Source of the DNA: a phage
Length of the DNA stretch: 64,000 nucleotides
Sequence record: PZ452610.1
Strand: one strand, 5' to 3'
Shown here: positions 1 through 64,000 of the stretch, piece by piece
Layout: the number at the start of each line of letters is the position of its first letter
How positions within the stretch are numbered: position 1 is the stretch's first letter
Notes under the pieces: generated by a model
Databases searched by the model: none
What the model was told of the DNA's origin: nothing
The model's input: the letters and a program-made list of their open reading frames with translations, nothing else
Made by a program: the position numbers and the translations under genes

Positions 1-1041
<1,041 letters not shown>

Positions 1042-1068
1042 AAATAAAGCAAATTAAGAGGAATTAAA

Positions 1069-3051
1069 ATGTCACTTCTCTCTCCGGGCGTTGAGCTCAA
1101 AGAAACTACCGTACAGAGTACTGTAGTTAATAACTCCACTGGTACTGCTGCCCTGGCTGGAAAATTCCAATGGGGCCCTGCATTCCAGATTAAACAAATC
1201 ACTGATGAAGTTGCATTAGTTGATATGTTTGGTACTCCTAATACGGATACAGCAGATTATTTCATGTCTGCTATGAACTTCCTTCAATATGGTAATGACC
1301 TTCGTGTTGTACGCGCAGTTGACCGTGATACTGCTAAGAACTCATCTCCTGTAGCAGGCAATATTGAATTCACAATCTCTGCTGCTGGTAGTAACTATGC
1401 AGTTGGTGATAAAATTATCGTTAAGTATTTGACCGAAACTGTTGAAGCAGATGGTTATGTCACTTCGGTTGATGTCGATGGTAAAATTCTTAACATTTAT
1501 ATCCCAACCGGTAAAATTATTGCTCGTGCAAAAGAAATTAATGAATATCCGGCATTGGGTTCTAACTGGACCGCCGAAGTTGCCAGTTCTTCTTCTGGAC
1601 TTTCTGGCGTTATTACAATTGGTTCTATCGTAACCGATTCGGGTATTCTGTTAACTGAAGTTGAAACTTCTGAAGAAGCTATTACTTCTCTAACTTTCCA
1701 AGAATCTATTAAAAAATATGGTGTCCCAGGCGTAGTTGCTCTTTATCCTGGTGAACTTGGCGACCAGCTCGAAATTGAAATCGTATCTAAAGCAGACTAC
1801 GACAAAGGTGCTTCAGCCCAGTTAAAAATTTATCCTGATGGTGGTACTCGCGCATCTACTGCTAAAGCAATCTTTGGGTATGGCCCACAAACTGATGACC
1901 AATATGCAATTATAGTTCGTCGTAACGATGCTGTAGTTCAGAGCGTAGTTCTTTCTACTAAACGTGGTGAACGCGATATTTATGGTAGTAATATCTTTAT
2001 TGATGATTTCTTTGCTAAAGGTGCAAGCAATTATATTTTCGCTACTGCACAAGGTTGGCCAAAAGGTTTCTCTGGCGTAATCAAACTGGGTGGTGGCTTA
2101 TCATCTAATGAAACGGTTGACGCTGGTGATTTAATGGAAGCTTGGGATTTGTTTGCTGACCGCGAATCTGTTAATGCGCAGTTGTTTATTGCCGGTTCTT
2201 GTGCAGGTGAATCTTTAGAAGTTGCTTCTACAGTTCAGAAACATGTTGTAGCAATTGGTGATTCTCGCCAAGATTGCTTGGTTCTTTGCTCACCACCACG
2301 TTCAACTATAGTCGGTATTCCTGTTAATCGTGCAGTTGATAATCTGGTTGATTGGCGTACTGCATCAGGAACTTACACTGATAATAACTTTAATGTAAGT
2401 TCTACTTATGCTGCTATTGACGGTAACTATAAATATCAATATGACAAATATAATGACGTGAATCGTTGGGTTCCGTTAGCTGCTGATATTGCAGGTCTTT
2501 GTGCCCGTACAGACAATATTTCTCAGCCTTGGATGTCTCCGGCCGGTTATAACCGTGGACAAATTCTTAACGTTATTAAGCTTGCAATTGAAACTCGTCA
2601 ACCACAACGTGATCGTTTGTATCAGGAAGCTATTAACCCTGTTACTGGTACCGGCGGTGACGGATATGTTCTGTATGGTGATAAAACTGCCACTTCCGTT
2701 CCTTCACCATTTGACCGTATTAACGTTCGTCGTTTGTTCAATATGGTTAAAACGAACATTGGTTCAGCATCTAAATATCGCCTGTTTGAATTGAACAACG
2801 CATTTACCCGTTCTTCTTTCCGTACAGAGACTTCTCAATATCTACAGGGTATTAAAGCTCTCGGTGGTGTATATAACTTTAAAGTTGTTTGTGATACTAC
2901 CAATAACACCCCAGCAGTTATCGACCGTAATGAATTTGTAGCTACTTTCTACTTACAACCTGCCCGCTCGATAAATTATATTACGTTGAACTTTGTAGCA
3001 ACAGCAACTGGTGCCGATTTCGACGAACTGATTGGTGCTGTAGGTGGTTAA
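1069..3051 (+). CDS. 18: tail sheath protein gp18
   Basis: 660-aa ORF; near-identical in recognisable stretches to T4 gp18 (MSLLSPGVELKETTVQSTVVNN...); TATAAATA and SD GAGGA upstream. Confidence 0.97.
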   Translation: MSLLSPGVELKETTVQSTVVNNSTGTAALAGKFQWGPAFQIKQITDEVALVDMFGTPNTDTADYFMSAMNFLQYGNDLRVVRAVDRDTAKNSSPVAGNIEFTISAAGSNYAVGDKIIVKYLTETVEADGYVTSVDVDGKILNIYIPTGKIIARAKEINEYPALGSNWTAEVASSSSGLSGVITIGSIVTDSGILLTEVETSEEAITSLTFQESIKKYGVPGVVALYPGELGDQLEIEIVSKADYDKGASAQLKIYPDGGTRASTAKAIFGYGPQTDDQYAIIVRRNDAVVQSVVLSTKRGERDIYGSNIFIDDFFAKGASNYIFATAQGWPKGFSGVIKLGGGLSSNETVDAGDLMEAWDLFADRESVNAQLFIAGSCAGESLEVASTVQKHVVAIGDSRQDCLVLCSPPRSTIVGIPVNRAVDNLVDWRTASGTYTDNNFNVSSTYAAIDGNYKYQYDKYNDVNRWVPLAADIAGLCARTDNISQPWMSPAGYNRGQILNVIKLAIETRQPQRDRLYQEAINPVTGTGGDGYVLYGDKTATSVPSPFDRINVRRLFNMVKTNIGSASKYRLFELNNAFTRSSFRTETSQYLQGIKALGGVYNFKVVCDTTNNTPAVIDRNEFVATFYLQPARSINYITLNFVATATGADFDELIGAVGG

Positions 3052-3083
3052 TAAGACGCCTGATGGGCTATTTCGGTAGCCCA

Positions 3084-3091
3084 TATAAATA
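3084..3091 (+). promoter_or_regulatory. late promoter (TATAAATA) for gene 19
   Basis: Exact TATAAATA in the 18-19 intergenic region. Confidence 0.6.
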
Positions 3092-3163
3092 TACTATATC
3101 GTTTAAAAATTAATTCTATGGGCATCAGGTTAATCCTAAGCCCATATTACTACAGAGGCTAAT

Positions 3164-3655
3164 ATGTTTGTAGATGACGTAACTCGTGCCTTCGAATCTG
3201 GTGATTTCGCTCGCCCTAACCTGTTCGAAGTAGAAATCTCTTATCTTGGGCAAAACTTTAGCTTCCAGTGTCGTGCTACGGCTCTTCCTGCTGCGATCGT
3301 TGAAAAGGTTCCTGTTTCTTATATGAACCGTAAAATTAATGTGGCTGGTGACCGTACATTCGATGATTGGACTATTACAGTAATGAACGACGATGCTCAT
3401 AGCATTCGTCAGAAATTTGTTGATTGGCAAGGTATTGCAGCAGGACAAGGTAATGAAATTACCGGTGGTAAACCTGCTGAATATAAAAAGACTGCTATCG
3501 TTCGTCAATTTGCTCGTGATGCTAAAACGGTCACTAAAGAAGTTGAAATTGTCGGCTTGTGGCCTACTAACGTTGGTGAAGTATCTCTTGACTGGGACAG
3601 TAATAACGAGATTGAAACGTTCGAAGTAACTCTTGCTCTTGATTGGTGGGAATAA
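3164..3655 (+). CDS. 19: tail tube protein gp19
   Basis: 163-aa ORF directly after gene 18, T4 gp19 length and sequence pattern; late promoter at 3084-3091. Confidence 0.93.
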   Translation: MFVDDVTRAFESGDFARPNLFEVEISYLGQNFSFQCRATALPAAIVEKVPVSYMNRKINVAGDRTFDDWTITVMNDDAHSIRQKFVDWQGIAAGQGNEITGGKPAEYKKTAIVRQFARDAKTVTKEVEIVGLWPTNVGEVSLDWDSNNEIETFEVTLALDWWE

Positions 3656-3703
3656 TCTGGTTGGGGAGAAATCCCCAGCTTCCCGTGATGACGGAGAAGT
3701 CCA

Positions 3704-3711
3704 TATAAATA
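3704..3711 (+). promoter_or_regulatory. late promoter (TATAAATA) for gene 20
   Basis: Exact TATAAATA about 30 nt upstream of the gene 20 ATG. Confidence 0.65.
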
Positions 3712-3739
3712 TAACTATAATTCCCATTCGGAGAATACA

Positions 3740-5311
3740 ATGAAATTTAATATCTTAAGTTTGTTTGCTCCATGGGCAAAAATGGACGAACGTGATTACA
3801 AAGACCAAGAAAAAGAAAATTTAGAATCGATCACCGCACCAAAATTAGACGACGGCGCTAAAGAATACGAAGTATCTGAAAATGAAGCACAGCAAACATA
3901 TAATGCTATGTTTCAGAGAATGTTCGGTAGCCAAGAACCAGGGCTCAAATCAACGCGTGAATTAATCGATACGTATCGAAATTTGATGACGAACTATGAA
4001 GTGGATAATGCAGTCTCTGAAATAGTTTCCGATGCTATCGTATATGAAGATGATACAGAAGTCGTTTCTATAAATTTAGACAACACAAAATTTAGTCCAA
4101 ATATCAAATCAATGATGTTGGATGAATTTAACGAAGTGTTAAATCATTTATCTTTCCAACGTAAAGGTTCAGACCATTTTAGACGTTGGTACGTAGATTC
4201 TCGAATTTTCTTCCATAAAATTATTGACCCTAAACGCCCTAAAGAAGGTATTAAAGAGCTTCGTCGTTTAGACCCACGTCAAGTTCAATATGTCCGTGAA
4301 GTTATTACAACCACTGAAGCTGGTGTTAAAATAGTCAAGGGTTATAAAGAATATTTCATTTATGACACATCACACGAATCTTATGCTTGTGATGGTCGCA
4401 TATATGAAGCTGGCACAAAAATAAAAATCCCTAAAGCCGCGATTGTTTATGCCCATTCTGGTTTAGTTGATTGTTGTGGTAAAAATATCATTGGTTATTT
4501 GCATCGGGCTATTAAGCCGGCGAACCAATTAAAACTTCTTGAAGATGCAGTCGTAATTTATCGTATTACTCGTGCTCCCGATCGTCGTGTATGGTACGTT
4601 GATACAGGTAATATGCCTTCAAGAAAAGCAGCAGAACATATGCAACATGTTATGAATACGATGAAAAACCGTATTGCATATGATGCTACTACAGGCAAGA
4701 TTAAAAACCAGCAGCATATTATGTCGATGACCGAAGATTATTGGTTACAACGACGTGATGGTAAAGCAGTAACAGAAGTTGATACATTACCAGGTGCAGA
4801 TAATACCGGAAATATGGAAGATGTACGTTGGTTCCGTAATGCGCTTTATATGGCTTTACGTATTCCTATTACCCGTATTCCAAGTGACCAAGGTGGTATA
4901 CAGTTTGATGCTGGTACTTCTATTACACGAGATGAATTATCATTTGGTAAATTTATTCGTGAGCTGCAACATAAATTTGAAGAGATATTCCTAGACCCGC
5001 TTAAAACTAATTTAATTCTTAAAGGAATTATTACAGAAGATGAGTGGAATGATGAAATAAATAATATTAAGATAAAATTTCATCGGGATAGTTATTTCTC
5101 GGAATTAAAGGATGCTGAGATTCTGGAGCGTCGCATTAATATGCTTCAGATGGCCGAACCATTTATTGGTAAATATATTTCTCACAGAACAGCTATGAAA
5201 GATATTCTTCAGATGTCTGACGAGGAAATTGAACAAGAGGCTAAGCAAATTGAAGAAGAGTCGAAAGAGGCTCGTTTCCAAGACCCCGACCAAGAACAAG
5301 AGGATTTTTAA
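3740..5311 (+). CDS. 20: portal vertex protein gp20
   Basis: 523-aa ORF at the T4 gene 20 position; late promoter at 3704-3711; SD GGAGA. Confidence 0.95.
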
Positions 5312-5541
5312 TGGACGATTTAATTCAAGCTATTAAATCAAACGACCTCGTTGCTACTCGAAAGTTTTTTGAAAGTGCAATGGCAGAAAAAACGGTTCGT
5401 TTGATTGAAGCACGCAAAGCAGAAATCGCTTCTCAATTTTTGATTGAAGGCGAAGAACCTGAAGAAGAAAAGAAAGCTTCGGAAGACGACGCTGATGAAG
5501 GCGATGACGACGAAGACGAAGATGATGAGGACGATGAATAA
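5311..5541 (+). CDS. 67: prohead core protein gp67
   Basis: 76-aa ORF with poly-acidic C-terminal tail ([18 protein letters not shown]) as in T4 gp67; TAATG overlap with gene 20. Confidence 0.85.
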
Positions 5542-5966
5542 TGTATCTTATCCCTGAATCTTATGAATTGGTACTCGAAAATGTCGAAGCACTTATTCCT
5601 GAAGCACAGGGCCGAATCGATGCATTGTCTTCTGCTCTCGATATTGACGATATAAATACTATTATCGAGAACATGCTTGAAACTGAAACGGATTTAGCTG
5701 TTGCAATGGCTTCCATTATTAATGAAGAACAGTTAAACGAGTTTATCGTTAAACATGTTTCTTCTCGTGGTGAAGTCACCCGCACTAAAGACCGTAAAAC
5801 TCGTGAACGTAACGCGTTCCAAACAACCGGTCTTTCTAAAGCAAAACGTAGACAAATCGCTCGTAAGGTCGTTAAAGCTAAAAAAGCTAACCCTTCAGGC
5901 CAAGTTAAAGGCTTGCGTAAGCGTAAAAAAGCTCTTAAACGTCGTAAAGCATTAGGATTAAGCTAA
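5541..5966 (+). CDS. 68: prohead core protein gp68
   Basis: 141-aa ORF with basic C-terminus, ATGA-type overlap with gene 67; position and length as T4 gp68. Confidence 0.8.
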
Positions 5967-6607
5967 TGAATAAACCCGAGTTACTTATTGAAACTTGGGG
6001 TCAACCCGGTGAGATTATTGATGGCGTTCCAATGTTGGAATCTCATGATGGAAAAGATTCTGGCTTAAAACCAGGGCTTTATATAGAAGGTATTTTTCTT
6101 CAGGCAGAGGTTGTTAACCGAAATAAACGTTTATATCCTAAACGTGTTTTGGAAAAAGCCGTAAGCGACTATATTAAAGAACAAGTCGCAACCAAACAAG
6201 CCCTTGGAGAATTAAATCATCCACCTCGTGCAAATGTTGACCCTATGCAAGCCGCTATCATTATTGAAGATATGTGGTGGAAAGGAAACGATGTATATGG
6301 ACGTGCTAGAATTATTGAAGGCGACCATGGTCCCGGCGATAAATTAGCTGCTAATATACGAGCTGGTTGGATTCCAGGTGTTTCCTCTCGTGGTCTTGGT
6401 TCTTTAACCGACACCAATAAAGGGTACCGTATCGTGAACGAAGGATTTAAATTAACCGTCGGTGTAGATGCCGTATGGGGTCCTTCTGCTCCAGATGCTT
6501 GGGTTACTCCTAAACAAATATCAGAATCAGAAAATTCGGTGGAAATCACCAAAAACAGTGCTGATGAAGCATTTAAAGCTCTCGCAGAGAGTTTAAAAGC
6601 ATTATAA
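5966..6607 (+). CDS. 21: prohead core protease gp21
   Basis: 213-aa ORF, sequence ([29 protein letters not shown]...) recognisably T4 gp21. Confidence 0.95.
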   Translation: MNKPELLIETWGQPGEIIDGVPMLESHDGKDSGLKPGLYIEGIFLQAEVVNRNKRLYPKRVLEKAVSDYIKEQVATKQALGELNHPPRANVDPMQAAIIIEDMWWKGNDVYGRARIIEGDHGPGDKLAANIRAGWIPGVSSRGLGSLTDTNKGYRIVNEGFKLTVGVDAVWGPSAPDAWVTPKQISESENSVEITKNSADEAFKALAESLKAL

Positions 6608-6610
6608 ATA
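6603..6610 (+). promoter_or_regulatory. late promoter (TATAAATA) for gene 22
   Basis: Exact TATAAATA in the 21-22 intergenic region. Confidence 0.6.
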
Positions 6611-6640
6611 ATAATGTAATCTAAACCACAGGACACTAAA

Positions 6641-7453
6641 ATGATCAAAGAACAACTTTTGAAAGAAGCTCAGAACATCGAGACTTCAGTTGCTCTTAAT
6701 AGTGTTTTCGAATCAGTAGAACTGTCTCCGGACGTTAAAGCTAATTTCAGCACTGTATTCGAAGCCACCGTTAAGCAGGAAGCAGTCAAACTGGCTGAAT
6801 CTCATATCAAAGCCATCGCCGAAAAGGCCGAAGAAGAAGTTGAAAAGGCTAAAGAAGATGCTGAAGAGAAAGCTGATAAAAAATTGGCTGAACAAGCTTC
6901 TAAATTCCTAGACCATCTTGCAAAAGAATGGCTCGCAGAAAACCAAATCGCAGTTGATAAAGGCATTAAAGCTGATTTGTTCGAATCCATGCTTGGTGGT
7001 CTGAAAGAACTGTTTGTTGAACATAACGTTGTTGTTCCAGAAGAATCTGTAGATGTTGTAGCAGAAATGGAAGAAGAGCTGGCCGAACATAAAGAAGAAA
7101 CCGCTCGTTTGTTCGAAGAAGTTACCAAACGTGATGCATATATCAATTACGTTCAGCGTGAAACCGCTATTAATGAAAGCGTGAAAGACCTGACTGAATC
7201 TCAGAAAGAAAAAGTTATTGGCCTGGTTGAAGGTATGGATTATTCTGACGCATTTGGTACTAAGTTAACTGCTATTGTAGAAATGGTTAAAGGTTCTACT
7301 AAAGAAGAAGCCGCTATTACCGAAAGTATAAATACAGTTGACAATGACGCTGCCGGTCTTAATTTTGTTGCCGAAGCAGTTGACACTACCACAACTCAGG
7401 TAGAACAGAATTCTAATGTAAGTTTATATGCGAAAGTCGCATCTCGTTTCTAA
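6641..7453 (+). CDS. 22: prohead core scaffold protein gp22
   Basis: 270-aa acidic, helix-rich ORF; late promoter at 6603-6610; T4 gene 22 position. Confidence 0.9.
   Translation: MIKEQLLKEAQNIETSVALNSVFESVELSPDVKANFSTVFEATVKQEAVKLAESHIKAIAEKAEEEVEKAKEDAEEKADKKLAEQASKFLDHLAKEWLAENQIAVDKGIKADLFESMLGGLKELFVEHNVVVPEESVDVVAEMEEELAEHKEETARLFEEVTKRDAYINYVQRETAINESVKDLTESQKEKVIGLVEGMDYSDAFGTKLTAIVEMVKGSTKEEAAITESINTVDNDAAGLNFVAEAVDTTTTQVEQNSNVSLYAKVASRF
7327..7334 (+). promoter_or_regulatory. candidate late promoter inside the 3' end of gene 22 (for gene 23)
   Basis: Exact TATAAATA about 140 nt upstream of the gene 23 ATG; no TATAAATA lies closer. Confidence 0.35.
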
Positions 7454-7470
7454 TTTAAAGGTTAACACAA

Positions 7471-9033
7471 ATGACTACTATCAAAACTAAAGCTCAGCTC
7501 GTAGACAAATGGAAAGAACTGCTGGAAGGTGAAGGCCTGCCGGAAATCGCTAATAGCAAGCAGGCTATTATCGCTAAAATCTTCGAAAACCAGGAAAAAG
7601 ATTTCGAAGTATCCCCTGAATATAAAGACGAGAAAATCGCTCAGGCATTTGGTTCTTTCTTGACCGAAGCTGAAATTGGTGGTGACCATGGTTATAATGC
7701 TCAGAACATCGCAGCAGGTCAAACCTCTGGTGCAGTAACCCAAATTGGGCCAGCAGTTATGGGTATGGTTCGTCGTGCTATTCCTAATCTGATCGCTTTT
7801 GATATTTGTGGTGTTCAGCCTATGAACAGCCCTACCGGTCAGGTATTTGCTCTCCGTGCAGTATATGGTAAAGACCCTATCGCTGCTGACGCTAAAGAAG
7901 CTTTCCATCCGATGTATGCTCCAGATGCGATGTTCTCTGGTCAGGGTGCTGCTAAGAAATTCCCAGCTCTGGCTGCTAGCACACAAACCACAGTAGGTGA
8001 TATCTATACTCACTTCTTCCAGGAAACTGGTACTGTATATCTGCAAGCTTCTGTTCAAGTAACAATCGATGCGACCGATGCTGCTAAATTAGATGCCGAA
8101 GTTAAGAAACAAATGGAAGCTGGTGCACTGGTAGAAATCGCTGAAGGTATGGCTACTTCTATCGCTGAACTCCAGGAAGGTTTCAACGGTTCTACCGATA
8201 ACCCATGGAATGAAATGGGCTTCCGTATCGATAAACAAGTTATTGAAGCTAAATCTCGCCAGCTGAAAGCTGCTTACTCTATCGAATTAGCACAAGACCT
8301 CCGTGCAGTACACGGTATGGATGCTGATGCTGAACTGAGCGGTATTCTGGCTACAGAAATTATGCTAGAAATCAACCGTGAAGTTGTTGATTGGATTAAC
8401 TACTCAGCACAGGTTGGTAAATCTGGTATGACCCTGACTCCGGGTTCTAAAGCTGGTGTATTTGACTTCCAGGACCCGATTGATATCCGTGGTGCTCGTT
8501 GGGCCGGTGAAAGCTTTAAATCTCTGTTGTTCCAGATTGATAAAGAAGCAGTTGAAATTGCTCGTCAAACCGGTCGTGGTGAAGGTAACTTCATTATCGC
8601 TTCCCGTAACGTAGTTAACGTACTGGCTTCAGTTGATACTGGTATTTCTTACGCTGCACAGGGTCTGGCTTCCGGTTTTAATACCGACACTACTAAGTCT
8701 GTATTTGCCGGTGTACTTGGTGGTAAATACCGCGTATACATCGACCAGTATGCTAAACAGGATTATTTCACCGTTGGTTACAAAGGCGCTAACGAAATGG
8801 ATGCAGGTATTTACTATGCTCCTTACGTTGCACTTACCCCACTGCGTGGTTCTGATCCTAAGAACTTCCAGCCGGTAATGGGCTTTAAAACTCGTTACGG
8901 TATCGGTGTTAACCCGTTTGCTGAAAGTTCCCTGCAGGCTCCAGGTGCTCGCATCCAGTCCGGTATGCCATCTATCCTGAACAGCCTTGGTAAGAACGCT
9001 TACTTCCGCCGTGTATATGTAAAAGGCATCTAA
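7471..9033 (+). CDS. 23: major capsid protein gp23
   Basis: 520-aa ORF; T4 gp23 length and sequence pattern; strong SD AAAGG; terminator hairpin downstream. Confidence 0.97.
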   Translation: MTTIKTKAQLVDKWKELLEGEGLPEIANSKQAIIAKIFENQEKDFEVSPEYKDEKIAQAFGSFLTEAEIGGDHGYNAQNIAAGQTSGAVTQIGPAVMGMVRRAIPNLIAFDICGVQPMNSPTGQVFALRAVYGKDPIAADAKEAFHPMYAPDAMFSGQGAAKKFPALAASTQTTVGDIYTHFFQETGTVYLQASVQVTIDATDAAKLDAEVKKQMEAGALVEIAEGMATSIAELQEGFNGSTDNPWNEMGFRIDKQVIEAKSRQLKAAYSIELAQDLRAVHGMDADAELSGILATEIMLEINREVVDWINYSAQVGKSGMTLTPGSKAGVFDFQDPIDIRGARWAGESFKSLLFQIDKEAVEIARQTGRGEGNFIIASRNVVNVLASVDTGISYAAQGLASGFNTDTTKSVFAGVLGGKYRVYIDQYAKQDYFTVGYKGANEMDAGIYYAPYVALTPLRGSDPKNFQPVMGFKTRYGIGVNPFAESSLQAPGARIQSGMPSILNSLGKNAYFRRVYVKGI

Positions 9034-9057
9034 TCTTAATTGATTAAATCTTATTTT

Positions 9058-9081
9058 GGGAGACTTCGGTCTCCCATTTTT
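9058..9081 (+). terminator. intrinsic terminator after gene 23
   Basis: GGGAGAC-UUCG-GUCUCCC hairpin followed by AUUUUUGG. Confidence 0.75.
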
Positions 9082-9085
9082 GGTT

Positions 9086-9355
9086 TTATTTCTGTGCAAT
9101 TTTGATGTAAGTTTTCAAAATATTTTGCCAATTAGGCATACCTTCTTGGACATATGCCGGAGAACCATCTTTGTTTTTGAATGATGCAAGTTTATCAGTG
9201 GCCCAATAACCTTTAGCTCGAGCTTCAGAATCAACTTTCATCCATACTTTGTTGAAGGCATTACCATTAACTTTTGCACCATATTTTTCTACTAACTTAA
9301 CTGCTTCAGCTTCCAGAACTTTTAAAGTATCTCGTAAGAAACGTGCTTTAGTCAT
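9086..9355 (-). CDS. hypothetical protein (89 aa) occupying the 23-24 intergenic position
   Basis: 89-aa minus-strand ORF with SD AGAGGAG and an early-type promoter upstream; no recognisable motif. Confidence 0.5.
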   Translation of the reverse strand: MTKARFLRDTLKVLEAEAVKLVEKYGAKVNGNAFNKVWMKVDSEARAKGYWATDKLASFKNKDGSPAYVQEGMPNWQNILKTYIKIAQK

Positions 9356-9385
9356 TTTGTTTACTCCTCTGTAGTTGATAAGTCT

Positions 9386-9415
9386 ATAGTATCACATACC
9401 AAATACGTTGTAAAC
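9386..9415 (-). promoter_or_regulatory. early promoter (GTTTAC, 18 nt, TACTAT) for the 89-aa ORF
   Basis: Member of a conserved motif family seen 12 times on the minus strand: GTTTAC, 17-18 nt, TGTGnTA(C/T)TATAGAC. Confidence 0.55.
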
Positions 9416-9421
9416 AATCTT

Positions 9422-9429
9422 TATAAATA
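9422..9429 (+). promoter_or_regulatory. late promoter (TATAAATA) for gene 24
   Basis: Exact TATAAATA about 30 nt upstream of the gene 24 ATG. Confidence 0.65.
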
Positions 9430-9456
9430 ATCTATATCACATAAGGAAAAAATGCA

Positions 9457-10740
9457 ATGAGTAAAATCCAAAAATTATTGCGTGAATCTACAACGTCTAC
9501 TAGCAACTCAATTGGTCGCCCAAATCTCGTTGCTTTGACTCGCGCTACGACTAAATTAATATATTCTGACATTGTAGCAACACAAAGAACTAATCAACCT
9601 GTTGCTGCTTTTTATGGTATCAAATATCTTAACCCAGATAACGAATTCACATTTAAAACCGGTGCTACTTATGCTGGCGAAGTTGGATATGTAGACCGAG
9701 AAAAAATTACTGAACTCACAGAAGAATCAAAAGTCACACTAAATAAAGGTGATTTTTTCAAATATAATAATATCGTCTATAAAGTGTTAGAAGATACACC
9801 ATTTGCAGATATTCAAGAAAGTGATCTAGAATTAGCTCTTCAGATTGCAGTCGTTCATTTAAAGGTACGGTTATTTTCAGATGCAGCGGTAACAAGCAAA
9901 TTTGAAAGCTCTGATAGCGAAATTTCTGATGCAAGATTCCAGATTAATAAATGGCAAACTTCAGTCAAATCTCGCAAACTTAAAACTGGTCTCACGGTTG
10001 AATTAGCGCAAGATTTGGAAGCGAATGGATTTGATGCCCCTAACTTCTTAGAGGATTTGCTTGCTACTGAAATGGCTGATGAAATTAATAAAGATATTCT
10101 TCAGTCTTTAATTACTGTATCGAAACGTTATAAAGTTACTGGAATTACTGACACCGGATTTATTGACTTGAGCTATGCATCCGCTCCAGAAGCAGGTCGT
10201 TCATTATATCGAATGGTGTGTGAAATGGTATCACACATTCAAAAAGAGACAACTTATACTGCAACGTTTTGTGTAGCCTCAGCTCGTGCAGCTGCTATTC
10301 TTGCTGCTTCCGGTTGGTTAAAACATAAGCCAGAAGATGACAAGTATCTTTCACAAAATGCTTATGGATTCTTGGCAAATGGATTACCTCTTTACTGCGA
10401 TACCAACAGTCCGTTAGATTATGTTATTGTTGGTGTTGTAGAAAATATCGGCGAAAAAGAAATTGTAGGGTCCATCTTTTATGCTCCATACACTGAAGGA
10501 GTAGATTTAGATGACCCGGAACATGTTGGTGCATTTAAAGTTGTAGTTGATCCAGAAAGCTTGCAACCGTCTATCGGATTATTGGTTAGATATGCTTTAT
10601 CAGCAAATCCTTACACAGTAGCAAAAGACGAAAAAGAAGCGAGAATAATTGATGGTGGGGACATGGATAAAATGGCAGGACGTTCAGACTTGTCTGTTTT
10701 ACTCGGTGTTAAATTGCCTAAAATTATTATAGATGAATAA
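9457..10740 (+). CDS. 24: capsid vertex protein gp24
   Basis: 427-aa ORF, gp23-like fold paralog at T4 gene 24 position; late promoter at 9422-9429. Confidence 0.93.
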   Translation: MSKIQKLLRESTTSTSNSIGRPNLVALTRATTKLIYSDIVATQRTNQPVAAFYGIKYLNPDNEFTFKTGATYAGEVGYVDREKITELTEESKVTLNKGDFFKYNNIVYKVLEDTPFADIQESDLELALQIAVVHLKVRLFSDAAVTSKFESSDSEISDARFQINKWQTSVKSRKLKTGLTVELAQDLEANGFDAPNFLEDLLATEMADEINKDILQSLITVSKRYKVTGITDTGFIDLSYASAPEAGRSLYRMVCEMVSHIQKETTYTATFCVASARAAAILAASGWLKHKPEDDKYLSQNAYGFLANGLPLYCDTNSPLDYVIVGVVENIGEKEIVGSIFYAPYTEGVDLDDPEHVGAFKVVVDPESLQPSIGLLVRYALSANPYTVAKDEKEARIIDGGDMDKMAGRSDLSVLLGVKLPKIIIDE

Positions 10741-10742
10741 AC

Positions 10743-10772
10743 AAAAAAAAAGGGACCTTACGGTCCCTTTTT
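10743..10772. terminator. bidirectional intrinsic terminator between gene 24 and rnlB
   Basis: AGGGACC-TTAC-GGTCCCT hairpin flanked by an A8 run and a T5 run. Confidence 0.75.
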
Positions 10773-10774
10773 CG

Positions 10775-11773
10775 TTATGATACTAATTCAATCCATGCAG
10801 GACGCAGAACATCTTGCACCATTCGGACTAATTCTTTCTTAACAAGATTCGGATTATCGGATGATGTTAATACAATACCTTCACGAGAAGTTTCTTCCAG
10901 AATATCTTGAACAGTCAATCCCATCACTTTGCCAAAATCTTTTGGCGTTACAGTCCCAATCTTAGAAATCACATTATTAACACGGTTTAATGTAACATAA
11001 CAAGCTAGGACATCAAGCAAGTTTTTGTCAATTTCGGTTAATGGAACCTGAGTTTTAATAGGCTTATCAGACTTTTTCTTTTCACTGAATTTAGAGTTCT
11101 TACACTTAATAGCTACACGAGTACCGTTTGGCAGCCATTTAGGGAAACAAGGCTTCAGAACATAACCTTCTGCTGTATTATCACCAATAACATTAGCATC
11201 AAATACGCAATTATTTGCTTCGACAAGGTCTTCTGACGCAGTAGCATTATAAGCGGCTAAGACGGAATCAAGGTCGTTTGGAATCATGATAAGAGCATCA
11301 AATGTGCCACGACCAAGCATTGGTGCCATTTTAAAACCGAATTCATTACAGAAATCTTGCATTTCGTAATCAGTCAAATACGTATTATCACCACTTTCTG
11401 TATTGATAATGATATCGAACACATAAAAATCTTTTTCACCGTAGTCAACACCTTTCTGGATTCCACCACCAGCGAATTCACCGAATACTTGATATGATAC
11501 GGCTCGAGCTGTGTACATGAATTCCTGAACGGCTTTAATAGCTTTATCATACTTCTTGAGTACGATTTCATAACCATAAAAATCTTCTGCTGGAAGAATA
11601 GGGCCTGTGCGCTTGGCGCATGTGACGTTGTCACGTTCAATAATTAAACTAAAGTTGGTCCCATGGATTTTCTCACGTGCTACCCAAACACCAGTAGTCA
11701 AACCATTAGTGTAGAGTTTTTCAATAAACTTAGAGTTGTAGTGGTTTTCAAGACTGCTGTATTTCTTAAACAT
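10775..11773 (-). CDS. rnlB: RNA ligase 2 (RnlB)
   Basis: 332-aa ORF; nucleotidyltransferase lysine motif KIHGTN; matches T4 Rnl2 N- and C-terminal sequence as recalled. Confidence 0.9.
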
Positions 11774-11892
11774 AAATCACCATTATAAATAATAATATCA
11801 AAATAATTAGCAGAGACTCTGTCTCCGACCCGATGTTTAATTTGAATGGATAGAACCTAGATTCATTATACCATCAAAAAATGTAAAGCATA

Positions 11893-12144
11893 TTAGAACT
11901 TGATTTCTATCCAATGCCCATCACGTTGGTCATGATTAATTTTGTACTGAAAGCCGTTATCACGAAGCCATTGACCGACTTGCTCGGTGATAGTTAAATC
12001 ATTCTTTGATGGATAGTACGTGAATTGTGTCTGGCCTTTGTCAGCGGCTTTCTCTGCCATCACAGAGAAGTTAGTAATAAAATCACTCAACAAATTGGCT
12101 TTAGTGGCCAGAGCCCTTTCTCTTAATTCCTGTGCAAAACTCAT
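11893..12144 (-). CDS. hypothetical protein (83 aa; position of T4 24.2/24.3)
   Basis: ORF with ATGA overlap to the upstream ORF; no recognisable motif. Confidence 0.5.
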   Translation of the reverse strand: MSFAQELRERALATKANLLSDFITNFSVMAEKAADKGQTQFTYYPSKNDLTITEQVGQWLRDNGFQYKINHDQRDGHWIEIKF

Positions 12145-12341
12145 TTCTTCACCTTTTTGTTAATCAAACGTTTACGGTATACAACTTTTTCTTTTGCTTT
12201 AAACTTTGACCGAGCTGTCTCGGCTTTAGTCCATAGTAATCCAACTTCTTTAGGTTGTAAACCGATTTTTTGAGCAATTTCTACGAATGAAAATCCCGCC
12301 TCATGTAATGTATAAACTTCAACTTCAGCTCTCATAATCAA
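12141..12341 (-). CDS. hypothetical small basic protein (66 aa)
   Basis: ORF with lysine-rich C-terminus; possible helix-turn-helix-like segment (FVEIAQKIGLQPKEV). Confidence 0.45.
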   Translation of the reverse strand: MIMRAEVEVYTLHEAGFSFVEIAQKIGLQPKEVGLLWTKAETARSKFKAKEKVVYRKRLINKKVKK

Positions 12342-12401
12342 TCCAGTATTATTTGGTTTGTGCCATTATATACATCAATCTCAAGATGTGTTTTGTATGC
12401 T

Positions 12402-12431
12402 TTAAAAACGAAGAAAGGGGCCGAAGCCCCT
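12402..12431 (-). terminator. intrinsic terminator after hoc
   Basis: AGGGGC-CGAA-GCCCCT hairpin with U-rich tract on the minus strand, 6 nt after the hoc stop. Confidence 0.65.
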
Positions 12432-12436
12432 TACGA

Positions 12437-13852
12437 TTATGGATATGTATAGATGATACCAGTTTCTAAAGCAGTTTTATGGATGATGTATCCATTACGT
12501 GATTCTTGAACATCAACTTCTGGATAGTCTTTCATCATCTTCTGAAGAGTGTAACGATGCAGGTAGTATTTACTATCTGGATCGTCAATTTTCCAATCTT
12601 TACCTTCTTCAGTCATTTTTTGTATTTCATCCATAACCCACCAACCGCACCAGATGTAAGCTGAAGTACGATGTGGAAGAGGATGAACATAAGGTAATTC
12701 ACCTTCTGGTTCAATTGGAGTCCGTTCAGCAATAACAACTTCAGCGGTTGAACTAATTGTCTTTGAAGTATAATTATCTTTAGTTAATACTGCTTCAACT
12801 TTAATTGTATGAGTACCCGCTGAGGAGGTATCAATACTGTAAGTATTGGTAGAATTACTTTCTGCTACGTTGTCTTTCTTCCAAGAATATACAATATTAG
12901 TATCACCTGGAGCACCAGTAACAGATGCTGTTAAAGTTGCAGTTCCACCAACAGTAGTATTAACTGATGGCGGAGATAAAGAAATGGTGGCACTATTAAA
13001 TGTCGCATTATTAGTTACTACTGTTGCTTCTGCTGAAATTTCTTTTGTAACATAATCTGTTGCAGAAACAGATACGGTGCATTTAAGAGTTTTACTTCCG
13101 ACCTCGGTTGGAGTGAATTTATACGTAGCAGAAGTTGCATCCGGAATATTACTGTCATCCATTGACCACTGGAATGATGTAGTAGCACCTGGAGGTGCAC
13201 TAGAGACATTTGCAGTTAAAGTAATAGGAACACCAAAGACCGTAGTCGGAGACTCAGGCGTAATTTTTAGTGTTGAAGAATTAGCCTTTTTATTTACAGT
13301 CAAAGAAACCGCTGATGATTCTACTGTTTTATCAACGTAATCAGTTGCAGTCACTGTGACAGAACAAGTTATAGACTTAGTTCCTTCGGATGTTGGTATA
13401 TATTCAAAGGTTGATTGCTTTTGACCATCAACAGCGACCCCGTCAACTTTCCATGTATAAGCAATAGCAGCACCACTAGGTTGATTGCTTACATTAGCAG
13501 TGAATGTTGTTGCTGTTCCAATTTCTACTGCCGCCGGAGAAGCCGGAGTAACAGCGACGGTAGAATTATTTTCTTTCTTATTAACAGTGATAGTTGTTGA
13601 CGCTTCAGCTATTTCCGGATCTCCTGCGGAAAGTGTATTAGTTGCAACCACTTTAATTTTTTTTGTTCCTGCTGGAGAAGCAAGAGTATAATCCATTGTA
13701 GCAGCCGTAGAATCCTGTGCTATATCATCTACAGTCCAGACGTATGTAATAGTACCATCCGGAGTTTCACCTGCAGGTGTAGCAGTGAATGTTTGTGAAC
13801 CTCCAATAACCCCTGTAGGAGTTATTGGAGATAACGTGACAGTGAATGTCAT
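12437..13852 (-). CDS. hoc: head outer capsid protein Hoc, with four Ig-like modules
   Basis: 471-aa ORF; N-terminus and C-terminal capsid-binding segment (ELPYVHPLPHR...GIIYTYP) match T4 Hoc; four internal ~90-aa Thr/Ser-rich repeats. Confidence 0.9.
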   Translation of the reverse strand: MTFTVTLSPITPTGVIGGSQTFTATPAGETPDGTITYVWTVDDIAQDSTAATMDYTLASPAGTKKIKVVATNTLSAGDPEIAEASTTITVNKKENNSTVAVTPASPAAVEIGTATTFTANVSNQPSGAAIAYTWKVDGVAVDGQKQSTFEYIPTSEGTKSITCSVTVTATDYVDKTVESSAVSLTVNKKANSSTLKITPESPTTVFGVPITLTANVSSAPPGATTSFQWSMDDSNIPDATSATYKFTPTEVGSKTLKCTVSVSATDYVTKEISAEATVVTNNATFNSATISLSPPSVNTTVGGTATLTASVTGAPGDTNIVYSWKKDNVAESNSTNTYSIDTSSAGTHTIKVEAVLTKDNYTSKTISSTAEVVIAERTPIEPEGELPYVHPLPHRTSAYIWCGWWVMDEIQKMTEEGKDWKIDDPDSKYYLHRYTLQKMMKDYPEVDVQESRNGYIIHKTALETGIIYTYP

Positions 13853-13861
13853 AAGTTATCC

Positions 13862-14530
13862 TTATTTTAATGTTATGAAAGAAGAATTACGAGTTTCACG
13901 AATTAGAACTGATCCGTCGCGATTAATATAATAAATTAAGCTAAATAATGTTTGGTGAGCAGAAGCATGTACAAAACTAGTTGGGCGAGATTTCCAATCT
14001 GGGGTTTCGGCTATCCATTGATAAATCCACCAAGGAACAGTAACATACCCTGGGCCTTTGCCTAATTTAATGAGTGTAGGACTAAAATTTTCAGGCAGAA
14101 CAAATTTTACTTCTTTATTTACCTCTGACTCAGGCTCTTTTTCAGATTCAACAACCTGAGTAATTGCTTCTTCGAATTTATCATGGTCGAATTCTTTTTC
14201 TTGTTCGACAACTTCTAATACTTCAACTTGTTCTGTTGGAGAATCAAACAACAGAATAGCTTCTTCTTTAACTTCTTCGTTGGTGAAATTAACACCATCC
14301 ACATCATCTGCGGCAGTAATTAAATCAGTGATAGATAATCCATCAGTTTCAGGTAATGGTTCATCAGCCAGTGCGTTAAGAGCTTCTTCGATATCAATAA
14401 CAATATTATCGAATGATTTTGTTTTCTTAACACTAATGCCAAATTGTTTCGCATATTCGAACAGTTTAGCTTTGGCTTCCTTTTTATCAGAAAGAGCACG
14501 TAACTCTTCAATATAGTCTTTATCGATCAT
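13862..14530 (-). CDS. inh: prohead protease inhibitor Inh
   Basis: 222-aa ORF directly upstream of hoc, length and position as T4 inh. Confidence 0.8.
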   Translation of the reverse strand: MIDKDYIEELRALSDKKEAKAKLFEYAKQFGISVKKTKSFDNIVIDIEEALNALADEPLPETDGLSITDLITAADDVDGVNFTNEEVKEEAILLFDSPTEQVEVLEVVEQEKEFDHDKFEEAITQVVESEKEPESEVNKEVKFVLPENFSPTLIKLGKGPGYVTVPWWIYQWIAETPDWKSRPTSFVHASAHQTLFSLIYYINRDGSVLIRETRNSSFITLK

Positions 14531-14553
14531 GGTATTTCCTCATTATAAATATA

Positions 14554-14561
14554 ACTATATT
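14554..14561 (+). promoter_or_regulatory. late promoter (TATAAATA) for uvsW
   Basis: Exact TATAAATA about 20 nt upstream of the uvsW ATG. Confidence 0.6.
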
Positions 14562-14580
14562 TATTACATGGTAATTTGAC

Positions 14581-16095
14581 ATGACTGACATTAAAGTACA
14601 TTTTTATGATTTTAGTCACGTGCGCATTGAATGCGACGAAAGTACGTTTTATGAACTTCGTGACTTTTTTAGCTTTGAAGCTGACGGGTATAAATTTAAC
14701 CCAAAATATCGCTATGGGCAATGGGATGGTAGAATTCGACTTTTAGATTACAATCGTTTGTTACCATATGGACTTGTAGGACAAATAAAAAAGTTCTGTA
14801 ACAATATGAGTTATTCTGTATGGATTGACCCTAAAATCTTTGAGACTGAAGACCTTACCAGGGAAGATTTTGACGCATGGCTTTCTAAACAAGAAATTTA
14901 TTCGGGCAACACCAAAATCGAACCACATTGGTATCAAAAAGATGCAGTATATGAAGGACTAGTTAATCGTCGTCGAATTTTAAACCTTCCGACATCAGCA
15001 GGTAAATCACTAATCCAAGCACTTTTAGCTCGGTATTATTTAGAGAACTATGAAGGTAAAATTCTCATTATCGTCCCTACAACAGCATTGACAACCCAAA
15101 TGGCTAATGATTTTGTTGATTATCGCTTGTTTAGTCATTCGATGATTAAGAAAATTGGCGGTGGTGCTGATAAAGCGGACAAATCTAAAAACGACGCTCC
15201 AATTATTGTTGGCACATGGCAAACGGTAGTTAAGCAGCCTAAAGAATGGTTCTCTCAGTTCGGTATGATGATGAACGATGAATGCCACTTAGCAACAGGC
15301 AAAAGTATTTCTTCAATCATCGCAGGATTAAATAATTGCATGTTTAAATTCGGTTTATCCGGCTCATTAAGAGACGGAAAAGCCAATGTAATGCAGTACG
15401 TAGGTATGTTCGGCGAAATCTTCCGTCCTGTTAGCACGTCTAAATTAATGGAAGACGGACAGGTAACTGAGCTTAAGATTAATAGTATTTTCCTTCGTTA
15501 TCCGGACGAATTCACCGTTAAATTAAAAGGTAAAACATACCAAGAAGAAGTTAAAATTATTACCGGACTAAAACGTCGTACAAAGTGGATTGCTCAACTT
15601 TCGGTCAAATTGGCTAAGAAAGACGAGAACGCCTTTGTAATGTTTAAACACGTTACACACGGTAAAGAAATATTTGAAGCTATTAAAGAGCTTGGATACG
15701 AAAAAGTTTATTACGTATCAGGTGAAGTTGATACTGAAACACGTAACGCGCTTAAAGTCATGGCAGAAAATGGTAAAGGCATTATTATTGTCGCATCATA
15801 TGGAGTATTCTCTACTGGTATTTCAGTCAAGAATCTTCATCATGTTATTTTTGCTCATGGTGTTAAATCAAAAATTATCGTACTTCAAACCGTAGGTCGT
15901 GTGCTTCGCAAGCATGGTTCTAAAGCTGTTGCTACAGTTTGGGATCTCATCGACGATGCAGGTGTAAAACCTAAATCATTAAATACTAAAAAGAAGTATA
16001 CTCATCTTAATTACTTGTTAAAACACGGTATTGATCGTATCCAACGTTACGCTGATGAGAAATTTAACTATGTAATGAAAACAATTAATTTATAA
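14581..16095 (+). CDS. uvsW: UvsW DNA helicase (SF2)
   Basis: 504-aa ORF; Walker A PTSAGKS and DECH box; sequence recognisably T4 UvsW; late promoter at 14554-14561. Confidence 0.95.
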   Translation: MTDIKVHFYDFSHVRIECDESTFYELRDFFSFEADGYKFNPKYRYGQWDGRIRLLDYNRLLPYGLVGQIKKFCNNMSYSVWIDPKIFETEDLTREDFDAWLSKQEIYSGNTKIEPHWYQKDAVYEGLVNRRRILNLPTSAGKSLIQALLARYYLENYEGKILIIVPTTALTTQMANDFVDYRLFSHSMIKKIGGGADKADKSKNDAPIIVGTWQTVVKQPKEWFSQFGMMMNDECHLATGKSISSIIAGLNNCMFKFGLSGSLRDGKANVMQYVGMFGEIFRPVSTSKLMEDGQVTELKINSIFLRYPDEFTVKLKGKTYQEEVKIITGLKRRTKWIAQLSVKLAKKDENAFVMFKHVTHGKEIFEAIKELGYEKVYYVSGEVDTETRNALKVMAENGKGIIIVASYGVFSTGISVKNLHHVIFAHGVKSKIIVLQTVGRVLRKHGSKAVATVWDLIDDAGVKPKSLNTKKKYTHLNYLLKHGIDRIQRYADEKFNYVMKTINL

Positions 16096-16120
16096 GGGCT
16101 TCGGCCCTTAGGAGATAAAA

Positions 16121-16351
16121 ATGGTACTTGAATTTAAACAATTTTTATACGAAGCATCTATTGACGAATTCATGGGTAAAATTGCTAGTTGTCATACCCT
16201 AGAAGGGCTTGAAGAATTGGAAGCTTATTATAAGAAACGTATAAAAGAAACGGAATTAAAAGATACAGATGATATTTCTGTCAGGGATGCCTTAGCAGGT
16301 AAGCGTGCCGAACTTGAAGGCGATGATGAGGATGTGGAAGAAGACTTCTAA
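16121..16351 (+). CDS. uvsW.1: UvsW.1 small acidic protein
   Basis: 76-aa ORF with SD AGGAG, separated from uvsW by a GC hairpin; same length as T4 UvsW.1. Confidence 0.8.
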   Translation: MVLEFKQFLYEASIDEFMGKIASCHTLEGLEELEAYYKKRIKETELKDTDDISVRDALAGKRAELEGDDEDVEEDF

Positions 16352-16391
16352 TTAAAAAAAAAGGCCCGACCTTTTTGGAAGGGCCAAAAAC
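16352..16391 (-). terminator. terminator-like GC hairpin with U9 tract after the 58-aa ORF (also immediately after uvsW.1 on the + strand)
   Basis: GGCCC ... GGGCC stem region followed by nine U on the minus strand. Confidence 0.55.
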
Positions 16392-16402
16392 CATAGGCAA
16401 AA

Positions 16403-16579
16403 AAGGTAACACTATAGTAAAAGTTGGGTTTCGTTCAATTGCTCTTCTGAACTTTCTGAAACCGGCAATTGTTGGACATAATTATAACAAGGACCAGGAT
16501 GTGCTGGACCTTTGTCTGTTTCAACAACCAATGCAGAATCGATTGGAGTTTTACAGACAACACAAATCTTATCTGACAT
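16403..16579 (-). CDS. hypothetical small Cys-containing protein (58 aa; uvsY.-2 position)
   Basis: ORF found by manual translation (MSDKICVVCKTPIDSALVVETDKGPAHPGPCYNYVQQ...); SD GGAGG 5 nt upstream; minus-strand TATAAATA at 16609-16616; terminator downstream. Confidence 0.5.
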
Positions 16580-16608
16580 GATTGCCTCCTAAGTTGAAAT
16601 TACATATC

Positions 16609-16616
16609 TATTTATA
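16609..16616 (-). promoter_or_regulatory. late promoter (TATAAATA on minus strand) for the 58-aa Cys-containing ORF
   Basis: Minus-strand TATAAATA about 25 nt upstream of the ATG at 16579. Confidence 0.5.
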
Positions 16617-16836
16617 CAACTCTCATATGCATATCAATGCCCATATCTTTAGAATAAAAATATTCATCAAGATATCCGGCAAATTTTCCTTTAATATAAA
16701 GGACGTCTTCACCACACGGGTGGTCTGCCAGGATACGAATATCCTGACGACGTAGACGATACTTTTCCATTAAGAATTTAATTTCAGTTTCAAATTCTTC
16801 GTCATTATTAAAGGCATCTTCAATTGAATAACGCAT
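16612..16836 (-). CDS. hypothetical protein (74 aa; uvsY.-1 position)
   Basis: ORF whose start overlaps the uvsY stop (ATGA). Confidence 0.6.
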   Translation of the reverse strand: MRYSIEDAFNNDEEFETEIKFLMEKYRLRRQDIRILADHPCGEDVLYIKGKFAGYLDEYFYSKDMGIDMHMRVV

Positions 16837-17249
16837 TATTGCCCCGCTTCAAATTCTCGCATATCCTGGATATGTTTAAGTGCAAAACTACGAGACTTAA
16901 CCGCGTCAAGTGCACCACTACAGAACTCAAGTAAAATTCCCCAGTATTGTAAAGTAGTCTCTATTTTAAGCACATCTTTATCTGCAGCCAGGACAGTTTT
17001 CATTTCAGATTTCTCATATCGGTCCATACTGAATTCATCACCGTCACCTCGTCCCGAGTAGTAGTCTAATCTTGCTTTTAGAGCAGTTTTCTTCTGAGTC
17101 TCTATACGCAACATTTCTTTACGAATAAATGAGTGCTTACGTAGCCATTTGCTGTATAACTTAACATTATTCGCCGTCTCATATTGCAACTTTGTCGTAT
17201 CAATAGCTAAGTCTGCGTCTAACTCTTCCTGTAAATCTTCCAGCTTCAT
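16836..17249 (-). CDS. uvsY: recombination mediator UvsY
   Basis: 137-aa product from the internal ATG at 17249 (MKLEDLQEEL...), matching T4 UvsY; the longer N-terminal extension in the ORF track overlaps the promoter region. Confidence 0.9.
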   Translation of the reverse strand: MKLEDLQEELDADLAIDTTKLQYETANNVKLYSKWLRKHSFIRKEMLRIETQKKTALKARLDYYSGRGDGDEFSMDRYEKSEMKTVLAADKDVLKIETTLQYWGILLEFCSGALDAVKSRSFALKHIQDMREFEAGQ

Positions 17250-17304
17250 AATATTCTCTCTTTTAACTAATAATCTCCCGGCTGTATCGGAAGGACCTAA
17301 AACC

Positions 17305-17329
17305 ATTATACATAGGTTGCCTTGAAGCA
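17305..17329 (-). promoter_or_regulatory. MotA-dependent middle promoter for uvsY
   Basis: Minus strand reads ATGCTTCA (MotA box), 12 nt, TATAAT, about 55 nt upstream of the uvsY ATG. Confidence 0.55.
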
Positions 17330-17728
17330 TTACACTCTATTGCTTGACGCTAACTGAAGTTTAATTTGTTCAATATCGTCAGGGTTGTCTACGACCGAAA
17401 ATCTAATCTCTACTATAACCGTATAGTCATCATATACTGGCGTTACACTTACAGAAAGTTTGTCGATGCGTGGCTCATAGTTACGAACAGCTGCCTGGAT
17501 ATTACGCTCAATCGTATCGGCTGTAAGTGGTGTCATGTTCTCGAAAAGTTCATCGACCAAATCACATCCAAATTCAGGGTCGAAGGGGCGTGAGCCTTTT
17601 CTAGTTGTCACTATGCCAAGAAGACTATTTTTAATAGAACGAAGTCCTACAGAACGAGCAACGTCCTTGTTCCAATCCATACGCATTTCTGGGTCGATAT
17701 CTGAATAAAGTTTATTGATATTAGACAT
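17330..17728 (-). CDS. 25: baseplate wedge protein gp25
   Basis: 132-aa ORF, sequence recognisably T4 gp25 (..NINKLYSDIDPEM..). Confidence 0.93.
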   Translation of the reverse strand: MSNINKLYSDIDPEMRMDWNKDVARSVGLRSIKNSLLGIVTTRKGSRPFDPEFGCDLVDELFENMTPLTADTIERNIQAAVRNYEPRIDKLSVSVTPVYDDYTVIVEIRFSVVDNPDDIEQIKLQLASSNRV

Positions 17729-18354
17729 TATAGTAACTCAAAGAATTCTTTGAGGCCTCGTATTGTGTGAACGTGTGACGCCCCACATTTGGGACATTTA
17801 ATAGGGGTTGCTAGATAAATTGATGGTGATACTAAAAGATTTTTAATATTGATCATGTCATCTTCCGTTATAAGGCCATAAAGGTCGTTTATTTCTGCTT
17901 CAGTTAAATCTTCAACAGGGATGGACTCTCCATTGACAAAAACGGCCTCAATACATGAAGCAATCATTAATGCGATATTTTTATCGTCAAATAATTTAGG
18001 TTGACGGAACTTAATTTTAATACCGCTGAACGAATACCAGGGATCGGCCTGTTCATCTAATTGAGTGTGCAATAAATTCATATAGACTTGAAATGAATGC
18101 CCACAGGAACAATTCCAGGTGTGTTCTTGATTCACTTCACCTAATGAATGTGCCCACAGATTTACCAACAATAACTCGGCTTCTTGTTTAGTCAAGTTTT
18201 TAGCATTAGAGCAATTAGTGATAATATTGTTCACTGCTGATTCAATAGTACCGGTAGCCCGCGCACCTATGAGTCCTAAATATTCTTTTAAAGTAAAGGC
18301 TCTACAATTCACTTCTTTATCGCCTAAACGTACGGTAAACGTATATTTGTACAT
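17728..18354 (-). CDS. 26: baseplate hub protein gp26
   Basis: 208-aa ORF; TAATG overlap with gene 25; late promoter on minus strand at 18373-18380. Confidence 0.88.
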   Translation of the reverse strand: MYKYTFTVRLGDKEVNCRAFTLKEYLGLIGARATGTIESAVNNIITNCSNAKNLTKQEAELLLVNLWAHSLGEVNQEHTWNCSCGHSFQVYMNLLHTQLDEQADPWYSFSGIKIKFRQPKLFDDKNIALMIASCIEAVFVNGESIPVEDLTEAEINDLYGLITEDDMINIKNLLVSPSIYLATPIKCPKCGASHVHTIRGLKEFFELL

Positions 18355-18372
18355 GTTAACTCCTTTATTGTG

Positions 18373-18380
18373 TATTTATA
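18373..18380 (-). promoter_or_regulatory. late promoter (TATAAATA on minus strand) for gene 26
   Basis: Reverse complement of TATTTATA is TATAAATA, about 20 nt upstream of the gene 26 ATG. Confidence 0.55.
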
Positions 18381-18384
18381 AATA
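18377..18384 (+). promoter_or_regulatory. late promoter (TATAAATA) for gene 51
   Basis: TATTTATAAATA palindrome-like element between divergent genes 26 and 51. Confidence 0.6.
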
Positions 18385-18401
18385 ATAGAAAAGGAGTAAT
18401 T

Positions 18402-19154
18402 ATGGCTAATATAATTCGTTGTAAATTACCGGATGGTGTTCATCGTTTTAAGCCGTTCACTGTGGCGGATTATAGAGACTTTTTACTAGTTAGAAATGAT
18501 ATCGAACATCGTTCGCCGCAAGAACAAAAAGAAATAATTGCCGATCTGATTGATGATTATTTTGGCGAGTACCCTAAAACATGGCAACCATTTATATTCC
18601 TGCAAGTTTTTGCAGGCTCTATAGGCAAAACAAAAGTTCCCGTTATTTTCACTTGCCCTAAATGCTCTAAAGAAAAAACTGCACCATTTGAGATATATCA
18701 AAAAGAACTAGTCGAACCTGAACTTGATGTTGCTGGTATAAAAATACGTTTTTCTTTCCCTGAAAAGTTTTATGACAATAAAGCATTAATGATAAGTGAA
18801 AACATAAAAGAAATATATTATAATGATGAATGGTACCCATGGAATGATTTGACTGAAGAGAACCAAATCCAAGTAATAGAAGCAATAGACATTGACTCGC
18901 TCGAGAAGGTTATTGCTTCTATGAATCCTATTAATTTGACCCTTAGATTAGGTTGTTGTGAACGTCATGTTAAAACATACACTGATATCTTAGAGGTTTT
19001 TAAATTGTTAGTTAACCCTGATGAGATTTTTACATTCTATCAGATAAACCATTCACTAGTAAAGAGTCAATACACATTGGATTCTATTATGCAAATGATT
19101 CCTGTTGAACGTGGTATTGCTTTAACATTAGTAGAAAAGGACCATAAAAAATGA
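18402..19154 (+). CDS. 51: baseplate hub assembly protein gp51
   Basis: 250-aa ORF divergent from gene 26; late promoter at 18377-18384; SD AAGGAG. Confidence 0.88.
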
Positions 19155-20323
19155 CAGTATTCCAACGTCCAGGATATCCTAACTTAAGCGTTAAATTATA
19201 CCAAGATTATTCTGCTTGGCAAGAAAATAGATACGTTGAACTCGCAGCAACAATAACAACTTTAACCATGCGAGATTCACTATATGGAAGAAATGAAGGG
19301 ATTCTTCAATTTTATGACACTAAAAACATCCACACTAAAATGGATGGTAGACAGATAGTTCAAATCTCTGTTTCAAATTCAAACACACCTCTCCAAGTTA
19401 GAACTCGAATTTACGGATGTAGACATTATTCTGTGTCTGTGGACTCAAAAGGCGACAATATTATTGCAATTGAGCTTGGAACAATACATTCTATAGAGAA
19501 CCTTAAATTTGGGCGTCCATTCTTCCCAGACGCAGGCGAATCTATACGTGAAATGTTAGGTGTCATATACAAAGACCGTACGTTAATTACTCCGCCAATA
19601 AACACTATTAATGCTTATGTTCCTGATATTCCTTGGACAAGCACATTTGATGATTATTTGGCATATGTCAGAGAATTAGGACTTGCTACAGCGAGTGATA
19701 AGTTCGTATTCGTATGGCAAGATATTTTAGGCGTAAACATGATTGACTACGATACTCTTATTGGTCAAGAAGGCATTAAGATGATTGTAGGCGAGCCAAA
19801 TACTGTAGGTCAGTATATTCAAGAGCTTGAGTATCCATTAGTATGGGATTTCACCTGGATGACTAAAGCCAACCAATTTACAAGAGACCCTATTAAAAAC
19901 GCCACAATATTCGCTCATTCATTTTTAGATACATCTATTCCGGTTATTGTTACAGGCGATGGTGATAATGCTATTGTTGTGTCAAGATCCGGCGGATATT
20001 CCGAAATGACCTATCGTAATGGATTTGAAGAAGCAAGTCGTCTTCAGACAATGGCTCAATATGATGGATATGCTAAATGCACTACTACAGGCAATTTTAA
20101 CATAACGCCTGCTACTAAAATTATATTTGTTGACCAAAAGAACCAATTCAAATCCGAATTTTACGTAGATGAAGTTATTCATGAGTTATCAAATAACAAC
20201 TCACAAACTCATCTGTACATGTTTACCAACTCAATGGTGTTAGAACCTGTTAACCCAGTTAAGGTTAAAAATGAACTTAAATCTGATTCTACCTCTAAAG
20301 AAAATAATTCTACCACAGTCTAA
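19151..20323 (+). CDS. 27: baseplate hub protein gp27
   Basis: 390-aa ORF, ATGA overlap with gene 51; length and position of T4 gp27. Confidence 0.92.
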
Positions 20324-20804
20324 TAAAAAGGTAATGATTCCCAAATTAGGGCTCAAACATTATAATCTTTTAAAGGACGTTAAAGGCCCTGATGAAAACA
20401 TGAAAATCTTAGCTGATTCTATTTGTAAAAATATGAGTCCCGCAGATTTTGATTTTGCATGTCTACACATATTGGAATTTAATAACAAACTTAAGTCTGA
20501 AGTTGAAAAAGACGGATTCACATATAAGCTAGATGACGTCTATGTATGCCAACGAACAGAATTCCAATTCCAAGGCAATACTTTTTATTTTAGACCTCCA
20601 GGCAAATTTGAACAATTCGCTACAATCAGTGAAATGCTATCAAATTGCTTAATAAAAGTTAATGACGAAGAGAAAGAAATTTCTTTCCTTGAGATGCCTG
20701 CTTTTGTAATCAAATGGGCAGAAGACCTTTCGACAACTATTGCTATTCCAGGCCCTAATGGTCCTATTAAGGGTATAGCAGAAATTATTGGATTGCTTGA
20801 ATGA
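20271..20804 (+). CDS. 28: baseplate hub distal protein gp28
   Basis: 177-aa ORF (T4 gp28 length) overlapping the 3' end of gene 27; an alternative start at 20334 (SD AAAAGG) would give 156 aa. Confidence 0.85.
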
Positions 20805-22573
20805 AACCTGAAGAAATGAAATCCATGCGTAGAAATAAGGTCATTGCCGATAATAAACCACAAAAAGTAGCTGCAACAGCAGCTACCGATTCATTAGAAG
20901 CATTGAATAACATTTCATCAAAACTAGACGATGTCCAAGCTGCGTCTGAACTCACATCACAAAGTGTAGAAGATAAAGGCAATGGAATTATTGAATCAAT
21001 TGGAGACTTAAAGAATTCGACAGATAATACTGCTGAAGGCACAGAGCTTATCGCAGAAGTTATTGAAAAACAAACTGAAGTCACTAAAAGTATAAACGAA
21101 GTTTCTAATGCAATAAACTCTAAGTTAGACCGATTAGCTACATTATTAGAGCAAAAATTACAAACATCTACCGCTATTCAAAATACAGGAGGCACCTCTC
21201 TTGAAGTAATTGAGAACGCAATACCTGTTAAAGTGGTTGAGAACGAAACTTCTGATGAGTTGTTTAAAGCATTACCTACACCTGAAAAGATTGATAATAA
21301 GCCAGACGAAGATTTCTTCCCAGCGCCGGTTCAAGAAAGTGCTAATTCTACTTCCGATTCTAAAGGCGGAATTAGCTTTAAATTGAGCGATAAAATTGCA
21401 ATGCTCACCAAAACAGTTCAAGCCGGGTTTAATAAATCAATATCCATTTCAGACAGAATTGCTGGAATGCTTTTCAAATACACTATAACGGCTGCTATTG
21501 AAGCAGCAAAAATGGCTGCACTTATTCTTGGTATTGTTATTGGTATTGATTTATTGATAGTCCATTTCAAATATTGGACAGACAAGTTCACTTCTGCCTG
21601 GGATTTATTTGATGAAAACTTTACTAAATTCTCCGATGAAGCTAAAGAGTGGGGTAAATTCTTAAGTGATATATTCACTTCTATTGACTCGATAAAACAA
21701 TTGTGGGAAGCTGGAGACTGGGGTGGTTTAACCGTTGCTATTGTCAAAGGTGTAGGAACAGCATTAATGAACTTAGGTGAACTAATTCAATTAGGAATGG
21801 CTAAACTCTCCGCGTCTATATTGCGTGCTATAGGTTTTGGTGATACCGCTGACGAAATAGAAGGACGTGCTTTAGAAGGATTCCAAGAAACTACTGGGAA
21901 CAAATTAAAGAAAGAAGACCAAGAGAAAGTCGCTAAATATCAAATGAAGCGTGACGATGGGGAATTAGGAACCGTTTCTAAAGGTCTTGATATGTTACAA
22001 CGCGGCAAAACATTCGTTACTAACTGGGTTCGTGGTAATGACAATAAAGAAGAGTTTAGTACAAGTGATGAGCGCGCTGCGGAATCAGCAAAATTAAAAG
22101 AGTTACCTGAAGAGGAACGTAAAGAGGCGTACATAAAAGCGAATGAAACTCGTGCTGCACTGGTTAGATTTGAGGATTATATCGATAAAATCGATATGAC
22201 TAATCCAGAAAATGCTAAAAACGTCGAGAAGTCTTATGCTGATTTAAGTAAACTTATTAAAGACCCTGAACTTAATAAAACTCCTGTTGTTAAAAAGGAA
22301 ATAGATGCTAGATTTGAAAAGCTAAATAATAAAATGGCTGAAGCCAAAAAGGCTCAGACAACAGTTAAGCCTGAATCTTCGACTAAATCTCCGGAAGCAA
22401 AACAAGTTCAGTCAATAGAGAAAGGACGTGCTTCTGAATCTAAACAACAGCAACCGGTAGCGGCGATTAGTAACACAAATAATGTCGTCAAAAAGAATAC
22501 CGTAGTCCAGAATATGACCCCTGTAACAAGTACAACGGCTCCTGGAATTTTCCATGCCACCGGTGTTAATTAA
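20801..22573 (+). CDS. 29: tail length determinant / baseplate hub protein gp29
   Basis: 590-aa ORF with central hydrophobic segment; ATGA overlap with gene 28; T4 gp29 length. Confidence 0.92.
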   Translation: MKPEEMKSMRRNKVIADNKPQKVAATAATDSLEALNNISSKLDDVQAASELTSQSVEDKGNGIIESIGDLKNSTDNTAEGTELIAEVIEKQTEVTKSINEVSNAINSKLDRLATLLEQKLQTSTAIQNTGGTSLEVIENAIPVKVVENETSDELFKALPTPEKIDNKPDEDFFPAPVQESANSTSDSKGGISFKLSDKIAMLTKTVQAGFNKSISISDRIAGMLFKYTITAAIEAAKMAALILGIVIGIDLLIVHFKYWTDKFTSAWDLFDENFTKFSDEAKEWGKFLSDIFTSIDSIKQLWEAGDWGGLTVAIVKGVGTALMNLGELIQLGMAKLSASILRAIGFGDTADEIEGRALEGFQETTGNKLKKEDQEKVAKYQMKRDDGELGTVSKGLDMLQRGKTFVTNWVRGNDNKEEFSTSDERAAESAKLKELPEEERKEAYIKANETRAALVRFEDYIDKIDMTNPENAKNVEKSYADLSKLIKDPELNKTPVVKKEIDARFEKLNNKMAEAKKAQTTVKPESSTKSPEAKQVQSIEKGRASESKQQQPVAAISNTNNVVKKNTVVQNMTPVTSTTAPGIFHATGVN

Positions 22574-22581
22574 GGATTATT

Positions 22582-23691
22582 ATGATTAGTGTAAAAGAAA
22601 TAGTAGTAGATGCAAAGGATTTAAATAAAGCAATCCCAGTCTCAGAAAGTGCTGGGCAAAGCACTAAAACCGAAACAACTACTAAAACTTATGTTGCTCA
22701 ATTTCCTACAGGAAGAGCAGCCGGAAATGACTCCACAGGAGACTTCCAGGTAACAGACCTTTATAAGAATGGATTATTATTTACCGCGTACAATATGTCT
22801 GCACGCGATTCAGGATCCCTCAGGAATTTACGTCCGGCATACGCCGGGACTTCATCTAATGGTATCATATCAGATTTAACTGATAATGTGAAAGATGCAG
22901 TGACTAAATTCTCAAACGGATTGCTTCCTGCCGGAGCTAATAAATCTACTATAAATAAAACTCCTGTTGCTAATATACTTTTGCCACGTTCCAAATCTGA
23001 CGTTGATACAACTTCACATCGTTTTAATGATATCGGTGATAGCCTTATTACTAAAGGTGGAGGTACTGCTACGGGTGTTTTAAGTAACATTGCTTCTACT
23101 GCAGTTTTTGGTGCATTAGATTCTATTACTCAAGGGCTTATGGCTGATAATAACGAACAGATTTATACGACTTCTCGTAGTATGTATGGCGGTGCTGAGA
23201 ACCGTACTAAAGTCTTTACATGGGATTTAACTCCGCGTTCAACTGAAGACCTTATGGCTATTATAAACATTTACCAGTATTTTAACTATTTCTCATATGG
23301 TGAGACCGGTAAATCACAGTACGCCCAAGAGATTAAAAGTTATTTAGACGAATGGTACCGTTCAACGTTTATTGAGCCTATGACGCCAGATGATGCAGTA
23401 AAAAATAAGACATTGTTTGAAAAGATTACTGCGTCATTAACAAACGTATTAGTTGTAAGCAACCCTACAATTTGGATGGTTAAAAACTTTGGTTATACAT
23501 CTAAATTTGATGGATTAACTGACGTATTTGGTCCATGCCAAATTCAAAGTGTACGTTTTGATAAAACTCCAAATGGACAATTTAATGGTCTCGCTGTTGC
23601 TCCTAACTTACCGTCAACATTTACGTTAGAGATAACAATGCGAGAAATTATTACATTAAACCGTTCTTCACTTTATGCGGGGACTTTCTAA
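22582..23691 (+). CDS. 48: baseplate tail tube cap protein gp48
   Basis: 369-aa ORF, SD AAGGA; position and size of T4 gp48. Confidence 0.9.
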   Translation: MISVKEIVVDAKDLNKAIPVSESAGQSTKTETTTKTYVAQFPTGRAAGNDSTGDFQVTDLYKNGLLFTAYNMSARDSGSLRNLRPAYAGTSSNGIISDLTDNVKDAVTKFSNGLLPAGANKSTINKTPVANILLPRSKSDVDTTSHRFNDIGDSLITKGGGTATGVLSNIASTAVFGALDSITQGLMADNNEQIYTTSRSMYGGAENRTKVFTWDLTPRSTEDLMAIINIYQYFNYFSYGETGKSQYAQEIKSYLDEWYRSTFIEPMTPDDAVKNKTLFEKITASLTNVLVVSNPTIWMVKNFGYTSKFDGLTDVFGPCQIQSVRFDKTPNGQFNGLAVAPNLPSTFTLEITMREIITLNRSSLYAGTF

Positions 23692-24653
23692 TGTACTCTT
23701 TAGAAGAATTTAATAACCAAGCTATAAATGCAGATTTCCAACGAAACAATATGTTTAGTTGTGTATTTGCTACTACACCATCGACTAAATCATCTTCACT
23801 AATTTCGTCAATTGGTAGTTTTGCTTATAATAACTTAGGGTTGGATTCTGATTGGTTAGGATTAACTCGAGGTGATATCAATCAGGGTGTAACAACCCTG
23901 ATTACAGCAGGAACACAGAAATTAATTCGAAAATCAGGTATAAGTAAATATCTGATTGGAGCAATGAGTCAACGTACGGTACAAAGCTTGTTAGGTGAGT
24001 TCACAGTCGGAGCTTATCTGATAGACTTCTTCAATATGGCATATAATAATACAGGTTTAATGATTTATTCTGTAAAAATGCCTGAGAACCGATTATCGTA
24101 TGAAACAGATTTCAACTATAACTCCCCGAACATCCGAATTACCGGTCGTGAAATGGACCCGTTAGTAATAAGCTTTAGAATGGATTCCGAAGCATCTAAC
24201 TTTAGAGCAATGCAAGACTGGGTAAACTCGGTCCAAGACCCTGTAACAGGTCTTCGTGCTTTACCACAAGACGTCGAAGCGGATATTCAGGTTAATTTAC
24301 ATGCACGAAATGGTTTACCACATACCGCTGTCATGTTCACTGGATGTATTCCTGTTAGCGTCTCTTCTCCTGAGTTAACGTATGATGGTGATAACCAAAT
24401 AACAGTTTTTGACGTAACATTTGCTTATCGCGTTATGCAATCAGGTGCTGTAAATAGACAGGCTGCTTTAGAATGGCTGGAATCAGGACTTATTAGTAGT
24501 GTTTCAGGAATGTTTGGGAATAATCAAAATGATTCTGGGCTAGGAAGTGCAGTATCAAGACTTTCTAGATTAGGTGGGACTGCTGGAGGTGTGTCTAATA
24601 TAAACACATTGACAGGTGTGGTGAATTCTGCATCAAGAGTTTTAGGTCTATAA
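23691..24653 (+). CDS. 54: baseplate tail tube initiator gp54
   Basis: 320-aa ORF, TAATG overlap with gene 48; bidirectional terminator downstream. Confidence 0.9.
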   Translation: MYSLEEFNNQAINADFQRNNMFSCVFATTPSTKSSSLISSIGSFAYNNLGLDSDWLGLTRGDINQGVTTLITAGTQKLIRKSGISKYLIGAMSQRTVQSLLGEFTVGAYLIDFFNMAYNNTGLMIYSVKMPENRLSYETDFNYNSPNIRITGREMDPLVISFRMDSEASNFRAMQDWVNSVQDPVTGLRALPQDVEADIQVNLHARNGLPHTAVMFTGCIPVSVSSPELTYDGDNQITVFDVTFAYRVMQSGAVNRQAALEWLESGLISSVSGMFGNNQNDSGLGSAVSRLSRLGGTAGGVSNINTLTGVVNSASRVLGL

Positions 24654-24683
24654 GAAAAAAAAGGGAGACGTTGTCTCCCTTTA
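24654..24683. terminator. bidirectional terminator between gene 54 and the alt operon
   Basis: GGGAGAC-loop-GTCTCCC hairpin flanked by an A8 run upstream and TTTA downstream. Confidence 0.7.
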
Positions 24684-24688
24684 GGGGT

Positions 24689-24982
24689 TTATTTACGGAA
24701 TGAAAGAAATGCTGGTGCTCGGAATGGAGTATCATCTTTAGAGTATTTAACTAATACGACCATTGGTACCTCTGTTTCTAAATGACCTGTCAGTACACCG
24801 ATAAAAATTTGATCAGTGTGTTCAGGGTCACGAAAGTTTTTAAGAGGTTCCATAGCAATATGGAATGCACCTGGGAATACTCGATTCAATTCGTCAATCA
24901 CAGCTTCGTTAAAAACATCATCCGCTGGGATAGCATCTTCAACTACTAGTTCTTGACCATTAAAGCGAAGCATAGATTTCAT
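24689..24982 (-). CDS. hypothetical protein (97 aa from internal ATG; alt-adjacent)
   Basis: Start taken at 24982 (MKSMLRFNG...) with SD GAGGAG; the N-terminal extension in the ORF track covers the early promoter at 25012-25041. Confidence 0.5.
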   Translation of the reverse strand: MKSMLRFNGQELVVEDAIPADDVFNEAVIDELNRVFPGAFHIAMEPLKNFRDPEHTDQIFIGVLTGHLETEVPMVVLVKYSKDDTPFRAPAFLSFRK

Positions 24983-25011
24983 AACGTTCTCCTCATGTTG
25001 TTGATAGGATG

Positions 25012-25041
25012 ATAGTATCACACATCCATGTGCTTGTAAAC
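25012..25041 (-). promoter_or_regulatory. early promoter for the alt-adjacent 97-aa ORF
   Basis: GTTTAC, 18 nt, TACTAT on minus strand; same family. Confidence 0.55.
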
Positions 25042-27128
25042 TATCCTTGAACAAATTTAAACGGAACCGATTCCAAATCCATTAAAGATGCTAACAGTTT
25101 CAATCCTTTAGGAGCACTAGTTTTTTCTACAAATGAGGAGAACGATACCGGCTCATCCGATTCGATTTCACCCGTCATAGCAACCACCTCGCCTGTTTCC
25201 ATGAGAACATCACCATCGTAAATTACAGCTTCGTCCAACTGGTCTGAGGACATAACTTCAGCTTGAATAAATTTAAGGTTGGATTCTAAACCTGCACCAG
25301 TGTCAGATGACGCATCTGTAATTTTATTTATCTGCAAGAGAATGCCTCTAGGCAAAATAATTTCTTGCTCATTAGGGTGATTACTCAACTGTCCTGGATA
25401 AATCACGTTAACTTTATGGGCGCCGTCAATAGCCCATCCAACGTTAACACGGATTTGTTCTGGTGCATGCATAGCTGTTCTTACTTGACTAGGAGAAATA
25501 GTAACACCTTCGTCATTATTGTCAATGTTAAGCTCTTTGCGAACTTCTTCAGGAGCAAGTCCAAGGGCAACGTTCTCTTTAAACCCGCCAAAAATAATAG
25601 GAGCTAATGAAGTAGAAACATAGTTTCTGAAGTAGAATACCTTATTTTTAACCATTGCTTCGTAAATAGGCATTCTGATAGACTGGGCTCTATACAACGT
25701 TAGTCCTTCAGGTAAACGGTCTCCATTTAAAAACGCCGAATCAAGACCATCAATAGCGCGTTTAACTTCATCTTCATCTGCAACATCATAAAAATCCGGT
25801 TTATAACGGCCTAACAACATATTATTGATATCGGTATACGCAGAAGAGGCATATTCACGAATAGCTCGTTTTTCAGCAACAGAGTATTGTTTAGGGTCCC
25901 GATTCATTGTTATATTAAAGGTGCCTCTAGCCGATTCTCGTGCATAAGTATACATCACATTAGACAAGAACGCTGATTTACGTTGTTTCCAAGTTTTTTC
26001 AGATACTTCAGCTAAAACGTCGTCAGCCAGTTGGAAATTATCTCGTCTAAAATCTTCAAACCATTCGTCTTTAATAGAGTCTGCAATTTCGTTTGCAGCT
26101 TCAACAAAAGCAGCTAATGCTTTAACAGATGTTGTTTTTTCAGTTTTAATTTTCTTAGCAAACTTTTCTAAAGTTGGCTTAATAACACTACCATAAGAAA
26201 CTTCATCAGCAAATCTAAAGGATTCATCAATACGATTATAAATCTTATTTTCGATATCAGCAACTAGAGTGCCTTTTGCTGTAGACGATGCCTGGGCTAG
26301 TACGATTTCATATGCTTCAGGAAGTAATTCAGCTGTAGCTGGGCCACTAACTTCTTTAGCAGAATTTTCGTATTTCTGGAATAACTCGCCTTCTTGGCGG
26401 TCAGCTTCTAAAGATTGACTTGCTGCAATAGCGCGACGAGAAATTTTAGTACGAGCAATAACAGGCTTATCTTTACGTTTTTCTTCTACAGCAGCAATAG
26501 AACCAGCGATAGCCGTTTCTTTGGTGACTTTTTCGCCAGTCTTTTTACTCACATAAACTTCACCAACATCAGAATCTACTTTCGTGTACAACTCTGTGTT
26601 AATGTTAGGGATGCCTTTAATATCTTCAATGTTGGCATTTTTACGAACCATCATCACATAGGTGTGTTTACCTGTGAATTGATACATTGCAGACAATACT
26701 TTAAAACGACCACCAGTTTTAGTAGAAACTAAACGAGCAAGAAGAGTTTGAAGTTGTTGTCCACGTCCTTTCAATTTCTTGGTAGGGAATCGGAACAAAA
26801 CTGCATCCATACGAAGAGCTTTAACCTGTTCATACACTGTATTGAAAATGGTGTTGATTGCATCAATAGGAGCAGGACCAAGACCATTTTTTAATTCAGC
26901 GAGATTACCCTTTTCAGAAAGACTCATAATAACGACATGAGCGTATTTGTCACCAAGTTTAACTTGTTTTACAGCATCGCCTTCGGAAAGGTAAGAGAAT
27001 AAACGAACTACGATGTTTGTATCGATATCACCAATTTTCCAGACTTGTGGAACTTTAGCTTTAGGGTTCAAATTGACGACAGGAAGACTGCCTTCAGATT
27101 CAAACACTTCATTTAATTGTTCAGACAT
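25041..27128 (-). CDS. alt: Alt, head-packaged ADP-ribosyltransferase
   Basis: 695-aa ORF; C-terminal ART-like region (RVFYFRNFVSTSL..., C-terminus MPYKFVQG-like) matches T4 Alt as recalled. Confidence 0.88.
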   Translation of the reverse strand: MSEQLNEVFESEGSLPVVNLNPKAKVPQVWKIGDIDTNIVVRLFSYLSEGDAVKQVKLGDKYAHVVIMSLSEKGNLAELKNGLGPAPIDAINTIFNTVYEQVKALRMDAVLFRFPTKKLKGRGQQLQTLLARLVSTKTGGRFKVLSAMYQFTGKHTYVMMVRKNANIEDIKGIPNINTELYTKVDSDVGEVYVSKKTGEKVTKETAIAGSIAAVEEKRKDKPVIARTKISRRAIAASQSLEADRQEGELFQKYENSAKEVSGPATAELLPEAYEIVLAQASSTAKGTLVADIENKIYNRIDESFRFADEVSYGSVIKPTLEKFAKKIKTEKTTSVKALAAFVEAANEIADSIKDEWFEDFRRDNFQLADDVLAEVSEKTWKQRKSAFLSNVMYTYARESARGTFNITMNRDPKQYSVAEKRAIREYASSAYTDINNMLLGRYKPDFYDVADEDEVKRAIDGLDSAFLNGDRLPEGLTLYRAQSIRMPIYEAMVKNKVFYFRNYVSTSLAPIIFGGFKENVALGLAPEEVRKELNIDNNDEGVTISPSQVRTAMHAPEQIRVNVGWAIDGAHKVNVIYPGQLSNHPNEQEIILPRGILLQINKITDASSDTGAGLESNLKFIQAEVMSSDQLDEAVIYDGDVLMETGEVVAMTGEIESDEPVSFSSFVEKTSAPKGLKLLASLMDLESVPFKFVQG

Positions 27129-27162
27129 AGTGTTTTCCTTTTAGTAATAATTTATATTTATG

Positions 27163-27184
27163 CCAAAAAGAGCCCGAAGGCTCT
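27163..27184 (-). terminator. intrinsic terminator at the end of the gene 30 transcription unit
   Basis: AGAGCC-CGAA-GGCTCT hairpin followed by UUUUU on the minus strand. Confidence 0.6.
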
Positions 27185-27393
27185 TAATCCACAATCAGGA
27201 ACAAAGTACGATAAACTTCAAAATTAGGGCCTTTTTCGTACTTATCAAAATTGTCCATAAAAATATTATAGGAATCGTTATTAGGAAAATCTAATACAAT
27301 TTGGGAACAAGAGGTGGAAACGTCACCACCATCTTTATTAGCGACAACTACTGTTTCTAAATAAGCTTTCATTATAAACCTGTCTGGGACCAC
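27184..27393 (-). CDS. hypothetical protein (69 aa)
   Basis: ORF overlapping the 3' end of gene 30 by 22 nt; terminator hairpin immediately downstream. Confidence 0.4.
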   Translation of the reverse strand: MVPDRFIMKAYLETVVVANKDGGDVSTSCSQIVLDFPNNDSYNIFMDNFDKYEKGPNFEVYRTLFLIVD

Positions 27394-28865
27394 GGTCCAA
27401 ATACGTCTTCAAATGAATCCGCTTCTGTTTTATCAAAACGGAACCCTTTAATAATTGGAAGGAAAATACCTACAGTACCTTCACGGCCTTTAGAATGAAC
27501 CCAACCATTACATTCGCAATCAGCAATACGTCCAATCAATTTACCTTCACGAGCTTCAGCCATTAATCGTTCACGGTCTAAATCATGACGCTCATCTAAA
27601 GGAATAAGAACCTTTACACCATCAACTGTTTTATGAGTTGTATCTTTAAACCCTGAACCACAATCGGTTGTAATACGACGACAACGTGATACGAGTTCGA
27701 CACCACCTAATTTGTTAGGGTCTTTAGAGTGTTCGTAGTATCCTACAACTTCTAAAGCGATATCAATAACTTCTTTAAATTTAATTAGGTTCTTAGAGCG
27801 TTTGTTTTCCCAATATGAATCACGGTTTTTAAGGATAATACCTTCAAGACCTTGGTCAACATATTTTTTATAAACCACTTTAGCTTCGTCAAGATTACGA
27901 ACTAACTGATTTTCAATTGGCTCAATTCGCTTAAAGCCTTCAGCCATATTTTCAAGAGCAGCAAAACGAACATCGTATTTCTGACCTTTAATTTTGCCAT
28001 CAGAATAGACTTCATCTAAAGGAACATAGTCCCAGGCTTGAAGAACCATACCTTCCGCTTCTTTAGGAGAAATAGTCCCTTGAAGAGATTTATTTGCTAA
28101 ACCGTTTGAAGTGCTACGGTCTGCAACTTGTACTTCTTCAGATTCTTCATTATCGCCAAATAAGAACGACAGGTCATTTCCTGAGCTCACAGCCTTTTTA
28201 ATATCAAATGAATGATAAACCAATTCACCGTCGATTAAAACCCCATTAGGGTGTCTTTCACGGGCTTCTTTAGTCATTTCCATTAGTTCATCTGCTAATA
28301 GGGTAAGACCATGGTATTCATTACCAGCACGAGAAAAGAATTGAACACCGTCATCACGAACTTCAGCGAAACAACGAGCACCATCTGCCTTTAATTGAGC
28401 AAATGCAGGCCATTTAATATTTTTAGTAATCAATTTCTCGTCATATGCAGATGCTAACATCTGCGGTTGCAATTGAATAAGTCCAGGCCATACCTTATTC
28501 GCGATAGACACTGAAGCACCTACTTCAAGGTCTCGCATCATTACACGGCGTAGTACTTCAACATCATCAGGTTTACCGTCGGCGATATAACCCATGAGCT
28601 CTTTAATTGCTGCATTACCAGTGAGTTTACGAGTGGCCAATGTGAACTCAATAAAATCCAACATGTCATCTAATTCAAGAAGGCCATACGCTTGAGACCT
28701 TTCACCTGGTCCTGGCCATTTCTTAATATAATACTGAATGCCACGTGCATACGTTAAACGATATACACGTTCAAGTAATTTGTTGTCCTTATTTTTCTTA
28801 AGGATTTCCTGTTTTGTTTTAGTAGAACCGATCGCAGCTATTTGGTTTAAAATATCTAAAATCAT
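27372..28865 (-). CDS. 30: ATP-dependent DNA ligase gp30
   Basis: 497-aa ORF; adenylation motif KADGAR; sequence recognisably T4 DNA ligase. Confidence 0.95.
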   Translation of the reverse strand: MILDILNQIAAIGSTKTKQEILKKNKDNKLLERVYRLTYARGIQYYIKKWPGPGERSQAYGLLELDDMLDFIEFTLATRKLTGNAAIKELMGYIADGKPDDVEVLRRVMMRDLEVGASVSIANKVWPGLIQLQPQMLASAYDEKLITKNIKWPAFAQLKADGARCFAEVRDDGVQFFSRAGNEYHGLTLLADELMEMTKEARERHPNGVLIDGELVYHSFDIKKAVSSGNDLSFLFGDNEESEEVQVADRSTSNGLANKSLQGTISPKEAEGMVLQAWDYVPLDEVYSDGKIKGQKYDVRFAALENMAEGFKRIEPIENQLVRNLDEAKVVYKKYVDQGLEGIILKNRDSYWENKRSKNLIKFKEVIDIALEVVGYYEHSKDPNKLGGVELVSRCRRITTDCGSGFKDTTHKTVDGVKVLIPLDERHDLDRERLMAEAREGKLIGRIADCECNGWVHSKGREGTVGIFLPIIKGFRFDKTEADSFEDVFGPWSQTGL

Positions 28866-29131
28866 TTGATATCCTCGATTTTGGTTACGGTTCTATTATA
28901 AGCCACTTCATCTAGAAGCGATTTCAGCGTTTTCTGATAAGTGGTAATCCATTTACCGAGTCCTTCAACATAATATTCTGAAATGTAGATGAACCCTTGT
29001 TCAACACACTCTTTAAATATTTCTGCGTCTTTTACTGAACGAAACACCGGCCAGTCTCGAAAGAACATGTTAACATGACCGTAGTCACGTGTGGTGTTTT
29101 TGCCATCTGTAATATCATGAACTACAAACAT
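28862..29131 (-). CDS. hypothetical protein (89 aa; 30.1 position)
   Basis: ORF with ATGA overlap to gene 30. Confidence 0.5.
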   Translation of the reverse strand: MFVVHDITDGKNTTRDYGHVNMFFRDWPVFRSVKDAEIFKECVEQGFIYISEYYVEGLGKWITTYQKTLKSLLDEVAYNRTVTKIEDIK

Positions 29132-29140
29132 AATTAGCCC

Positions 29141-29956
29141 TTAACAATTTATAGACCAAGTCCATTTAGACGAATCTAAAGGAAAGTTTTGAATCGTCCA
29201 CCATGGCTGCATATCGGTTGGTCCTGGAGTTCGCCAAGTATACGGATTCGACGGAGTGCCAATTTGATTAGGCCATGCACCTGGACTTGTTGCACCAGAT
29301 TCTTTAAGCAAATCTGCCAATCGTTTTAAAAGGTCTTCACGATCTGAATCTGAATTATGCTCTGGCGGAACTAAACGAGATTCAATATCATCCCATGTGT
29401 GTACACGTTGTGCAGTGCGAGGAATATCATCACGTTCACCACGAGCCAACCAATAAATCGGTACATTAAGAATTTCTGCCGCATGGTCACAGTGATGAGC
29501 TAAATCGTCAACGTAACAAATCACGTTATACTTTGTTTTGGCTAGTTCGAATAATTGTTCTTTTGAAGAATCATGACCACACATCATTACTTCAGAGAAA
29601 GCGCCTGGGAACAAAGCATTCAAATTAAATTGTCTATTCAATCGAGCATCAATTGAATCGCCTAGTGCCGTCACGGCTACAAAATTATAGTCTTCTTTTA
29701 GTTTATTGATAACTCGAAGAGCATCTGAATAAGGCGCTAAGTAACGAATAAAATCAGAGCTATTATATTTTTCTATTAATTGTTTACCAAGGTTATCGTC
29801 GGTATTGAACAGTTTACCAGGAGAAATAAATTTTTCGTCCTGAATCATTTTTAAAATATGTTCTAATGGAAGATTATATTTTTGGGCAAAATAAGGAAGT
29901 CCAGATTGCCAACTTAAACATACACCATCAATATCAGTCAAAATAGTAGGCTTCAT
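29141..29956 (-). CDS. HAD-superfamily hydrolase-like protein (30.2 position)
   Basis: 271-aa ORF beginning with HAD motif I (LTDIDGV) and a later acidic motif (CYVDDL); Pro/Trp-rich C-terminal tail. Confidence 0.55.
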   Translation of the reverse strand: MKPTILTDIDGVCLSWQSGLPYFAQKYNLPLEHILKMIQDEKFISPGKLFNTDDNLGKQLIEKYNSSDFIRYLAPYSDALRVINKLKEDYNFVAVTALGDSIDARLNRQFNLNALFPGAFSEVMMCGHDSSKEQLFELAKTKYNVICYVDDLAHHCDHAAEILNVPIYWLARGERDDIPRTAQRVHTWDDIESRLVPPEHNSDSDREDLLKRLADLLKESGATSPGAWPNQIGTPSNPYTWRTPGPTDMQPWWTIQNFPLDSSKWTWSINC

Positions 29957-30420
29957 AAAGAGTCTCTTAATAGGTTTAACACATCAATAAATTCAGCTTC
30001 AGTTAGTATTGTATCATCTTTTGTTAGGTGGCTAGCCATGCTGTGCTTCAAAATTTTTCCTTTAGAGGCTTGTAAGGCATCACGAAACCCCTTATTTTGG
30101 ATCGCGGCTTCAAAATATGCATTTGTGTATAATTCTTTCCACGCTTCGGAGTATCTTGAAAATGGAACTCCTAACCAGAAGAGAGTCCCACGGTCCTGAG
30201 CTCTTGCATAAGACCTTCCAGCTTGCTGTGCAGCCAATCCAGACAACCCAAATATACGTCTTTGTTGTTCAACATTTTTCACCTTACATCCTTGGAGAAA
30301 TCCTTCAAGACCTCCGAATTGAATACCATCCATAACAAAAGGCCATTGAGCAAAGTTACTTAATGCACATGACGGCCACTTGAAATTACTTCTTATTTCT
30401 AATTCAGACATCTTTAACAC
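29953..30420 (-). CDS. NADAR (DUF1768/YbiA)-like protein (30.3 position)
   Basis: 155-aa ORF with SNFAQWPFVMDGIQF...EGFLQGCK pattern resembling the N-terminal signature of YbiA/NADAR proteins; ATGA overlap with the HAD-like ORF. Confidence 0.5.
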   Translation of the reverse strand: MLKMSELEIRSNFKWPSCALSNFAQWPFVMDGIQFGGLEGFLQGCKVKNVEQQRRIFGLSGLAAQQAGRSYARAQDRGTLFWLGVPFSRYSEAWKELYTNAYFEAAIQNKGFRDALQASKGKILKHSMASHLTKDDTILTEAEFIDVLNLLRDSL

Positions 30421-30619
30421 TTATAATTTCAACATCAGCCCAATGGTCGTATCCGGGTATACGGTCTTCGATAGATAAATTTCCGTCATTTTTAGGTAGT
30501 TTAATCGATGTGATATACGGTTCTAAATGGTCTTCTGTATGCGGAGAAACGTCTGTCACACGATAAGTAACTTCAACCATTTCCGTACCAAACAATTTCT
30601 GGATTAGTTTATTCAACAT
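30404..30619 (-). CDS. hypothetical protein (71 aa)
   Basis: ORF in the densely packed 30.x block, overlapping neighbours at both ends. Confidence 0.4.
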   Translation of the reverse strand: MLNKLIQKLFGTEMVEVTYRVTDVSPHTEDHLEPYITSIKLPKNDGNLSIEDRIPGYDHWADVEIISVKDV

Positions 30620-30806
30620 GTTTCAACCCTTTAATAGGAGATAACTCTTTACCCATACGTATGTCAGAAGTCCCATCAACCCATTGAACAGCATACGCTT
30701 CATTGATAATTCCAGCGGCGGTTTTAAATTCATGGAGAACTTTAAAAATCATCCCAGGGATTCCAACACCTTTTAATTGGACTGTTTGTGCTATTAAAAA
30801 TTTCAT
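30609..30806 (-). CDS. hypothetical protein (65 aa)
   Basis: ORF in the 30.x block. Confidence 0.4.
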   Translation of the reverse strand: MKFLIAQTVQLKGVGIPGMIFKVLHEFKTAAGIINEAYAVQWVDGTSDIRMGKELSPIKGLKHVE

Positions 30807-30860
30807 ATTTTTCCACTTACTAAAGAAATCATTATACTCTAATCCGTCCTTGGATGTAAA

Positions 30861-31475
30861 CTACTTAACGAAATTAATTTCTACCGGATGAACGACAGGT
30901 TGAGCAGTGATATATTGAGTAATTGCTTTCATGACTAGAGCTTCAGAACCAGGATTTTTCTCAACGAATTCACGTGCTTGGTTATGAGCTTCAAGTTCAC
31001 TTAGTAAACCACTTCGTTGGCATCCACGGTCTTGAGTACCCTGTTCAGATAAAAAGACGACGATGTATTTTTCATCGTCATACGGTTTAGACGGTTGAGC
31101 AAATGTTCCTTTACTTCCGAAAGGAGAGTTATGACGCCACATATCGCCGTGAGGAGTTTCAACCTTCGTATATTCGTGCGGGCCATTTTTCTTAATTTCT
31201 TGATGTGGAACTTCATAGATCTTAGGGTTAGGACATTCAATAAAATGCTCATCTAAATCAGTCGAGAATATTAAAGTAAAACAATTACTGAATTTACCGA
31301 CACCTGCCTGATAAATTTTACCTTCAGAAGTTCTAATTTCACAAACTGAGCCGGCATCAGTAACTTCTAAAACTTCAAAAGGCTCGATAAGGTCATATGA
31401 GAACATGTTTTTAAGGCGTGGAGTAATATCCCCATTTTTAAAATTCATTTTATAAAAAGTATTAACTTTAAACAT
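30861..31475 (-). CDS. hypothetical protein (204 aa)
   Basis: ORF with SD GAGGA; intercistronic hairpin upstream (31487-31504). Confidence 0.5.
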   Translation of the reverse strand: MFKVNTFYKMNFKNGDITPRLKNMFSYDLIEPFEVLEVTDAGSVCEIRTSEGKIYQAGVGKFSNCFTLIFSTDLDEHFIECPNPKIYEVPHQEIKKNGPHEYTKVETPHGDMWRHNSPFGSKGTFAQPSKPYDDEKYIVVFLSEQGTQDRGCQRSGLLSELEAHNQAREFVEKNPGSEALVMKAITQYITAQPVVHPVEINFVK

Positions 31476-31510
31476 AATTTCCTCAGTGGGAGCCGAAGCT
31501 CCCAGTTAAA

Positions 31511-31876
31511 TTAGATATCAAATTCATTAAGAACTACATCAAAGATTGCTTCAAGATGTTCAGGTTTAGCTCGATGACTCAGGATATGACGAATCCAAGT
31601 TTTAACCAGAAGTTCACGATTATCACCATTCCAGCAAGGATGAGTACCTAAATCGCGCTGACGGAAATCATCATCTAATGCAATTTTAAAATTTGAACCT
31701 TCCATCGTGATTGAAACCGTGATGCCATTTTCAAATCGCATATAAACGTAATTAGGAGTCATGCACTGTTCGATTTCACAAACTGTACCGTTTTCGTGTT
31801 TCCATAAGCAAATAACTTCAGAAGAACCAGCGATACCGTTAGAAACATATTTACGTTCGAAGTTGATGTAGTTCAT
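31511..31876 (-). CDS. hypothetical protein (121 aa), paralog of the next ORF
   Basis: ORF with SD GGAGAA and early promoter at 31918-31946; shares a CMTP-containing motif with the 122-aa ORF. Confidence 0.5.
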   Translation of the reverse strand: MNYINFERKYVSNGIAGSSEVICLWKHENGTVCEIEQCMTPNYVYMRFENGITVSITMEGSNFKIALDDDFRQRDLGTHPCWNGDNRELLVKTWIRHILSHRAKPEHLEAIFDVVLNEFDI

Positions 31877-31917
31877 TTTATTCTCCGGATGTTTAAGTTG
31901 TTTGTTGGTACAGGTCT

Positions 31918-31946
31918 ATAATAACATAACCTGTACCAAAGTAAAC
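31918..31946 (-). promoter_or_regulatory. early promoter for the 121-aa ORF
   Basis: GTTTAC, 17 nt, TATTAT on minus strand; same family. Confidence 0.5.
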
Positions 31947-31950
31947 TGTT

Positions 31951-32319
31951 TTATGCAACTTTAATCCAATTGTCTAAATTTAAAACACCTTTGGCTTTCA
32001 TTTTTTCGATCAGGTTATCTGCTGTAATGCGTCCATTTTGATACCATGTAACATCTTCAGAGTAACCAGTTTCTTCGTCAACATATGTTTCTGAACGAAT
32101 TTTACCGGTAATAATAGTTTTTAATTCGTATGTGTCACCTGTGAAAAAGTTTGCTAACACAATTTTCCAAGAGAAATCATTTGAAGGACCTTCAGGGGTC
32201 ATACAACTTACGAACTCAAATTGCTCTTTGTATAACATCCACTGGAATTCTTTAATTTCGATAGCTTTATAACCGTCGTGGTCTTTACATTTGATGTATG
32301 AGTTCAGATTGATTTTCAT
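31951..32319 (-). CDS. hypothetical protein (122 aa)
   Basis: ORF with SD GGAGAA and early promoter at 32361-32389. Confidence 0.5.
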   Translation of the reverse strand: MKINLNSYIKCKDHDGYKAIEIKEFQWMLYKEQFEFVSCMTPEGPSNDFSWKIVLANFFTGDTYELKTIITGKIRSETYVDEETGYSEDVTWYQNGRITADNLIEKMKAKGVLNLDNWIKVA

Positions 32320-32360
32320 TTTATTCTCCGGTTGTTTTATTGATTAGGTGGTACAAGTCT

Positions 32361-32389
32361 ATAGTAACACATCCTACAGGAGAGTAAAC
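32361..32389 (-). promoter_or_regulatory. early promoter for the 122-aa ORF
   Basis: GTTTAC, 17 nt, TACTAT on minus strand; same family. Confidence 0.55.
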
Positions 32390-32420
32390 ATCTTTTTAAT
32401 CTTTTTCTGCCCTAAACGCA

Positions 32421-32443
32421 CAAAAGGGAGACCGAAGTCTCCC
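32421..32443 (-). terminator. intrinsic terminator after the 59-aa basic ORF
   Basis: GGGAGAC-UUCG-GUCUCCC hairpin followed by UUUUG on the minus strand. Confidence 0.65.
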
Positions 32444-32448
32444 TAAAA

Positions 32449-32628
32449 TTATGCAACAACCTTTCCAAAACGAGAAGCATCATCTCGAAGAACTGCACGT
32501 GCTCTGCGCATGATCTTCTCAACTGTTTGATTAATACGAGAGTTCGACCCACGCTTGTATCCAGCGCGTTTAGAGGTACCATCAACTTTCTTTTCAACTG
32601 CTTTCTTTGCTTTAGCTTGTTTTGCCAT
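32449..32628 (-). CDS. hypothetical small, highly basic protein (59 aa)
   Basis: Found by manual translation (MAKQAKAKKAVEKKVDGTSKRAGYKRGSNSRINQ...); not in the ORF track (<60 aa); strong terminator 6 nt after its stop; weak SD. Confidence 0.4.
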   Translation of the reverse strand: MAKQAKAKKAVEKKVDGTSKRAGYKRGSNSRINQTVEKIMRRARAVLRDDASRFGKVVA

Positions 32629-32896
32629 TATAAATTCTCTTTAAATGAAAATGCAGGACTTATTGACATTGCCTGCGCAAGCCCTCAAGGGGAACATAGG
32701 TTTTGGATATTTAACGACAGGATAACCATAAACCCGTCATCATACCAACCACGACTTAGACAGATAACCTTTTTCTGACGCGTGATAGTACAAAATACAT
32801 TCAAGAGGTACACCGTAAAATTGTCGGGGCGGTACTTCTAAAACATACCGATTCGCAAATCGATAATCAGACAATTCGACGGCTCCTCGATTTAAC

Positions 32897-33145
32897 TTAC
32901 TTCAGGGTAATAATAAAATGACGTACTGCTTTACGAGCTGCTGAAGCCAGAGGCTTAGCATATTTCAGTTCATCTTTTGCTTCCAGTTCAGCAGCCAGAG
33001 TAGCCTGAGCAGGATTCAGATGTTTGAAATATCGCAGGATTTCCAGTGCTTCGGCTTCAACATCAATTGAAGCGCCGTAGTTTTCGTGACCGTTATTCCA
33101 TGCGTTGCGTTGCAGTTCAAGAGCGTGTTGTAATTGTTTAATCAT
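32897..33145 (-). CDS. rIII: RIII lysis-inhibition accessory protein
   Basis: 82-aa ORF, sequence recognisably T4 RIII (MIKQLQHALELQRNAWNNGHENYG...). Confidence 0.9.
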   Translation of the reverse strand: MIKQLQHALELQRNAWNNGHENYGASIDVEAEALEILRYFKHLNPAQATLAAELEAKDELKYAKPLASAARKAVRHFIITLK

Positions 33146-33261
33146 TTTAAATTCTCAATTCGAGATAATATTTAGTAGCCACGTTCGTCTGAATTTCACC
33201 TTCTTTCGACAGGTCTCTCAGTTGTAGGCTACCGCTTAGAAGAGTGTTCTCTTCATATAGT

Positions 33262-33269
33262 TATTTATA
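33262..33269 (-). promoter_or_regulatory. candidate late promoter (minus strand) upstream of rIII
   Basis: Minus-strand TATAAATA at the 3' end of gene 31, about 115 nt upstream of the rIII ATG. Confidence 0.4.
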
Positions 33270-33602
33270 TCACTTATAAAGACACGGAATAGCTTTATAG
33301 TGGCATGTTACGAATTTCTGTTTAATTTCTTTAGGTTGTTTAAGTCCCAAAGCCACAAATGGATGTGGAACATTTCGAATTTGTCCAACTGGTAGTGGAG
33401 TCAAATCACCGACTTCAACAAAACCTTCAGGAACATCAGGACCTACAGAATGAACTACACATAGTTCAGGAACTTCACCTTGAACACGTTTACCGATCAC
33501 AAGTCCTGATTCGGTAACTTCTTCATCACCTGCTTGAGCGGGTTCAGAAACCAGAATGACATATTCACCAACAGCACGAATTGGGAGTTGTACTTCAGAC
33601 AT
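33270..33602 (-). CDS. 31: co-chaperonin gp31 (GroES analogue)
   Basis: 110-aa ORF, sequence recognisably T4 gp31 ([28 protein letters not shown]...). Confidence 0.93.
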
Positions 33603-33659
33603 CTTATTTCCTTGTTGTTTGACGATAGATTAATAATACCATACTATTCGTAAAGCATA

Positions 33660-33968
33660 TTACATAAGAAGCAAACGTTCTACCGGAGTACCATCAACCG
33701 AAATTACTTTATCAAGGCGGAAAGAACGCCACTGGCCTAACTTGGTATCGAATGCTCGAACTGATTCACGAGGTTCAGAACGAACTTCTGTTGCCGGATT
33801 GTTATTTTCATATTTGACTTCAAGTTCATCACGCGAAGCAAACATAGTGCGTACCTCGCCGTTAGCCTTTTCAAATACAACACAATGAACGCCTACAGAC
33901 AGAATAGTTTTAATACGTTCACGAAGAACCATAGTTTCTTGTTCAGTTAAAATCATATTATTCACCAC
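33660..33968 (-). CDS. hypothetical protein (102 aa; 31.1 position)
   Basis: ORF overlapping the cd start by 11 nt. Confidence 0.5.
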   Translation of the reverse strand: MVNNMILTEQETMVLRERIKTILSVGVHCVVFEKANGEVRTMFASRDELEVKYENNNPATEVRSEPRESVRAFDTKLGQWRSFRLDKVISVDGTPVERLLLM

Positions 33969-34539
33969 AAAAGTTTCGGATTTGTTCCCAATTCAGAGAA
34001 CGAAGATTATTACGAGAGTACTGAATTACTTCAATACCGGCTTGTTTTAGAATGTCTGCCCAATTTTCAGGAGATCTGTCATATAATTCTGCGTATACAA
34101 CCTTTTTAATACCTGACTGTGTAATAGCTTTAGTGCAATCAGGACATGGAGAAAGTGTCGTATACAACGTAGCACCTTCAATAGAATTACCTTTACGAGC
34201 TGCAAACAAAATTGCATTCAGTTCCGCATGGATTTCGTTATTAGCGGACCATGCACTATGAGCAGCCCGATGTTCTTTAGCCAAAACAAAATTATCCACC
34301 CGTCCAAATGCTGTAGTGCCTTCTTTATGCCCAGCAACGATGACCGGGCTTGGTTTATTCTTCAACCAACCGTTTTCGGATGCATGTTCACAACAGTTAA
34401 CACCACCGGCCGGGCTACCGTTATACCCAGTAGAGATAATGCGTCCATCTTTTTCAATGACGGCACCAACTTTCCATGAACAACATTTTGATTCTTGAGA
34501 AATCAAATAAGCAATTTGAAGATATGTGCTAGCTTTCAT
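33958..34539 (-). CDS. cd: dCMP deaminase
   Basis: 193-aa ORF with cytidine/dCMP deaminase zinc motifs (HAELNAI ... PCPDCTKAI); T4 cd length. Confidence 0.92.
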   Translation of the reverse strand: MKASTYLQIAYLISQESKCCSWKVGAVIEKDGRIISTGYNGSPAGGVNCCEHASENGWLKNKPSPVIVAGHKEGTTAFGRVDNFVLAKEHRAAHSAWSANNEIHAELNAILFAARKGNSIEGATLYTTLSPCPDCTKAITQSGIKKVVYAELYDRSPENWADILKQAGIEVIQYSRNNLRSLNWEQIRNFCGE

Positions 34540-35531
34540 TATTGAACCTTATTAATATAAGTTAACAGCTCTTTAGTTTGTTCCCAACTGATGCACGCAT
34601 CGGTAACGGAAACGCCATAGGACATATTATCAGAAATTTTTTGATTTCCTTCATGTAGGAATGATTCTATCATAATTCCTTTGACCAAATCATTAGCTGC
34701 TAAATTTTTACCAATACCAATTTGATTGCTATAATGCCCATCAGCGTTTGCATGGCTACAGTCAACCATTACATAATGATTCAGACCTACTGCCCTTGCT
34801 TTGTTAGAAGCTTCTTGAATATCAGAAGAATGATAGTTCGGGCCGTTGGTCCCGCCACGCAATACGATATGCGTATTCTGATTACCTTCAGCTTCAACAA
34901 TGCCTACAGTACCATCGACGTCCATACCCATATACCGATGAGGCCAGGCGGCACTATACATCGCGTCTGTAGCTACTTTAATAGAACCATTGGTTGCGTT
35001 CTTGAAGCCTACGCACATCGGTAGACCTGAAGCAATTTCACGATGTGTCTGACTTTCAGTCGTACGGGCGCCAATAGCAACCCATGAGAAAATACCAGAA
35101 AGATACTTAATCGTGAATGGGTCTAATACTTCAGTTGCTAATGGAAGTCCCATACGTAGAAGTTTACGACACAATGTTCGTGCAACTATAAGACCGTGGT
35201 TCATATCAAAACTTCCGTCAAGATATGGATCATTTACAAGACCTTTCCAACCTACGGTAGTTCGAGGCTTTTCAAAATAAACGCGCATCACTAACAGAAC
35301 ATTAGGAAGACGAGTTTGAAGTTCAGCCAGACGTTTGCCGTATTCAACAGCAGCAATAGGGTCATGAATTGAACAAGGACCTACAACAATAAGTTTGCGT
35401 GGGTCTTCACCGTTCATAATCGAATTAACTTGTTCGCGATGAGAAGCCACTTGTGATGCGTAAGCTTCCGACAAAGGAATAATCTCAGCCAGTTCTTTTG
35501 GAGAAATAAGTTTTCCGACGACAGGTAACAT
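34539..35531 (-). CDS. 3-deoxy-D-arabino-heptulosonate-7-phosphate (DAHP) synthase, class I-alpha (AroG/F/H-like)
   Basis: 330-aa ORF with the conserved blocks of E. coli AroG-type enzymes (GPCSIHD, EKPRTTVGWKG, IGARTTESQ, VDCSHAN, ESFLHEGNQ, TDACISWE); TAATG overlap with cd; SD AAGGA. Confidence 0.88.
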   Translation of the reverse strand: MLPVVGKLISPKELAEIIPLSEAYASQVASHREQVNSIMNGEDPRKLIVVGPCSIHDPIAAVEYGKRLAELQTRLPNVLLVMRVYFEKPRTTVGWKGLVNDPYLDGSFDMNHGLIVARTLCRKLLRMGLPLATEVLDPFTIKYLSGIFSWVAIGARTTESQTHREIASGLPMCVGFKNATNGSIKVATDAMYSAAWPHRYMGMDVDGTVGIVEAEGNQNTHIVLRGGTNGPNYHSSDIQEASNKARAVGLNHYVMVDCSHANADGHYSNQIGIGKNLAANDLVKGIMIESFLHEGNQKISDNMSYGVSVTDACISWEQTKELLTYINKVQ

Positions 35532-35651
35532 AACAATCCTTAGGAGATATAAACAGATTCTGATTCAACAATACCTTTAACCGGATTAGACAGGCTAAGT
35601 TGGTAGTGCTCAGATTTATGACCATTCTCGATAGTAATGAGATAGCTCTCA

Positions 35652-35888
35652 TTATAGTGTTCCATATACTCGAGTTGCTTCAACAAGACCATCACTGCCT
35701 AATTTAAGATTAGTAATTTGGTCACCATCTTTAGGATTAACGATTATGAGAAAAGAACGTGGAGATTCTTGAATAACTCGTAATGTTGCATCTTGGAAAC
35801 GTTCAGACACTTTATTGATGAGTGCTTGAGCAAATTCTTTTACTTTAATCTGAAATTCGTGTACTGTAATTGGGTTTTCACTTAGCAT
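35652..35888 (-). CDS. hypothetical protein (78 aa)
   Basis: ORF with SD GAGGAA and early promoter at 35917-35946. Confidence 0.45.
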   Translation of the reverse strand: MLSENPITVHEFQIKVKEFAQALINKVSERFQDATLRVIQESPRSFLIIVNPKDGDQITNLKLGSDGLVEATRVYGTL

Positions 35889-35916
35889 TTCTATTTCCTC
35901 ATTTGTTGGTAGAGTT

Positions 35917-35946
35917 ATAGTATCACAACTCCACCATGTTGTAAAC
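35917..35946 (-). promoter_or_regulatory. early promoter for the cd-pseT accessory block
   Basis: GTTTAC, 18 nt, TACTAT on minus strand; same family. Confidence 0.55.
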
Positions 35947-35948
35947 CA

Positions 35949-36224
35949 TTAAATTGCTTTGCATTCAATTTTTTGTGTACCGAAATTGATATCACACTGG
36001 ATAACTAAATCGCCGTCAAGATCAAATACCACTATGACGTGTGCAGACCCAGGGAGAAGAGTAATAGCAATAGAATCTACTTGGTCTGGGAGCAAAGCAT
36101 TGAGTACATGAGTTAGTTGAGCATGAACTCTGAGTTCGGCTGCATTATCAAGCACTTCAAACATATTATTAGCAATAATCTGACTGAAGACTACCTTTAC
36201 AATTTCAGAATAAGTTGGGAACAT
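35949..36224 (-). CDS. hypothetical protein (91 aa)
   Basis: ORF in the cd-pseT accessory block. Confidence 0.45.
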   Translation of the reverse strand: MFPTYSEIVKVVFSQIIANNMFEVLDNAAELRVHAQLTHVLNALLPDQVDSIAITLLPGSAHVIVVFDLDGDLVIQCDINFGTQKIECKAI

Positions 36225-36231
36225 AATTACC

Positions 36232-36456
36232 TCAGTGTACAGTATTTACTTTAACTCGAACAACAAATCGCTCGGTCGGTTCACCTACAGGAACAAACTC
36301 TACATGATATTCACCTTTGTAACGAGTATTCAGATCATTACGAATTCCTGCGAGTTTGTTGATTAATGTAGGACTCATATTAAGTCCCACTAGTTTACGA
36401 AGCATTTTGTATGCTTCATCTTCGATTTCATGATGTTTATCGTACATAGTTTTCAT
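36232..36456 (-). CDS. hypothetical protein (74 aa)
   Basis: ORF in the cd-pseT accessory block. Confidence 0.45.
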   Translation of the reverse strand: MKTMYDKHHEIEDEAYKMLRKLVGLNMSPTLINKLAGIRNDLNTRYKGEYHVEFVPVGEPTERFVVRVKVNTVH

Positions 36457-36627
36457 TTAACCATTCAATTGCCTGGTCGACGTTATCAAATATACCGCCG
36501 TCCAAACGTTCTTCATGCTCATAGTCCAGCACATCAATACCGAACTGTCCATTTACTAAAGGCCAGGCTACAAACAAATATTCTTTATGCTGTTCGATGG
36601 CCTCAATCACTTCATATAATCGTTTCA

Positions 36628-36628
<1 letters not shown>
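36437..36628 (-). CDS. hypothetical protein (63 aa)
   Basis: ORF with TAATG overlap to pseT. Confidence 0.45.
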
Positions 36629-37692
<1,064 letters not shown>

Positions 37693-37715
<23 letters not shown>

Positions 37716-38016
37716 TATTTATTCCTAAGAAAGTTTCAAGAATACGAATGTTATGCTCGCGCCGGTCTTTATTAATTTCAGCAACGTTTTTATTAATTGA
37801 CGTACTTCTAACGTTTGAAGAAATAAATTTAATCATATGACTTTTGAGTTGTTGCAAATCCAACCCTTTTTCTTTAGCAGCTTTACGAAGAGCTTTACCT
37901 GCTTCATCTAGGGCCTTTGCCGCATCTTTGTCATAATTGACAAGTGACGACGTTCCACGACAGATATCAATATACTCATCAGACCGTTTGATGTAATTCT
38001 CTAGTAATGTTTTCAT
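37693..38016 (-). CDS. hypothetical protein (107 aa)
   Basis: ORF with early promoter at 38045-38074. Confidence 0.45.
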
Positions 38017-38044
38017 TTAGATTTCCTCAATTATCCATAGGAGC

Positions 38045-38074
38045 ATTATACTCTGCTCCCGAGAGTTTGTAAAC
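38045..38074 (-). promoter_or_regulatory. early promoter upstream of the 107-aa ORF
   Basis: GTTTAC, 18 nt, TATAAT on minus strand. Confidence 0.55.
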
Positions 38075-38298
38075 TATTTTACTAAAGATTCAATATACTC
38101 ATGAAGAGCTTTAGTCGCTACTGCCCACTTATTCTGATATTCATTTTTCAGATTAGCACGAGACTGAACTAACAAGCGGTCATTAGTCGGAGGCAAAGAT
38201 TCTAATCGTTGAATCTGGCGCCCATAAATCATAGCCGCCATTTCAGATTCATAGATAAGCCCTTTAATGTATTCATGCTGTTCTTTAGTCATTGGCAT
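38074..38298 (-). CDS. hypothetical protein (74 aa)
   Basis: ORF overlapping the lipoprotein ORF start. Confidence 0.45.
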   Translation of the reverse strand: MPMTKEQHEYIKGLIYESEMAAMIYGRQIQRLESLPPTNDRLLVQSRANLKNEYQNKWAVATKALHEYIESLVK

Positions 38299-38579
38299 TT
38301 TTCCTCTTTTAAACCACTACGATAATAACATAACATAGTCTTCTGGTCATGTATATATCTTTTTACGTCGTTTAACCAGATACGAAATTCTTGAGAGTCT
38401 TCAAATGGCATTCCAACCCATGGATTACCATCAATAACCTTTACTTGCCATTTCTGGTTATATTCAACAATAGATTCAGGCCATGGCGGATGTAAAGTTT
38501 CTTTAGGGCTTAAGGGCACATCCTGGGCACATCCAGCCAAAATGCCAATAGATAATACAACTGCGATTAATTTAATCAT
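38289..38579 (-). CDS. putative outer-membrane spanin (lipoprotein)
   Basis: 96-aa ORF with signal peptide and lipobox (LAGC); ATGA overlap with the preceding membrane/coiled-coil ORF. Confidence 0.65.
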   Translation of the reverse strand: MIKLIAVVLSIGILAGCAQDVPLSPKETLHPPWPESIVEYNQKWQVKVIDGNPWVGMPFEDSQEFRIWLNDVKRYIHDQKTMLCYYRSGLKEEKCQ

Positions 38580-38932
38580 TCTGAGAGCTTCCTGAGGTCT
38601 TCTGCAAAGGAATCGAAGGACCTGTTGATTTGTTTTTCGACCAATCCTGGTTTACTTGCCACCACGTTCTTCTTCTTCGAATCCTTACGGAGCTTTTCAT
38701 TTTCGGCCTTAAGTTGGTCAACTAAAACACGGTTCTTATAAGTCATTTCTTCGATTGACTGATATTGAACCTTGAAGTCGTCTAATACTTTAGCATTGTT
38801 TTTAGCGGTCTCTTTGACAGAAGCTAATTCAGTATTCAACGAATCAACTTTGTTGTTTAAGACAACTATTGTTACCGTAGAAACTAGAGCAAAAGCTGCT
38901 ACTATAGCGTAAATCGGATTTACTTTAAGCAT
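38576..38932 (-). CDS. putative inner-membrane spanin
   Basis: 118-aa ORF with N-terminal transmembrane helix followed by charged coiled-coil-like region; immediately upstream of the lipoprotein ORF. Confidence 0.65.
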   Translation of the reverse strand: MLKVNPIYAIVAAFALVSTVTIVVLNNKVDSLNTELASVKETAKNNAKVLDDFKVQYQSIEEMTYKNRVLVDQLKAENEKLRKDSKKKNVVASKPGLVEKQINRSFDSFAEDLRKLSE

Positions 38933-39420
38933 GTTTTAATAATCCCAATGATTTCATCTCGGGATAATCCATTGATAAGAACGGTTTTCAAACCATCGCA
39001 CTGGATTTTGTATGATTCAAACAATACACACAACTCTTCTGCTGTATGATATGGACTTGAGATTCCGAGACGGTTGAATTTGTCGGTAAGAGGGTCGCAA
39101 ATAATGTAGAATTTTATACCTGCGATATGTACGTTTGGTTGACTAATATTAATGAACACATTAGCGTCATATTTAGTCAAATTGTTTTGAAGAAATTCTA
39201 CCATGGCATTAACTGCTTCCGGCATTGCTTCACGTTTCTCTTCGGTGTAACGTGTTGAATATTCCTTTTGCTTTAACTTCTTTTTAGCATTTTTCGCTAG
39301 AGTAGTACGAAGGTCCGTAAGATAACCAACTGCACGGCCTTTCTTAAAGACCCGGATTCCATCTGTAGAATCACCAAATGCTGCCACAACCATATCGTTA
39401 GTAATCAATTGCATATTCAT
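38920..39420 (-). CDS. alc: Alc (host transcription shutoff) -like protein
   Basis: 166-aa ORF between spanins and rnlA as in T4; early promoter at 39451-39480; identity is positional plus partial sequence recall. Confidence 0.7.
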   Translation of the reverse strand: MNMQLITNDMVVAAFGDSTDGIRVFKKGRAVGYLTDLRTTLAKNAKKKLKQKEYSTRYTEEKREAMPEAVNAMVEFLQNNLTKYDANVFINISQPNVHIAGIKFYIICDPLTDKFNRLGISSPYHTAEELCVLFESYKIQCDGLKTVLINGLSRDEIIGIIKTCLK

Positions 39421-39450
39421 AATTTTCTCCTCGTGTTATTGATAAAAGCC

Positions 39451-39480
39451 ATAGTAACACCATCCTTGGTGTTTGTAAAC
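39451..39480 (-). promoter_or_regulatory. early promoter for alc
   Basis: GTTTAC, 18 nt, TACTAT on minus strand. Confidence 0.55.
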
Positions 39481-39482
39481 CA

Positions 39483-40616
<1,134 letters not shown>

Positions 40617-40633
40617 TCAGTTAGTTTTTTTAA

Positions 40634-40663
40634 ATTGTACCACAATCCTTGTGGTATGTAAAC
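40634..40663 (-). promoter_or_regulatory. early promoter for rnlA
   Basis: GTTTAC, 18 nt, TACAAT on minus strand. Confidence 0.5.
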
Positions 40664-41073
40664 TACTTTTTCTTATGTTGGATATTCCAAGGCGGGTTGA
40701 ACTTTTTGATAAAAAGCGGTTCTTCAAGGTCCATTGTTGCGATGGTCATTGAACCAAGTTCGTTGGTGACTGAAAGGTCAAAACATTGGCGGGCCCAGAA
40801 TTCAACCTTTTTGCCTTGCATTAAGGCATCCAAAATCATAAGTGATTTTCTTGAATCTGAAGTCTGGTCTTTTCGATTTATGGCTGTTCGATAGTAGTTA
40901 ATGCGTTTCTTTAAATTCTTGGTTTTACCAATATACACAAGTTCGTCATCTATAGCAATAGCGTATATGACATTTTTCTTATTAGGGACATCAACTGTTT
41001 TAATTGTTGCATCTTCTAATAGCTCCAATTCTGTATATTTAATAAAGGAATATTCGGCGGCAATATCTTTCAT
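40663..41073 (-). CDS. denA: endonuclease II (DenA)
   Basis: 136-aa ORF with GIY-YIG-like block (YAIAIDDELVYIGKTKNLKKRINYY) matching T4 DenA. Confidence 0.88.
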   Translation of the reverse strand: MKDIAAEYSFIKYTELELLEDATIKTVDVPNKKNVIYAIAIDDELVYIGKTKNLKKRINYYRTAINRKDQTSDSRKSLMILDALMQGKKVEFWARQCFDLSVTNELGSMTIATMDLEEPLFIKKFNPPWNIQHKKK

Positions 41074-41081
41074 AATAAAGT

Positions 41082-41095
41082 GGGACCGAAGTCCC
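41082..41095 (-). promoter_or_regulatory. stem-loop between the Shine-Dalgarno sequence and the AUG of denA
   Basis: Minus strand reads UAAGGA-CGGGACUUCGGUCCC-ACUUUAUU-AUG; the SD overlaps the nrdB stop codon and lies 23 nt from the AUG unless the hairpin forms. Confidence 0.5.
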
Positions 41096-41099
41096 GTCC

Positions 41100-42275
41100 T
41101 TAGAAATATTTTTTGTATGAATTGATTACATTTTGGTCTACATCATTATCAATTTGTGCGACAAGATAAGAACTGATTTCAACTTCCTGAGGAGCTGCTT
41201 GAACTAAATCGGAGTTCAGATATTCACGAATCCAAGGATACGGATGCTTGGTCGGAGCATCAGTGATTGGGCATGGCAAACCACACTGTTTCATACGAGA
41301 CACAGTCAAGTAATCAACAAAAGCACACATACTCTGTGTATTGATACCTGGGCATGTACCTTCTTTAAAGAGGTGTGCAGCCCATTCCTTCTCTTGACTA
41401 TTTACTTCCATAAAAATGTCAACTGCTTCTTGTTCACATTCTTTAGCAATTCGAACCCACTCATCGCCATCAGTACCAGATTGAAGTTGACGGATAATGT
41501 ACTGAGTACCCTTGAGGTGGAGTTGTTCGTCACGAGCAATGAACTTCATAATCTTTGCATTACCTTCCATAATTTCCATATTTTTATGGAAGTTGAAAGT
41601 ACATGCAAATGATACGTAAAAACGAATAGCTTCTAAGGCATTGATAACATGCAAACAGAGATAAAGAGACTTCATTAAATCACGCTTGGCGTTAAACATT
41701 ATTTCTTCGTACATCTCAATATCATTCTGCTGGCATGAGCCTATTGAACACTCATAAACTTCCTTAGCATTTTCCCAACGACGAGTCTTGTCTAGAACAT
41801 CATCGTAATATTTACCTATTGATTCGGCTCGTTTCATGATTGCTTCGTCTAATACAATCTCATCAAATACTTTGGATGGATCAGTATAAAGATTTCGCAT
41901 AATATGAGTATATGAACGAGAGTGAATAGTTTCACTGAATGTCCATGTTGCAACCCACGTATCTAATGAAGGGTCGGAAATCAGTGCCATAAGTACCGCA
42001 GATGGGGCCCTGCCTTGGATAGAATCTAATAATGATTGATACTTAAGATTGTTTGTAAAAATGTCCTGTTGGAACTGAGGAAGCTTATTGAACTGTGCAG
42101 AGTCCAACATCAAGTTTACCTCTTCGGGGCGCCAGAAAAATGACAAGGATTTTTCTATAAGTTCTTCAAAAACTTTATGTCGTTGAATATCGTAACGTGC
42201 AAGACCAAGACCGGAACCAAAGAACATCGGTTCGTTCAAAACATCGACTTGTTGTGTATTAAAAACTGTACTCAT
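41100..42275 (-). CDS. nrdB: ribonucleotide reductase small subunit NrdB (uninterrupted)
   Basis: 391-aa contiguous ORF with ferritin-like di-iron RNR beta features; no intron-like interruption. Confidence 0.95.
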   Translation of the reverse strand: MSTVFNTQQVDVLNEPMFFGSGLGLARYDIQRHKVFEELIEKSLSFFWRPEEVNLMLDSAQFNKLPQFQQDIFTNNLKYQSLLDSIQGRAPSAVLMALISDPSLDTWVATWTFSETIHSRSYTHIMRNLYTDPSKVFDEIVLDEAIMKRAESIGKYYDDVLDKTRRWENAKEVYECSIGSCQQNDIEMYEEIMFNAKRDLMKSLYLCLHVINALEAIRFYVSFACTFNFHKNMEIMEGNAKIMKFIARDEQLHLKGTQYIIRQLQSGTDGDEWVRIAKECEQEAVDIFMEVNSQEKEWAAHLFKEGTCPGINTQSMCAFVDYLTVSRMKQCGLPCPITDAPTKHPYPWIREYLNSDLVQAAPQEVEISSYLVAQIDNDVDQNVINSYKKYF

Positions 42276-42329
42276 TATATTTTCTCACTTAGTTATAACT
42301 CATCCATGAGTAAATTATAATCAAAAGTC

Positions 42330-44585
42330 TTAAAGCTTACAAGCAGAGCAATCTTCAGCTTTAGGTGTTTCTAATTCGTAGTCATCTGTACCTGACCCAT
42401 CACGAGTGTTATGATAGTAGAGGTTTTTTCCGCCAAAGTACCAGAAGTAAAGCAGATCGTCAAGCATTACCGACATTGGCACTTTACCTTTCTCAAATAC
42501 TGCAGGGTCATAGTAAGTATTAGCAGAAGCAGATTGGCACACCCATTTCAACATGATAGCAACTTGGGTCAAATAAGGTTTATTACCTTTCTTAGCAAGT
42601 TTCCACGCATAGTCGTAAAGACTCATGTTATGTTCGATATTAGGAACAACCTGTCGGAAGTTGCCTTCTTTAGATTCTTTAATACTTACTGGACCGCGTG
42701 GTGGCTCAATCCCGTTTGTAGAGTTTGATACTTGACTGCTTGACTCACAAGGCATGAGTGCAGACAACGTTGAGTTACGAATTCCATGTTCTTTGAGTTC
42801 AGCTCGAAGTTCTTCCCAGTCACAGACGTAGTTCGGGGCTGCGATTTGGTCAATCTTTTTATTGTACCAGTCGATAGGTAATTCGCCTCTAGACCATTTA
42901 GTGTCTGAATAATACTCGCAACATCCTTTTTCTTTGGCGAGTTTGATTGATGCTTTGATAAGGCCATATTGCAATCTCTCAAACAATTCATGAGTCAAAT
43001 CGTTAGCGTCTTCATATGAAGCGAAGTTAGAAGCTAACCATGCGGCATAGTTCGTAACACCGACACCGAGGTTTCGACGCTTTTTAGCTTTTAAAGCTTC
43101 TGGAACCGGATAATCTTGATAGTCTAACAGGTTATCAAGTGCACGTACTTGTACTTCAGCAAGTTCATTAATTTTATCTTGGTCTTGCCAATCAAATTTA
43201 TCTAATACAAAAGCAGATAATGTGCATAAACCAATTTCAGCATCAGGACCATTCACATCATTAGTTGGAATAGCGATTTCACAACATAAGTTACTCTGAC
43301 GAATTGGAGCTTTTTCACGAATAAATGGAGTGTAGTTGTTCGTGTTATCAACGAATTGTGGATAAATTCGAGCAGTACCAGAGCGTTCAGTCATGAACAA
43401 TTCAAAGAGTTCTAGTGCTTTGATTCTTTTCTTTCTGATTGACGGGTCTTTTTCAGCTTTCTCATAAAGCTCACGGAATTTATCTTGATCTTCAAAGAAC
43501 GAGTAGTATAGTTCGCCTGACATTTCGTGAGGGCTAAATAAAGTAATATAATCATTTTTACCAAGGCGTTCCATCATAAGGTCATTAATCTGAATTCCGT
43601 AGTCCATATGTCGAATACGGTTTTCATCCACGCCTTTGTTATTTTTCAGAACTAATAGGTTCTCTACTTCTAAGTGCCACATCGGATAATACGCTGTAGC
43701 AGCACCACCACGAATACCACCTTGAGAACAAGATTTTACTGCAGTTTGGAAATGTTTCCAGAATGGAATAACACCTGTATGTCGAACTTCACCCATACCA
43801 ATCTTAGAACCTTCTGCACGAAGCATACCAACGTTGATACCAATACCAGCTCGTTTAGAAATATATTCAATAATTGATGCTGAAGTTTTGTTAATAGATT
43901 TTAACGAATCACCGGCTTCAATAACTACACAACTAGAGAACTGGCGAGTTGGAGTACGAGCACCTGCCATAATTGGAGTAGGCAATGAAACTTGATGAGT
44001 AGAAACGGCGTCATAAAAACGAATAATATGTTTCAAACGGTCATGAGTTTCGTCTTGATGTAAGGCCATGCCAATAGCCATGATAGCAAACTGTGGAGTT
44101 TCATAAATCTTCCCAGTTGTTTTATCTTTAACTAGATATTTTTCTTTAAGCTGCATAGCACCAGCATAAGTCAGGTCAAAGTCTCGTTCATGTTTAATCT
44201 GTGAATCGAGATAAATGATTTCTTCTGCTGAATATTGAGACAACAGCTCAGGGTCATATTTGCCTTCATTAACACAGTAAGAAATATGGTCGATAAAAGC
44301 AGGCGGTTCAAACTGCCCATATACATCTTTACGAAGTGCAAACATTAGCCCTTTGGCGGCGACATACTGATAATCAGGTTCTTCGACAGAAATCGAGTTA
44401 GCTGCAACTTTAATACAAATCTTCTGAATATCTTTGGTGCTCATCCCATCGACAAGATGGGTCTTAATTTCTTCGTACAATTCATATGGGTCAATTTGTG
44501 TTCCTTCACACTGCCAAGTTAAGACTTGAATAATTTTCTGTGCATCAAAATTTTGGGATACCCCACTGCTCTTAATTACTTGCAT
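42330..44585 (-). CDS. nrdA: ribonucleotide reductase large subunit NrdA
   Basis: 751-aa ORF with class I RNR alpha active-site blocks (e.g. SNLCCEIAIPT). Confidence 0.95.
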   Translation of the reverse strand: MQVIKSSGVSQNFDAQKIIQVLTWQCEGTQIDPYELYEEIKTHLVDGMSTKDIQKICIKVAANSISVEEPDYQYVAAKGLMFALRKDVYGQFEPPAFIDHISYCVNEGKYDPELLSQYSAEEIIYLDSQIKHERDFDLTYAGAMQLKEKYLVKDKTTGKIYETPQFAIMAIGMALHQDETHDRLKHIIRFYDAVSTHQVSLPTPIMAGARTPTRQFSSCVVIEAGDSLKSINKTSASIIEYISKRAGIGINVGMLRAEGSKIGMGEVRHTGVIPFWKHFQTAVKSCSQGGIRGGAATAYYPMWHLEVENLLVLKNNKGVDENRIRHMDYGIQINDLMMERLGKNDYITLFSPHEMSGELYYSFFEDQDKFRELYEKAEKDPSIRKKRIKALELFELFMTERSGTARIYPQFVDNTNNYTPFIREKAPIRQSNLCCEIAIPTNDVNGPDAEIGLCTLSAFVLDKFDWQDQDKINELAEVQVRALDNLLDYQDYPVPEALKAKKRRNLGVGVTNYAAWLASNFASYEDANDLTHELFERLQYGLIKASIKLAKEKGCCEYYSDTKWSRGELPIDWYNKKIDQIAAPNYVCDWEELRAELKEHGIRNSTLSALMPCESSSQVSNSTNGIEPPRGPVSIKESKEGNFRQVVPNIEHNMSLYDYAWKLAKKGNKPYLTQVAIMLKWVCQSASANTYYDPAVFEKGKVPMSVMLDDLLYFWYFGGKNLYYHNTRDGSGTDDYELETPKAEDCSACKL

Positions 44586-44647
44586 ATATTCCTCAGTATA
44601 GGTTGATAGACATTACTCCAAACGGGATAGTATTTATCCCGTTAATT

Positions 44648-44672
44648 TATTATACACTTTTAAACTGAAGCG
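44648..44672 (-). promoter_or_regulatory. candidate MotA-type middle promoter for nrdA
   Basis: Minus strand reads CGCTTCA, 11 nt, TATAAT, upstream of the nrdA leader. Confidence 0.4.
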
Positions 44673-44927
44673 TTAATTATCCTCAGCAATAATTTCTTTG
44701 TATTCTTTAGGAGTCAAGACCGTAATATCGAAATAAACCAATGGTTCTTTTTCCATACCGTAACCACCACAAAATTCACGATATTCATAAATTCGTTCAT
44801 GTGAATAACAAATGAATCGTTCACCTTTAACTGTGATTTCACTATTTGGTGAAGGGATATCCAGTTCACTTGGATTTTTCATTTCAAAAATTGTGGTGCC
44901 ATATGAATTAATAAAACGTAAAATCAT
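44673..44927 (-). CDS. hypothetical protein (84 aa; nrdA.1 position)
   Basis: ORF directly downstream of td. Confidence 0.5.
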   Translation of the reverse strand: MILRFINSYGTTIFEMKNPSELDIPSPNSEITVKGERFICYSHERIYEYREFCGGYGMEKEPLVYFDITVLTPKEYKEIIAEDN

Positions 44928-46611
<1,684 letters not shown>

Positions 46612-46620
46612 TGTATTTCC

Positions 46621-46863
46621 TCAAACAGACTTTTTCACAATTTTCCAATCAGCTTTAAATTGGTCGACATCCGAGTGATAAATCCAGAATCCGGATGATA
46701 TACCATCTTCGTAGAGTGGACATCCATCACATTCTTCATTCCATCCCATTTCACGTAAAGCTTCTTCAGCTTGTTCAAGGAGTTCAGCATCTTTACCAAC
46801 GACGTTGAAGTACCATTTACCTCTAACTTCTGAATCTTTGATGCTCTGGCGTTGCAATCTCAT
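46621..46863 (-). CDS. hypothetical protein (80 aa)
   Basis: ORF with SD GAGGAG and early promoter at 46898-46927. Confidence 0.45.
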   Translation of the reverse strand: MRLQRQSIKDSEVRGKWYFNVVGKDAELLEQAEEALREMGWNEECDGCPLYEDGISSGFWIYHSDVDQFKADWKIVKKSV

Positions 46864-46897
46864 TTTATTCTCCTCTTCACTTTTATTTGATAGGACT

Positions 46898-46927
46898 ACT
46901 ATAACATAGCCCTATCTTGTTATAAAC
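46898..46927 (-). promoter_or_regulatory. early promoter for the 80-aa ORF
   Basis: GTTTAT, 18 nt, TATAGT on minus strand. Confidence 0.45.
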
Positions 46928-47319
46928 TACTTTTTAAAAGTTTTTTGCAAAAGTTTGATGATTTCGTCGACGTTGGTTTCATCTACGATACAATGGATTT
47001 TTGTTACACCTAAAGTTATACCTTCGTTAGTAGGTTGAGGCTTTACTAAATCTACCTCAGTAAAGTATTTGAACTCGTCAGGATAAATCTCAAAATAAGT
47101 TTCAATTTCACCACCGGCAGAACATACAGTACCATCTTCCATAGTTACACTTACTACGTTTGACATATCGCTATCATAATCAGGTTCCATTCCGTTTACA
47201 ACAAAACTAGGCCCGTGGAGTTCAATCAATTTTAACATCTTAGCGTTATTGTGTGGTGCTTCTTGAACAAAGTCATCTTTAAATAAAGGGTTAATGATAT
47301 AAGATTTTCCGATTTCCAT
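46927..47319 (-). CDS. hypothetical protein (130 aa)
   Basis: ORF with SD GAGGAA and early promoter at 47349-47377. Confidence 0.5.
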   Translation of the reverse strand: MEIGKSYIINPLFKDDFVQEAPHNNAKMLKLIELHGPSFVVNGMEPDYDSDMSNVVSVTMEDGTVCSAGGEIETYFEIYPDEFKYFTEVDLVKPQPTNEGITLGVTKIHCIVDETNVDEIIKLLQKTFKK

Positions 47320-47348
47320 TTTGATTTCCTCATGTTGTTGATAAGTCT

Positions 47349-47377
47349 ATACTAACACATCCAGGGAAGAAGTAAAC
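47349..47377 (-). promoter_or_regulatory. early promoter for the 130-aa ORF
   Basis: GTTTAC, 17 nt, TAGTAT on minus strand. Confidence 0.5.
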
Positions 47378-47403
47378 AACTTTTTTTGGCAATTTACAGA
47401 TAC

Positions 47404-47427
47404 TCAAAAGGGAGACCGAAGTCTCCC
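47404..47427 (-). terminator. intrinsic terminator after gene 32
   Basis: GGGAGAC-UUCG-GUCUCCC hairpin followed by UUUUGAG on the minus strand, 7 nt after the gene 32 stop. Confidence 0.7.
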
Positions 47428-47433
47428 AATTTA

Positions 47434-48333
47434 TTATAGACCAGCTAACAGGTCATCGAGGTCGCCATCGTCAGAAGACGAGGAACTCATGAAGTCATCT
47501 TCAGTTTTTGCAGAACTAAAGGCTTCCATGTCTTTATCAAAATCGTCAAGGTCAGAAGCAACTTTATCTGCAACAGAAGCTGCGGCAGCTGCTGCACCGC
47601 CCAGAGCGGCAGTACCAAGAACTTGATTAAATTTAGTATTCAATTCTTCAAACGATTTGAACTTATCTTTAGAAGTCATTTCAGAAAGGTCAACCATTTG
47701 TTCGAACAATTCTTTCTGGAAAGATTCATCATCAATGTTTGGAATCGCAGATTGATTCAGGAATTTAGATTCGTCGTAGTTACTGAAACCAGAAACCTGT
47801 TTAACTTTCAGCACAAAGTTAGCACCTTCCCATGGGCAAGTTACATCAACAGGAGTTTCACCCATTTCAGTATCAACTGCAATCATTGCATTGATTTTGT
47901 CCCAAATCTTTTTACCAAAACGGTATTTGAATACTTTACCTTCATTATCTGGAGCTTGAGGGTCTTTAACAACCAGAATATTAGCCCAATAAGAAGTTTT
48001 ACGTTTCAGTTGAGAATATTCAGTTTTGTTGGTATTGTACAGGTCATTTTTACTAATGTACTGACATACAGGACAAGAGTCATAATCGCCGTGTGTAGAT
48101 GAACAGGTTTCAATATACCATTTGCCATTTTTCTTGAACCCGTGGTTAACAAGAATTGCAAATGGAAGTGCGTCATCTGTTTTTGCCGGCAGGAAACGAA
48201 TTACCGCTTGACCATTACCGGATGCGTCGAGTTTCAGCTTCCATTCACCTTTATCTTCTGAAGAGAAACCTTTGTTACCATTCAGTTTAGCCATCTGAGC
48301 AGCGAGGTCAGCAGTAGATTTACGTTTAAACAT
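47434..48333 (-). CDS. 32: single-stranded DNA-binding protein gp32
   Basis: 299-aa ORF, sequence recognisably T4 gp32 including acidic C-terminal tail; terminator hairpin downstream. Confidence 0.95.
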
Positions 48334-48410
48334 TATATTTACCTTTATTTAGATTATTTAATTTATTTACAGTTGGTTGCTACGACACTTATACCTCGTA
48401 GCTGGTATGT
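48334..48410 (-). promoter_or_regulatory. gene 32 mRNA leader / autoregulatory translational operator (hairpin or pseudoknot plus A/U-rich tract)
   Basis: Leader RNA reads ...CAGCUACGAGGUAUAAGUGUCGUAGCAACCAACUG (stem GCUACG/CGUAGC) followed by UAAAUAAAUUAAAUAAUCUAAAUAAAGG before the AUG. Confidence 0.55.
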
Positions 48411-48412
48411 TT

Positions 48413-48420
48413 TATTTATA
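48413..48420 (-). promoter_or_regulatory. late promoter (minus strand) at the 5' end of the gene 32 leader
   Basis: Minus-strand TATAAATA about 80 nt upstream of the gene 32 ATG, preceding the structured leader. Confidence 0.5.
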
Positions 48421-48449
48421 CGGTAATTCTAACATAGATAAAATAAAGC

Positions 48450-49103
48450 TTAATACTTACATGATTTGATTGTTTCTATGAACAATTTCTTAGCAGCATT
48501 TCCATCGATTTGAAGTATTTTTCGATATGCCTTTAATTTAGTAGAATAATTTTGCCAGACTAAGTTATCGGTGAGTTCGTCGTGCTTATCTATAATATTC
48601 AAAAATGAGTCCAACAATAAGAAAGTCTCAAATGAAATTATATTGCTTTGTAGCAATTTGAATATGTAGCTCGTCTGAACGTTGTTATTATAATCAAATA
48701 TCTCTTGAAGCGCACTAACTTCAACTTTCTTACTGAAATAGTAGATGTTACGTACGTCTTCAGCAAACGTCTCTTTAGCTTGTTTGAGACGTCCAATATA
48801 TTCCCTATAGAAAACTAATGCATCAGCGTCTGATATCTCACCAATCCATGCGTCTTGGTTAGCAACTAAGTTGCTTATGAATATCAAGGTGAGTTCCTTC
48901 AATTTATATTTCTCTGCTAGTTTTTCAAAGAAATATTTATCTCGGCGTTTTTGATACGCATTATCCGAAACACGCATGCACCAGTTATATTTGATTACGT
49001 CATACCGACCATTAAAATGTTGTTTGCACATCAAGTATAGTTTGTATACCGATTTTCCGTTAATATAACGTTCTCCATCAGGAGGCATGCGTATTTTAAT
49101 CAT
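48450..49103 (-). CDS. 59: helicase loader gp59
   Basis: 217-aa ORF at the T4 gene 59 position, same length. Confidence 0.88.
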   Translation of the reverse strand: MIKIRMPPDGERYINGKSVYKLYLMCKQHFNGRYDVIKYNWCMRVSDNAYQKRRDKYFFEKLAEKYKLKELTLIFISNLVANQDAWIGEISDADALVFYREYIGRLKQAKETFAEDVRNIYYFSKKVEVSALQEIFDYNNNVQTSYIFKLLQSNIISFETFLLLDSFLNIIDKHDELTDNLVWQNYSTKLKAYRKILQIDGNAAKKLFIETIKSCKY

Positions 49104-49438
49104 AATAAGAAATCTAACGTATTAGTTTTTTCACCACGAGCAACTGATGGGCGAAGCATGTTTTCGTCAATTGCTTCGCTTGTAATTTTTTCAACAATTC
49201 CTGTAGGAATAAATTTAGCAAATTGTGTTTCTGGAATAGAATTTTCTTCCAAGAAAGCAGTTGTTGCTTCTAAATAAGACATACCAAATTGTTCAACCAT
49301 GGATTCGATAATGAATCCGTTTTCTTGTCGGTCAAGCAATTTAGCGATATCATCTTTATCGTGTTTTACTGCTAATTCTTGTTCAGATAAACCGGCCTCA
49401 TCAACCGGTTTAATATCACTTAGTGAAAACTGTGTCAT
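49100..49438 (-). CDS. 33: late transcription co-activator gp33
   Basis: 112-aa acidic ORF, ATGA overlap with gene 59. Confidence 0.8.
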   Translation of the reverse strand: MTQFSLSDIKPVDEAGLSEQELAVKHDKDDIAKLLDRQENGFIIESMVEQFGMSYLEATTAFLEENSIPETQFAKFIPTGIVEKITSEAIDENMLRPSVARGEKTNTLDFLL

Positions 49439-49703
49439 AAAGCTCGACTACCTCTTCGTTTTCAGCTTCAAATTGGTCACGAGCGTCTTTATGATAAAGA
49501 GCTAACAAACGATTAAACATTTTTCCATCGACGCCAAGTTCTTCTTTAGCACGAGTACGAATGTCTTTAATCAGTTCATTATAACCAGAAATTTTAAGTT
49601 TGTTATCGGAAGCTTCCTTGACTAGTTTAGCCAGTTCTTCACCATGCACATCTTGATTAAATTCAACTGCTTCTTTCTTAGCCATGTTTACCTCAGAATT
49701 CAT
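49416..49703 (-). CDS. dsbA: dsDNA-binding protein DsbA-like
   Basis: 95-aa ORF between rnh and 33; assignment mainly positional. Confidence 0.7.
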   Translation of the reverse strand: MNSEVNMAKKEAVEFNQDVHGEELAKLVKEASDNKLKISGYNELIKDIRTRAKEELGVDGKMFNRLLALYHKDARDQFEAENEEVVELYDTVFTK

Positions 49704-50610
49704 TAATTACACTTGTTAATTTAGAAAGACCAGATTTTACAAAATATGAATAAATCTTGCCTTTAGGTTGTTGTTTATATGAGTTATAATACTCTATAAT
49801 GGTTGAAGCAATATTATCAGGGATATAATCAAAATCAATGAGAACCAAATTTTCTTGATACCGTTTATATTCTTCTGCACTTAATAATACTTCAGCTTGA
49901 GAACGGTCATTGGCAATTGCTTCAATAATCGATGTTTTCATGCTCGGAGTTCGTTCACCATCAACTCTGGTAAACCAGAAGTCGCCACGAACTCGAACAG
50001 ATGCAACACCATCCTTACGGTCACCTTTAAGAATTTTAGTCATGCAATCAATTTCAGCAGAACCGTTCTTAATTTTAACCCATTTTTTCTGTGGTGGCGA
50101 CCACTGTTTAACATTAGGATATTTGTGTAATTGTGTAAAGTCACCATCTGATGCAACAATACATACCTTATGACCGGCTAATGACAAATATTTAGTTAAT
50201 ACACCGATATGGTCATCCGCTTCATACTTGTCAATATCCATTACAACGTATGGCATGTATTTCTTAATCTCATCAACAACTTGATGGAGTGCAGTAAAAT
50301 ATCCTTCCCAATCCCACTTTGAAGCTTCACGATCGGTTTTACGATTTTTCTTGTAATAGTAAGCAAAATCACGTCGCCAATAACCTGAAGTAGCATTATC
50401 CATACACAATACAAATTTTGTATAGCCTTGCTTACGGAACATCACCACGTTTTTACGAATTGAATTCAAGATTACATGTCGAACCATTGGAACAGTAATT
50501 TTATCGCCATCTTCAAAGTTGTTTAATGCGGCTGCCAATGCAATGTTACTAAAGTCAGCAAGTGCAATACCTTCTTTGTAATCTTCATCCAACATCATTT
50601 CTAAATCCAT
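49693..50610 (-). CDS. rnh: RNase H (5'-3' exonuclease / FEN family)
   Basis: 305-aa ORF at the T4 rnh position; early promoter at 50643-50672. Confidence 0.92.
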   Translation of the reverse strand: MDLEMMLDEDYKEGIALADFSNIALAAALNNFEDGDKITVPMVRHVILNSIRKNVVMFRKQGYTKFVLCMDNATSGYWRRDFAYYYKKNRKTDREASKWDWEGYFTALHQVVDEIKKYMPYVVMDIDKYEADDHIGVLTKYLSLAGHKVCIVASDGDFTQLHKYPNVKQWSPPQKKWVKIKNGSAEIDCMTKILKGDRKDGVASVRVRGDFWFTRVDGERTPSMKTSIIEAIANDRSQAEVLLSAEEYKRYQENLVLIDFDYIPDNIASTIIEYYNSYKQQPKGKIYSYFVKSGLSKLTSVINEF

Positions 50611-50642
50611 ATGAACCTCTTGTTCAGTTAGTCAACTTGTCT

Positions 50643-50672
50643 ATAGTAACACACTCATTTGAAAGCGTAAAC
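50643..50672 (-). promoter_or_regulatory. early promoter for rnh
   Basis: GTTTAC, 18 nt, TACTAT on minus strand, back-to-back with the gene 34 late promoter. Confidence 0.55.
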
Positions 50673-50675
50673 TGG

Positions 50676-50683
50676 TATAAATA
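50676..50683 (+). promoter_or_regulatory. late promoter (TATAAATA) for gene 34
   Basis: Exact TATAAATA about 30 nt upstream of the gene 34 ATG, abutting the rnh early promoter on the other strand. Confidence 0.65.
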
Positions 50684-50713
50684 AGTATTATTGAAACAAT
50701 AAAGGAAAAACGA

Positions 50714-53700
50714 ATGGCCGACATCAAACGTAAGTTCAGAGCCGAAGACGGTCTGGACGCCGGTGGCGACAAGATTGTTAACGTAGCATTAGCCGACCGT
50801 ACAGTAGGTACTGATGGCGTAAACGTTGACTTCCTGGTACAAGAAAACACCGTTCAAGTATATGATTCTACGCGTGGATATAACAAAGGATTTGTTGTTC
50901 TTTATGACAACCGTTTATATCAAGCAATAAATGATATCGTGTCTCCTTCCGGGGCATTTAACCTTTTACAATGGCGTGCAGTTCGTACCGATGCACAATG
51001 GATAACTGTCGCTTCTGGGACTTATCAACTTTCTTCAGGTGAATCTATTTCGGTTAACACTGGTGCCGGCAATGATATGGTTTTCACGTTGCCAAATACG
51101 CCGGTTGATGGTGATACTGTTGTTTTGGCTGATATTGGTGGAAGAACCGGGACAGTTAAAGTACAGATTAACGCGTCTGTGCAGAGTATTTTAAACTTTA
51201 GAGGTGAACAAGTTCGTACAGTTTTAATGACGCGCCCACGTTCACAACTATTGTTTGTGTTTAGTAATCGTTTGTGGCAGATGTATATTACCGATTATGG
51301 TAAAGAATCAATCACTGTTACACCTGCGACACCATATCAAGCACAAGCAAATGATTTTATCGTTCGTCGTTTTACTAGTGCAGCACCAATCAACATTACA
51401 CTTCCACGTAATGCTAACAATGGTGATATAATCAGCCTAGTCGATTTAGATAAATTAAACCCACTGTATCATACAATTGTTAAAACATTTGATGATACAA
51501 CGTCTATTGGTGAAGTCGGGACTCATATTGCCGAAGGCAGAAATGACTCTGACGCGTTTTTTGTTTTTGATGCTGCAAATAGTTTATGGCGTATACGGGA
51601 AGGCGACCAGAAATCACGTCTTCGTATTATCCGTGCGGATTCAAATATTCGTCCAAATGAAGAAGTTCTTATTTTTGGCACAAATAACGCTACAACCGGA
51701 ACTATTAATCTTACGCTGCCTACCAGAATTTTGAGTGGTGACACTGTTAAAATTTCAATGAACTACATGCGTAAAGGCCAAACAGTAAAAATTAAAGCTG
51801 CCGAAGGTGATACAATTGCTTCTTCTGTTGCATTGCTTCAGTTCCCTAAACGTTCTGAATATCCACCTGATGCTCAATGGGTCTCTGTTACTGAACTAGA
51901 ATTCAATGGCACTACTTCATATGTTCCTGTATTAGAATTAGCGTATATCGAAGACACTGATTCTGACACTCACTATTGGGTTGTGCAACAGAATGTCCCT
52001 ACGGTAGAACGTGTTGATGCTGGAAATGATGCTACACGAGCTCGTTTAGGTGTTATTGCTCTTGCTACTCAAGCGCAAGCAAATGTTGATTTAGAGAATA
52101 CTCCAGCTAAAGAAGTGGCTATTACTCCGGAAACATTGGCAAATCGTACAGCAACTGAAGCTCGACGTGGTATCGCTAAAATTGCTACAACAGCACAAGT
52201 TAACCAGAATTCCACAGCATCATTTGTGGACGATACTATTGTTACGCCTAAAAAACTAAATGAGCGTACAGCAACTGAAACTCGTCGCGGTCTTGCTGAA
52301 ATTGCTACTCAGACTGAAACCGATGCTGGTCTTGATGACACAACGATTATTACACCTAAGAAATTGCAGGCACGTCAGGGTTCTGAAACACTATCAGGTA
52401 TAGTTAAATATGTATCAACTACTTCTGCTACTCCTGCTGAAACTCGTGGTGCTGCAGGCACTAACGTTTATAATAAAACCGTAAATAATTTAACTATTTC
52501 TCCTAAAGCCCTTGACCAATATAAAGCAACTTATGCTCAACAAGGTGCAGTAATTTTAGCTGTTGATAGTGAAGTAATTGCTGGTCAATCACAAGCAGGT
52601 TATTCTCACGCTGTAGTAACTCCTGAAACACTACATAAGAAAACTTCTACTGATGGACGTATTGGTTTAATTGAAATTGCTACGCAAGCAGAAACTAATG
52701 CTGGGACTGATTATACACGTGCAGTAACGCCTAAGACGTTAAATGATAGGAAAGCTACGGAAGGATTATCCGGCATAGCCGAACTTGCTACGCAAGTTGA
52801 ATTTGATACTGGAACTGACGATACTCGTATCTCAACTCCACTGAAAATTAAAACTCATTTTGATTCTTCTGACCGTACCAGTGTTAATTCTGATTCCGGA
52901 CTTATTGAAGAAGGAACCTTGTGGAACCATTATACTCTTGATATTTCTAAAGCAAATGAAACACAACGTGGTACACTTCGCGTAGCGACTCAGGCAGAAT
53001 CTAATGCAGGAACTTTAGATGATGTTCTTATTACTCCTAAAAAGCTTTTAGGGACTAAGTCCACTGAAACGTCTGAAGGCGTAATTAAGGTTGCTACTCG
53101 GGCTGAAACTGTAACAGGAACTTCTGCTAATACTGCTGTATCTCCTAAGAATTTAAAATGGATTGTCCAGTCTGAACCAACATGGGCTGCTACTACGGCG
53201 ATTCGTGGATTCGTTAAAACTTCATCTGGTTCTATTACATTCGTTGGTAATGATACAGTTGGTTCAACGCAACCTTTAGAATCATATGAAAAAAATAGCT
53301 ATGCTATATCTCCATATGAATTAAACCGTGTACTTGCTAACTATTTGCCGTTGAAAGCTAAAGCCATAGATAGTAATTTATTAGATGGTCTAGATTCATC
53401 TCAGTTCATTCGTAGGGACATTGCACAGACGGTTAATGGTTCACTAACCTTAACCCAACAAACGAATCTGAGTGCCCCTCTTGTATCATCTAGTACTGCT
53501 ACGTTTGGTGGTTCAGTTTCGGCAAATAGTACATTAACTATTTCTAACTCTGGAACAGCTACTCGACTGATTTTTGAAAAAGGACCTCAGACCGGAACAA
53601 ATCCTGCTCAAACTATGACTATCAGAGTTTGGGGAAATGAATTTGGTGGTGGTTCAGATACAACACGTTCTACTGTATTTGAAGTTGGCGATGAAACATC

Positions 53701-54589
53701 TAATCACTTTTATTCTCAACGTAATAAAGCTGGGAATATAACGTTTAGCATTAATGGTACTGTGATGCCAATAAATGTTAACGCTTCAGGCACGTTAAAT
53801 GCGAATGGCGTTGCAACATTTGGTCGTTCAGTTACAGCCAATGGTGAATTCATTAGCAAGTCTGCAAATGCTTTCAGAGCAATTAGTGGTGATTATGGAT
53901 TCTTTATTCGCAATGATGGCGGCAGCACATATTTTATGCTTACTGCATCTGGTGATCAGACCGGTGGATTTAATGGATTACGTCCATTATCAATTAATAA
54001 CCAATCCGGTCAGATTACAATTGGTGAAGGCTTAATCATTGCCAATGGTGCTACTATAAATTCTGGCGGTTTGACTGTTAACTCGAGAATTCGTTCTCAG
54101 GGTACTAAAACATCCGATTTATATACCCGTGCGCCAACATCTGATAATGTAGGATTCTGGTCAATTGATATTAACGATTCAGCCACTTATAACCAGTTCC
54201 CAGGTTATTTTAAAATGGTTGAAAAAACTAATGAAGTGACTGGGCTTCCATACTTAGAACGTGGCGAAGAAGTTAAATCTCCTGGTACATTGACTCAGTT
54301 TGGTAATACACTTGATTCACTTTACCAAGATTGGATTACTTATCCAACAACCCCAGAAGCACGTACAACCCGTTGGACTCGTACATGGCAGAAAACTAAA
54401 AATTCTTGGTCAAGTTTTGTTCAAGTATTTGATGGGGGTAACCCTCCTCAGCCATCTGATATTGGTGCTTTACCTTCTGATAATGCAACAATCGGAAACT
54501 TGACAATAAGGGATTTCTTAAGGATTGGTAATGTCCGCATTATTCCAGACCCTGTGAATAAATCTGTTAAATTCGAGTGGATTGAATAA
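50714..54589 (+). CDS. 34: long tail fibre proximal subunit gp34
   Basis: 1291-aa ORF; late promoter at 50676-50683; repetitive fibre sequence; T4 gp34 size. Confidence 0.95.
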   Translation: MADIKRKFRAEDGLDAGGDKIVNVALADRTVGTDGVNVDFLVQENTVQVYDSTRGYNKGFVVLYDNRLYQAINDIVSPSGAFNLLQWRAVRTDAQWITVASGTYQLSSGESISVNTGAGNDMVFTLPNTPVDGDTVVLADIGGRTGTVKVQINASVQSILNFRGEQVRTVLMTRPRSQLLFVFSNRLWQMYITDYGKESITVTPATPYQAQANDFIVRRFTSAAPINITLPRNANNGDIISLVDLDKLNPLYHTIVKTFDDTTSIGEVGTHIAEGRNDSDAFFVFDAANSLWRIREGDQKSRLRIIRADSNIRPNEEVLIFGTNNATTGTINLTLPTRILSGDTVKISMNYMRKGQTVKIKAAEGDTIASSVALLQFPKRSEYPPDAQWVSVTELEFNGTTSYVPVLELAYIEDTDSDTHYWVVQQNVPTVERVDAGNDATRARLGVIALATQAQANVDLENTPAKEVAITPETLANRTATEARRGIAKIATTAQVNQNSTASFVDDTIVTPKKLNERTATETRRGLAEIATQTETDAGLDDTTIITPKKLQARQGSETLSGIVKYVSTTSATPAETRGAAGTNVYNKTVNNLTISPKALDQYKATYAQQGAVILAVDSEVIAGQSQAGYSHAVVTPETLHKKTSTDGRIGLIEIATQAETNAGTDYTRAVTPKTLNDRKATEGLSGIAELATQVEFDTGTDDTRISTPLKIKTHFDSSDRTSVNSDSGLIEEGTLWNHYTLDISKANETQRGTLRVATQAESNAGTLDDVLITPKKLLGTKSTETSEGVIKVATRAETVTGTSANTAVSPKNLKWIVQSEPTWAATTAIRGFVKTSSGSITFVGNDTVGSTQPLESYEKNSYAISPYELNRVLANYLPLKAKAIDSNLLDGLDSSQFIRRDIAQTVNGSLTLTQQTNLSAPLVSSSTATFGGSVSANSTLTISNSGTATRLIFEKGPQTGTNPAQTMTIRVWGNEFGGGSDTTRSTVFEVGDETSNHFYSQRNKAGNITFSINGTVMPINVNASGTLNANGVATFGRSVTANGEFISKSANAFRAISGDYGFFIRNDGGSTYFMLTASGDQTGGFNGLRPLSINNQSGQITIGEGLIIANGATINSGGLTVNSRIRSQGTKTSDLYTRAPTSDNVGFWSIDINDSATYNQFPGYFKMVEKTNEVTGLPYLERGEEVKSPGTLTQFGNTLDSLYQDWITYPTTPEARTTRWTRTWQKTKNSWSSFVQVFDGGNPPQPSDIGALPSDNATIGNLTIRDFLRIGNVRIIPDPVNKSVKFEWIE

Positions 54590-54597
54590 GAGGTATT

Positions 54598-55725
54598 ATG
54601 GAAAAATTTATGGCTAAGTTTGGACAAGGATACGTCCAAACGCCATTTTTATCGGAAAGCAATTCAGTACGATTTAAATTAAGCATAGCGGGCTCTTGCC
54701 CGCTATCAACATCTCCTGCTTATATTAAGTTCCAGGATAATCCACTTGGGTCCCAGGTTTTTTCCGTTGGATTAAACGTTCGTGTAATAAATCCTACAAC
54801 AGGTGCAGTAGTTGAATCTAAGACATATAATTTCTCTACTGAAAACGACGCCACGTCAAGTGCATTTGTTACTTTCATGGACACATATGCTTCAAATTTT
54901 ATATTTGCTCTTGTTACTAACGCTAAAACAAACTTTCCACCAGAAGTTCTTGCATGGTTTACTAAAGCTGGGAGTTCTGCTATTCCATTAGCTCAACAAG
55001 TTTTAAATATAGTGGACATTTCTTATTCTGCATTTTATATTTCTGGTAAGAATGCTATAGCACTAGAACATATTAAGTATAGTAATAAGAAAACTTCAAC
55101 CGACTATAGTACACCACTTGATGTTGTGTACGACACGATCGATGATATTGGTGCTACCGGCTTCCCTAGACGTACGTATGAATCGTCAGACACATTTTTA
55201 TCTGCCATTGGAGGTACTAATAACGAAATTAAAAGGATGCCTACAGCATCTGTTATTACACCTCTCGCTGGGTATAAATTGAAGCCTGGAGATTTCCTTT
55301 ATATGAAATTCCAACTAATGGCCGATGCCGATTTGTTAGCACAAGGGACGACACGACTTTCTATTCGTTTCTTTAAATCTCCTTCTACTTCACCTATTTC
55401 ATTTAAGGATATAAACTTTGATGGGGCTGCAGGTGAATGGAAGATATATGAAGACTACGTAGAAATTCCTGCTGGTGCTGACGGGTTCACGATTTATTGT
55501 TATCGTACAGCTCCAGTCGGGCAAGGTGGATTAAGAAACGTTATATTCACTGAAGTATCATGTAATGGAAGCGTTTCAAAACCTGCTGAGTTTGGTACGA
55601 ATGGTATTCGTGTAAATTATGTTTCAGAATCTTTAAGTGCTCCAGACATAATGACATTACCTACTCAATCTTCAACTGATACTGGTAAGGTATTTGGTCA
55701 AGAATTTAAAGAAGCACCAGAATAA
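54598..55725 (+). CDS. 35: long tail fibre hinge protein gp35
   Basis: 375-aa ORF following gene 34; terminator downstream. Confidence 0.9.
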   Translation: MEKFMAKFGQGYVQTPFLSESNSVRFKLSIAGSCPLSTSPAYIKFQDNPLGSQVFSVGLNVRVINPTTGAVVESKTYNFSTENDATSSAFVTFMDTYASNFIFALVTNAKTNFPPEVLAWFTKAGSSAIPLAQQVLNIVDISYSAFYISGKNAIALEHIKYSNKKTSTDYSTPLDVVYDTIDDIGATGFPRRTYESSDTFLSAIGGTNNEIKRMPTASVITPLAGYKLKPGDFLYMKFQLMADADLLAQGTTRLSIRFFKSPSTSPISFKDINFDGAAGEWKIYEDYVEIPAGADGFTIYCYRTAPVGQGGLRNVIFTEVSCNGSVSKPAEFGTNGIRVNYVSESLSAPDIMTLPTQSSTDTGKVFGQEFKEAPE

Positions 55726-55730
55726 ATTTA

Positions 55731-55754
55731 GGGAGACTTCGGTCTCCCATTTTT
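55731..55754 (+). terminator. intrinsic terminator after gene 35
   Basis: GGGAGAC-UUCG-GUCUCCC hairpin followed by AUUUUUG. Confidence 0.75.
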
Positions 55755-55755
55755 G

Positions 55756-55763
55756 TATAAATA
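55756..55763 (+). promoter_or_regulatory. late promoter (TATAAATA) for gene 36
   Basis: Exact TATAAATA just after the gene 35 terminator and about 25 nt before the gene 36 ATG. Confidence 0.65.
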
Positions 55764-55787
55764 TGGTATACATATAAGGAGACAACT

Positions 55788-56453
55788 ATGGCCGATTTAA
55801 AAGCTGGTAGTACAACTGGCGGTGCCGTTATATGGCATCAAGGTAATTTCCCTTTAATGCCAGCAGGTGATGACGTCCTGTATAAAACGTTTAAACTCTA
55901 TTCAGAATATAATAAGCCACAAGCTGCTGATAATGATTTCGTTTCTAAAGCAAATGGTGGTACTTATGCATCAAAGGTAACATTTAACGGCGGTGTTCAA
56001 ATACCATATGCTATAAACAATACAAATCAATCTGGTATTTATCCTGGTAATGGAGATGCAGCTACTTTTGTTACAGCAAATATTGATATTGTTTCGTGGT
56101 ATGGTATTGGTTTTAAATCATCACAAGGAACAGCGGGTAGAACTGTAGTAATTAATACACGTAATGGTGATATTAATACAAAAGGCGTTGTGTCGGCAGC
56201 TGGTCAAGTAAGAAGTGATGCGGCTGCTCCTATAGCAGCGAATGACCTTACTAGAAAAGATTATGTTGATGGACGAATAAATATTGTTACGGATAACGCA
56301 AATTCCCGTGTATTGCGTAAAGGCGATACCATGACTGGTACTTTAACAGCACCAAACTTTTTCTCACAGAATCCGGCGTCTGAGGCTAATCATGTTCCTC
56401 GTTTCGACCAGATTGTAATTAAAGATTCTGTTCAAGATTTCGGCTATTATTAA
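55788..56453 (+). CDS. 36: long tail fibre distal subunit gp36
   Basis: 221-aa ORF; late promoter at 55756-55763; SD AAGGAG. Confidence 0.9.
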
Positions 56454-56461
56454 GAGGACTT

Positions 56462-59400
56462 ATGGCTACATTAAAACAGATACAATTTAAAAGAAGCAAA
56501 GTAGCAGGAGTTAATCCTACTGCAGCACAATTAGCCGAAGGCGAATTAGCGATAAACTTAAAAGATCGAACTCTTTTTACTAAAGATGACCTCGGTAATA
56601 TTATTAGCCTAGGCTTTGCTAAGGGCGGGGATATTAACGGTAATGTAACTCAAAATGGTGATTATTTACAAAACGGCACGTATAATCTTAATGGAAACCA
56701 GTTTGTTTATGCAGGAAAGTATATTGAATTCTTGCCAAAAACTGCTGGAAATGGCGCTTGGGCTAACCAACACACAAATAAAGCCCCTATCTTTACAGAT
56801 TTGAGTTCAACTACTTCAACTTCTGAATACCACCCTTTGATTAAGCAACGTTATAAAGACGGTACTTTTTCAGTAGGTACATTAGTAAGCGAAGGCTCAT
56901 TTAGAGTTCATTATATTGATTCTACAGCTCCAGACAATTCTAAACACTGGGTCTTTAACCGTAATGGTAATTTTATTGTAGATTCTGGTAGTATTGAGGT
57001 CCGCGCAGGTAATATTTCTGCGTCAGGCAATATTAACTCCGCTAATGGTATAGTTTCTGCTCCACAAGTTAATACGAAAACCATTGTTTTAGACACAAAA
57101 GCATTCGGACAATATGATTCACAGTCATTAGTTCAATATGTTTATCCTGGAACAGGTGAAGAAAATGGTATAAACTATCTTCGTAAAGTTCGAGCTAAAT
57201 CAGGTGGAACTATTTACCATGAAATCGCTTCAGCTCAAACTGGTAAGAATGATGAAATTTCTTGGTGGACCGGAAATACACTTACTACTAAATTAATGGG
57301 TCTTCGTAATGATGGCGCAATGGTATTACGTCGTTCACTTGCTATTGGCACAATTACCACTGATGAAAATACCAATAACTACGGCTCTCCTACTCCAATG
57401 GGAGAAAGATATATTGCTTTGGGTGATGCTGCCACTGGTTTAAAATACATTAAGCAGGGTGTTTATGATTTAGTAGGTAATTGGAATTCTGTTGCTTCTA
57501 TTACTCCTGACAGTTTCCGTAGTACTCGTAAAGGTATATTTGGTCGTTCCGAGGACCAAGGCACCACATGGATTATGCCTGGTACAAATGCTGCTCTCTT
57601 GTCTGTTCAAACACAAGCTGATAATAACAATGCTGGAGACGGACAAACCCATATCGGGTACAATGCTGGTGGTAAAATGAACCACTATTTCCGTGGTACA
57701 GGTCAGATGAATATCAATACCCAACAAGGTATGGAAATTAACCCGGGTATTCTTAAACTAGTAACTGGCTCTAATAATGTAATGTTTTATGCTGATGGCG
57801 GTATTACATCTGTTAAGCAGCTTTCAATATATAACGGCATATATTTAGCAGCTAATAATTCTACTGCTGGGCTAACATTCGCTCCAACTACTACAATTGA
57901 TGGCACTAAGCAAATTTTGTGGGAAGGCGGTACTCGTGCTGGTCAGAATAAAAGCTATGTAACTGTTAAAGCATGGGGTAATTCATTTAACGCATCTGGC
58001 GATCGTAATCGTGAAACAGTTTTTGAAGTAGCTGACGGCCAGGGATATTATTTTTATTCTCAGCGCGTAGCTCCAACCGGTTCAGAAACTGTGGGACCTG
58101 TTGTAACACAAATTAATGGACAACTGAATGCAAGAGGGAGCATTATCACCGATGGAAGTCTTAGAGTTAATGGATTAAGTACATTATCCGGACAAGTTAC
58201 TATGGATAACGGGCTTGTTTTATCCGGCGGTGGTTCTATTACCGGTCAAGTTAAAATCGGCAATACCGCAGATGCTTTCCGTATTTACAATGCTGAATAT
58301 GGAGCTATTTTCCGTCGTTCTGAAGCGTCTTTGCATATTATACCTACACTTAAAGATGCAGGTGAAAATGGTGGTATTTCTAACCTTCGCCCATTGAGTG
58401 TTTCTCTTAACAACGGTATGGTTCAAATGCGCCATTCTGTTACGTTAGGTGATGATGGTGCTGGCGGTAATATGGTGACCGTTGATAATGATAATAAACT
58501 TGTTGTTATAACTAGTCATAGTCGCATTTCTCCTAATTACCGTATGCAATTAGGACAATCGGCATATATCGACGCTGAATGTACTGATACTGCACGACCT
58601 GCTGGAGCCGGTTCTTTTGCTTCTCAGAATAATGAAAACGTTCGTGCTCCGTTCTATATGAATATTGATAGAACAGATACAAGCACTTATGTTCCTATTG
58701 TGAAACAAAGATACGTTCAAAATAATAGTTGCTATTCTATTGGTACTTTAATTAATGGTGGTAACTTTAGAGTTCACTATCACGAAGGTGGTGACGGCGT
58801 TTCTACTGGCGCAATTATAAAGGATTTAGGTTGGGAATTTAATAAAAACGGTGATTTTTACTCTCCTGGTAAATTAGGCGCTGGTAATGTTCGTATTGGT
58901 ACTGATGGTAATATCACCGGCGGTTCTGGTAATTTTGCTAACTTGAATACCACAATAAATAACCTTAAGACAGATATTGTCTCAAGTTATCCTATTGGTG
59001 CTCCGATTCCTTGGCCTACTGATACACCTCCTGAAGGTTATGCCATAATGGAAGGTCAAACATTTGATACTGGCTTGTATCCTAAGTTAGCTGCGGTGTA
59101 TCCTTCCGGCACTCTGCCCGATATGCGTGGTCAGACGATTAAAGGTAAACCATCTGGGCGTGATGTATTAAGTACAGAAGCTGATGGTATTAAGTCTCAT
59201 AACCATAGTGCTTCAGCATCTAATACTGATTTAGGTACTAAAACCACATCAAGCTTTGATTATGGTACTAAAACATCTTCAAGCTTTGATTATGGTACTA
59301 AAACCAGTAATACCACAGGTAACCATAACCATACGGTGAGTGGAACTACAAGTGCTGCAGGTAACCACCAACATGCGCGCTCAGGTCCTCAGATACAAGC

Positions 59401-59743
59401 TGGCATACCCAATAACATATTCTATGACGGATATAATAGTGTAGGTGCAAACGCCAACGCTAAATTCACTGGAACCGTGAACGGTGCTACTGCAGGGTCG
59501 AATATAGCCAAAACTTCTTCAGAAGGTAACCATACACACTCTTGGTCAGGAACCACAAGTACCACAGGTAACCATGCTCATACTGTGGGTATTGGTGCTC
59601 ATACCCATTCGGTAGGTATTGGTGCTCATTCTCATACTGTTGCAATTGGTTCCCATGGACATACAATAACTGTAAATGCCACAGGAAATACAGAAAACAC
59701 AGTTAAAAACGTTGCTTTTAACTATATCGTTCGTTTAGCATAA
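56462..59743 (+). CDS. 37: long tail fibre distal subunit gp37 (receptor-binding tip)
   Basis: 1093-aa ORF; C-terminal region with His-x-His boxes and tandem repeats. Confidence 0.93.
59234..59311 (+). repeat. tandem 30-bp repeat (2.6 copies) within the gp37 tip region
   Basis: GGTACTAAAAC(C/A)nCnTCAAGCTTTGATTAT repeated, encoding [25 protein letters not shown]. Confidence 0.8.
59584..59672 (+). repeat. tandem ~27-bp repeats encoding His-x-His boxes in the gp37 C-terminus
   Basis: Encodes [27 protein letters not shown], preceded by further GNHxH motifs. Confidence 0.7.
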
Positions 59744-59756
59744 GGAGAAGGGACTT

Positions 59757-60326
59757 ATGTCCCTTTTTTATAATATGAAACTCTATCACTATTATTTTGA
59801 CACTAAAGAATTTTACAAAGAAGAAAATTATAAACCATTAAAAGGCGTAGGATTTCCGGCTCATTCGACACCAAAAAAACCTTTAGACCCTAAAGAAGGC
59901 TATGCTGTTATATTTGACGAACGCGAGCAAGAATGGGTATATGTTGAAGACCATCGTGGAAAAACGGTATGGACTTATGATAAGCAAAAAATTGTTATTG
60001 ACACTCCAGGTGCTCTTCAAAATGTTACTACAGAAGAACCCGGTGAATTTGACATTTGGACCGACGACGGGTGGAAGGAAGATGAAGCATATAAACGCGT
60101 AGTTCAACGTGATAAGAAAATTCATGAACTCTATAAATTATTCAGTGTTTTAAGTTCTCTTATTGACGCAGAGGTTGCTAGTAGAGAAGAAAAACGAAAA
60201 TTTAAAGAGCTCAAAAAATTCTTTGCCCTTTTAGAAAAACATGAACATCTTGGCGGCGAATTCCCTAAATTCCCTGACCTTGAAAACAAATCTATTATCA
60301 AAGCGATTATAAATATCTTTAAGTAA
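59757..60326 (+). CDS. 38: tail fibre assembly chaperone gp38 (T4 type)
   Basis: 189-aa ORF, sequence recognisably T4 gp38 (..KLYHYYFDTKEFYKEENYKP..); SD AAGGAG. Confidence 0.9.
   Translation: MSLFYNMKLYHYYFDTKEFYKEENYKPLKGVGFPAHSTPKKPLDPKEGYAVIFDEREQEWVYVEDHRGKTVWTYDKQKIVIDTPGALQNVTTEEPGEFDIWTDDGWKEDEAYKRVVQRDKKIHELYKLFSVLSSLIDAEVASREEKRKFKELKKFFALLEKHEHLGGEFPKFPDLENKSIIKAIINIFK
60308..60315 (+). promoter_or_regulatory. late promoter (TATAAATA) for holin t
   Basis: Exact TATAAATA inside the 3' end of gene 38, about 20 nt upstream of the t ATG. Confidence 0.6.
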
Positions 60327-60335
60327 GGAGGTATT

Positions 60336-60995
60336 ATGGCAACACCAAAAGTATCATTTTCGCCTAGTGATATTCTATTTGGGTTGCTAGATCGTATTTT
60401 CAAAGATAACGCTACTGGAAAGGTTTTAATGTCCCGAGTAGCGGTAATTATTCTTTTGTTCCTAATGGCACTAATATGGTACAAAGGAAGTATTTTGCTG
60501 GATTATTATGTAAGAGCTAAGTATGATACTTATACTGAAATAATCCAAAAAGAACGAGCTTTACGTTTTGAATCTGCGGCTCTAGAACAACTGCAAATAG
60601 TTCATATCTCATCTGGTGCAGATTTTAGTGCTGTGTATTCTTTCAGACCTAAAAACTTAAATTATTTTGTCGACCTTATAGCTTATGAAGGCAAACTACC
60701 TAGCACAATTTCTGAAAAGTCCCTTGGCGGATTCCCAGTGGATAAAACGGCCAATGAATATATAATTCATTTAAGTGGCCGTCATTTCTCATCTAAATCA
60801 GAATTTGCATTTTTGCCTACAAAATCTAAGACTGCCGAACTTTCTTATATGTATAGTTGTCCATACTTTAATTTGGATAACATCTATGCTGGAACTGTGA
60901 CGATGTATTGGTATAAGGGGAGTAATATACTTGAGGAAGATCGCTTAGCGGCTATATGCAACCAAGCGATCCGAATACTAGGAAGGGCTAAATAA
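60336..60995 (+). CDS. t: holin T
   Basis: 219-aa ORF with single N-terminal TM segment and large periplasmic domain; sequence recognisably T4 T; late promoter at 60308-60315. Confidence 0.92.
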   Translation: MATPKVSFSPSDILFGLLDRIFKDNATGKVLMSRVAVIILLFLMALIWYKGSILLDYYVRAKYDTYTEIIQKERALRFESAALEQLQIVHISSGADFSAVYSFRPKNLNYFVDLIAYEGKLPSTISEKSLGGFPVDKTANEYIIHLSGRHFSSKSEFAFLPTKSKTAELSYMYSCPYFNLDNIYAGTVTMYWYKGSNILEEDRLAAICNQAIRILGRAK

Positions 60996-61268
60996 TTAGT
61001 TGTTAGAATACATCGCTAAATGACGATAAATATTTTCAAAACCTTCATTGAATTCACTAATCAGTGTTTTCTTTTCTTCGGCAGTTAAATTTGTAATTAG
61101 TTTTCTGAACGAATTCTGATTTAGCTGCCGACCATCTTTTTTAATTCCAATCTCATTCAAGAATCCGATGAAACTTGCTCGGTCTTCAACAATATCTTCC
61201 CTAGAGAATTTAATCAAAATAGAAGCAATAGTAATAATTTCACGTACGATTTCAATGTCTTTATTCAT
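60996..61268 (-). CDS. asiA: anti-sigma-70 factor AsiA
   Basis: 90-aa ORF, sequence recognisably T4 AsiA (MNKDIEIVREIITIASILIKFSREDIVE...). Confidence 0.9.
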   Translation of the reverse strand: MNKDIEIVREIITIASILIKFSREDIVEDRASFIGFLNEIGIKKDGRQLNQNSFRKLITNLTAEEKKTLISEFNEGFENIYRHLAMYSNN

Positions 61269-61314
61269 AACGTTTTATTCATTCCACTTAGTTGATATGG
61301 ATATAGTACCATTA

Positions 61315-61530
61315 TCAGTGTTGATTGTAAACGGCTTTTTCTACGCTTTTAACGTAATCAATGTAGTCTTCCTGTTCATACGAGTGTAAGGCCAAGAATG
61401 GAACTAATAGTTCATTATAGACTAAAGCCTCACGCTCACGTTCGGCCTCTACTACGTTCTGAAGATTATGACTCATATTGTTCCTTATAACTATCAATGT
61501 AGTCCTGTATGTCGAAGAATGACATTTCAT
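61315..61530 (-). CDS. hypothetical protein (71 aa, or 53 aa from internal ATG at 61476)
   Basis: ORF overlapping the 3' end of the upstream ORF by 65 nt; the shorter form is more compatible. Confidence 0.4.
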   Translation of the reverse strand: MKCHSSTYRTTLIVIRNNMSHNLQNVVEAEREREALVYNELLVPFLALHSYEQEDYIDYVKSVEKAVYNQH

Positions 61531-61852
61531 ATTCTAGGACATTAAGAGCCCGTTCTTCAGTATAGTCAGAACCAAAGACGATAGTGATTTCACCAGGCTT
61601 CATGTGATTGAAATCGACACTAAAAGGAATACGAGAACATACTTCGTCTGCCATATCTACGATAACACTACGACACACTTCTCGGTTAACCTGATAAAGC
61701 TCTGCAAGTTCTTCACATCGAATAACAAGTTCAGTGGCAGGATTTTCTTTGATTTTAGTAAGCATAGTCTTTACCCTTATGTTTTTGTTTGCGTTTAGAT
61801 TGAAGTTCTGATTTCTTCTTGTCCTTATGGACAGAAGCCTTATTGAAATCAT
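61466..61852 (-). CDS. hypothetical acidic protein (128 aa, or 99 aa from ATG at 61765); position of T4 arn
   Basis: ORF with ATGA overlap to the upstream ORF; the internal start has SD AAGGG; Arn identity not verifiable from memory. Confidence 0.45.
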   Translation of the reverse strand: MISIRLLSIRTRRNQNFNLNANKNIRVKTMLTKIKENPATELVIRCEELAELYQVNREVCRSVIVDMADEVCSRIPFSVDFNHMKPGEITIVFGSDYTEERALNVLEYEMSFFDIQDYIDSYKEQYES

Positions 61853-62067
61853 GTTTTGCTACAAGATTGTTCATAATGATTTATAACCTCGTTTAAACAT
61901 TTGTCTGTGAAAGAAAACTTTTTAGCCACAGAACATTCGATAATGTGCTCTTTCAAATCTTTAGAGTCGGTATATCCCATCTCAGTAATAAAGTGGCGAA
62001 TTAAAGCTTTATTCTTATCATTAACAGAATTAAAATAATCCGCTTTAGAATCAATTATTCTCATCAT
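61849..62067 (-). CDS. hypothetical protein (72 aa)
   Basis: ORF in the asiA-motA accessory block. Confidence 0.45.
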   Translation of the reverse strand: MMRIIDSKADYFNSVNDKNKALIRHFITEMGYTDSKDLKEHIIECSVAKKFSFTDKCLNEVINHYEQSCSKT

Positions 62068-62332
62068 CTAATTTCCTTAATTGATATTGCAACGAGCTAA
62101 TAATTTCTTCGTTCATTTTAATATACATGTCACGCAAGAAAGGTTTTAACCCATCACGAATAATTGCTAACGTATCACCTTTACATAAATTAACCAAATA
62201 AGGATGGTCTAAAGCATCCCAACCAGGCTGATTAGCATACATACCATAGTTTTCTTCCATCATATGATTAAGACGTTTGATATCTTGGATACGTGATTCA
62301 ATAGCATCTTTCTGGAGTTGTTTAATATTCAT
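62051..62332 (-). CDS. hypothetical protein (93 aa)
   Basis: ORF in the asiA-motA accessory block. Confidence 0.45.
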   Translation of the reverse strand: MNIKQLQKDAIESRIQDIKRLNHMMEENYGMYANQPGWDALDHPYLVNLCKGDTLAIIRDGLKPFLRDMYIKMNEEIISSLQYQLRKLDDENN

Positions 62333-62793
62333 TAATAAAGGTCCTCTGAATAAAGTTCTTTCTCACTTCCGCCACGTTCAATACGTACCTGTCCAGCATA
62401 TGTTGCAATAATCATTGCTTCTTCACGAGTCCAGTAATTAGAGTATTGGTCGATAAAGCCTTGGTCATCGCCACAAACTTGTTGCGAGACTAATTGAGGA
62501 CCAACTATATCAAGTACTTCAGCCATATCTTTAGAGTAATGACGAACTCCAGGAATAACCAGAGTTCCACCGCTCTTCAATTTAAACCTATTAGCTGCAC
62601 ATACTATAACACGTTGAACTTTTTGGTCATTGTTCCAATAGCACGTTTGCCAACAGATTTCAGGAACTTCATTCATTATATCATCAGCAGAATAATTATA
62701 ACCGTAGGACTGGAATTTTTCTGCTAGACTTTCAGGAGTCTCACGAGACAAGGCCAAATCTAATAGCTCTAAACGTTCTTTAAATGATTTCAT
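62332..62793 (-). CDS. hypothetical protein (153 aa)
   Basis: ORF with TAATG overlap downstream and ATGA overlap upstream; no motif I can assign. Confidence 0.5.
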
Positions 62794-63119
62794 TTAAACC
62801 ATTCCTTAATACGTTGCCAAATAGATTTTTGTGCTTGTTTATTTACACCAATCGAACGAATAACCGGTTGTGACTGCTGATACTCTTTATAATCTTCTTT
62901 ATAGATTTCGTAAGCTGCATCAACAAACGAACTGATCGCTGCCATGTAGTTTTTACGAAGACCAAATGGCGCGTCATTATTTTCACGAATAACCGTATAT
63001 TGGCCTGCTTTAATCTTTACAATTGTCCCTAAATAAGCACCGTGGTACCAAATATCCCATCCTTCCTGAGTAGGTTCTGCACATTTACGAAGTTCGTTAA
63101 TAATATTCAGCTTATTCAT
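62790..63119 (-). CDS. hypothetical protein (109 aa)
   Basis: ORF directly downstream of motA. Confidence 0.5.
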
Positions 63120-63129
63120 TACGTATTCC

Positions 63130-63762
63130 TCACAGTACGTTAGTTACAAGGGTAATGATTTCTTTGGACACATTAGGGAAGTCAATGTAAGTATATTTAC
63201 CACCGATCTTAATCTTAACATCATTTTCAAGAGAAGTAAACAGCTTTGATTCAGTTTCTGACATGTTGTATGCAAAGATTCTAAGAGCGCCATCTCGTCG
63301 AATTTCAATTTGGCGAATGCCTAGAACTCGTTTTGCAAATCGAACTTCTAAGTTACTACGGTTTTCACCAATTTCTTTAACTTCAACTTTATCTTTAATA
63401 TTTTCAAAAACAAAGTTTGCTAATTCATGCATTTCAGGAGTAACTCCACGTGCTTTTCTGGTGTTACGTTTCTGAAGAAGTTCTGGAGCATTTTCTTGAG
63501 CAAATAGGTCTGCAGCTTTTTGGATAATATCCATTGCTTCGCCGGTTGCCACAAGTCCATCACCAGATTTTTCGACTAAACCTTTCTTAATCAATACACC
63601 AATGTTAGAGTTAACAACTGATGCATTGTATTCTGCTTCCAGAGCTTCACGGACATTGGCAGCAGTGGTGAAGTTGTTCTTAATGATATAAACCATTATT
63701 GCAGCAGTTTTTTCATTCAGAGCGTTTTCAGAAGCTTTGATGATGTAAGTAACTTTAGACAT
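63130..63762 (-). CDS. motA: middle-transcription activator MotA
   Basis: 210-aa ORF, N-terminal sequence recognisably T4 MotA (MSKVTYIIKAS...SNIGVLIKKGLVEKSGDGL); early promoter at 63802-63830. Confidence 0.9.
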   Translation of the reverse strand: MSKVTYIIKASENALNEKTAAIMVYIIKNNFTTAANVREALEAEYNASVVNSNIGVLIKKGLVEKSGDGLVATGEAMDIIQKAADLFAQENAPELLQKRNTRKARGVTPEMHELANFVFENIKDKVEVKEIGENRSNLEVRFAKRVLGIRQIEIRRDGALRIFAYNMSETESKLFTSLENDVKIKIGGKYTYIDFPNVSKEIITLVTNVL

Positions 63763-63801
63763 TTTATTTCTCCAATTTGGTTGTTTTGTTTTGATAGGTC
63801 T

Positions 63802-63830
63802 ATAATATCATGATTGAAGCGCATGTAAAC
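63802..63830 (-). promoter_or_regulatory. early promoter for motA
   Basis: GTTTAC, 17 nt, TATTAT on minus strand about 40 nt upstream of the motA ATG. Confidence 0.55.
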
Positions 63831-63850
63831 TGTTTTGTGAGAAAAATGCA

Positions 63851-63871
63851 CAAAAGGGAGCCGAAGCTCCC
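63851..63871 (-). terminator. intrinsic terminator upstream of the motA promoter
   Basis: GGGAGC-UUCG-GCUCCC hairpin followed by UUUUG on the minus strand. Confidence 0.55.
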
Positions 63872-64000
63872 TAATCATGTTTGTCCAACCAATACAGCCA
63901 AATCACTAGTACAGCTATTGCACCGAGAAATCCTAAGGCTATAGCACTCAAAGTGCCTCCAAGTCTTTAGTGTACTCTGTCACAACATCAGTAGACTTCC

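Follow-up and report, generated by a model that had tools for sequence, protein, structure and literature searches.

How many Ig-like modules does the Hoc protein of this phage carry, and where would an extra one have come from? The DNA that we analyzed (the window, 64,000 nt of a phage, sequence record PZ452610.1) contains an open reading frame that an earlier note, made from the letters alone, had read as a Hoc of 471 aa with four tandem Ig-like modules. The ORF listing and the T4 chain in the PDB agree with the two lengths that it gave, 471 aa against 376 aa for T4 Hoc. We examined the locus, the modules, the relationship of the protein to other Hoc proteins, and the DNA of related genomes.

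The hoc gene and its allele

The gene and its putative expression signals were placed as follows.

12437..13852, minus strand: hoc CDS, RB69-type allele; 471 aa plus stop, ATG start, uninterrupted (ORF listing)
13859..13863, minus strand: Shine-Dalgarno-like AAGGA, a candidate read from the sequence; its end lies 6 nt ahead of the hoc ATG, and it overlaps the inh stop
12415..12432, minus strand: terminator-like, GC-rich hairpin AAGGGGCTTCGGCCCCTT followed by a T-run, a pattern match in a consensus scan; it starts 5 nt past the hoc stop

Directly upstream of hoc is inh (13862-14530), with uvsW divergent from 14581 (ORF listing and RB69 annotation), and downstream are 24.3, 24.2 and rnlB (10775-11773). 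This order (rnlB, 24.2, 24.3, hoc, inh, uvsW) is the T4 order, and the position of hoc between inh and 24.3, where a Hoc gene belongs, agrees with the annotations of RB69, T6 and APCEc01. As in RB69, the hoc start codon lies 9 nt past the inh stop. An exact T4-type late promoter, TATAAATA, was absent from the minus strand of the inh-uvsW interval; the sole relative there was AATAAATA at 14558-14565.

The product matched PHROG 1149, 'Hoc-like head decoration' (E 1.5e-137), and T4 Hoc (E 6.5e-142, phmmer against PDB sequences). Its computed pI is 4.72, against 4.74 for T4 Hoc, and thus in the acidic range (pI ~4-5) of Hoc proteins; a pI of 4.72 is also listed for RB69 Hoc (PMC10385173 supplement). 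In family, genome position and acidic pI the window protein is like T4 Hoc (376 aa; 5VF3, 8T1X, 8T9R).

Judged by its sequence, the window gene is the RB69 allele of hoc. RB69 Hoc (NP_861884.1, RB69p194, NC_004928/AY303349) is also 471 aa long, has a matching neighborhood and 98% DNA identity, and differs from the window Hoc by 12 amino acids, all of them point substitutions. Identity to the hoc DNA of E. coli O157 typing phages 3, 6 and 13 was 100%. A single match spanned at least 80% of hoc in 31 phage records and, among the matches listed, 29 records from many laboratories matched the 1416-nt ORF over its full length at 95-100% identity. Because the full-length ORF recurs across records at this identity, the long hoc ORF is not a sequencing artefact.

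A four-Ig RB69 allele and variation in Hoc domain number are correct observations, but they are already known and ordinary. The RB69 reference record NC_004928 annotates a 471-aa Hoc, and the RB69 hoc sequence has presumably been public since about 2003. The extra domain in RB69 Hoc was reportedly noted by Sathaliyawala in 2010 and Fokine in 2011; these likeliest sources were outside the reach of our literature search, which found no wording of the RB69 Hoc domain count. Four-Ig and five-Ig forms were common among the homologues that we collected, and the Ig domains of Hoc proteins number from 1 to as many as 10 (Fokine et al. 2023, PMC10385173). What is added here is a module-level description of the allele, its distinctness from duplication of the type annotated in RB30, and DNA-level support for reassortment at linkers. 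Module-level reassortment and the frozen anchor segment described below are the sole points that are perhaps worth more work.

Four Ig-like modules and a capsid-binding domain

The protein divides into five parts; the type letters are those of the clustering described in the next section.

13571..13852, minus strand: Ig-like module 1 (m1), aa 1-94, type B, distal fibre tip; 63% identical to T4 domain 1; all-beta, pLDDT 88-95
13283..13570, minus strand: Ig-like module 2 (m2), aa 95-190, type D; RB69-type counterpart of T4 domain 2 (54% identical), ending in 'SLTVNKK'
12998..13282, minus strand: Ig-like module 3 (m3), aa 191-285, type E; without a T4 Hoc counterpart, lying in the T4 alignment gap
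12710..12997, minus strand: Ig-like module 4 (m4), aa 286-381, type F; RB69-type counterpart of T4 domain 3 (42% identical)
12440..12709, minus strand: C-terminal domain, capsid-binding, aa 382-471; shares 88 of 90 residues with T4 Hoc 287-376

In the phmmer alignment, window residues 1-191 correspond to T4 Hoc 1-191 and residues 289-471 to T4 194-376, colinear and in frame on both sides. The gap between them means that about 97 residues (roughly 192-288), equal to one module, are extra in the window Hoc. We then compared the modules with one another. Module-to-module local alignments gave z values of 10.7 to 26 (200 shuffles), with 26 for m3 against m2 and 10.7-14.6 for m3 against the other modules, while modules against the C-terminal domain gave only 0.3-4.6. 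Serine plus threonine made up 28-34% of the modules (34% of m3) and 10% of the C-terminal domain. The four Thr/Ser-rich repeats that the earlier note had put at ~90 aa are thus real, at ~95 aa each. The signature '...ATDYV / TKDNYT...', which the earlier note had assigned to each repeat, is present in m2, m3 and m4 and absent from m1. At the protein level m3 shows 40% identity with T4 domain 2 and 39% with m2.

We also counted modules in 120 homologues using an HMM built from the four modules of the window, a count that is circular for the window Hoc itself but not for the other proteins. Proteins of 375-379 aa had three modules, those of 468-472 aa had four, and those of 567-570 aa had five in every case, so that module number tracks length in just the comparison of Hoc lengths that the earlier note had proposed.

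Domain prediction gave a mixed result. The whole protein scored above the Pfam cut-offs for Ig_3, PKD, Ig_2, I-set and PKD_3, but of the modules taken singly only m2 passed (PKD, scoring 26.1 bits where the cut-off is 23.5). By itself m3 was under every Pfam gathering threshold (Big_7 21.3 against 24.1, PKD_4 20.2 against 27, Ig_2 19.4 against 27), m4 gave sub-threshold Ig_3 and I-set hits, and m1 gave zero Pfam hits. Since only m2 passes singly, HMM domain prediction alone is equivocal.

The predicted structures settle the Ig-like nature of the modules. AlphaFold2, run on the whole protein with a 34-sequence alignment, returned four all-beta units with pLDDT of 86-96 per 10-residue block over residues 1-370 (mostly 86-93 for m4, over 286-370) and 78 for residues 371-380. 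The best Foldseek matches in the PDB were four-Ig structures, namely Dscam1 Ig1-4 (E 5.5e-15), ICAM-5 D1-D4 and Sidekick Ig1-4. When m3 was modeled by itself, AlphaFold gave seven strands with a pLDDT of 92.4, and Foldseek aligned this model with 7BIZ Ig-like, MALT1 Ig C2, CD146, Dscam1 and ColG PKD domains at query-normalised TM values of 0.55-0.78; phage-decoration Ig domains also superposed on it. The three N-terminal Ig domains in the crystal structure of RB49 Hoc (3SHS), which matched the window model with a Foldseek E of 3.9e-11 at ~15% sequence identity, are experimental proof of Ig-like modules in a Hoc.

The T4 gap, the length counts, the whole-protein AlphaFold and Foldseek results and the stand-alone model of m3 together support four tandem Ig-like modules in the window Hoc, one beyond the three of T4, as had been claimed. 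The contrary reading, that linker or low-complexity sequence makes up the extra ~95 residues, or that they belong to an ORF fused by a sequencing frameshift, and that there are really three Ig domains, has next to no chance of being right: m3 is indeed Ser/Thr-rich (34% S+T) and by itself under all Pfam gathering thresholds, but the T4 alignment (in frame on either side of the gap), the recurrence of an ORF of equal length at 95-100% in 29 records among the matches listed, and the AlphaFold models refute it, for m3 aligns with its fellow modules at the z values above and folds as a seven-strand beta-sandwich (pLDDT 92-96) with Ig and PKD neighbors at TM up to 0.78. Both failings that the earlier note had foreseen for its own claim, extra length in linkers only and a frameshift artefact, are answered by the folded m3 (pLDDT 92.4) and by those 29 records, respectively.

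The note had also taken both ends of the protein to be conserved and capsid-binding. This holds for the C-terminal end, where the domain is 98% identical in the window and T4 proteins, and not for the N-terminal end, which is 63% identical and not capsid-binding. Capsid binding is by the Hoc C-terminal domain only, the N-terminal module being the distal tip in a linear model (PMC10385173). T4 Hoc residues Y293, H295, R300, W309 and W310, which are capsid contacts or conserved (Fokine 2023, PMC10385173), correspond in the phmmer alignment to window Y388, H390, R395, W404 and W405, all identical. On the strength of 88/90 residues shared with T4, including these contact residues, the window C-terminal domain is predicted to be the capsid anchor. 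The same 98% domain identity suggests that the window Hoc is a monomer at gp23 hexamer centres and dispensable for growth. The AlphaFold model of this domain is unreliable, with pLDDT below 56, a likely result of the near-invariance of the alignment in this region.

The counterpart modules of the three-Ig T4 Hoc and the four-Ig window Hoc are 63, 54 and 42% identical. The window Hoc is therefore a distinct allele, B-D-E-F, in which every Ig module differs from that of T4, rather than the T4 protein lengthened by one module.

Origin of the fourth module

We clustered 413 modules from 121 Hoc proteins into six types (A-F). The following arrangements were found.

B-A-C: 375-376 aa, n=78
B-A-A-C: 468-472 aa, n=29
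B-A-A-A-C: 568-570 aa, n=8
B-D-E-F (window, RB69 cluster): 471 aa, n=2
B-A-D-E-F: 567 aa, n=1
A-E-F: 379 aa, n=1
B-D-C: 376 aa, n=1
B-A-D-C: 472 aa, n=1

A fourth module could have arisen by recent in-place tandem duplication of m2, as is annotated for RB30. RB30 Hoc (AAM52483.1, AY101183; 472 aa, B-A-A-C) resembles the window Hoc in having four Ig-like modules and a capsid-binding domain, and the record AY101183 states that in RB30 hoc an 'intragenic repeat led to appearance of additional immunoglobulin-like domain'. Such duplication is real and common, since B-A-A-C and B-A-A-A-C together account for 38 of 120 homologues, and m2 is the best partner of m3 within the protein (z 26), both belonging to the middle PKD-like class. 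The extra domain of RB30, a recent tandem copy of T4-type domain 2, is still 76% identical to its neighbor in DNA and 81% in protein, whereas m2 and m3 share 39% in protein and 56% in DNA, the latter being the shuffle expectation (56% +/- 3). Adjacent near-identical DNA copies, the mark of the RB30 type, are thus lacking from m2/m3, and Tandem Repeats Finder detected no tandem repeat in the window hoc. The window Hoc differs from RB30 also in the type of its last Ig module. In mean identity E is slightly nearer to A (42%) than to D (37%), D and A being 52% identical, and E always travels with F in the mosaic proteins. We consider a recent duplication of m2 very unlikely.

The other source to be weighed lies outside Hoc: E, or E and F together, could have been captured from some other Ig-repeat protein, for instance an adhesin of a bacterium or a different structural protein of a phage. 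Ig-like domains are said, after work by Fraser et al. in 2006, to be promiscuous among phage structural proteins. An exhaustive search of representative proteins with E-F brought up giant proteins with Ig repeats by the thousand, with 2497 matches at E <= 0.001. These matches were generic, only 25-39% identical, with scores inflated by 10-28 repeats, and the search yielded no donor for E-F. The closest kin of both modules were Hoc modules instead: outside the RB69-type allele, E was nearest to Hoc A modules (up to about 47%) and F to Hoc module C (44-48%). In a tblastn search of 50,697 phage records with m3, 31 records matched at 90% identity or more and none at 60-90%. Capture from outside Hoc is accordingly improbable.

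The preferred reading is that m3 is a paralogue, old and diverged, of the middle PKD-like modules and not a recent duplicate. Since E is nearer to A than to D, and D is 52% identical to A, E would have split off before A and D separated from each other. An ancient duplication may be the ultimate source of the fourth module. In every sampled protein E was accompanied by a following F. We hold with high confidence that the gene belongs to an RB69-like Mosigvirus and is hoc (highly immunogenic outer capsid protein), encoding a four-Ig fibre in which m3 is an old paralogue, and that it is a recombinational allele.

Other Hoc variants likewise combine a conserved capsid anchor with a variable number of Ig domains: Serratia phage Muldoon (1174 aa, 10 Ig), PG7 (1 Ig), PhiPNJ-9 (2 Ig) and Klebsiella phage PMBT63 (an extra Ig) (PMC10385173, PMC11853027, PMC13435897). 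These four differ from the window Hoc in module number and in sequence, and none of them carries the RB69 allele.

Reassortment at linkers and the capsid-surface string

Every mosaic junction among the Hoc proteins fell at the linker '(S/T)(L/I)TVNKK'. We located the DNA breakpoints in related genomes with flanks 96-98% identical, and these were at nucleotides 265, 567 and 1141 of hoc. A metagenomic Mosigvirus contig encoding B-A-D-E-F (L005) matches the window hoc at 97.7% from nt 265 (aa 89, in the first TVNKK linker) to the end. A second one, encoding B-D-C (L006), matches nt 1-567 at 97.1%, ending at K189 of SLTVNKK, and resumes at nt 1141, where the coding sequence of the capsid-binding domain begins. 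The Mosigvirus APCEc01, which has a T4-type Hoc of 376 aa, is ~97% identical to the window until the last inh codons, 55-80% identical from the hoc start, and 97% identical again from nt 1141. Between APCEc01 and the window the whole Ig string is thus swapped, from the end of inh to the capsid-binding domain. From this breakpoint pattern, the window has E-F where the three-Ig Mosigvirus allele B-D-C has C.

It would follow that Mosigvirus and Tequatrovirus share several circulating module combinations, the window allele being one of them, and that homologous recombination reassorts these combinations, breaking at the conserved linkers and where the capsid-binding domain begins. This model draws on four mosaic proteins, with DNA-level comparison for two of them (P0002, P0011) and for APCEc01.

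Between the window (Mosigvirus) and T6 (Tequatrovirus), the capsid-binding domain is encoded by 270 nt that share 98.1% identity. Among codons for the same amino acid, 3 of 88 (3%) differ between the two phages in this segment, while in inh, 24.3, 24.2 and rnlB 36-56% differ, at nucleotide identities of 58-73%. By megablast, the best match was 95-99% identical in 611 of 655 matching records and consisted in nearly all of them of this segment alone, as a 276-nt piece (27 of 60 among the matches listed).

Silent-site conservation of the capsid-binding segment goes beyond what protein-level selection alone would give. We considered an RNA element in the segment and rejected it as a distinguishing explanation: the fold z of the segment was -3.5, yet variable parts of hoc gave -3.8 and -4.05, and an Rfam search of the segment returned chance-level hits only. 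Recurrent recombination, with the capsid-binding segment as its anchor, is the simplest reading, though not a proven one.

A broader proposal, which we put forward tentatively and with some doubt, is that the Ig string of Hoc is a set of exchangeable adhesin cassettes, reassorted at linkers and joined to a shared anchor segment, in which E-F is a distinct two-module unit with its own ligand. The whole string would extend from the end of inh to the segment coding for the capsid-binding domain. If this is true, the shared anchor lets Mosigvirus and Tequatrovirus phages trade capsid-surface specificities.

The product of the window gene would be a monomeric decoration fibre of four Ig-like beta-sandwich modules followed by a capsid-binding domain of ~90 residues, the domain that in T4 plugs into the centre of each gp23 hexamer. 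Our picture of Hoc function draws on PMC10385173, PMC11853027 and PMC7602432. T4 carries 155 Hoc fibres, which are about 180 Å long and acidic and have little effect on capsid stability; T4 Hoc aids dispersion, and its Ig-like domains bind bacterial and mucosal surfaces (PMC10385173, PMC7602432). By analogy, the Ig string on the capsid surface probably serves weak, reversible adhesion to glycans of mucus or cell surfaces and the dispersal of particles.

The fourth module should make the fibre ~40-45 Å longer (180 Å divided by four domains) and provide one more potential binding surface, where a straight, longer fibre is an assumption because the inter-domain geometry of the model (pTM 0.52) is unreliable. 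Changed adhesion, which the earlier note had also raised, is a reasonable expectation from the extra module. When the mucus adherence of T4-like phages is explained, Hoc is the phage protein invoked most often, and it is a widely used display scaffold; for this reason the allele carried by a therapeutic or typing phage may affect mucosal retention and immunogenicity.

In domain 2 of PhiPNJ-9 Hoc, S183-L184-T185 bind fucosylated MUC2 (PMC11853027). SLT is kept at residues 183-185 of the window Hoc, in the 'SLTVNKK' of m2, and so falls within the linker motif that also serves as a recombination junction.

Exchange of Hoc Ig modules

Breakpoints were compared between window 12713-13855 and three Mosigvirus sequences, namely APCEc01 (L003), which carries a 376-aa T4-type Hoc, and two metagenomic contigs (L005 and L006) with the Hoc architectures B-A-D-E-F and B-D-C. 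We observed that the Hoc Ig string is swapped, either whole or by single modules, between Mosigvirus genomes whose flanks are 94-98% identical. The DNA breakpoints coincided with the hoc start, with the TVNKK linkers (hoc nt 265 and nt 567) and with nt 1141.

In domain 2 of PhiPNJ-9 Hoc, the triad S183-L184-T185 was reported as MUC2-binding (PMC11853027). The window Hoc keeps this triad (at about 13298-13306), which sits within the linker motif "SLTVNKK", also a site of recombination junctions.

Four Hoc homologues in the retrieved set of 120 (P0021, P0064, P0005 and P0020) were filed under bacterial organisms and under odd protein names, namely "endonuclease [Shigella sonnei]", "endonuclease [Bacillus cereus]" and "PKD domain-containing protein [Escherichia coli]". 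These labels suggest phage contamination of bacterial assemblies, together with misannotation.

The capsid-binding segment

The 3' end of hoc (12437-12720), which encodes the capsid-binding domain, forms a sharp island of ~98% DNA identity with Tequatrovirus phages, including T6. Against T6, only 3 of 88 codons for the same amino acid differed, the corresponding values for the flanking genes being 36-56%; the DNA identity of those genes in the same comparison was 58-73%. Among the 655 phage records with a match, the majority matched the capsid-binding piece at 95-99%. RNA structure was checked as a reason for this DNA conservation, and the signal was not distinctive.

The AlphaFold2 model of the window Hoc (m44e16fb4fc38) did not capture the capsid-binding domain successfully, with pLDDT values of 33-56 across residues 381-471, even though this domain is 98% identical to one with a solved structure. 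The low pLDDT is likely due to the 34-sequence alignment, which is nearly invariant over that part.

The T6 locus and the uvsW-inh spacer

In the T6 record (L002, NC_054907), the annotation divides hoc (2645-3776) between two CDS that overlap, 2645-3130 and 3111-3776, which indicates a frameshift, whether real or a sequencing error. Between its uvsW and inh genes, T6 also has a homing-endonuclease gene (L002 1288-1905), whereas the window has none there, the gap being only 50 nt (14531-14580). Two short sequences were noted within this spacer:

14544-14551, plus strand, TATAAATA
14558-14565, minus strand, AATAAATA

Exact TATAAATA sites numbered 20 in the whole window, with 7.1 +/- 2.6 expected from shuffles, an excess compatible with T4-type late promoters occurring throughout this stretch.

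Follow-up and report, generated by a model that had tools for sequence, protein, structure and literature searches.

Why does a T4-like phage carry, next to its dCMP deaminase gene (cd), what was read in the first-pass annotation as an intact gene for a DAHP synthase, and would the encoded enzyme still obey the feedback control of its bacterial relatives? DAHP synthase is the enzyme that forms DAHP from phosphoenolpyruvate (PEP) and erythrose-4-phosphate (E4P) with the aid of a metal cofactor. In the stretch of phage DNA analyzed here (64,000 nucleotides, called the window below), the annotated open reading frame of 330 aa was indeed present on the minus strand, beginning with ATG and ending with TAA. 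The six sequence motifs that had been quoted for it were all found in the translation: GPCSIHD at residues 51-57, EKPRTTVGWKG at 87-97, IGARTTESQ at 153-161, VDCSHAN at 256-262, ESFLHEGNQ at 289-297, and TDACISWE at 310-317.

In order to assign the protein to a family, we compared it with profiles, solved structures and a predicted fold. The protein matched Pfam PF00793 (DAHP_synth_1) with 252 bits (cutoff 25.5, E=5e-75) and TIGR00034, the aroFGH equivalog, with 428 bits (cutoff 173) over residues 6-327. The best solved relative in a sequence search of the PDB was E. coli AroF (6agm, E=5e-105), and the full-length identity was 51% to E. coli AroF and 47% to AroG. The AF2 model of the phage protein had a pLDDT of 92.8, and Foldseek superposed it on the DAHP synthases of Neisseria and E. 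coli (4HSO, 1GG1, 1KFL) with a TM score of 0.96 and an rmsd of 1.4 A. The modelled (beta/alpha)8 barrel is preceded by helices at residues 11-17 and 22-39, and the extra strands 198-203 and 209-214 form the beta6a/beta6b hairpin. The family profiles, the PDB match and the modelled fold thus bear out the proposal that the protein is a class I-alpha DAHP synthase.

The label "AroG-type" given to it at first does not hold in the strict sense. The score of the phage protein with the AroG equivalog NF006723 was 363, under the cutoff of 568, and that with the AroH model NF009396 was 386, under the cutoff of 463. The NCBIfam AroF-like model NF009395, which represents a subfamily rather than an equivalog, was matched with 455 bits (cutoff 343). 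In addition, the phage enzyme has Gly at the position of AroG S211, which is the residue of the Tyr-type enzymes. That is, the protein is closest to the AroF (Tyr-type) lineage, and it is a class I-alpha DAHP synthase of AroF-like lineage.

We then considered the active site. Alignment with E. coli AroG, AroF and AroH showed that the catalytic residues, including the expected Cys, His, Glu and Asp ligands of the metal, are intact. The ligands C53, H260, E289 and D311 correspond to Cys61, His268, Glu302 and Asp326 of AroG and are invariant in the 123 aligned sequences, and so are the equivalents of AroG R92, K97, R99, R165, K186 and R234. The PEP-binding residues of the phage protein are R83, K88, R156, K177 and R225, and its E4P motif is K88-P89-R90-T91; none of the 24 phage and 98 bacterial sequences departs from this K-P-R-T motif. 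From the intact active site we infer that the phage enzyme is catalytically competent.

In the feedback-regulated isoenzymes (AroG, sensitive to Phe; AroF, to Tyr; AroH, to Trp), the effector site of each subunit is closed by an N-terminal segment (Asp6/Asp7 in AroG, Asn8 in AroF) of its neighbour. It had been estimated that the phage protein lacks 15-20 residues at this end. The alignment gave a smaller value, namely 8 residues compared to AroG and 9 compared to AroF: Leu-2 of the phage protein aligns with Ile-10 of AroG and Ile-11 of AroF, so that the residues equivalent to AroG 2-9 or AroF 2-10 are missing. The rest of the 20-residue gap in length is due to internal deletions of 5 aa and 3 aa near the C-terminal third and to a shorter C-terminus. 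Every phage protein has 8-12 residues before the position of AroG P19, as compared to 16-53 in bacteria, and the region of AroF Asn8 is missing from every phage protein aligned. We rejected a start-codon artefact as the origin of the short N-terminus: in four genera, in-frame stop codons are located 4-12 codons upstream, which rules out a longer protein.

In order to find the residues that distinguish the phage proteins from the bacterial ones without bias, we scanned all 330 positions for columns in which at least 90% of 24 phage clusters share one residue and at least 90% of 98 bacterial sequences share another. Only six columns separated the two groups, and they correspond to the changes P150 to I, Q151 to K, D155 to G, S180 to P, F209 to Y and T223 to A in AroG numbering. 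Five of the six are among the 12 positions documented in the literature as effector or feedback-resistance positions (hypergeometric P=1.5e-7). The pocket residues K142, P171, I141 and Y200 occur in 23-24 of the 24 phage clusters and in none of the 98 bacterial relatives; in the column of Pro171, all 24 phage clusters have Pro and 97 of 98 bacterial sequences have Ser. That is, the effector pocket made up of Gln151, Ser180, Pro150 and Phe209 is not intact in the phage enzyme.

The significance of these positions is known from studies of the E. coli enzymes. The AroG mutant P150L is fully feedback-resistant, S180F and F209A/S are also feedback-resistant, Q151/Q152 and S180/S181 hold the inhibitor by its main chain, and D155 stabilises the effector site (PMC9529685). 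The AroF mutants Gln152Ile and Asn8Lys are insensitive to Tyr (PMC11843938). Considering the changes in the effector pocket, the phage enzyme is probably insensitive to aromatic amino acids. The first-pass annotation had suggested feedback insensitivity from the N-terminal truncation; the clade-wide substitution of the effector pocket is the stronger argument for deregulation. The DAHP synthase of Aeromonas phage HJ05, which was acquired independently, is also changed at these positions (H at Q151, P at S180, A at P150, P at D155, V at F209).

The features of the locus are listed in Table 1. The TAATG overlap that had been described between the DAHP synthase and dCMP deaminase genes was confirmed; the minus strand reads ...CAA TAA TG AAA, and base 34539 is common to both genes. 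The orthologs in PEi20 and Klebsiella phage kv_tblp5 are likewise preceded by AAGG(A). The top T4 match of the gene on the upstream side was cd.2, with a score of 241. The GC3 value of the DAHP synthase gene (0.296) is similar to those of cd (0.273) and pseT (0.343), in agreement with the AT-rich codon style attributed to it, while those of E. coli aroG, aroF and aroH are 0.50-0.57 (aroF 0.50). No compositional island was found at the gene. In agreement with the first-pass annotation, T4 has just small open reading frames, cd.1-cd.5, in this position; the slot between pseT and cd contains cd.1 in T4 and is empty in RB69. Homology of the DAHP synthase to T4 cd.1, which occupies the same slot, was rejected (local score 27). 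The codon usage and the comparison of synteny with T4 uphold the view that the gene is resident in an early-gene block, where it is tightly coupled to cd.

Table 1. Positions in the window of the DAHP synthase gene, its functional codons and the neighbouring elements
Feature	Position	Strand	Basis or remark
Phage class I-alpha DAHP synthase CDS (3-deoxy-7-phosphoheptulonate synthase)	34539..35531	-	330 aa
Cys53 codon, metal ligand (AroG Cys61)	35373..35375	-	Alignment to E. coli AroG/F/H
His260 codon, metal ligand	34752-34754	-	Alignment to AroG/F/H
Glu289 codon, metal ligand	34665-34667	-	Alignment to AroG/F/H
Asp311 codon, metal ligand	34599-34601	-	Alignment to AroG/F/H
Arg83 to Arg90 codons (AroG R92, K97, P98, R99)	35262..35285	-	PEP binding and KPRT E4P-phosphate motif
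Codons of residues 141-146 (I-K-Y-L-S-G)	35094..35111	-	AroG P150 to I, Q151 to K, D155 to G; effector pocket
Pro171 codon (AroG Ser180 / AroF Ser181)	35019..35021	-	Effector pocket
Tyr200 to Ala214 codons, beta6a/beta6b regulatory hairpin	34890..34934	-	AroG F209 to Y, T223 to A; Gly at S211
Shine-Dalgarno AAGGA of DAHP synthase gene	35537..35541	-	5 nt upstream of ATG; read directly
cd (dCMP deaminase)	33958..34539	-	Pfam dCMP_cyt_deam_1; ATG overlaps DAHP synthase stop
cd.2 ortholog (DUF7320, 78 aa)	35652..35888	-	Pfam PF24005; between early promoter and DAHP synthase
Sigma-70 early-promoter-like site, TTTACA-N17-TACTAT with extended TG	35917..35945	-	Ortholog of T4 Pe133295

The presence of the gene is already known from RefSeq annotation, from a PHROG family of its own and from annotated genomes of T4-like phages, over 200 in number. 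Between the window and E. coli O157 typing phage 3 (Mosigvirus) the identity is 100%, and the RefSeq record of that phage gives the gene the name aroF. The protein is 100% identical to YP_009592745.1, the product of a RefSeq gene aroF; in record NC_041863 the gene is named aroF / FDG79_gp028. The match to phrog_5045 (606 bits, E=3e-182) places residues 1-330 on profile positions 8-337 of 341, and PHROG puts this family in the category "moron, auxiliary metabolic gene and host takeover". The RefSeq/PHROG family is carried by JS98-like Mosigvirus, Kanagawavirus, Karamvirus-type Enterobacter phages, Klebsiella T4-like phages and Bragavirus. By tblastn, we found the gene in 213 phage records, and it was intact in all of them. 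It occupies the same slot between pseT and cd in Mosigvirus, Kanagawavirus, a Klebsiella phage, Bragavirus and one metagenomic contig.

The identities among orthologs were 76, 66 and 58% for the DAHP synthase and 82, 80 and 65% for cd, meaning that its divergence tracks that of its neighbours. The phage clade was monophyletic in 100 of 100 bootstraps. The dN/dS value was 0.16-0.20, which indicates that the gene is under purifying selection. The ratios for close Mosigvirus pairs were uninformative, with fewer than 10 substitutions per pair and an upward bias from the choice of the records with the lowest protein identity. A recent capture from E. coli was rejected, judging from the best bacterial identities, which are 50-55% across many phyla (E. 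coli AroF 51%), and from the phage-like GC3 and the monophyly. The gene is therefore an old, vertically inherited accessory gene, and it represents an AroF-like lineage that lives only in Straboviridae (T4-like) phages.

As for expression, the record of T4 notes an early promoter, Pe133295, between cd.3 and cd.2, and the intergenic sequence containing it is a close match between the window and T4. The ortholog of this promoter is located 386 nt upstream of the DAHP synthase gene, and no terminator-like site was found on the minus strand between the two. In generic scans, the numbers of sigma-70-like and terminator-like sites were not above the shuffled expectation, and the ortholog of the annotated T4 promoter is the sole site that we retained from the promoter scans. 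Because of its homology to T4 and its match to the consensus, this site is likely to be the start of a transcript running through cd.2, the DAHP synthase gene and cd.

Taken together, we think it rather probable that the gene encodes an active, feedback-deregulated DAHP synthase that feeds the host shikimate pathway during infection. According to this proposal, the gene would be transcribed early from the conserved T4-type promoter as a cd.2 - DAHP synthase - cd unit, and its translation would be coupled to that of dCMP deaminase. The effector site would be dismantled, the N-terminal cap being gone and the two residues whose side chains anchor the main chain of the inhibitor being replaced, and with such a site the supply of DAHP would continue whatever the levels of Phe, Tyr and Trp. 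DAHP would still enter the host shikimate pathway after the shut-off of host gene expression, and the host enzymes from AroB onward would turn it into chorismate and its products. An unregulated DAHP synthase helps only if these downstream enzymes of the host are not limiting, and any advantage that the gene gives would be conditional, given that RB69 and T4 thrive without it. The roles suggested in the first-pass annotation, that is, a boost of chorismate-derived precursors or the feeding of a modification pathway, are speculation. We found no study of the phage enzyme in open-access papers and bioRxiv, and it may be mentioned elsewhere.

The phage protein could instead be an ordinary DAHP synthase, still regulated by feedback (Tyr-sensitive like AroF), which adds enzyme copies when host synthesis stops. 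Its closest characterised relative, AroF, is Tyr-sensitive; the beta6a/beta6b hairpin, D146, the Pro of AroF P148, L179, G211 and V221 are kept; and the changes of F209 to Y and L175 to I are conservative. However, Q151 and S180, the main-chain anchors of the inhibitor, are replaced in all 24 phage clusters and in none of the 98 bacterial sequences. The phage proteins also lack the N-terminal cap and have another residue in place of P150. Single changes at such positions abolish the inhibition of the E. coli enzymes (PMC9529685, PMC11843938). We therefore regard continued regulation as unlikely, with a small chance of being correct.

The replaced pocket residues I, K, G, P, Y and A are kept in 23-24 of the 24 phage clusters, while simple loss of the site would favour drift. 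This strict conservation leaves room for a retuned effector site, in which the Lys/Pro/Tyr/Gly/Ala/Ile pocket would accept another ligand, or would offer a phage or host protein a surface on which to dock, and would place a new control on the entry to the shikimate pathway. The six replacement residues are almost invariant though the phage proteins are 55-60% identical overall, the remaining pocket residues D146, P147, T149, L179, M181 and G211 are also invariant in the clade, and the gene always adjoins, and is translationally coupled to, that of the allosterically regulated dCMP deaminase. On the other hand, conservation of at least 95% in the clade is seen at 41% of all positions, which makes six conserved residues unremarkable by themselves, and these six are at the tight-dimer interface too, where their conservation may be structural. 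Moreover, there is no candidate ligand, and at these positions the HJ05 enzyme carries another set of residues (H, P, A, P, V), a difference more easily explained by loss of the site than by a new specificity common to both enzymes. It seems to us improbable that the site has been retuned. In its most specific form, the pocket would have been rebuilt for a nucleotide, a phage-specific metabolite or a protein partner, so that the entry to the shikimate pathway would be controlled by the phage and coordinated with dCMP deaminase; to this we would give a slim chance.

Equally improbable, in our estimation, is that the enzyme is active and that what matters is the drain on its substrates, PEP and/or erythrose-4-phosphate, redirecting the central carbon flux of the host during infection, or else the supply of a minor chorismate cofactor branch (folate/pABA, quinones, enterobactin) instead of the aromatic amino acids. 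The gene is located in a region of nucleotide-precursor genes, in the order frd, td, nrdA, nrdB ... pseT ... DAHP synthase, cd, and the 50 kb inspected of the 169-kb record contained no further gene for shikimate or chorismate synthesis, meaning that the product would be used by host enzymes or would accumulate. This idea is drawn from position, and early gene order in T4-like phages is an unreliable guide to function.

Finally, a function other than DAHP synthase (KDO8P synthase, another aldolase or an inactive relic) is close to refuted and has hardly any chance of being correct, for although Pfam PF00793 includes KDO8P synthases, the TIGR00034 score and the full-length identities to AroF and AroG speak against it, no KDO8P synthase model was among the NCBIfam matches, the best sequence and structure matches were all DAHP synthases, the metal-binding Cys and KPRT are kept, the N-terminal helices and the beta6a/b hairpin, which the KDO8P synthase barrel of about 280 aa lacks, are both present in the model, and the dN/dS value and the intactness of the gene in every record argue against a relic.

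We therefore return to the deregulated enzyme as the favored reading. What is new here is a hypothesis that is sharp and cheap to test, namely that the lineage-defining changes of the phage DAHP synthase fall on the feedback site. If it is true, the phage enzyme would parallel, in nature, the feedback-resistant alleles built by hand by metabolic engineers, a lytic coliphage would override the control of the host shikimate pathway, and such enzymes might be useful as parts for the production of aromatic compounds. The presence of the gene in JS98-like Mosigvirus, and not in RB69 or T4, is a natural experiment on when the supply of aromatics or chorismate limits the phage yield.

Among known systems, the phage protein is a full-length member of phrog_5045 and the RefSeq family "phospho-2-dehydro-3-deoxyheptonate aldolase", from which it does not differ. 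With E. coli AroF (6AGM/6AGL) it shares the class I-alpha fold, identical metal, PEP and E4P residues, the Pro at AroF-148 and the Gly at the position of Tyr/Phe selectivity (AroG S211). In contrast to AroF, it has K for Gln152, P for Ser181, I for Pro151 and G for Asp156, as well as Tyr and Ala at the equivalents of AroG F209 and T223; it also lacks AroF residues 2-10, including Asn8, and has the two internal deletions and the shorter C-terminus described above. Its likeness to E. coli AroG (1KFL/1GG1) is expressed by the 47% identity and the TM score of 0.96.

Compared to the engineered feedback-resistant mutants of AroG and AroF, the phage clade carries natural substitutions at just those positions, but the residues differ: the laboratory mutants have Q to I/A, S to F, P to L and F to A/S, whereas the phage proteins have Q to K, S to P, P to I and F to Y. 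Furthermore, the phage proteins combine several changes with the N-terminal truncation. In comparison with the classical auxiliary metabolic genes of phages, for example those for carbon metabolism in cyanophages, the likeness is that a host-derived metabolic enzyme is found in a lytic phage, with a gene fully ameliorated in composition and equipped with predicted phage expression signals. The difference is that the phage DAHP synthase acts at the entry step of the shikimate pathway.

The open reading frame that the first-pass annotation had read as a DAHP synthase (DAHPS) gene is real, and all six motif blocks quoted for it were found in its translation. It ends in the TAATG overlap described before; that is, base 34539 is common to the DAHPS stop codon and the ATG of the downstream cd, the dCMP deaminase gene (minus strand, CAA-TAA-TG-AAA). 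Every profile library searched identified the protein as a DAHP synthase, with Pfam DAHP_synth_1 at 252 bits and the NCBIfam aroFGH equivalog TIGR00034 at 428 bits (cutoff 173). The label "AroG-type" was loose. The protein failed the AroG equivalog model (363 vs cutoff 568) and passed the AroF-like subfamily model (455 vs cutoff 343), and its identity to the E. coli enzymes was 47% for AroG, 51% for AroF and 44% for AroH. The closest solved relatives were E. coli AroF (E=5e-105), Neisseria DAH7PS and E. coli AroG. An AlphaFold2 model made with 36 homologs as input (pLDDT 92.8, pTM 0.92) superposed on crystal structures of class I-alpha DAH7PS (TM 0.96, rmsd 1.4 A). It retains the helices at the N-terminus as well as the beta6a/beta6b hairpin, which tell the regulated I-alpha enzymes apart from KDO8P synthases.

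Features of the DAHPS region and related sites in the window
Feature	Position	Strand	Basis or description
DAHP synthase CDS	34539..35531	minus	ATG start, 330 codons, TAA stop
Shine-Dalgarno AAGGA	5 nt upstream of DAHPS start	minus	sequence reading
Early-promoter-like site	35945..35917	minus	GTTTAC at -35, TG-n-TACTAT at -10; close match to T4 Pe133295 region
MotA-box-like motifs (examples)	33633-33657, 36911-36935 (inside pseT), 11865-11890, 52929-52954	minus	pattern scan
51-aa ORF	35540-35695	minus	GTG start
31.1 ortholog	33660-33968	minus	102 aa; Pfam WYL_2 match

We think that this gene probably encodes an active, early-made DAHPS that is deaf to Phe, Tyr and Trp and feeds the host shikimate pathway. 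Such an enzyme would be produced early in infection, would be catalytically active without responding to any of the three amino acids, and would keep carbon flowing into the pathway after host transcription shut-off, whatever the aromatic amino-acid pools. The analysis itself shows the identity and fold of the protein, its intact active site, the lineage-specific substitutions in the pocket, the synteny, the selection on the gene and the conservation of the promoter; from these we infer activity, escape from inhibition, timing and benefit.

In an unbiased scan of the 330 aligned positions, we looked for columns where a single residue fills 90% or more of the phage clusters and another residue 90% or more of the bacterial relatives. 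Only six positions passed, all of them outside the active site: P150I, Q151K, D155G, S180P, F209Y and T223A (AroG numbering). At five of these the phage residue occurs in no bacterial sequence, and five are among the 12 effector-contacting or feedback-resistance positions documented in two reviews (PMC9529685 and PMC11843938; hypergeometric P=1.5e-7). P150L confers full feedback resistance, S180F and F209A/S are feedback-resistant, Q151/Q152 and S180/S181 hold the inhibitor main chain through their side chains, and D155 stabilises the inhibitor-site region (PMC9529685). T223, the remaining position, is two residues past V221 in one and the same strand of the regulatory hairpin, and V221A is a resistant variant.

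The N-terminal truncation is also genuine, with an in-frame stop codon 4-12 codons upstream of the DAHPS start in four genera. Compared with AroG it removes 8 residues, and compared with AroF 9, not the 15-20 first estimated, since L2 of the phage protein pairs with AroG I10 and AroF I11; internal deletions of 5 and 3 aa and a shorter C-terminus make up the rest of the length difference. The residues before the AroG P19 position number 8-12 in 24 of 24 phage clusters vs 16-53 in bacteria, and AroG D6/D7 and AroF N8 fall in the missing segment. The pocket substitutions are stronger evidence for feedback insensitivity than this truncation. With that one number corrected, the observations of the first-pass annotation were confirmed and its interpretation was largely right.

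At AroG S211, which governs Tyr/Phe selectivity, the phage enzyme has Gly, as does E. coli AroF, and it might still be regulated by Tyr. We regard this as unlikely; AroF Q152I is resistant, and AroF Asn8Lys is reported to be Tyr-insensitive (PMC11843938). It is also improbable that the effector pocket was retuned to another ligand or partner. The replacement residues are near-invariant across phage proteins that share only 55-60% identity, but the same degree of conservation holds for 41% of all positions, and Aeromonas phage HJ05 has different residues there. The benefit may come from draining substrates or from supplying a minor chorismate branch (folate, for example), a doubtful alternative that bears more on the payoff than on the mechanism. 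Under the favored explanation, host enzymes would have to process the DAHP, because no other shikimate or chorismate gene was found in the 50 kb of genome inspected, which is otherwise a standard T4 nucleotide-precursor region (frd, td, nrdA, nrdB ... pseT ... DAHPS, cd). That the protein is inactive or not a DAHPS is very hard to credit: the metal ligands (AroG C61/H268/E302/D326; phage C53/H260/E289/D311) and the PEP/E4P residues (AroG R92, K97, P98, R99, T100, R165, K186, R234) are all present and invariant in 123 of 123 aligned sequences.

For the favored explanation, an unregulated and early-made enzyme, early or middle expression is well supported as a prediction by homology. In the T4 record, early promoter Pe133295 is marked between cd.3 and cd.2. 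In the window, the cd.2 ortholog begins 29 nt downstream of the early-promoter-like site, followed by a small annotated ORF, DAHPS and cd, and the scan found no terminator-like site on the minus strand from this site through cd. A MotA-box-like middle-promoter motif is present further upstream, inside pseT. When the whole window was scanned for TGCTTNA-N11-13-TANNNT, such motifs were enriched (13 vs 4.0 +/- 2.1 expected; no shuffle gave as many as 13), with 12 of the 13 on the minus strand.

Several side observations were made in this region. Pe133295 is conserved nearly base for base between the early-promoter-like site and T4 (L009:6263-6334; GTTTAC ... TGTGATACTAT). One MotA-box-like motif is located immediately upstream of gene 31 and another within pseT. 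The 51-aa ORF that fills the gap between the cd.2 ortholog and DAHPS, a putative gene, overlaps the cd.2 end by ~40 nt, is labelled a hypothetical protein in RefSeq (FDG79_gp027), and has no counterpart among T4 cd.1-cd.5. For 31.1, the T4 record gives "SH3 beta-barrel fold-containing protein", and the WYL_2 match (Sm-like SH3 beta-barrel) of the ortholog here is consistent with it.

The gene had been taken for a resident rather than a recent pickup, and our comparisons agree. The pseT-cd slot, usually directly upstream of cd, holds DAHPS in Kanagawavirus PEi20, Klebsiella phage kv_tblp5, Bragavirus PM2 and a metagenomic T4-like contig with a protein of only 57% identity. Divergence of DAHPS tracks that of flanking genes: identities to the window gene products were 76/66/58% for DAHPS, 82/80/65 for cd, 58/67/45 for pseT and 78/69/44 for gp31. 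The codon style resembles that of the neighbors, as claimed (GC3 0.296 for DAHPS, 0.273 for cd and 0.343 for pseT vs 0.50-0.57 for E. coli aroG/F/H), and there is no compositional island. When 24 phage clusters and 98 bacterial relatives were placed in a neighbour-joining tree, 100 of 100 bootstraps recovered the phage proteins as a single clade; their closest bacterial counterparts, from several phyla, share only 50-55% identity. Long-range dN/dS was 0.16-0.20. By these data, DAHPS is a resident accessory gene that has been inherited vertically.

Whether the gene was already catalogued had been left open. It is not new, and strictly speaking it is not AroG-type. Positions 33000-38000 of the window show 100% identity to Escherichia coli O157 typing phages 3, 6 and 13 (Mosigvirus, Tevenvirinae, Straboviridae), and RefSeq NC_041863 names the ORF aroF, "phospho-2-dehydro-3-deoxyheptonate aldolase" (YP_009592745.1). 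PHROG phrog_5045 carries this product name too, is filed under "auxiliary metabolic gene", and matches the protein over its whole length (606 bits). By tblastn, 213 of 50,697 phage records carry a full-length, single-piece copy. Identity is 95% or more in 140 of them (Mosigvirus of E. coli and Shigella) and falls between 60 and 80% in another 47, which are T4-like phages of Klebsiella, Enterobacter, Edwardsiella, Serratia and Erwinia; for Proteus and Providencia phage copies it is ~58%. No published study of the phage enzyme was found in open-access papers and bioRxiv. The value of the finding would lie in a well-defined prediction, a phage lineage with a naturally feedback-deregulated DAHP synthase.

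Two sets of records stand apart. Shigella phage JK45 (MK962757), filed as Tequatrovirus, has a Mosigvirus-type DAHPS (98.5% identical) adjoining cd; its taxonomic label could be wrong, or its genome could be a mosaic. Two "Acinetobacter phage MD-2021a" contigs (CAKLQH020000056.1 and CAKLQH020000043.1; hits H56/H57, 13 and 24 kb) carry DAHPS genes annotated aroF_1 and aroF_2, 45-48% identical and of ordinary bacterial type in look; these may be bacterial contigs binned with phage.

In T4, an unrelated 112-aa cd.1 occupies the slot held here by DAHPS. RB69 (NC_004928, 133742-134502), the type Mosigvirus, is without DAHPS, and its cd.2 abuts cd (vs window 33958-35888); its cd is also shorter (169 vs 193 aa). 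DAHPS is therefore dispensable, a presence/absence polymorphism inside the genus Mosigvirus. HJ05 (OQ594355; 79 kb) does not belong to the T4-like phages and encodes a 387-aa DAHPS labelled only "hypothetical protein" (L008:3399-4562), ~38% identical and in an unrelated genomic context. This protein has a long N-terminus and keeps the KPRT catalytic motif, and its effector positions are altered (P150A, Q151H, D155P, S180P, F209V, S211A, V221S; AroG numbering). It is an independently acquired, parallel case: feedback control may have been lost convergently, or the protein may descend from a bacterial paralogue that lacked regulation from the outset.

Follow-up and report, generated by a model that had tools for sequence, protein, structure and literature searches.

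In T-even phages of the T4 type, the gp37 chain runs down the stem of the fibre tip and back (PMC9603124); the stem therefore has a descending and an ascending arm. The limits of domain D11 in T4 are 882/1009 and 931/960, and His-x-His motifs from three chains coordinate metal ions along the axis of the T4 needle (PMC6957217). The solved T4 tip fragment (PDB 2XGF) comprises T4 residues 785-1026. The needle of this type is an interwoven trimer in which six histidines bind an axial metal ion. In T2/T6-type fibres, the N-terminal two thirds of gp37 is homologous to the protein described here (T2 matches aa 1-837 at 69%), but the collar-needle C-terminus is absent and the adhesin is gp38. The C-terminal part of lambda (Ur-lambda) Stf has a similarly long stem with eight His-x-His motifs, spaced 42,14,48,14,9,9,9, and is 63% identical over aa 841-1093 of the present gp37; its tip, N-terminal shaft and siphovirus context are different.

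gp37 and gp38 of the window

We analysed a 64,000-nt stretch of phage DNA (record PZ452610.1; hereafter the window). It encodes the distal long-tail-fibre subunit gp37 of a T-even phage, with a T4-type adhesin, followed by gp38. The features are as follows.

56462..59743, + strand: gp37, long tail fibre distal subunit with C-terminal adhesin (ORF, 1093 aa)
58982..59194, + strand: N-terminal part of the D10 knob/collar, aa 841-911 (T4 811-881; Pfam Collar and 2XGF alignment, limits per PMC6957217)
59195..59374, + strand: descending arm of the D11 stem, aa 912-971, His-x-His at 913, 955 and 969 (T4 882-931 plus 10 aa)
59234..59323, + strand: 30-nt tandem array, three 10-aa units of GTKTxSSFDY type, aa 925-954 (Tandem Repeats Finder, repeat family, 10-aa gap in T4)
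59317..59367, + strand: left copy of a 51-nt direct repeat, the 14-residue His-box module of the descending arm (73% identical to the right copy)
59375..59530, + strand: stretch between the two innermost His-x-His boxes, aa 972-1023, containing the tip subdomain (T4 932-959; box spacing 55 versus 37 in T4)
59524..59574, + strand: right copy of the 51-nt direct repeat, the 14-residue His-box module of the ascending arm (73% identical to the left copy)
59531..59689, + strand: ascending arm of the D11 stem, aa 1024-1076, His-x-His at 1024, 1038, 1047, 1056 and 1065 (T4 960-1009 plus 9 aa, with 3 aa at the tip boundary)
59567..59647, + strand: 27-nt tandem array, three 9-aa units of GIGAHxHxV type (Tandem Repeats Finder, repeat family, 9-aa gap in T4)
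59690..59743, + strand: C-terminal D10 segment, aa 1077-1093 and stop codon (kept in all homologues compared)
59757..60326, + strand: gp38, T4-type tail-fibre assembly chaperone, 189 aa (Pfam Caudo_TAP, PHROG 105)

gp37 matched PHROG 1699 (E = 6e-290), and aa 816-1093 aligned with residues 2-242 of the 2XGF chain (phmmer, E = 1.5e-87) with gaps falling exactly at the two arrays and the tip. Pfam Collar (PF07484) was found at aa 846-893 (E = 9e-11; 42 bits, cut-off 24), and six stretches of gp37 matched the Phage_fiber repeat (PF03335; 21.7 bits, cut-off 20). The protein is homologous to the T4 tip (D10-D11) throughout; knob, stem arms, His-x-His motifs and C-terminal end are alike, and the tail after the last His-x-His is 28 residues long in all homologues compared. 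The gp37 DNA showed 100% identity to gp37 of E. coli O157 typing phages 3, 6 and 13 in GenBank, where the phage with the identical gp37 is classed as Mosigvirus. The architecture is common to dozens of T-even phages. The gene is an ordinary, already sequenced and published gp37 allele of a well-understood adhesin family.

The earlier note on this DNA had described gp37 as longer than T4 gp37, with an enlarged tip. The greater length was confirmed: gp37 has 1093 aa and T4 gp37 1026 aa, a net gain of 67 aa in a global alignment. The enlargement was only partly in the place proposed. D11, the needle, takes 37 of the 67 residues: the descending stem arm gains 10, the ascending arm 9, and the tip subdomain 18 (15 plus 3). 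The other 30 net residues are in the shaft. The stretch between the innermost boxes has 52 residues here versus 34 in T4, and the sequences of the two are unrelated. The T4 record used for numbering is that of a laboratory mutant, with H where 2XGF has Y (T4 residue 953); lengths are unaffected.

At 119 of 189 positions (63%), gp38 is identical to T4 gp38; it also matched Caudo_TAP and, at E = 4e-50, PHROG 105 ("tail fiber assembly"). With its matches to Caudo_TAP and the tail-fibre-assembly PHROGs, it is not a T2/T6-type adhesin. gp38 is accordingly of the T4 chaperone type, as the earlier note had it; T4 has the same gene downstream of gp37. In the window, gp38 is the folding chaperone.

Repeats and His-x-His boxes of the stem

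Tandem Repeats Finder placed the 30-nt array of the descending arm at 59227-59306 (2.7 copies, 86% matches). The start at 59234 given previously was exact, because the in-register units begin at that nucleotide. The description of the array as a near-perfect repeat held in part: the array is present and has an exact 26-nt core, TCAAGCTTTGATTATGGTACTAAAAC, with its second copy at a 30-nt offset, but identity to unit 1 is only 83% for unit 2 and 67% for unit 3. The ascending arm holds another tandem array in the DNA, of 27 nt (59573-59640, 2.5 copies, 78% matches); its units are 83% and 80% identical, with an exact 15-nt repeat inside. The earlier note had listed the peptides GIGAHTHSV and GIGAHSHTV from this region but had missed the array. 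The tip is bracketed by the two copies of the 51-nt direct repeat. T4 has one 10-aa unit fewer in the first array, and one 9-aa unit and one His-x-His fewer in the second; relative to T4, the window gp37 has one extra rung, with 10 aa on the descending and 9 aa on the ascending arm.

Eight His-x-His motifs were found in the window gp37, three before the tip (913, 955, 969) and five after it (1024, 1038, 1047, 1056, 1065). T4 gp37 has seven (883, 915, 929 and 966, 980, 989, 998). All seven boxes listed earlier were present; an eighth, KSHNHS at aa 913-915, was absent from that list. The boxes were also correctly taken as counterparts of the metal-coordinating motifs in the T4 needle (PMC6957217). 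Eight metal sites per fibre are predicted from the motif count, versus seven in T4.

Each chain would pass from the knob (D10) into the thin stem, on to the tip subdomain and back. Two T4 contacts have been published, G921-F970 and H929-G964 (PMC6957217). Together with the domain limits 882/1009 and 931/960, they give i + j of about 1891-1893 for facing residues, and the T4 insertion positions 895-905 and 986-996 would therefore face each other. One extra rung relative to T4 would thus consist of two separate in-frame tandem duplications facing each other: the descending arm would gain a His-free 10-residue GTKTxSSFDY unit and the ascending arm, at the same height, a 9-residue GIGAHxHxV unit that brings one His-x-His. 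The stem would become longer by very roughly 2.5-3 nm. From the two published contacts and the co-variation of the arms described below, we infer that the units face each other, that an eighth metal site exists and that the stem is longer. An AlphaFold2 monomer model of aa 816-1093 (42-sequence alignment; pLDDT 50.4, pTM 0.21) was uninformative for an obligate interwoven metal-bound trimer.

On the whole, we consider it likely that the locus is explained by a T4-type gp37 with a paired extra stem rung, whose coupled arms would serve as a length module, with specificity in the tip stretch and OmpC as the likely receptor.

Copy numbers of the two arms among homologues

A database search gave 2350 hits in all. 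About 294 distinct complete homologues were surveyed, with k denoting the rungs in excess of T4. Between the first and second His-x-His the spacing was 32 + 10k, together with 2 + k nine-residue spacings on the ascending arm, at six states (k = -1, 0, 1, 2, 3 and 4). The copy numbers of the two arms were matched in 292 of the ~294 homologues. The inner His-box modules were always symmetric in number (0/0, 1/1 or 2/2) and in length (14/14 or 12/12), and all four pairings of k = 0 or 1 with 0 or 1 inner modules occurred. In at least six families of tips sharing 70% identity or more, members sat on stems of differing k, and the arms were always matched.

There were only two one-sided exceptions, L008 (spacing 42, two nine-residue spacings) and L050 (spacing 32, three). 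The L008 locus appears intact, with gp38 and holin downstream. Because these one-sided alleles occur naturally, the coupling is strong but not absolute. Other candidate exceptions were rejected, as their lengths fit the rule; they arose from the parsing of motifs or from motifs that had decayed. The descending spacer of P0211 and P0244 contains an additional His-x-His, one His-x-His has been lost from P0219, a His box of L102 is shortened by a 2-residue deletion, HxH is mutated to YSH in L147, and L121 and L133 carry 12/12 modules.

Given the matched copy numbers of its two arrays, the stem of the window gp37 is predicted to be one rung longer than that of T4. If both copy numbers are structurally coupled, as we propose, the repeats are a length module and not a free-running variable region. 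A broader generalisation is possible, and we hold it tentatively, at slightly less than even confidence: the needle stem of T4/lambda type would be a quantised modular ruler of two paired rung kinds with coupled arms and 4 to 10 metal sites. In one kind of rung, a His-free stretch of 10 residues on the descending arm may face a 9-residue stretch with a single His-x-His on the ascending arm; the other may consist of 14/14 or 12/12 residues with one His-x-His per arm. The number of metal sites may then be 5 + 2n + k, with n counting the inner modules of each arm. No statement of the arm-pairing rule was found in the literature searched, and this rule is possibly the sole point here that is new.

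The matching of the arms could also reflect historical linkage only, with D11 swapped as a whole cassette and no structural constraint needed. Identical collar and C-terminal flanks do enclose entirely different, internally matched D11 cassettes, and the flank tree shows 42 or more changes of copy-number state, as cassette swapping predicts. Much of the co-variation may be passed on by whole-cassette exchange, and the truly independent paired events are therefore fewer than the sequences. However, six copy-number states and three inner-module states exist, each needing a change in both arms, and the four combinations of k and inner modules are all represented. The occurrence of one tip family on different stem lengths, in at least six families, means that both sides of the tip changed each time. 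A single crossover inside the 150-nt tip, between stems of differing k, would leave the arms mismatched, and hardly any mismatched arms are seen. We therefore regard linkage without constraint as unlikely.

The earlier note had proposed the GTKTxSSFDY array as a slippage-prone contingency repeat whose copy-number changes alter host range. In its favour, the two arrays contain exact direct repeats (26 nt and 15 nt), and L008 and L050 show that single-array changes do arise. Tetart and colleagues are cited in PMC6957217 and PMC3157838 as having described, in 1996, laboratory T4 host-range mutants with duplications in this region. Against this proposal, the 30-nt units are only 83% and 67% identical, and the copy number is constant in the window and nine other T-even gp37 of the same architecture, as well as among the three identical typing-phage records. 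No copy-number polymorphism was found among these close relatives: the window and the nine other gp37 had no indel in 181 residues. The near-complete matching of the arms in the census argues in the same direction; since the repeats on both needle arms change together, a single array does not offer its copy number as a free variable of host range. The GTKTxSSFDY array is part of the stem and lies at a distance from the tip residues that contact the receptor in T4 (PMC6957217), and diversity is concentrated in the tip. The hot-spot proposal was therefore not upheld, and we judge it slightly less probable still than linkage without constraint. That the repeat is an assembly or sequencing artefact, a concern raised in the same place, has a negligible probability. 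The gene is identical in three GenBank phage records, and the copy numbers of both arms recur in nine other GenBank T-even phages, in an IMG/VR viral contig (L007) and in lambda Stf. The repeat is real.

Coupled arms, the reading preferred here, have practical consequences. In engineering T4- or lambda-type tips, units should be added or deleted on both arms. From the spacing of His-x-His motifs, annotators can work out directly how many metal sites a needle has and what its relative length is. If the ruler rule is true, engineered receptor-binding needles could be made longer or shorter by design, and defective alleles could be recognised from sequence alone.

Tip variation and the receptor

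In nine T-even gp37, compared over 181 residues, 35 of 52 sites were variable in the tip, versus 11 of 59 and 5 of 44 in the stem arms (16 of 103 for the stem in total) and 2 of 26 at the C-terminus. The concentration of variation in the tip agrees with PMC10844046 and with a preprint (bioRxiv 10.64898/2026.04.02.716166). Specificity would reside in the stretch between the innermost His boxes, the presumed receptor-binding surface.

The spacing of His-x-His in FelixPlatter (Bas40), AndreasVesalius (Bas42), teqhad, p000y and JS09 was 42,14,55,14,9,9,9, as in the window. gp37 of O157 typing phages 3, 6 and 13 showed no difference from that of the window; the non-identical relatives differed from it by point substitutions, mostly in the tip. 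The tip differed by two residues in Bas40, two in teqhad and three in Bas42. JS09 and p000y carried a second tip allele, and LH01, ST0 and G53 a third.

The OmpC dependence of Bas40 has been established by complementation (PMC8594841). Since the window tip is two residues away from that of Bas40, the primary receptor is, by analogy, most likely OmpC. In the preprint, "TP6" is among 17 OmpC-specific Straboviridae gp37 (bioRxiv 10.64898/2026.04.02.716166); its accessible text does not state that TP6 is O157 typing phage 6. As first stated, the finding is of little import: this is a known gp37 allele whose receptor is very probably OmpC.

The longer stem was also considered as an adaptation to O157 hosts bearing O-antigen. 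This idea was rejected; phages isolated on K-12 and lambda Stf have equally long stems. The two closest database proteins were P0001 and P0002, both labelled Shigella "tail fiber protein". The two had been considered as evidence that the tip also occurs in prophages; P0002 lies between gp36 and gp38 on a 165,868-bp T-even phage contig in a Shigella flexneri assembly, and the prophage-tip argument was therefore dropped.

The gp37 locus and its repeats

ORFs and Pfam matches placed the tail fibre genes in the canonical T-even order, gp34-gp35-gp36-gp37-gp38-holin t:

50714-54589, gp34
54598-55725, gp35 (hinge protein)
55788-56453, gp36
56462-59743, plus strand, gp37 (1093 aa)
59757-60326, gp38
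60336-60995, holin t

gp37 matched PHROG 1699 ("long tail fiber protein distal subunit"; E = 6e-290), Pfam Collar (aa 846-893) and 2XGF, the sole solved gp37 fragment (aa 816-1093; E = 1.5e-87). The gp37 DNA of Escherichia coli O157 typing phages 3, 6 and 13 was 100% identical to that of the window, and 58 phage records in total aligned across 80% or more of the gene; typing phage 3 is a Mosigvirus in the GenBank classification. gp37 is an already known gene, ordinary for its family. gp38 matched Caudo_TAP and PHROG 105, and 119 of its 189 residues were identical to T4 gp38. These matches confirm the T4-type arrangement proposed in the earlier note, with gp37 as adhesin and gp38 as chaperone.

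gp35 showed a match to Pfam ILEI (PF15711, interleukin-like EMT inducer / FAM3-PANDER fold) at aa 58-129 (30.1 bits; gathering score 27). The gp35 homologue of L070 is also on record in this family. L070 (GCA_020965735.1, ABDZMY010000004.1; 165,868 bp), a contig from an assembly labelled "Shigella flexneri", is a T-even phage genome of complete size. Gene calling gave its gp37 solely as a C-terminal fragment of 455 aa, so that about 1.7 kb between gp36 and this fragment has no gene call.

The following repeats were found in the window gp37, the two arrays by Tandem Repeats Finder:

59227-59306, 30-nt tandem array, 2.7 copies, 86% matches
59573-59640, 27-nt tandem array, 2.5 copies, 78% matches
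59317-59367 and 59524-59574, 51-nt direct repeat, 73% identical, bracketing the tip

The 30-nt array had been described as near-perfect; it is present, but the wording was too strong, since in a repeat search its later units matched the first at 83% and 67% identity. The 27-nt array, absent from the earlier note, had later units 83% and 80% identical. Within the arrays, core stretches of 26 nt and 15 nt recurred without mismatch at the repeat offset. Eight His-x-His motifs lay past the collar (aa 913, 955, 969, 1024, 1038, 1047, 1056 and 1065): the seven previously listed and an overlooked eighth, KSHNHS. Pfam PF03335 ("Phage tail fibre repeat") already models the His-box unit. The original observation is real and its annotation-level interpretation correct.

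Extra length and a proposed paired stem rung

The extra length was mapped by global alignment with T4 gp37 (1026 aa), the T4 sequence being a laboratory mutant record.

Insertions in the window gp37 relative to T4 (position, residues, region)
aa 120-131, 12, shaft
aa 171-178, 8, shaft
aa 195-201, 7, shaft
aa 560, 1, shaft
aa 655-665, 11, shaft
aa 930-939, 10, needle, descending stem arm
aa 972-986, 15, needle, tip subdomain
aa 1015-1017, 3, needle, tip subdomain
aa 1049-1057, 9, needle, ascending stem arm

Four small shaft deletions, 9 residues altogether, left a net shaft gain of 30. T4 D10 comprises residues 811-881 and 1010-1026, the D11 stem 882-931 and 960-1009, and the tip subdomain 932-959 (PMC6957217). 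By this domain map the needle therefore holds 37 of the 67 net extra residues and the shaft 30, so that the proposed enlargement of the tip accounts for only part of the added length.

The T4 record, L001 (OL964745.1, laboratory-evolved clone T4_7t1), has H at gp37 residue 953 where 2XGF has Y (AISHRAGG vs AISYRAGG, inside the tip subdomain); lengths are unaffected, and the difference is presumably a host-range adaptation. In the window shaft, aa 102-171 and 723-799 (56765-56974 and 58628-58858) form an internal duplication (37% identity, E = 7e-16) sharing the motif ...KQRY...GTL..G.FRVHY.... Only the C-terminal copy is conserved in the T4 alignment; the N-terminal copy falls where the alignment is poor, in a stretch that accounts for some of the extra length outside the tip. 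Shaft aa 469-661 (57866-58444) were homologous to the solved gp34 C-terminal region (5NXF, 4UXE; E ~3e-13); this is the known shaft module shared by gp34 and gp37.

The chain runs from knob to tip and then returns (PMC9603124). The T4 His-x-His motifs lie at 883, 915 and 929, then at 966, 980, 989 and 998. Published contacts between the arms, G921-F970 and H929-G964 (PMC6957217), together with the domain limits, give i + j of ~1891-1893 for facing residues. Allowing for ambiguous gap placement within the repeat, the extra descending unit maps to T4 895-905 and the extra ascending unit to 986-996, and from these sums we infer that the two segments face each other. Both duplications therefore read as one added stem rung, of which the 30-nt repeat would be half. 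One arm of the rung would contribute 10 residues that include no His and the other arm 9 residues that carry a single His-x-His, giving a predicted eighth metal site.

Copy number of the two arms in homologues

His-x-His spacings were measured in 120 close homologues, 146 representatives at ≤50% identity, 57 viral contigs and 80 bacterial-genome loci, about 294 distinct complete sequences. With k stem rungs beyond T4, the first-to-second spacing was 32 + 10k and the end of the ascending arm had 2 + k nine-residue spacings.

Stem states (k, first-to-second spacing, number of nine-residue spacings)
-1, 22, 1
0, 32, 2
1, 41-42, 3
2, 52, 4
3, 62, 5
4, 73, 6

Inner His-box modules flanking the tip were always symmetric (0/0, 1/1 or 2/2), with lengths of 14/14, or 12/12 in two homologues (L121 and L133). 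Only two sequences were one-sided. L008 (1-2310, IMGVR_UViG_3300030021_000020), a T-even-like gp37 from a metagenomic viral contig with gp38 and holin intact downstream, had a spacing of 42 yet two nine-residue spacings: the extra descending 10-aa unit was present and the ascending arm was exactly 27 nt shorter. Its sequence was identical to T4's at the deletion and to the window's downstream; it may represent an intermediate of slippage or of recombination. L050 (121-2094, IMGVR_UViG_2713896732_000001) carried the opposite allele, with a descending spacer of 32 and three nine-residue ascending spacings. The remaining apparent exceptions came down to His boxes that were additional or had decayed, and in these the lengths were conserved.

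In the first census, k = 1 was found in about 40% of 243 distinct sequences. The repeat is thus a common state rather than an expansion, and T4 lies on the short side among the relatives sampled. Ur-lambda Stf has a long-stem pattern like the window's (42,14,48,14,9,9,9). Identical lambda-type Stf occurred in a further group of loci (genome_contigs; L071-L082 and L127 among them). The assemblies bear such names as Chromatium, Leeuwenhoekiella, Pseudomonas, Paenibacillus, Shewanella, Kitasatospora and Bradyrhizobium; many of the contigs were low-coverage, three of those about 48.4-48.5 kb, and the pattern resembles contamination of the assemblies by phage lambda DNA.

Matched arms might reflect structural constraint or exchange of whole cassettes. 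On a tree of the collar and C-terminal flanks, copy-number state changed at least 42 times, and different cassettes were found on identical flanks. This shows that cassette exchange is frequent, which is not by itself proof of constraint. Each of the six values of k, and each of the three inner-module states, needed both arms altered; k = 0 and k = 1 each occurred with 0 and with 1 inner module; and tip families, at least six of them (≥70% identity), sat on stems of differing k with the arms matched every time. These observations therefore point to constraint. We concluded from the sequences compared that arm coupling probably represents a real if leaky structural constraint, broken in about 1% of sequences. 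The literature searched, which did not extend to the primary structure paper or the Tetart papers, contained no statement of such a pairing rule; it may have been noted before.

Tip variation and receptor

The window gp37 and eight GenBank T-even gp37 (JS09, LH01, ST0, p000y, G53, teqhad, Bas40 and Bas42) had the spacing 42,14,55,14,9,9,9 in common. Among these nine, no indels were found from the first His-x-His to the C-terminal end (181 residues in 9/9), and three tip alleles were visible. JQD51 had the stem copy numbers of the window with a shorter tip (spacing 37).

Variable sites among the nine gp37
Tip, 35/52
Descending arm, 11/59
Ascending arm, 5/44
C-terminus, 2/26

In agreement with this set, published work on Mosigvirus gp37 places the major differences in the head domain and reports experimental confirmation of OmpC for two phages (PMC10844046). 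Two residues separated the window tip from the tip of FelixPlatter (Bas40), a phage whose OmpC dependence has been complemented genetically (PMC8594841). OmpC is therefore favoured, and by this analogy is most likely the primary receptor of the window phage. The proposal that the repeat is a slippage-driven host-range hot spot received no support: the repeat corresponds to half of a putative paired rung, and specificity resides in the tip subdomain.
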